A stretch of DNA of 3,569 bases from the sequence record EF204939.1; one strand, written 5' to 3'. Positions 1 to 3,569 of the stretch are shown here, one piece after another. The translations under genes and the position numbers were made by a program. The notes beneath the pieces are model-generated. The model had not been told where the DNA came from, searched no databases, and was given only the letters and a program-made list of their open reading frames with translations. The stretch is from Escherichia phage MS2. How positions within the stretch are numbered: position 1 is the stretch's first letter; each line of letters begins with the position of its first letter.

Positions 1-5
1 GGGTG

Positions 6-23
6 GGACCCCTTTCGGGGTCC
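6..23 (+). promoter_or_regulatory. 5'-terminal stable hairpin (7 bp stem, UUUC loop)
   Basis: Seen directly: 6-12 ggacccc is the reverse complement of 17-23 ggggtcc; loop 13-16 tttc. Corresponds to the known 5' hairpin of MS2-like genomes. Confidence 0.8.
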
Positions 24-30
24 TGCTCAA

Positions 31-36
31 CTTCCT
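31..36 (+). promoter_or_regulatory. Candidate upstream complementary sequence (UCS) able to pair with the maturation-gene Shine-Dalgarno
   Basis: 5'-CUUCCU-3' (31-36) can pair antiparallel with 5'-AGGAGG-3' (116-121): 5 Watson-Crick pairs plus 1 G-U. A long-range SD:UCS pairing about 80 nt upstream is described for MS2 maturation-gene control; the exact boundaries are from memory. Confidence 0.5.
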
Positions 37-115
37 GTCGAGCTAATGCCATTTTTAATGTCTTTAGCGAGACGCTACCATGGCTATCGCTGTAGGTAGC
101 CGGAATTCCATTCCT

Positions 116-121
116 AGGAGG
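116..121 (+). promoter_or_regulatory. Shine-Dalgarno (AGGAGG) for the maturation protein gene
   Basis: aggagg lies 8 nt upstream of ATG 130-132. Confidence 0.85.
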
Positions 122-129
122 TTTGACTC

Positions 130-1311
130 ATGCGAGCTTTTAGTGTCCTTGATAGGGAATCCGAGACCTTCGTCCCCTCCGTTCGCGTTTATGCTGACGG
201 GGAGGTCGAGGATAACTCATTTTCCTTAAAATACCGTTCGAACTGGACTCCTGGCCGATTTAACTCGACTGGGACCAGAACGAATCAGTGGCACTATCCG
301 TCCCCTTACTCTAGGGGAGCGCTTAGTGTCACTTCGGTCGATCAAGGTTCCTACAAGCGCTCTGGGTCATCGTGGGGTCGTCCGTACGAGGAGAAAGCTG
401 GTTTTGGCTTCTCGCTCGACGCACGTTCCTGCTACAGCCTCTTCCCTGTCAGTCAAAATATGACTTACATCGAAGTGCCGCAGAACGTTGCGAATCGGGC
501 GTCGACCGAAGTCCTGCAGAAGGTTACCCAGGGTAATTTTAACCTTGGCGTAGCTTTAGCAGAGGCCAGGTCGACAGCCTCACAACTCGCGACGCAAACC
601 ATTGCGCTCGTGAAGGCGTACACTGCCGCTCGTCGCGGTAATTGGCGCCAGGCGCTCCGCTATCTTGCCCTAAACGAAGATCGGAAATTCCGGTCAAAAC
701 ACGTGGCAGGTAGATGGTTGGAGTTGCAGTTCGGTTGGCTACCGCTTATGAGCGATATCCAAGGTGCATATGAGATGCTTACGAAGGTTCATCTTCAAGA
801 GTTTCTTCCTATGAGAGCCGTACGACAGGTGGGTACTAACGTTAAGTTAGATGGCCGCTTGTCGTATCCAGCTGCAAACTACCAGACTACGTGCAACATA
901 TCGCGACGAATCGTGATATGGTTTTACATAAACGATGCACGTTTGGCCTGGTTGTCGTCTCTAGGTATCTTGAACCCACTAGGTATAGTGTGGGAAAAGG
1001 TGCCTTTCTCATTCGTTGTCGACTGGCTCCTTCCTGTAGGAAACATGCTCGAGGGCCTTACAGCCCCCGTAGGATGCTCCTACATGTCTGGAACAGTTAC
1101 TGACGTAATAACGGGTGAGTCCATCATAAGCGTTGACGCTCCCTATGGGTGGACTGTGGAGAGACAGGGCACTGCTAAGGCCCAGATCTCGGCCATGCAT
1201 CGAGGGGTGCAATCCGTATGGCCAACAACTGGCGTATACGTGAAATCACCTTTCTCGATTGTCCATACCTTAGATGCGTTAGCATTAATCAGGCAACGGC
1301 TCTCAAGATAG
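130..1311 (+). CDS. mat: Maturation protein (A protein; pilus attachment/assembly protein), 393 aa
   Basis: ORF track 130..1311 (393 aa). The translation is near-identical to the MS2 A protein as I recall it (MRAFS...IRQRLSR). First gene of the levivirus layout, preceded by a strong SD. Starts with ATG here. Confidence 0.95.
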   Translation: MRAFSVLDRESETFVPSVRVYADGEVEDNSFSLKYRSNWTPGRFNSTGTRTNQWHYPSPYSRGALSVTSVDQGSYKRSGSSWGRPYEEKAGFGFSLDARSCYSLFPVSQNMTYIEVPQNVANRASTEVLQKVTQGNFNLGVALAEARSTASQLATQTIALVKAYTAARRGNWRQALRYLALNEDRKFRSKHVAGRWLELQFGWLPLMSDIQGAYEMLTKVHLQEFLPMRAVRQVGTNVKLDGRLSYPAANYQTTCNISRRIVIWFYINDARLAWLSSLGILNPLGIVWEKVPFSFVVDWLLPVGNMLEGLTAPVGCSYMSGTVTDVITGESIISVDAPYGWTVERQGTAKAQISAMHRGVQSVWPTTGVYVKSPFSIVHTLDALALIRQRLSR

Positions 1312-1334
1312 AGCCCTCAACCGGAGTTTGAAGC
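1312..1334 (+). promoter_or_regulatory. Maturation-coat intergenic region with coat gene ribosome binding site
   Basis: ggag at 1323-1326 lies 8 nt upstream of coat ATG 1335. Short intergenic spacer as in MS2. Confidence 0.7.
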
Positions 1335-1727
1335 ATGGCTTCTAACTTTACTCAGTTTGTTCTCGTCGACAATGGCGGAACCGGCGACGTGACTGTCGCT
1401 CCAAGCAACTTCGCTAACGGGGTCGCTGAATGGATCAGCTCTAACTCACGCTCTCAGGCTTACAAAGTAACCTGTAGTGTTCGTCAGAGCTCTGCGCAGA
1501 ACCGCAAGTACACCATCAAAGTCGAAGTGCCAAAAGTGGCTACTCAGACCGTCGGTGGCGTACAGCTTCCTGTAGCCGCATGGCGTTCGTACTTAAATAT
1601 GGAATTAACTATTCCAATTTTCGCGACGAACGACGATTGCGCGCTTATTGTTAAGGCGATGCAAGGTCTCCTAAAAGATGGAAACCCAATCCCCTCAGCA
1701 ATCGCAGCCAACTCCGGAATCTATTAA
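1335..1727 (+). CDS. cp: Major coat (capsid) protein, 130 codons including initiator Met (129-aa mature protein)
   Basis: ORF track 1335..1727. Translation MASNFTQFVLVDNGGTGDV...ANSGIY is the MS2 coat protein sequence with a few substitutions. Operator-binding residues (T45, R49, K61, Y85, N87 in mature numbering) are present. Confidence 0.97.
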   Translation: MASNFTQFVLVDNGGTGDVTVAPSNFANGVAEWISSNSRSQAYKVTCSVRQSSAQNRKYTIKVEVPKVATQTVGGVQLPVAAWRSYLNMELTIPIFATNDDCALIVKAMQGLLKDGNPIPSAIAANSGIY

Positions 1728-1905
1728 TAGATTCCGGCCATTCCAACATGAGGATTACCCATGTCGAAGACAACAAAGAAGTTCAACTCTTTATGTATTG
1801 ATCTTCCTCGCGATCTTTCTCTCGAAATTTACCAATCAATTGCTTCTGTCGCTACTGGAAGCGGTGATCCGCACAGTAGAGACTTTACGGCAATTGCTTA
1901 CCTAA
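1678..1905 (+). CDS. L: Lysis protein L (75 aa), +1 frame, overlapping the coat 3' end and the replicase 5' end
   Basis: ORF track 1678..1905. Translation METQSPQQSQ...LLEAVIRTVETLRQLLT closely matches the MS2 L protein, including the hydrophobic C-terminal segment LYVLIFLAIFLSKFTNQLLLSLLEAV. Position matches the MS2 L gene. Confidence 0.9.
   Translation: METQSPQQSQPTPESINRFRPFQHEDYPCRRQQRSSTLYVLIFLAIFLSKFTNQLLLSLLEAVIRTVETLRQLLT
1725..1730 (+). terminator. Tandem in-frame translational stop codons UAA-UAG ending the coat gene
   Basis: Seen directly: taa 1725-1727 immediately followed in frame by tag 1728-1730. In MS2-like phages, ribosomes terminating here are thought to reinitiate at the upstream lysis start codon. 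Confidence 0.85.
1746..1764 (+). promoter_or_regulatory. Coat-protein-binding translational operator hairpin (TR) enclosing the replicase SD and start codon
   Basis: Seen directly: acatgaggattacccatgt. Stem acatg/catgt, bulged A, lower stem gg/cc, loop AUUA; contains SD gagga 1750-1754 and replicase ATG 1761-1763. Identical to the classic MS2 19-nt operator as I recall it. Confidence 0.93.
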
Positions 1906-3398
1906 GAGACGAGTTGCTCACAAAGCATCCGTCTTTAGGAAATGGTAATGACGAGGCGACCCGCCGGGCTTTAGCTATCGCTAAGCTCCGGGAGGCGAAT
2001 GAACGATGTGGCCAGATTAACAGAGAAGGTTTCTTACATGACAAATCCTTGTCGTGGGATCCGGATGTTTTACAAACCAGCATCCGTAGCCTTATTGGCA
2101 ACCTTCTCTCTGGCTATCGTTCGTCGTTGTTTGGGCAATGCACGTTTTCCAACGGTGCCTCTATGGGGCACAAGTTGCAGGATGCAGCGCCTTACAAGAA
2201 GTTCGCTGAACAAGCAACCGTTACCCCCCGCGCTCTGAGAGCGGCGTTACTGGTCAGAGACCAGTGTGCGCCGTGGATCAGACACGCGGTCCGCTATAAC
2301 GAATCATATAAATTTAGACTCGTTGTAGGGAACGGAGTGTTTACAGTTCCGAAGAATAATAAAATAGATCGGGCTGCCTGTAAGGAGCCCGATATGAATA
2401 TGTACCTTCAGAAAGGAGTTGGCGCTTTTATACGGCGTCGTCTCAGATCCGTTGGTATAGACCTGAATGATCAAACGATCAACCAGCGTCTGGCTCAACA
2501 AGGCAGCGTCGATGGCTCATTGGCGACGATAGACTTATCGTCGGCCTCTGACTCCATCTCTGACCGCCTGGTGTGGAGTTTCCTCCCACCTGAGCTATAT
2601 TCATATCTCGATCGTATCCGCTCCCACTATGGAATCATAGATGGAGAGACGATACGATGGGAACTATTTTCCACAATGGGAAATGGGTTCACTTTTGAAC
2701 TAGAGTCCATGATATTTTGGGCTATAGTAAAAGCAACCCAGATCCATTTTGGTAACGCCGGAACCATAGGCATCTACGGGGACGATATTATATGTCCCAG
2801 TGAGATTGCACCCCGTGTGCTAGAGGCGCTAGCCTACTACGGTTTCAAACCGAATCTTCGTAAAACGTTCGTGTCAGGGCTCTTTCGCGAGAGCTGTGGC
2901 GCGCACTTTTACCGTGGTGTCGATGTCAAACCGTTTTACATCAGGAAACCAGTCGACAATCTCTTCTCCCTTATGCTGATCATGAATCGGCTTAGGGGAT
3001 GGGGTGTTGTCGGAGGTATGTCAGATCCTCGCCTATATAAGGTTTGGGTACGACTGTCCTCCCTGGTTCCATCGATGTTCTTCGGTGGGACGGACCTTGC
3101 TGCTGACTACTACGTAGTCAGCCCCCCGACAGCGGTCTCAGTTTATACTAAGACCGCATATGGGAGGTTGCTCGCGGACGCCCGTACCTCGGGTTTCCGT
3201 CTTGCTCGTATCGCGAAAGAGCGTAAGCACTTTAGCGAGAAGCATGACAGTGGTCGCTACATAGCATGGTTCCATACTGGAGGTGAAATCACCGATAGTA
3301 TGAAGTCCGCCGGCGTGCGTGTTATGCGCACTTCGGAATGGCTAACGCCGGTTCCCACATTCCCGCAGGAGTGTGGGCCAGCGAGCTCTCCTCGGTAG
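1761..3398 (+). CDS. rep: RNA-directed RNA polymerase (replicase beta subunit), 545 aa
   Basis: ORF track 1761..3398. Translation begins MSKTTKKFNSLCIDLPRDLS as in MS2 replicase and contains the catalytic YGDD motif. Stop TAG at 3396-3398. Confidence 0.97.
   Translation: MSKTTKKFNSLCIDLPRDLSLEIYQSIASVATGSGDPHSRDFTAIAYLRDELLTKHPSLGNGNDEATRRALAIAKLREANERCGQINREGFLHDKSLSWDPDVLQTSIRSLIGNLLSGYRSSLFGQCTFSNGASMGHKLQDAAPYKKFAEQATVTPRALRAALLVRDQCAPWIRHAVRYNESYKFRLVVGNGVFTVPKNNKIDRAACKEPDMNMYLQKGVGAFIRRRLRSVGIDLNDQTINQRLAQQGSVDGSLATIDLSSASDSISDRLVWSFLPPELYSYLDRIRSHYGIIDGETIRWELFSTMGNGFTFELESMIFWAIVKATQIHFGNAGTIGIYGDDIICPSEIAPRVLEALAYYGFKPNLRKTFVSGLFRESCGAHFYRGVDVKPFYIRKPVDNLFSLMLIMNRLRGWGVVGGMSDPRLYKVWVRLSSLVPSMFFGGTDLAADYYVVSPPTAVSVYTKTAYGRLLADARTSGFRLARIAKERKHFSEKHDSGRYIAWFHTGGEITDSMKSAGVRVMRTSEWLTPVPTFPQECGPASSPR
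2778..2786 (+). other. RdRp catalytic GDD motif (motif C) within replicase
   Basis: Codons ggg gac gat at 2778-2786 encode G-D-D in the context FGNAGTIGIYGDDIICP; frame verified from ATG 1761. Confidence 0.9.
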
Positions 3399-3411
3399 CT
3401 GACCGAGGGAC

Positions 3412-3534
3412 CCCCGTAAACGGGGTGGGTGTGCTCGAAAGAGCACGGGTCCGCGTAAGCGGTGGCTCCACCGAAAGGTGGGCGGGCTTCGGCCCAGGGA
3501 CCTCCCCCTAAAGAGAGGACCCGGGATTCTCCCG
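3412..3534 (+). promoter_or_regulatory. Cluster of short tetraloop-capped hairpins in the 3' UTR
   Basis: Seen directly: 3412-3425 ccccg-taaa-cgggg; 3431-3446 gtgctc-gaaa-gagcac (GNRA); 3451-3462 ccgc-gtaa-gcgg (GNRA); 3468-3481 ccacc-gaaa-ggtgg (GNRA); 3484-3495 gggc-ttcg-gccc (UNCG); 3522-3534 cggga-ttc-tcccg. Confidence 0.75.
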
Positions 3535-3538
3535 ATTT

Positions 3539-3564
3539 GGTAACTAGCTGCTTGGCTAGTTACC
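3539..3564 (+). promoter_or_regulatory. 3'-terminal hairpin (10 bp stem) immediately before the single-stranded ACCCA tail
   Basis: Seen directly: 3539-3548 ggtaactagc is the reverse complement of 3555-3564 gctagttacc; loop 3549-3554 tgcttg. The 3' tail 3565-3569 accca is left unpaired, as expected for replicase initiation. Confidence 0.8.
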
Positions 3565-3569
3565 ACCCA

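Follow-up and report, generated by a model that had tools for sequence, protein, structure and literature searches.

That the A-protein initiators of R17-type and MS2-type phages differ, with AUG in the former and GUG in the latter, has been part of the literature since about 1970. The work of Steitz in 1969 reportedly gave the R17 A-protein initiator as ...AGGAGGUUUGACCUAUGCGAGCUUUUAGUG, a classic AUG initiator, and Fiers et al. are said to have described a GUG start for MS2 in 1975. The deposited reference sequences of MS2 (NC_001417, V00642 and GQ153927, the last from the 'ancestral' MS2 used in an evolution experiment) have the GUG start and read GACCTGTG at 125–132, also given as GACCUGUG; these records bear out the GUG initiator that an earlier, sequence-only reading of the DNA analyzed here had attributed to MS2. 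The R17 genome (EF108465) carries the haplotype GACCTATG (also written GACCUAUG), that is CUAUG, an intermediate state in which an AUG start stands at position 130. The more distant phages fr, GA, and KU1 share the gene order and a Shine–Dalgarno (SD) sequence ahead of the maturation gene. In group II, GA and KU1 likewise have an AUG initiator, in flanking sequence that cannot be aligned around the start, whereas fr starts with GUG in the context cgtGTGcga (record M31635, annotated 'gtg start codon'). In MS2, base pairing between the SD and an upstream complementary sequence (UCS) closes a cloverleaf, and ribosomes load only on nascent unfolded strands, a mechanism that PMC4615214 summarizes from Groeneveld 1995 and Poot 1997.

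The sequence examined here is the whole 3,569-nt stretch of record EF204939.1 (Escherichia phage MS2), hereafter the window, which is a complete genome of an MS2-group levivirus (Emesvirus zinderi). Its gene order (maturation, coat, overlapping lysis, and replicase) and its length of ~3.57 kb are those of Emesvirus zinderi. The maturation (A) gene occupies positions 130–1311 of the plus strand as a 393-codon open reading frame (ORF) with a match to Pfam PF03863 (Phage_mat-A, E = 7.6e-203), and the relatives have their coding sequence (CDS) annotated at the same coordinates. ORFs with the expected Pfam domains were likewise found for the coat gene (1335–1727, Levi_coat), the lysis gene (1678–1905, Phage_MS2_lysis), and the replicase gene (1761–3398, RNA_replicase_B). 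Membership of the MS2 group is confirmed by the operator hairpin for the coat protein, which lies where the replicase gene starts (1729–1764, plus strand) and matches Rfam RF02359 with 60.6 bits (gathering score 40, E = 4.8e-13); this was the sole real match in Rfam, where levivirus 5′ leaders are not represented by a family. A weak match to TLS-PK3 at 3306–3443, running from the end of the replicase gene into the 3′ UTR, is almost certainly due to chance (21.3 bits versus a gathering score of 80, E = 0.18). Full-length nucleotide identity is 94.7% to DL16, the nearest deposited phage record, 92.4% to MS2, and 77.5% to fr, values that also place the genome in the group; the best metagenome contigs reach ~95.1%, and no phage record is identical. 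The exact coat protein of the window is widespread, being indexed in 114 blocks of an assembly collection, and its exact maturation protein is on record nowhere in the large protein collection that was searched. Together with the identity of at most 94.7% to any phage record, these two observations mark the window as a distinct strain in a common environmental clade.

At the maturation start, the window reads gtttgactcATGcgag at 121–136, of which GACUCAUG corresponds to 125–132. The AUG at 130–132 (plus strand, as are all features of the start site), identified by direct reading, by the ORF, and by comparison with relatives, is the true initiation codon: an in-frame UGA stop at 124–126, directly upstream, rules out an N-terminal extension, and the SD AGGAGGU at 116–122 lies 7 nt upstream and is invariant in all aligned MS2-like genomes. 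The program-made ORF list likewise starts the 393-residue ORF at position 130. The same codon is GUG in the MS2 laboratory lineage and in fr, and the window, with AUG, falls outside this weak non-AUG class. R17 shares with the window AUG130, the SD, the spacing, and the leader, but its spacer ends in CU instead of the UC found at 128–129 of the window, a non-coding dinucleotide that is unpaired in the predicted leader fold, and R17 encodes Ala (GCC) where the window has Val (GUC) at codon 6 (145–147). Reference MS2 also shares nt 1–127, the SD, the spacing, and the predicted SD-sequestering cloverleaf; here, CU-GUG replaces UC-AUG, and codon 6 is ACC (Thr).

The 5′ untranslated leader (1–129, plus strand) is predicted to form a 5′ hairpin and a three-arm cloverleaf. 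In the minimum free energy (MFE) fold, the UCS, AACUUCCU, at 29–36 of the plus strand pairs with 116–123 and would thereby sequester the SD; the 135-nt MFE fold (–60.2 kcal/mol) contains this 29–36:116–123 pairing identically in the window, MS2, and R17. As in MS2, for which this levivirus 5′ UTR structure has been established, the predicted long-distance SD:UCS interaction closes the cloverleaf around three hairpins. Because the leader is identical in sequence to that of MS2, we infer that delayed folding acts as a kinetic trap in the window too, such that initiation would occur on nascent plus strands only. That A-protein synthesis is held down by leader folding had been put forward in the sequence-only reading, and the proposal is in line with the MS2 mechanism as outlined in PMC4615214. 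The leader cloverleaf also contains AUG80, the first codon of an out-of-frame ORF of 49 codons (80–229). This AUG is kept in all aligned genomes but M12, which has UUG; no SD was seen for the ORF, and the conservation of AUG80 probably just reflects leader structure.

Within nt 1–144, the window and MS2 differ at positions 128, 129, and 130 only, with no difference in nt 1–127, and the alignment thus upholds the observation of an AUG set apart from the GUG of MS2 by three adjacent differences behind an unchanged leader. These three positions are also the sole polymorphic sites in the first 140 nt that are common to more than one lineage. Such a triplet of differences is not in itself unusual, as the 271 sites that distinguish the window from MS2 genome-wide include nine runs of at least three adjacent differences, versus 1.4 expected under uniform placement. 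Such runs occur at window positions 160–162, 360–362, 1631–1633, 1940–1942, and 3215–3217, and also at 205–207 and 1878–1880. Several represent switches between serine codon families (UCN↔AGY; UCU versus AGU at 360–362) or other whole-codon replacements, and nearly all split the JP501/M12/R17/MS2 clade from the other (environmental) isolates.

Start-site haplotypes were read from an alignment of nt 1–200 of 16 genomes. The UCAUG haplotype, GACTCATG, is present in the window, M12, JP501, DL16, DL1, DL52, MT830620 (a Chinese stool isolate), LT898437 (a German isolate), FrSaffron, FrHenna, and FrBlood, and CUGUG is restricted in this alignment to NC_001417, GQ153927, and ST4, which is 98.9% identical to MS2. 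In a separate alignment of 16 MS2-like sequences, site 128 is T in 11 and C in five, and site 129 is C in 11 and T in five. DL54 (acTCATG) is likewise of the UCAUG type, bringing the GenBank isolates with this haplotype, other than the window, to 11. M12, JP501, DL16, DL52, DL1, and other environmental isolates match the window exactly over 101–143/144 (with one mismatch in DL1), including the SD, the 7-nt spacer UUGACUC, the AUG, the first four or five codons, and the position of the CDS; they show no difference from the window at the site, and the rest of their genomes differ by ~5–8%. A census of deposited records with the 44-mer at 101–144 recovered the window haplotype in 10 records, nine of them identical over the aligned 43–44 nt and the tenth, DL1, with its single mismatch. 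The equivalent 44-mer of the R17 type gave 220 deposited matches, among which exact CUAUG occurs in R17 only. A further 217 depart from the R17 44-mer by one or two mismatches, and each one listed or aligned belongs to the MS2 lineage and has GUG; 183 of the 220 belong to one host series of E. coli TOP10 F′.

Outside deposited phage records, an exact-pattern search of IMG/VR returned one MS2-like contig, with GUG and 99.7% identity to MS2, and the corresponding search of JGI metagenome contigs returned no MS2-like match. Overall, CUGUG is confined to the MS2 laboratory lineage (~217 records), ST4, and this IMG/VR contig. A full-text literature search for the initiator sequences gave no match. 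Assemblies encoding the exact coat protein of the window contributed nine further near-full-length environmental genomes, and the eight that extend to the site all have gactcATG, although a sample collected by coat-protein identity is biased to the clade of the window and cannot serve to estimate how often GUG occurs in nature. UCAUG is present, then, in every non-MS2, non-R17 MS2-like isolate examined and in 8/8 environmental contigs, and the AUG of the window is not the departure from the norm that the sequence-only reading took it to be. The more than 200 laboratory MS2 sequences have all kept GUG, with reversion of GUG130 to AUG in no MS2-lineage record, which argues that the AUG/GUG difference is not strongly selected in the MS2 background; there, GUG130 appears to be stable and not obviously costly.

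The direction of change was evaluated from neighbor-joining (NJ) trees rooted with fr, a simple method applied to a group in which recombination is known (DL52 and DL54; PMC3499819). In these trees, the MS2 lineage is the most deeply nested member of the series (JP501,(M12,(R17,(ST4,MS2)))), with 92–100% bootstrap on the relevant nodes, the window belongs to a separate environmental clade inside the MS2-like crown, and DL16/DL52 constitute a third lineage. UCAUG is found in all three basal lineages, which identifies it as the crown-group ancestral state. UCAUG is also the majority state of the MS2-like clade, and the CUGUG of MS2 is derived from it. The change from UC to CU maps to the stem shared by R17 and MS2, and that from A130 to G maps later, to the MS2 stem only; the changes in codon 6 fall on the same branches. 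By this mapping, it was the MS2 lineage, and not that of the window, that acquired the three differences, in two or more steps via an R17-like CUAUG. The start codons of the deeper outgroups are in keeping with this history. At deeper nodes, where the GUG of fr stands against the AUG of group II, polarity is a matter of parsimony on sequences that are barely alignable around the start; in its different context, the GUG of fr looks like an independent occurrence.

We consider it very probable that the window is a natural MS2-group isolate that keeps the ancestral majority start site and that the CU-GUG of laboratory MS2 is derived. The start-codon polymorphism was already known and is visible in many GenBank records, and the window is ordinary at this site. 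A caution follows for the use of reference MS2, which is atypical of its species at the maturation start, and the notion of a weak GUG as the means of keeping A protein low does not generalize across these phages. Most natural relatives have an AUG start behind this same leader, an indication that the conserved control lies in leader folding and not in the choice of start codon.

In mechanistic terms, the window would have kept an ancestral start site composed of the SD at 116–122, a 7-nt spacer ending in UC, and AUG130. Positions 128–130 likely vary as the least constrained sites in the region, since 128–129 are non-coding spacer bases that belong neither to the SD nor to the predicted UCS:SD helix, and either A or G at position 130 supports initiation. 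The main limit on A protein would be the same as in MS2, namely the cloverleaf, the SD:UCS pairing, and loading on nascent plus strands. Against this background, AUG would probably confer somewhat higher intrinsic initiation than the GUG of MS2, to be understood as the normal wild-type level and not as up-regulation. In E. coli reporters, initiation from GUG and UUG amounts to 10–100% of that from AUG (bioRxiv 10.1101/063800), and purifying selection on AUG starts is weak in prokaryotes (PMC5622118). Given this reporter range and the weakness of the selection, it is plausible that AUG yields more A protein than the MS2 GUG in this context, with a modest difference in expression.

The same substitutions could also be read as adaptive, with the series UC-AUG to CU-AUG (R17) to CU-GUG (MS2), along with the replacement of Val by Ala and then Thr at codon 6 (145–146), representing a down-tuning of A protein, in the lineage from which the laboratory strains came, that is possibly coupled to a small start-codon hairpin. 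In that case, wild AUG phages, the window included, should make measurably more A protein than MS2. A single evolutionary event underlies this interpretation, the structural tests gave negative results, and we regard it as unlikely.

The structural tests addressed the possibility that 128–130 co-evolve with a pairing partner, in either a small hairpin (130–133/143–146) or a longer-range stem (125–136/248–256), which would tie the start codon to RNA structure. Both helices occur in predicted folds: the 200-nt MFE fold of MS2 includes the hairpin, and the 260-nt folds pair 125–136 with 248–256, suggesting a 130:252 pair that is G-C in MS2 and A-U in the window. Within the hairpin, the pair 130:146 is A-U in the window, A×C in R17, and G-C in MS2, i.e., one two-sided change with the mismatch of R17 as its phylogenetic intermediate. 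However, the hairpin performed no better than shuffles. The observed number of two-sided changes was reached in 252 of 500 shuffles, the covariation score fell below the shuffle mean, and the predicted energy of –1.5 to –2.4 kcal/mol was no better than that of shuffled sequences. In FrHenna and FrBlood, moreover, 130:146 is A×C while position 130 is unchanged. The long-range 130:252 pair was also rejected, as position 252 is C, U, A, or G among strains with A130 and no covariation is seen. With the whole case hanging on a single evolutionary event, co-evolution with a pairing partner is, in our judgment, very unlikely.

Predicted accessibility of the ribosome-binding site was a further candidate effect of the triplet. 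Swapping 128–130 among the window, MS2, and R17 backgrounds shifted the opening energy of 113–135 by at most ~2.3 of 10–17 kcal/mol, with a sign that was inconsistent across context lengths, and the effect was rejected. A local AGGU-UUG-ACCU hairpin at 119–129, expected to be more stable in MS2 and R17, appeared in no MFE or centroid fold. As a separate observation, the window carries a synonymous U255C change (Gly codon 42) and reads GGCC at 253–256, versus GGUC in all other MS2-like GenBank genomes aligned; GAC at 125–127 can pair with GUC at 254–256 in the 260-nt folds, where C255 of the window would give an A×C mismatch.

The sequence-only reading had favored a different history, in which the lineage of the window turned a weak GUG into AUG by three adjacent substitutions, either raising the yield of A protein or reflecting compensatory tuning. 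The window does differ from reference MS2 exactly at 128–130 with an otherwise identical leader, and AUG is generally the stronger initiator. The direction is nevertheless reversed: the fr-rooted trees set the changes on the R17 and MS2 branches with UCAUG ancestral and CUGUG derived, R17 documents at least two steps, and UCAUG is common to all of the isolates and environmental contigs examined apart from MS2 and R17. AUG at 130 in R17, named beforehand in that reading as an observation that would count against it, was found both in the alignment and in the 44-mer census. Nor was there any sign of compensatory tuning, as the SD, the spacing, and leader positions 1–127 are unchanged relative to MS2 and leave nothing there needing compensation; in addition, both candidate helices failed their controls, and the triplet swaps barely alter accessibility. 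A conversion of GUG to AUG in the lineage of the window is hence extremely unlikely on present evidence.

An artefact of sequencing, assembly, or cloning, affecting the AUG or the whole triplet, can be given virtually no credence: local errors may show up as runs of adjacent differences, but several laboratories, using several methods, independently obtained the same 44-mer, which is present in nine independent GenBank records, and the same context recurs in eight metagenome assemblies, which excludes the sequencing error at 128–130 that had earlier been allowed for. One run that may be such an error lies elsewhere and in another record. A six-base run of differences at 2002–2007 is private to NC_001417, which has GGTGATCGC (Gly-Asp-Arg) within 2001–2009, where all other genomes, ST4 and R17 included, read GAxCGxTGY (Asp/Glu-Arg-Cys); this run has the look of either a long-standing local mistake in the old NC_001417 record or a change private to it.

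Follow-up and report, generated by a model that had tools for sequence, protein, structure and literature searches.

Three coat residues that set an MS2-like phage apart from laboratory MS2 are probably ordinary strain variation

Introduction

When the coat protein of an MS2-like phage departs from that of reference MS2 at three residues, is the capsid an unusual variant with altered properties, or is it the ordinary coat of the wild relatives of a laboratory strain? This question is raised by the coat gene of sequence record EF204939.1 (Escherichia phage MS2), whose whole stretch of 3,569 nt, hereafter called the window, was analysed. A first-pass annotation, made from the letters alone, had drawn attention to Gln76, Asp99 and Ala102 in the coat, and had proposed that surface charge, assembly or stability of the capsid could differ from those of MS2. 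The phage MS2 is the standard surrogate in (i) water treatment; (ii) disinfection; and (iii) the engineering of virus-like particles (VLPs).

Genome Organization and Strain Identity

The window comprises a complete levivirus genome, laid out as in MS2 (Table 1). The coat gene (cp) lies between the maturation (mat) and replicase (rep) genes and the lysis frame (lys) overlaps its 3' end, which is the gene order of leviviruses. The coordinates of the four genes are identical to those of reference MS2 (NC_001417.2), and all the open reading frames (ORFs) of the window are intact. The coat product matches the Pfam family PF01819 (Levi_coat) with 226.7 bits (cutoff 25; E 1e-67), from position 1 to position 132 of the 132 positions of the profile.

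Table 1. Features of the window discussed in the text; positions are those of the window.
Feature	Position	Strand	Description	Source
Maturation gene (mat)	130-1311			ORF list
Coat gene (cp)	1335..1727	+	130 codons + stop	ORF list, Pfam, tblastn
FG-loop segment, residues 71-76	1548..1565	+	Faces the capsid pores	Coat ORF frame; loop definition from bioRxiv 10.1101/2020.06.23.168070
Predicted local RNA hairpin	1555..1579	+	Stems 1555-1559/1575-1579 and 1561-1565/1570-1574; loop CUUC	
Codon 76	1563..1565	+	CAG (Gln); GAG (Glu) in MS2, fr, T72, GER_L00928 and FrSaffron	
Codon 99	1632..1634	+	GAC (Asp); TCC (Ser) in MS2, R17, ST4 and M12; GCC (Ala) in FrSaffron	
Codon 102	1641..1643	+	GCG (Ala); GAG (Glu) only in MS2, R17 and ST4	
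Lysis frame (lys)	1678-1905		Overlaps the 3' end of cp	ORF list
Coat-protein operator hairpin	1729..1764	+	Translational repression, packaging; replicase start	Rfam RF02359
Replicase gene (rep)	1761-3398			ORF list
Window-private nucleotides, first half	255, 285, 349, 381, 399, 450, 711, 792, 825, 1260, 1382			
Window-private nucleotides, second half	1625, 2147, 2247, 2303, 2630, 2637, 2828, 2831, 2944, 3365, 3456			

Whole-genome matches in the annotated phage collection were best for MS2-like isolates (94-95% identity). Identity is 92.4% to reference MS2 (7.6% divergent, mostly at synonymous sites) and 78% to fr, while the nearest genome among those compared, deposited or metagenomic, is 95.1% identical. 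Judging by its sequence, the window is a new strain of the well-known species Emesvirus zinderi.

Some further observations can be made on this genome. The window has a nucleotide of its own at 22 positions (Table 1), shared with none of the other MS2-like genomes compared that extend over the position. The mat start codon (130-132) is ATG in the window, in R17, in M12 and in every environmental MS2-like genome compared that covers these positions, and GTG in reference MS2 and ST4. Since GTG was found only in these two, the GUG start of the MS2 A-protein gene appears to be a minority state in the species. Among the proteins, it is the lysis protein that has diverged most from MS2: 9 of its 75 residues are changed (MS2 residue, position, window residue: R4Q, F5S, Q11P, A14E, T16I, R19F, K23Q, T68E and Q71R), as against 3 of 130 in the coat and 21 of 545 in the replicase.

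Three Coat Differences and Their Charge

A comparison of the coat with that of NC_001417.2, by residue and by codon, yields exactly three differences, in mature numbering E76Q, S99D and E102A. The substitutions that had been pointed out are, hence, real, and the contexts in which they had been quoted (VGGV-Q-LPVAAW and ATN-D-DC-A-LIV) are correct in the coat translation. The codon positions given for them stand as well, but the feature drawn around them ended at 1641 and cut codon 102, which runs to 1643. Since the three differences are the only ones in the coat, the RNA-contact residues are unchanged, as had been stated. Ala102 is common to the window, fr, M12, JP501 and all the environmental isolates.

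With regard to charge, the earlier tally of two acidic residues lost and one gained is right: the acidic count goes from 9 to 8 per subunit. The formal net charge per subunit increases from +1 in MS2 to +2 in the window, and the computed pI of the monomer from 8.00 to 8.67. Because S99D and E102A cancel each other, this net charge of +1 can be attributed to E76Q alone. One negative charge fewer per subunit amounts to about +180 formal charges per particle with respect to MS2. In terms of computed formal charge, the proposal that the capsid differs from that of MS2 therefore holds.

The operator hairpin of the window was matched by Rfam RF02359 with 60.6 bits, against a gathering score of 40. 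Its 19-mer, ACATGAGGATTACCCATGT (1746-1764), is identical to that of MS2 in the alignment. Position 1744 is C in the window, in most environmental strains and in fr, and A in MS2, R17, ST4, M12 and DL1. We take positions 1738-1744 to be the 3' arm of the long-distance pairing of Min Jou, with 1427-1433 as its partner. On this pairing, the terminal U1427-A1744 pair of MS2 would become a U.C mismatch in the window, the six G/C-rich core pairs being unchanged.

Identical Coats in Other Phages

A tblastn search of annotated phage records gave six phages with 100% coat identity over 130 aa: DL1 (EF107159), DL16 (EF108464), DL52 (JQ966307), DL54 (JQ966308), FrHenna (PP430140) and FrBlood (PP430139). 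The first-pass annotation had equated an exact match to a named group I phage with ordinary strain variation; such a match was found in all six, and the reading of the coat as an unusual variant is not supported. The DL strains were isolated from nature, in river and bay water (PMC3499819). DL1, DL16, DL52 and DL54 were all detected in wastewater, DL52 being a predominant influent strain (PMC6963950), and FrHenna and FrBlood were plaque-purified on F+ E. coli (PMC12169576). Given that plaque-forming phages share this coat, the combination Gln76, Asp99 and Ala102 (Q/D/A) makes infectious particles.

The exact coat sequence is also a named NCBI/UniRef entry (J9QBW2_BPMS2), seen on 38 contigs, against at least 1000 for the reference MS2 coat. 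The coat of the window is encoded, too, by nine further metagenomic contigs of near-full length, a count which, coming from an exact-sequence look-up, cannot by itself measure selection. The codons CAG, GAC and GCG are fixed in all 16 identical-coat genomes, which come from different laboratories and samples. Furthermore, ABQ02456.1 is listed under the exact coat sequence and its accession directly precedes the protein accessions of ST4; from this listing and order, phage J20 probably carries the same coat. The variant coat is real but already known, as it has been public since the genomes of DL1 and DL16 were deposited. It has little weight as a discovery, being common in sewage and surface-water phages.

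Our preferred reading, to which we give a probability of roughly 0.85, is that the window carries the standard coat of an environmental MS2-like clade, i.e. ordinary strain variation and not an unusual mutant. At the other extreme, the three changes might be errors of sequencing, or mutations that an MS2 stock acquired on laboratory passage. Nothing specific speaks for such an artefact, apart from the fact that MS2 is a ubiquitous laboratory control whose reference coat turns up on so many contigs. It can be practically dismissed: the genome is 7.6% away from MS2, mostly at synonymous sites, its ORFs are intact, and the same three codons occur in 16 independent genomes.

Two other coats can be mentioned at this point. 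The coat variant M88L is present in 'MS2_ancestral' and presumably matches the coat of f2. The record MT830620.1 (L009; Hu-Sh-YMS-1704-01, from Chinese human stool) has the Q/D/A coat together with G16S (codon at locus 1383-1385). Residue 16 is G17 when the initiator Met is counted, and G17D at this residue lets MS2 escape the defence system bNACHT32.

Polarity of the Changes and Phylogeny

Neighbour-joining trees were built from mat+cp, with the three codons excluded, and also from the 5' part of rep. A laboratory-type clade of M12, R17, ST4 and MS2 was recovered (99% bootstrap), all of whose members have S99; within it, R17, ST4 and MS2 form a subclade (100% bootstrap) in which all have E102. 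The environmental sister clade (90% bootstrap for mat+cp, 85% for the 5' part of rep) comprises the window, every Q/D/A genome and the German isolate GER_L00928, and takes in DL1, DL16, the HuSh isolates and the Fr phages, FrSaffron among them. At the nucleotide level, the window is 94-95% identical to members of this clade, 92% to MS2 and 78% to fr.

At residues 76/99/102, the following states were found: (i) E/D/A in fr and the German isolate; (ii) E/A/A in FrSaffron; (iii) E/S/A in M12 and JP501; (iv) E/S/E in MS2, R17 and ST4; (v) Q/D/A in the group of the window; and (vi) E/D/T in the group II outgroup, Emesvirus japonicum T72. The outgroup states (fr and T72), read together with the clades of the tree, indicate that D99 and A102 are ancestral and that S99, and then E102, arose on the way to laboratory MS2. 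On this sequence evidence, S99 and E102 are the derived residues of the laboratory MS2/R17/ST4 lineage, and E76Q is the only one of the three changes derived in the lineage of the window. The direction of change implied by the first-pass annotation is thus reversed at two of the three sites. Between the codons GAC and TCC, each one step away from it, lies GCC (Ala), and FrSaffron shows that Ala99 is viable; as the historical intermediate at residue 99, nevertheless, FrSaffron is ruled out by its position in the environmental clade.

The history of codon 76 is less simple. The carriers of Q76 were recovered as one clade in 0/200, 16/200 and 0/200 bootstraps (0/200 for mat+cp). Poor resolution of a single origin, reversions or recombination could each account for this; the trees remain compatible with one origin, since support is lacking at most nodes within the environmental clade.

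As a separate matter, DL54 groups with DL16 and DL52 in the mat+cp tree (100% bootstrap), while in the 5' part of rep it groups with the metagenomic contigs mg24 and mg27, and DL52 and DL16 pair at 100% without it. This conflict points to environmental MS2-like genomes being mosaic to a greater extent than the published replicase recombination of DL52 and DL54. These two phages represent the GI-JS recombinant subgroup, whose traits are a divergent 3' replicase segment and a shortened 3' UTR (PMC3499819). Assignment of the window to GI-JS was rejected: its replicase is 81% identical to those of DL52 and DL54 and 94-95% to those of DL16 and FrHenna, and its length is 3569 nt, not 3525.

The substitutions might also be viewed as antigenic or defence-evasion divergence between environmental and laboratory lineages, residues 99 and 102 being exposed on the outside of the particle and residue 76 at the pores. 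Certainly, the coat protein triggers bNACHT defence, the escape mutation G17D lies in a surface loop, and residues 76 and 102 are strongly exposed. But each of the four bNACHT systems gave defence against the group formed by MS2 and the MS2-like phages (PMC12169576), which includes FrHenna and FrBlood (Q/D/A) as well as FrSaffron (E/A/A). Besides, no bNACHT escape mutations at coat residues 76, 99 or 102 were found in the supplementary files of PMC12169576 that were examined, and D99 and A102 are the ancestral states and not recent changes. Evasion of this kind is, then, a very unlikely explanation.

Selection and Tolerance of Mutation

Selection was measured on pairs of records found by nucleotide similarity, which were taken as valid for this purpose. 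Between the window and the six identical-coat phages, the coat gene shows 0 non-synonymous and 18-24 synonymous differences; against MS2, 4 of its nucleotide differences are non-synonymous and 26 synonymous (dN/dS 0.04). All 46 segregating sites among the identical-coat genomes are synonymous, although this figure is circular for the metagenomic contigs, which were retrieved by protein identity. Purifying selection on the coat is strong outside its variable sites. Among the MS2-like genomes compared, only residues 76, 99 and 102 of the coat differ in more than one isolate.

The effect of each substitution can be read from a mutational scan of MS2 VLPs (PMC5895741), which deals with single substitutions in the MS2 background and with RNA-nonspecific VLPs rather than virions. 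The scores (Suppl. Data 1) are 0.55 for E76Q, 1.10 for S99D (the top value in its row) and 0.74 for E102A, with a baseline of 0.63 +/- 0.3 (mean) for silent mutations and -2.66 for nonsense mutations. Position 76 tolerates even proline; positions 77, 78, 100 and 101 are intolerant (PMC5895741). By the mutability index of the same work, residues 76, 99 and 102 rank 14, 3-8 and 3-8 of 128, respectively. A random triple of sites would be equally tolerant with P about 0.001, so the placement of the three changes is not random.

Capsid Structure, Charge and Phenotype

The FG loop (residues 71-76) lines the fivefold and quasi-sixfold pores of the capsid, and the side chain of E76 hydrogen-bonds the backbone of T71 (bioRxiv 10.1101/2020.06.23.168070). 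According to the literature, this loop makes the quasi-equivalent conformational switch, with isomerisation of Pro78. In the MS2 dimer, the solvent-accessible surface areas of Glu76 (116 A^2) and Glu102 (76 A^2) place them among the most exposed acidic residues (PMC9685359).

The three substitutions could, on this basis, constitute a functionally significant capsid variant, altered in charge, FG-loop switching, assembly or thermal stability. The location of E76 in the FG loop and its bond to T71 fit such a reading, as do the additional formal charge per subunit and the shift in monomer pI. The E76D mutant is also said to be temperature-sensitive for assembly. It warranted a crystal structure (1MST; Stonehouse 1996 cited), and DL52, which has the same coat, was enriched after chlorination and relatively chlorine-resistant in one study (PMC6963950).

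Nevertheless, a functional variant is an unlikely reading. Each substitution is wild-type-like in VLP assembly, the sites are all in the top 14 of 128 for tolerance, and position 76 accepts even proline. The identical coat is found in many independent infectious isolates, and S99D and E102A, which offset each other in charge, bring back ancestral residues. As for chlorination, DL54 shares the coat of DL52 yet behaved differently from it through wastewater treatment and disinfection (PMC6963950), so the coat does not explain the treatment phenotype of DL52. The possibility of altered assembly, raised in the first-pass annotation, is at odds with the plaque purification of phages carrying this coat (PMC3499819; PMC12169576) and with the scores of the single substitutions. 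Neither direct thermostability data on E76Q nor a stability or charge measurement for the Q/D/A coat was found in the literature searched, and no capsid structure with Q76 was among the PDB sequences matched by the coat.

Under the preferred reading, that of a standard environmental coat, the protein would build the usual T=3 levivirus shell and bind the usual operator hairpin. Assembly of a T=3 shell with FG-loop conformational switching can be expected from a coat that is 100% identical to those of plaque-forming phages and 97.7% identical to the solved MS2 capsids. A single-sequence AlphaFold2 model of the coat had a mean pLDDT of 53.4, too poor for residue mapping.

Asp99 and Ala102, where helix A begins on the outside of the particle, are ancestral, and the laboratory lineage (M12, then R17, ST4 and MS2) moved from them to Ser99 and then to Glu102. 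Seen from MS2, their presence in the window amounts to a charge-neutral swap, in the first turn of an exterior helix, that brings the ancestral residues back. Gln76, in turn, would have arisen within the environmental clade by a single-nucleotide change (GAG to CAG) that keeps side-chain length, at the end of the pore-lining FG loop. Positions 76, 99 and 102 are solvent-exposed and highly tolerant of mutation and, in consequence, the changes are probably neutral or nearly neutral for assembly. The sole systematic physical effect would be one negative charge fewer per subunit near the pores. Gln76 presumably keeps the hydrogen bond to the backbone of Thr71 while removing that charge, and the phenotypic effect of the charge change is likely to be only modest.

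Codon 76 at the RNA Level

The change at codon 76 might have been selected in the RNA and not in the protein, through the predicted hairpin at 1555-1579 (its folding, packaging contacts or nuclease protection), Glu to Gln being a tolerated by-product. In this hairpin, G1563C (the nucleotide change behind E76Q) turns a G.G mismatch into a C-G pair. The predicted energy goes from -7.7 kcal/mol in MS2, GER and FrSaffron to -10.7 in DL16 and -13.1 in the window, whose hairpin has z = -2.87 (2 of 200 shuffles did as well). Three other stem positions, 1559, 1562 and 1574, vary among the 17 Q76 genomes compared, and they remain paired in every one. Moreover, the synonymous change U1559C, present in the window (U.G to C-G), occurs only on the C1563 background among the MS2-like genomes compared.

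Selection on this hairpin is, however, improbable. Every change that preserves a pair is a one-sided transition at a third position, opposite G or U, where pairing is kept automatically, and two-sided compensation is absent from the table of pairs per strain. The RNAalifold consensus across strains leaves 1563 unpaired, and strains with E76, including MS2, are fully fit with the mismatch. Over the coat region, RNAalifold gave no conserved pairing at 1563, 1632, 1633 or 1642, and the predicted lysis hairpin (around 1649-1700) excludes codon 102.

A combination of both levels can also be conceived, in which Gln76 would be non-neutral: by removing the ring of negative charge at the pores and closing the hairpin at 1555-1579, it would be a dual protein-and-RNA adaptation maintained in environmental phages. 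We consider this quite improbable. If it were true, G1563C/E76Q would affect particle stability, disinfectant resistance or packaging, and Q76 might have been gained or lost more than once within the clade.

Implications for the Use of MS2 as a Surrogate

Within its species, laboratory MS2 turns out to be the exception at residues 99 and 102 of the coat and, like ST4, in the GTG start of its maturation gene. Many wild relatives have one acidic residue fewer per subunit at the pores than MS2. In adsorption, aggregation and filtration, this calls for a caveat on charge when results are extrapolated from MS2 to natural F-specific RNA phages.

Comparison with Known Systems

The closest known systems are the phages with an identical coat. 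DL1, DL16, DL52, DL54, FrHenna and FrBlood share with the window the same 130 residues, the same three codons, the gene order and the coordinates; within the coat gene, they differ from it by synonymous changes only (18-24 nt). Their genomes are 5-6% divergent from the window, except for those of DL52 and DL54, whose recombinant replicase raises the figure to about 12-13% over aligned positions.

The coat of MS2, R17 and ST4 (NC_001417.2, EF108465 and EF204940; PDB 2MS2) matches that of the window at 127 of 130 residues. The RNA-contact residues, operator hairpin, length and fold family are the same, but the laboratory coat has E76, S99 and E102, that is, one acidic residue more. The phage fr (X15031; PDB 1FRS) has D99 and A102, in the context ATNDDCALIV, together with the coat length and gene position of the window. 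By contrast, its coat has E76 and 15 further substitutions, and its genome is 78% identical.

Finally, several MS2 mutants have been changed at the same residue or in the same loop: E76D (PDB 1MST), P78N (PDB 1BMS) and the SyMAPS variants E76C and E76P. They show that a change at residue 76 is still compatible with the formation of T=3 particles. But while these mutants are laboratory constructs on the MS2 background, the Q76 of the window is a naturally fixed allele.

Follow-up and report, generated by a model that had tools for sequence, protein, structure and literature searches.

The N-terminal part of the lysis protein L in the genome analysed here differs from that of laboratory MS2 at seven of its first 23 residues, and it is very probably a passenger that hitch-hikes neutrally on silent sites of the coat gene and on compensation within RNA stems. 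The window is the whole of sequence record EF204939.1 (Escherichia phage MS2; 3,569 nt), and its coordinates are used throughout. In the proposed explanation, positions 1678-1760 encode L residues 1-28, yet their nucleotides would be selected for other jobs. One would be the coat C-terminus, with codon positions 1 and 2 frozen and position 3 free; the other would be a chain of RNA elements made up of the hairpin that occludes the L start, the coat-stop hairpin (TR-1), a long-range pairing with the coat gene and the replicase operator. Each tolerated coat-silent change would then necessarily replace an L residue, the L N-terminus would drift at the coat synonymous rate, and the replacements F5S, A14E and R19F would be the protein-level shadow of compensatory base-pair changes. 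Such drift would be tolerated because L can cause lysis without its soluble N-terminal domain, while the part that lysis requires (approximately residues 29-75), located in the replicase overlap, would be conserved and would suppress silent change in replicase. The substitutions, the geometry of the frames, the contrasts in rate, the covariation and the sharing of alleles among strains are direct observations on the sequences. The divergence is real but ordinary: it is the L variant of a known natural strain, and the gene, the allele, the dispensability of the N-terminus and the hairpins have already been described.

The list of open reading frames gives the window the four-gene layout of an MS2-like levivirus, with all genes on the plus strand: maturation (130-1311), coat (1335..1727; 130 aa), lysis protein L (1678..1905; 75 aa, beginning METQSPQQSQPTPESINRFRPFQ...) and replicase (1761..3398), the last of which also served as an internal control for the synonymous rate. 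The coat gene matches Pfam PF01819 (Levi_coat, 226.7 bits) and has the same coordinates as in annotated MS2, DL16 and other genomes; L is identified by Pfam PF11125 and by 100% identity to GenBank ABQ02457.1, the allele that strain J20 carries. As a complete genome, the window belongs to genogroup I of the MS2-like leviviruses and represents a natural strain. Compared with annotated phage records, its nucleotide identity is 94.7% to DL16 and 92.4% to the MS2 reference, for which NC_001417.2 was used in all comparisons, and none of these records matches it exactly. The L frame is +1 relative to coat and runs from the 3′ end of coat into the 5′ end of replicase at coordinates identical to those of MS2, so that length, position and frame are those of MS2 L (PF11125; type II or 'L-like'). 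A published strain table lists EF204939 as strain J20 from chicken litter, South Carolina, with 3569 nt and the same ORF coordinates (PMC3499819); the window is very probably this strain. The J20 source phage was isolated as a plaque-forming coliphage (PMC3499819), and functional lysis by the window phage follows from this only on condition that it really is J20. We infer that the window L allele is lytic.

An earlier note, made from the sequence without database searches, had proposed about seven differences from MS2 L. Codon-by-codon comparison with NC_001417, aligned in both frames, gives exactly seven in residues 1-23: R4Q, F5S, Q11P, A14E, T16I, R19F and K23Q (MS2 to window). The MS2 N-terminus that the note had given (METRFPQQSQQTPASTNRRRPFK) matches NC_001417 exactly, and the possibility it had raised against itself, an N-terminus identical to the reference, is answered by the same alignment. 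Eight nucleotide differences underlie the seven replacements. Three are intergenic (1732 C>U, 1733 G>U and 1744 A>C) and five (1688 G>A, 1691 U>C, 1709 A>C, 1718 C>A and 1724 C>U) lie in the coat/L overlap (1678..1727, plus strand), which comprises the last 16 coat codons and the stop. All five overlap changes are coat-synonymous third positions, and coat residues 114-130 are identical to MS2, bearing out both the statement that the coat residues KDGNPIPSAIAANSGIY are unchanged and the description of the changes as silent in coat and non-synonymous in L. The L/replicase overlap (1761..1905, plus strand) encodes L residues 29-75, with the hydrophobic domain, Leu48-Ser49 and the C-terminal tail. 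Conservation of the hydrophobic C-terminal part, also claimed in the note, holds for the identical block of residues 24-67, within which the hydrophobic segment and Leu48-Ser49 fall, but not for the extreme C-terminus, where T68E and Q71R bring the replacements relative to the laboratory reference to nine. Overall, L diverges from MS2 by 12%, with 7/23 in the N-terminus, compared with 2.3-3.9% for the other three proteins.

Much of this pattern is dictated by the frames themselves. The third base of each overlapping coat codon is the second base of an L codon, and the same holds for replicase. A second-position change always replaces a residue, so any coat third-position change in the overlap must alter L; 'silent in coat, replacing in L' therefore follows from the frame offset and carries no independent signal. 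Nor is it remarkable that all five overlap changes fall at coat third positions, since 21 of the 26 coat changes outside the overlap do likewise.

The rates of silent change in the two overlapped genes are more informative. A formal overlapping-gene dN/dS for L codons 1-16 was set aside because the coincidence of coat position 3 with L position 2 leaves practically no doubly synonymous sites, and the coat synonymous rate inside versus outside the overlap was used as a proxy. With a small sample of 16 overlap codons and 12-14 close, phylogenetically non-independent relatives, reduced coat silent change under L codons 1-16 was detected neither between window and MS2 nor among the strains, a failure to detect constraint and no proof of neutrality: coat third positions differ from MS2 at 5/16 sites under these codons and at 21/114 elsewhere (p=0.31), variable third positions among the 12-14 strains number 8/16 inside the L overlap and 50/114 outside (p=0.79), and coat dS (NG86) is 0.58 inside and 0.34 outside. 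Replicase behaves differently under L residues 29-75. There, only 2/47 third positions differ between window and MS2 compared with 105/497 outside (p=0.0034), and 2/47 silent sites vary among 14 strains compared with 261/455 outside (p=1.1e-13); dS (NG86) is 0.038 versus 0.403, an approximately 10-fold suppression, to which RNA structure at 1761-1902 (operator, TR+1) could contribute besides L. The protein itself shows the same contrast, with 11/28 residues variable among 12 strains in the N part and 4/47 in the C part (p=0.002), and with L dN of 0.149 for codons 1-16 and 0.029 for codons 29-75. Such a contrast is what one would expect of a protein with a dispensable front and an essential rear, and in these alignments the front end indeed appears to be a passenger and the rear end constrained. 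Unreduced coat dS at the front, suppressed replicase dS at the rear and the literature all agree with the earlier suggestion that the changes fit a dispensable L N-terminus.

The domain structure of L points the same way. The window protein scores 128.3 bits with PF11125 (Phage_MS2_lysis; cut-off 25, E=1.1e-37), and the match takes in the full 54-position profile but only L residues 22-75. From residue 37 to 67 it does not differ from MS2 L, Leu48-Ser49 included, and it shows the same hydropathy profile; L-like (type II) single-gene lysis proteins are characterized in the literature by a hydrophobic domain followed by a conserved Leu-Ser dipeptide. Lytic activity of L is limited to the C-terminal 35 aa, and the soluble N-terminal domain can be deleted without loss of lysis (PMC10688784). 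The more distant phage fr, with a genome identity of only ~78%, encodes a lysis protein of 71 aa that has the same genome position and shares the core PFQHE(D/E)YPC...QQRSSTLYVLI.LAIFLSKFTNQLL with the window L, whereas its annotated start lies four codons later, at a UUG, and its N-terminus is largely different. This shift shows that the N-terminus can vary freely, down to the codon at which it starts.

The other layer of selection on these nucleotides would be RNA structure, and three local hairpins are predicted in both window and MS2, with the architecture kept in 12/12 MS2-like strains. On the plus strand, the L-start ('lysis') hairpin (1647..1702) encloses the L AUG at 1678-1680 and is supported by predicted folds, covariation and literature. 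The coat-stop hairpin, or TR-1 packaging stem-loop (1714..1737, plus strand; L codons 13-20), is supported by predicted folds, covariation and cryo-EM literature; in the window it forms a perfect 10-bp stem with the loop UUAA, and the coat stops UAA UAG lie in the loop and the 3′ arm. The replicase operator (TR) region (1729..1764, plus strand) scores 60.6 bits with Rfam RF02359 (gathering score 40; E=4.8e-13), a match that takes in the replicase AUG and the sequence immediately 5′ of it. Within this region, the hairpin proper (1746-1764), which specifies the invariant L residues 24-29 (HEDYPC), has the same sequence as in MS2, all seven pairs being invariant in 15 sequences. Between TR-1 and the operator hairpin, the 3′ strand of a long-range pairing (1738..1744) can pair, by sequence comparison, with a 5′ strand inside the coat gene (1427..1433), both on the plus strand; we take this to be the Min Jou long-range interaction. 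Its 6-bp core CCAUUC:GAAUGG is invariant, and the terminal U1427:A1744 of MS2 is U.C in the window, a loss of pairing caused by the same change that gives K23Q in L. All these elements (lysis hairpin, TR-1, long-range pairing and RF02359) thus occupy the coordinates, and have the predicted architecture, of their MS2 counterparts. By analogy, the window hairpins probably have the regulatory and packaging roles described for MS2. The lysis hairpin has been described there, and a single stabilizing mutation in it, A1664G, is reported to lower L-start activity and alter phage behaviour (PMC7442481), while nucleotides 1720-1731 are among the coat-contacting stem-loops in MS2 cryo-EM, with TR-1 a loop flanking TR (PMC9023274, PMC12377776).

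Half of the eight nucleotide differences (4/8) fall in stems, at pairs 1658:1691, 1718:1733 and 1719:1732, and in every case pairing is kept or repaired. Relative to MS2, the lysis hairpin of the window has A-U replaced by G-C at 1658:1691. This pair is G-C in the window clade, and fr and the MS2 clade have A-U (distinct sequences: GC 7, AU 4, broken 0). F5S is thus one half of a compensatory pair whose partner is a silent coat change 33 nt upstream. In TR-1, pair 1718:1733 occurs in three types (C-G in MS2, A-U in the window clade, G-C in the GER isolate), the A.C mismatch of MS2 at 1719:1732 is repaired to A-U in the window through 1732 C>U, and the loop changes from CUAA to UUAA, so that A14E and R19F are coupled via the TR-1 stem. 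In silico, C1718A, G1733U or U1691C alone destabilizes its hairpin and the natural doubles restore or improve stability. A1658G alone keeps stability through a G.U pair, and 1658:1691 is weaker evidence for selection on pairing because such a neutral G.U intermediate is possible. The remaining local changes lie off the stems, at an internal loop (1688), a linker (1709) and the first TR-1 loop base (1724).

Covariation across strains supports these helices. In 15 sequences (11 distinct), 96.4% of cells are paired compared with 27-47% for slid partners; five pairs are changed on both sides, the observed covariation score was reached in 0/500 shuffles, and RNAalifold recovers the same helices as the single-sequence folds. 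The L-start hairpin has three pairs with compensatory double changes and 97% of its cells paired. Strain M12 has two further compensatory pairs in this hairpin, yielding L P6L and Q7R. About half of the L 'divergence' is thus a protein-level shadow of RNA-stem maintenance.

The L states of the window are widely shared. Among the seven N-terminal states, six are common to DL16, DL1, FrSaffron, FrHenna, FrBlood, Hu-Sh or GER, and the seventh, P11 (1709 A>C), occurs in none of the other MS2-like strains, although fr has the same nucleotide. As in the window, S5, E14 and E68 are found in the L proteins of DL16, DL1, FrSaffron, FrHenna, FrBlood, Hu-Sh-YMS and GER_L00928 (Emesvirus zinderi). F19 is also present in the natural strains DL16, DL1, the Fr strains and Hu-Sh, while GER has S19; Q23 is present in DL16, the Fr strains, Hu-Sh and GER, DL1 excepted. 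Q4 is common to the window, Hu-Sh and FrSaffron, I16 to the window, FrSaffron and GER, and R71 to the window and GER. From this distribution, the window L 'divergence' is clade-wide polymorphism, with nothing special to this genome. With fr as outgroup, the window has the fr state at 1688, 1709, 1718 and 1744, and MS2 has it at 1691, 1724 and 1732. This split suggests that the differences are divided between both lineages and that approximately half may have arisen on the MS2 laboratory lineage; laboratory MS2 may be derived at several sites, although polarity from an outgroup only 78% identical is suggestive only.

To enlarge the strain sample, contigs from IMG/VR and metagenomes were scanned for the operator pattern ACATGAGGANTACCCATG, which gave 61 loci, of which only two are MS2-like, both essentially MS2; the others, which were set aside, are one distant levivirus and, for the remainder, chance matches. 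The metagenome contig of this apparently more distant levivirus (OGVH01000845.1; 2323-2554 and 2726-2743) has an exact operator match and ~70% identity to coat region 1352-1583. A search of a 5.8-billion-protein collection with L returned only eight clusters, with no large reservoir of further natural alleles. The same collection contains proteins annotated as 'phage MS2 lysis protein family' that are labelled Listeria monocytogenes and come from contigs of 474 and 769 nt, and in it a 114-aa protein joins the microvirus E lysis domain (PF04517) to the MS2 L domain; these Listeria-labelled entries and the E-L fusion are probably contamination or synthetic E-L constructs. Searches by tblastn with L were uninformative for the N-terminus, residues 1-16 being masked as low complexity. 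DL52 and DL54, 'JS-like' recombinants that were included in the covariation set, are ~81% identical to the window over 1335-3299 and identical to DL16 over 1640-1770 (L-start, TR-1, operator), which fits the published recombinant origin of their replicase.

Other explanations of the same differences can be weighed against neutral hitch-hiking. Errors of sequencing or assembly, in the window genome or in the MS2 reference, have an almost negligible probability, and an artefact was rejected: every window variant but 1709C recurs in independent isolates, 1709C recurs in fr, and the reading frames are all intact. The MS2 reference does carry idiosyncratic replicase residues 81-83 (GDR versus (D/E)RC in all other strains), but over 1670-1770 it is identical to ST4 (EF204940; proteins ABQ02459-62), MS2_ancestral and two metagenomic MS2 contigs. 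Selection acting at the RNA level, with the stability of the L-start hairpin and TR-1 retuned for L translation and packaging and the protein change irrelevant, is rather unlikely but deserves more weight. Both hairpins are predicted to be ~2 kcal/mol more stable in the window than in MS2 (-16.2 versus -14.0 kcal/mol for the L-start hairpin and -14.2 versus -12.0 kcal/mol for the coat-stop hairpin), and both the reported effect of A1664G in the lysis hairpin (PMC7442481) and the contact of the hairpin apex 1720-1731 with coat protein in the virion (PMC9023274, PMC12377776) speak for this explanation. Predicted stability varies among strains without a clear optimum, however (-9.7 to -16.4 kcal/mol for the coat-stop hairpin), which is more like maintenance of pairing than directional tuning, and removal of TR and its flanking loops has little effect on packaging selectivity when other loops are present (PMC9023274, PMC12377776). 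This explanation overlaps with the preferred one and does not contradict it.

Adaptive tuning of the protein, in which charge loss in domain 1 was selected and altered the interaction with DnaJ, the timing of lysis or DnaJ-dependent detection by host defences, is improbable. Its attraction is that the changes run in one direction and strike a regulatory part of L. Residues 1-23 carry a net charge of 0 in the window, Hu-Sh and FrSaffron and of +4 in MS2 and ST4; four of the seven replacements lower the charge and none (0/7) raises it. Over residues 1-36, the window has a net charge of +1 with five K/R and MS2 has +5 with eight, the literature giving no threshold for 'highly cationic'; the basic residues remaining in window L are R18, R20, R30, R31 and R34. 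Domain 1 mediates the interaction of L with DnaJ (PMC10688784) and is the regulatory part of L; cationic domain 1 is also described, in work citing Berkhout 1985 and Chamakura 2017, as non-essential yet conferring DnaJ dependence. Activation of the defence bNACHT25 by L is itself DnaJ-dependent (PMC12169576). Against selection on charge, the N-terminus changes at the coat synonymous background rate without excess, RNA pairing or participation in the long-range helix accounts for three of the four charge-changing sites (1718, 1732/1733, 1744), and random replacements in a strongly basic starting sequence tend to lower its charge. Polarity is also uncertain, since fr has the window state at 1688, 1709, 1718 and 1744 and the high charge of MS2 may be derived, and the other strains form a continuum between 0 and +4. 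The uniformity of the charge loss is neither predicted nor excluded by pure drift. A related conjecture, that charge-neutral L alleles act in nature as partial 'DnaJ-bypass' variants, which would lyse faster or without the chaperone or would trigger immunity less, is also unlikely, if marginally less so; if true, L drift would carry a selectable phenotype. An effect of charge loss on lysis timing or immune triggering is conceivable, and nothing requires one.

Neutral hitch-hiking would make this region a worked example of overprinted-gene evolution, in which the dispensable end of the younger frame drifts at the synonymous rate of the older gene and records RNA-stem compensation as amino-acid replacements, while its essential end freezes silent sites in the gene that it overlaps. 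A high replacement rate in L 1-23 should accordingly not be taken as positive selection. Natural charge variants of L domain 1 are also possible probes of DnaJ dependence.

Several further features of the genome were recorded. The maturation start of the window (128-132) is AUG, as in 10/12 MS2-like strains, the usually quoted GUG being confined to the MS2 reference, ST4 and fr; the dinucleotide just 5′ of this start differs as well (UC versus CU). A weak Rfam match to the TLS-PK3 pseudoknot at 3306-3443, across the replicase 3′ end and the 3′ UTR (21.3 bits versus a gathering score of 80, E=0.18), is most likely due to chance. At 2001-2009, NC_001417 encodes Gly-Asp-Arg at replicase 81-83 where the window and all other strains, including ST4, R17 and fr, encode (Asp/Glu)-Arg-Cys. 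The reference reading looks like a frame slip followed by compensation, or like an error of early sequencing, and of the 21 replicase differences from 'MS2' three are therefore peculiarities of the reference. Three adjacent changes at 1878-1880 (GAC>AGA) produce replicase D40R together with L T68E; AGA is found in the whole DL16/Fr clade, and Hu-Sh has the intermediate GGA (Gly). Two codons 5′ of the L AUG, the L frame has a stop at 1672-1674, which is UAA or UGA among MS2-like strains (coat-silent A/G at 1673) and is never lost. The L start itself does vary: in a German isolate (LT898437), 1677-1678 GA>AG converts the L start from AUG to GUG and coat Asp114 to Ser, a natural non-AUG start of L.

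What the first reader, a model, noticed from the sequence alone, without database searches (positions are those of the whole stretch)
1427..1744. Long-range coat-replicase (Min Jou) pairing appears weakened by one base pair
In MS2, coat-gene nucleotides 1427-1433 pair with 1738-1744 just upstream of the replicase start, coupling replicase translation to coat-gene translation. Here 1427-1433 is UGAAUGG and 1738-1744 is CCAUUCC, which gives 6 Watson-Crick pairs but a U1427-C1744 mismatch. From memory MS2 has A at 1744, giving 7 pairs. The same base change produces the K23Q substitution in L, so one nucleotide touches both a regulatory helix and a protein.
Basis: partly seen in the sequence, partly recalled or inferred. 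Interest (0 to 1): 0.5.

Follow-up and report, generated by a model that had tools for sequence, protein, structure and literature searches.

The report
Common natural variant of MS2 replicase switch
The window is an MS2-like RNA phage whose long-range helix hiding the replicase start has six base pairs instead of MS2's seven, but six is the usual state in wild relatives and in the outgroup phage fr, so the finding is an ordinary lineage polymorphism.

Summary
Window 1427-1433 is UGAAUGG and 1738-1744 is CCAUUCC. MS2 RefSeq has CCAUUCA. Two papers give the Min Jou (MJ) helix exactly these coordinates. C1744 leaves a U1427/C1744 mismatch and makes L residue 23 Gln instead of Lys.

The reading "weakened" is only true relative to laboratory MS2. 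In 27 aligned genomes, C1744 occurs in the window, eight named non-MS2 isolates, nine environmental contigs and the outgroup fr (A1427/C1744). A tenth contig outside the alignment (L070) also has C. A1744 is confined to the MS2/R17/M12/ST4 clade plus DL1. Parsimony therefore makes C ancestral and MS2's seventh pair derived.

The six core pairs (GAAUGG/CCAUUC) are invariant and remain in the predicted minimum-energy fold. The modelled cost is 0.8-1.8 kcal/mol for the duplex and 0.4-1.1 kcal/mol for the ensemble. That lies within the natural spread. The stacked coat-terminator hairpin is 2.2 kcal/mol stronger here than in MS2. A synonymous U1427G would restore a pair, yet no genome has it.

One twist: in laboratory MS2, A1744G is a published replication-defective cheater. 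Folding suggests this is a G-specific extension of the operator hairpin that C does not cause.

Verdict: a known element carrying a known-type natural variant. Interest is low.

The parts
1427..1433 (+). 5' strand of the Min Jou long-range helix, inside the coat gene. U1427 is the third base of the Ala30 codon GCU. Positions 1428-1433 (GAAUGG) are the Glu31 and Trp32 codons.
   Evidence: Sequence. Coordinates from PMC12143590 and PMC11339067. 1428-1433 are invariant in 27 genomes. Position 1427 is U in 26 genomes and A in fr.
1738..1744 (+). 3' strand of the Min Jou helix (CCAUUCC), lying between the coat-terminator hairpin and the operator hairpin. 1738-1743 pair with 1433-1428. C1744 is unpaired with U1427; MS2 has A here.
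   Evidence: 1738-1743 are invariant. Position 1744 is C in 14 and A in 5 of the 19 distinct rows.
1744..1746 (+). L (lysis protein) codon 23. It is CAA (Gln) here and AAA (Lys) in MS2.
   Evidence: ORF 1678-1905. L alignment: Q23 in every C1744 genome and in the homologous fr sequence; K23 only in the MS2 clade and DL1.
1714..1737 (+). Coat-terminator (CT) hairpin with a perfect 10-bp stem CCGGAAUCUA/UAGAUUCCGG. The coat stop codon UAA lies in the loop. Its closing pair C1714-G1737 directly abuts the MJ pair G1433-C1738.
   Evidence: Stability is -13.7 kcal/mol here against -11.5 in MS2, which has an A1719/C1732 mismatch. Covariation at 1718/1733 (AU 12, CG 3, GC 1, GU 1).
1746..1764 (+). Translational operator (TR) hairpin containing the replicase AUG (1761-1763). 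It is the coat-protein binding site.
   Evidence: Rfam RF02359 MS2 operator hairpin, 60.6 bits, E = 4.8e-13, window 1729-1764. All 7 pairs are invariant.
1404..1427 (+). Local hairpin (AGC 1404-1406 / GCU 1425-1427 around ACUUCG/CGGGGU). It gives U1427 an alternative local partner, A1404, and abuts the MJ helix.
   Evidence: MFE and centroid structures.
1335..1727 (+). Coat gene. Ribosomes translating it pass through 1427-1433 and open the MJ helix.
   Evidence: ORF. The protein is 100% identical to the DL54 and FrBlood coat. The mechanism is as summarised in PMC11339067.
1761..3398 (+). Replicase gene, whose initiation region is masked by the MJ, CT and operator structures.
   Evidence: ORF. 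Annotation of homologous records.

Best explanation
The window is a natural genome of the environmental (DL16-like) branch of Emesvirus zinderi, the MS2 species. It carries the ordinary Min Jou translational-coupling helix in its common six-pair form. GAAUGG (1428-1433, coat codons Glu31-Trp32) pairs with CCAUUC (1738-1743). Together with the stacked coat-terminator hairpin (1714-1737) and the operator hairpin (1746-1764), this helix buries the replicase ribosome-binding region. Ribosomes translating the coat gene melt the helix and allow replicase initiation. Coat-protein dimers later shut initiation off at the operator.

C at 1744 is a lineage polymorphism and probably the ancestral state. 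It leaves position 1427/1744 unpaired and makes L residue 23 Gln. The seventh U-A pair is a peculiarity of the MS2/R17/M12 laboratory clade and DL1.

Shown here: the sequence, the distribution of the polymorphism, the invariance of the six core pairs and the predicted folds. Inferred: that coupling works here as in MS2 and that the missing pair has little or no fitness effect.
For: Identity of the genome. The window is 92-95% identical to MS2-group genomes, with the same four ORFs at the same coordinates. Differences from relatives are mostly synonymous, and only 22 substitutions are private.

The element. The MJ coordinates are confirmed from two papers. The six core pairs are present in the MFE of four different sequence contexts with P = 0.58-0.97. 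They are also in the MFE and centroid from the folding tool.

Distribution of the variant. The unpaired 1427/1744 state is found in 14 of 19 distinct aligned rows, while the six other pairs never vary. C1744 is present in DL16, DL52, DL54, Hu-Sh-YMS, FrSaffron, FrHenna, FrBlood, GER_L00928, nine environmental contigs and fr. L070, outside the alignment, also has it. Trees rooted on fr place A1744 only in the MS2/R17/M12/ST4 clade and DL1. Many of the C1744 genomes are plaque-isolated phages (records), so they are viable.

Size of the effect. Duplex ddG is 0.8-1.8 kcal/mol and ensemble ddG is 0.4-1.1 kcal/mol. MJ plus CT stability is -21.5 kcal/mol here and -21.1 in MS2. The natural range runs from -14.9 (fr) to -25.5 (R17).

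No compensation. U1427 is a synonymous site (GCN), but the compensating G is absent from all 27 genomes.
Against: There is no measurement of replicase translation or coupling for any C1744 phage. In the narrowest context (1420-1770), predicted P(MJ core) falls from 0.95 to 0.60 with C, so some extra leakiness is possible. The nine environmental contigs were retrieved through an identical coat protein, which biases the count towards this clade. Recombination occurs in this group (DL52/DL54; PMC3499819), which blurs ancestral-state inference. In laboratory MS2, position 1744 is functionally sensitive: A1744G is a replication-defective cheater. The site is therefore not intrinsically neutral.
Confidence: 0.7

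Rival explanations
1. Compensated weakening. C1744 really does loosen the MJ helix and would make replicase translation leakier. In this lineage the loss is offset by neighbouring structure. In the window that is the stronger, perfectly paired coat-terminator hairpin that stacks on the MJ helix. In DL16/DL52/DL54 it is an extra A1434-U1737 pair at the other end of the helix.
For: The CT hairpin is -13.7 kcal/mol here against -11.5 in MS2, so the sum with MJ is almost identical (-21.5 against -21.1). DL16-type genomes have U1737, which gives a duplex as stable as MS2's (-9.8 against -9.6). PMC11979748 states that the CT structure immediately upstream of MJ also affects replication. From memory, not checked here: Licis et al. 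1998 reported that MJ disruptions can be compensated by stabilising an adjacent long-distance interaction.
Against: There is no consistent association across genomes. R17 combines the 7-bp MJ with the strongest CT (-15.9). The ERR157388xx contigs combine the 6-bp MJ with a weak CT (-10.8). fr has a 6-bp MJ and the weakest CT (-6.9). These phages therefore span about 10 kcal/mol without an obvious trade-off.
Confidence: 0.2
2. Protein-driven change. Base 1744 varies because of selection on L residue 23 (Lys against Gln) in the basic N-terminal part of the lysis protein, and the RNA pairing consequence is incidental.
For: Q23 co-occurs with other N-terminal L differences that separate the clades (F5S, A14E/G, R19F). 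K23E is listed as reducing lysis-protein expression in PMC11979748, citing Chamakura et al. 2017.
Against: The N-terminal part of L is highly variable among these genomes, whereas residues 24-65 are almost invariant. That pattern argues for weak constraint rather than adaptive tuning at residue 23. There are no functional data on K23Q.
Confidence: 0.1
3. The mismatch is a sequencing or assembly error, or a minority variant, in this one genome.
For: None specific. The window is not in the collections searched.
Against: The same base is present in 18 other independently determined aligned genomes from several countries and methods, and in L070.
Confidence: 0.01

Closest known systems
Min Jou (MJ) long-range interaction of phage MS2 (1427-1433 x 1738-1744), which couples replicase translation to coat-gene translation
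   Same: The position, register and flanking hairpins (coat terminator and operator) are the same. The six core pairs GAAUGG/CCAUUC are identical, and so is the gene order.
   Different: The terminal U1427-A1744 pair of laboratory MS2 is a U/C mismatch here. The adjacent CT hairpin is perfectly paired, whereas MS2 has an A/C mismatch.
The same helix in environmental E. zinderi isolates (Hu-Sh-YMS, FrSaffron, FrHenna, FrBlood, GER_L00928) and in phage fr
   Same: All have the six-pair helix with C1744 and an unpaired 1427/1744 position. FrSaffron and SRR17071157 are identical to the window across 1710-1766.
   Different: fr has A rather than U at 1427 and a much weaker CT hairpin. DL16, DL52 and DL54 add an A1434-U1737 pair.
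MS2 point-mutant cheater A1744G (L K23E), PMC11979748
   Same: The same nucleotide is affected. It sits at once in the MJ helix, next to the operator hairpin, and in L codon 23.
   Different: G is replication-defective and does not form plaques alone in laboratory MS2. C is the common state in plaque-forming wild isolates. In silico, G creates a contiguous UUCGA/UCGAA extension of the operator hairpin (-10.4 against -6.4 kcal/mol) and displaces the MJ helix, while C does not.

Membership tests
Emesvirus zinderi (MS2-like group I levivirus) genome | A plus-strand genome of about 3.57 kb encoding maturation, coat, overlapping lysis and replicase genes in MS2 order, with high nucleotide identity to MS2 | tested here: met
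   3569 nt. ORFs at 130-1311, 1335-1727, 1678-1905 and 1761-3398. 92.4% identical to MS2 and 94.7% to DL16.
Min Jou translational-coupling helix | Complementarity between coat-gene nucleotides 1427-1433 and nucleotides 1738-1744 just 5' of the replicase operator hairpin | tested here: met
   Six of MS2's seven pairs are present. The six are the only pairs conserved across the species.
Min Jou translational-coupling helix | The helix forms in the context of the folded RNA | tested here: met
   Prediction only. It is in the MFE in four sequence contexts with P = 0.58-0.97, and in the MFE and centroid of 1400-1770. No probing data exist for this genome.
Min Jou translational-coupling helix | Evolutionary support for the pairing | tested here: inconclusive
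   Within E. zinderi the six pairs never vary, so there is no covariation either way. More distant lineages have differently sequenced complementarity at the same two places: UGGAUUU/AAAUCCA in ERZ1744908 and GCUUUC/GAAAGC in GA. Stronger alternative partners are also predicted for those genomes.
Min Jou translational-coupling helix | Replicase translation depends on coat-gene translation through the 5' strand | not testable with these tools
   This needs nonsense mutants or a reporter assay, as summarised for MS2 in PMC11339067.
MS2 operator (TR) hairpin, Rfam RF02359 | Match above the gathering score to the covariance model, covering the replicase start | tested here: met
   60.6 bits against a gathering score of 40, E = 4.8e-13, window 1729-1764.

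The most novel reading that the evidence does not exclude
The natural C1744 lineage acts as a ready-made separation-of-function allele for the confounded cheater site 1744. C abolishes the U1427-A1744 pair entirely, yet it is carried by plaque-forming wild phages. The defect of the laboratory cheater A1744G therefore cannot be due simply to loss of that MJ pair. Folding points instead to a G-specific five-pair extension of the operator hairpin (1741-1745 with 1764-1768). That extension would lock the replicase start and capture the MJ 3' strand. A weaker version of the same idea is that in C1744 phages the balance between the MJ and CT helices has been re-tuned.
Probability: 0.3. Interest if true: 0.4.

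Novelty: already known. Interest (0 to 1): 0.15.

Why it matters
The finding matters little on its own. It shows that the textbook seven-pair Min Jou helix describes the laboratory MS2 lineage. The six-pair GAAUGG/CCAUUC core is what is conserved across the species, and this is useful for anyone modelling or engineering MS2 translational coupling. It also gives a natural control for interpreting the published A1744G cheater mutation, because a different base at the same site is well tolerated in nature.

Tried and rejected
1. Primary papers on the MJ helix could not be read, because none is held. These were van Himbergen 1993, Berkhout and van Duin 1985, and Licis 1998. The coordinates were taken from two later papers instead. 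My recollection that Licis 1998 writes '1427-1434 / 1738-1745' is unverified. No eight-pair register exists in the sequence, since A1434/G1737 and C1426/A1745 cannot pair.

2. Scans of viral contigs and metagenome contigs for the operator 18-mer gave one and 30 loci. Only L016 and L018 were MS2-like, and both are laboratory-type MS2. The other 29 metagenome loci showed no similarity to the window.

3. Accessions AF227251 (JP501) and EF204939 (J20), recalled from memory, are not in the collection.

4. Exact-match look-ups of the window's L, replicase and maturation proteins found nothing, so the source of the window is unknown.

5. I tested whether C1744 extends the operator hairpin. It adds only an isolated C1744-G1766 pair worth 0.1 kcal/mol and makes no change in a longer context. 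Rejected.

6. I tested whether a stronger CT hairpin systematically accompanies the six-pair MJ. It does not.

7. The Rfam TLS-PK3 hit at 3306-3443 scores 21 bits against a gathering score of 80, with E = 0.18. I treated it as chance.

Full report
WHAT THE WINDOW IS

The 3569-nt window is a complete genome of an MS2-like levivirus (Emesvirus zinderi). Its four ORFs sit at the MS2 coordinates: maturation 130-1311, coat 1335-1727, lysis 1678-1905 and replicase 1761-3398. It is 92.4% identical to MS2 RefSeq. It is 94-95% identical to environmental isolates such as DL16, Hu-Sh-YMS and FrSaffron, and to several wastewater-type contigs. No record exceeds about 95% identity, and its L, replicase and maturation proteins are not on record. 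Differences from relatives are overwhelmingly synonymous. Only 22 substitutions are private, and most of those are at third codon positions. It therefore looks like a natural, previously unsampled member of the environmental clade. Rfam recognises the MS2 operator hairpin at 1729-1764 (60.6 bits).

CHECKING THE OBSERVATION

Positions 1427-1433 are UGAAUGG and 1738-1744 are CCAUUCC. MS2 has CCAUUCA. Two independent papers give the Min Jou (MJ) interaction as 1427-1433 pairing with 1738-1744 (PMC12143590; PMC11339067), so the coordinates and register are right. The window has six Watson-Crick pairs (G1428-C1743 to G1433-C1738) and a U1427/C1744 mismatch. No alternative fully paired register exists, because A1434/G1737 and C1426/A1745 cannot pair. 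Position 1744 is the first base of L codon 23, which is CAA (Gln) here and AAA (Lys) in MS2.

HOW COMMON THE VARIANT IS

I aligned the window with 26 other genomes. These were named isolates from GenBank, two MS2-type metagenomic contigs, phage fr, and nine near-full-length environmental contigs found through the window's coat protein.

C1744 with U1427 occurs in:
- the window;
- DL16, DL52, DL54, Hu-Sh-YMS, FrSaffron, FrHenna, FrBlood and GER_L00928;
- all nine environmental contigs.

One further contig outside the alignment, L070, also has C. Phage fr, at 78% identity, serves as the outgroup. It has C1744 with A1427, so that position is unpaired there too. A1744 is found only in MS2, ST4, R17, M12, the two MS2-type contigs and DL1.

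A formal pair count over 19 distinct rows gives U-A in 5 rows and no pair in 14 rows at 1427/1744. The six other MJ pairs and all seven operator pairs never vary. Neighbour-joining trees rooted on fr, built from the whole genome and from the coat-L region, place A1744 on the MS2/R17/M12/ST4 branch and separately in DL1. Parsimony therefore makes C the ancestral state and the seventh pair a derived feature of the laboratory MS2 lineage.

Two caveats apply. The nine contigs share the window's coat protein and are therefore a biased sample. Recombination is also known in this group (PMC3499819).

A further argument is that U1427 is the wobble base of the Ala30 codon GCU. A synonymous change to G would restore a G-C pair with C1744, but none of the 27 genomes has it. 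This suggests there is little selection for a seventh pair.

HOW MUCH THE MISSING PAIR COSTS

With nearest-neighbour parameters, the isolated duplex is -6.5 to -7.8 kcal/mol with C and -7.3 to -9.6 with A. I folded four sequence contexts: 1400-1770, 1335-1800, 1300-1830 and 1420-1770. The six core pairs are in the window's MFE every time, with probability 0.58-0.97. Reverting C1744A raises this to 0.92-0.99 and lowers the ensemble free energy by only 0.4-1.1 kcal/mol. The folding tool gives the same structure in both the MFE and the centroid, and the region is far more stable than shuffled sequence (z = -6.4).

Even in MS2 the U1427-A1744 pair is marginal in the model (P = 0.26-0.72). The reason is that U1427 can alternatively close a local hairpin with A1404.

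The 3' strand of MJ is directly contiguous with the coat-terminator (CT) hairpin at 1714-1737. In the window this is a perfect 10-bp stem of -13.7 kcal/mol. In MS2 it is -11.5 kcal/mol, because MS2 has an A1719/C1732 mismatch. MJ plus CT sums to -21.5 here and -21.1 in MS2. Across natural phages this sum ranges from -14.9 (fr) to -25.5 (R17). The CT stem shows true covariation at 1718/1733. DL16, DL52 and DL54 have U1737, which adds A1434-U1737 (and U1435/G1736) to the other end of the MJ helix at the expense of the CT closing pair. Helix length at this switch is thus evolutionarily flexible around an invariant core.

MECHANISM

The following is taken from the literature summarised. The MJ helix, together with the adjacent structure, denies ribosomes access to the replicase start. 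Ribosomes translating the coat gene run through 1427-1433, open the helix and permit replicase initiation. Coat dimers later bind the operator hairpin and repress initiation. Every sequence component needed for this is present and predicted to fold in the window.

That coupling works here as in MS2 is my inference. It is supported by the fact that many C1744 genomes come from plaque-forming isolates (records). I put about 0.7 on the 'ordinary, essentially neutral polymorphism' reading. I put about 0.2 on a real weakening compensated by neighbouring helices; the lack of any consistent MJ/CT trade-off across genomes argues against this. I put about 0.1 on selection acting through L residue 23.

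A RELATED PUBLISHED RESULT

In laboratory MS2, A1744G (L K23E) rises repeatedly at high multiplicity of infection. It disappears at low multiplicity, is absent from plaques, and is interpreted as a replication-defective 'full cheater'. Its effects on MJ, on the operator hairpin and on L are confounded (PMC11979748; it is also seen on a cheater haplotype in PMC7442481). So position 1744 is not intrinsically neutral.

I folded all four bases at 1744 in both the MS2 and window backgrounds. G alone creates a contiguous UUCGA(1741-1745)/UCGAA(1764-1768) extension of the operator hairpin, at -10.4 against -6.4 kcal/mol. G also drops P(MJ core) to 0.05-0.19. A, C and U leave the local hairpin unchanged and keep the MJ helix. 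This is model-only. It does offer a testable reason why C is tolerated in nature while G is defective.

MORE DISTANT RELATIVES

Contigs whose coat protein is 75-79% identical have a 73-nt coat-replicase spacer. They carry AUCCA or AAAUCCA just 5' of the operator, complementary to UGGAU(UU) of the Trp32-Ile33-Ser34 codons. GA has GCUUUC/GAAAGC at the corresponding places. This suggests a positionally conserved but sequence-shifted MJ-type helix. Stronger alternative partners are also predicted in those genomes, so I leave the point open.

VERDICT

The mismatch is the common and probably ancestral state of a known regulatory helix, with a small predicted energetic effect. It is not a new feature. 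Interest is low. The only added value is the contrast with the A1744G cheater and the recognition that six pairs, not seven, form the conserved core.

Noticed in passing
window 1741-1768 (modelled with G at 1744); MS2 L001, same coordinates: In silico, the published MS2 cheater mutation A1744G makes a contiguous five-pair extension of the operator hairpin: UUCGA 1741-1745 with UCGAA 1764-1768, with A1746 bulged. Stability is -10.4 against -6.4 kcal/mol, and the MJ helix is displaced (P core 0.05-0.19). A, C and U at 1744 do not do this.
   Followed up: partly
L002 (DL16), L049 (DL54), L050 (DL52), at window-equivalent 1434-1435 and 1736-1737: These isolates have U at 1737. This allows A1434-U1737 (and U1435/G1736) to lengthen the MJ helix at its other end (-9.8 kcal/mol). 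The cost is the closing C1714-G1737 pair of the coat-terminator hairpin.
   Followed up: partly
window 1714-1737: The coat-terminator hairpin shows real covariation among isolates at 1718/1733 (A-U 12, C-G 3, G-C 1, G-U 1). Its predicted stability ranges from -6.9 (fr) to -15.9 (R17) kcal/mol. The window has a perfect 10-bp stem.
   Followed up: yes
window 1356-1382 with 1752-1777: In a wide folding context (1300-1830), the window's MFE replaces the operator hairpin with a long-range helix between early coat codons and the replicase start (UUUGUU/AACAAA, UCGACA/UGUCGA, UGG/CCA). Its probability is 0.41 here and at most 0.10 in 14 relatives. The difference is due to U1358 and the window-private synonymous U1382C. 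This is a model prediction only and may be an artefact.
   Followed up: partly
L062-L069 (Logan SRR3358xxxx; ENA ERZ28490357, ERZ1744908): This is a lineage whose coat protein is 75-79% identical to the window's. It has a 73-nt coat-replicase spacer (33 nt in MS2) and an operator variant ACAUGAGGAAAACCCAUG. Pre-operator AUCCA/AAAUCCA is complementary to the Trp32-Ile33-Ser34 codons, suggesting an MJ-like helix shifted by 4 nt.
   Followed up: partly
L051 (GA) coat nt 112-132 with 1712-1731: In phage GA, the strongest predicted partner of the pre-operator segment (-20.4 kcal/mol) lies at coat nt 112-132. It is not at the site homologous to MS2's MJ strand, where GCUUUC/GAAAGC is also possible. 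Significance against shuffles was not assessed.
   Followed up: no
whole window: The genome is absent from the GenBank phage set above 95% identity. Its L, replicase and maturation proteins are not in the 15-billion-protein collection, although its coat protein is common there (114 index blocks). Its substitution pattern is natural, being mostly synonymous with 22 private changes.
   Followed up: partly
L008 (GER_L00928), window-equivalent 1678-1680: The lysis ORF of this isolate begins with GUG instead of AUG (translated VETRS...).
   Followed up: no
window 3306-3443: There is a weak Rfam match to TLS-PK3 (21.3 bits against a gathering score of 80, E = 0.18) in the 3' end of the replicase gene and the 3' UTR. 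I regard it as chance.
   Followed up: no
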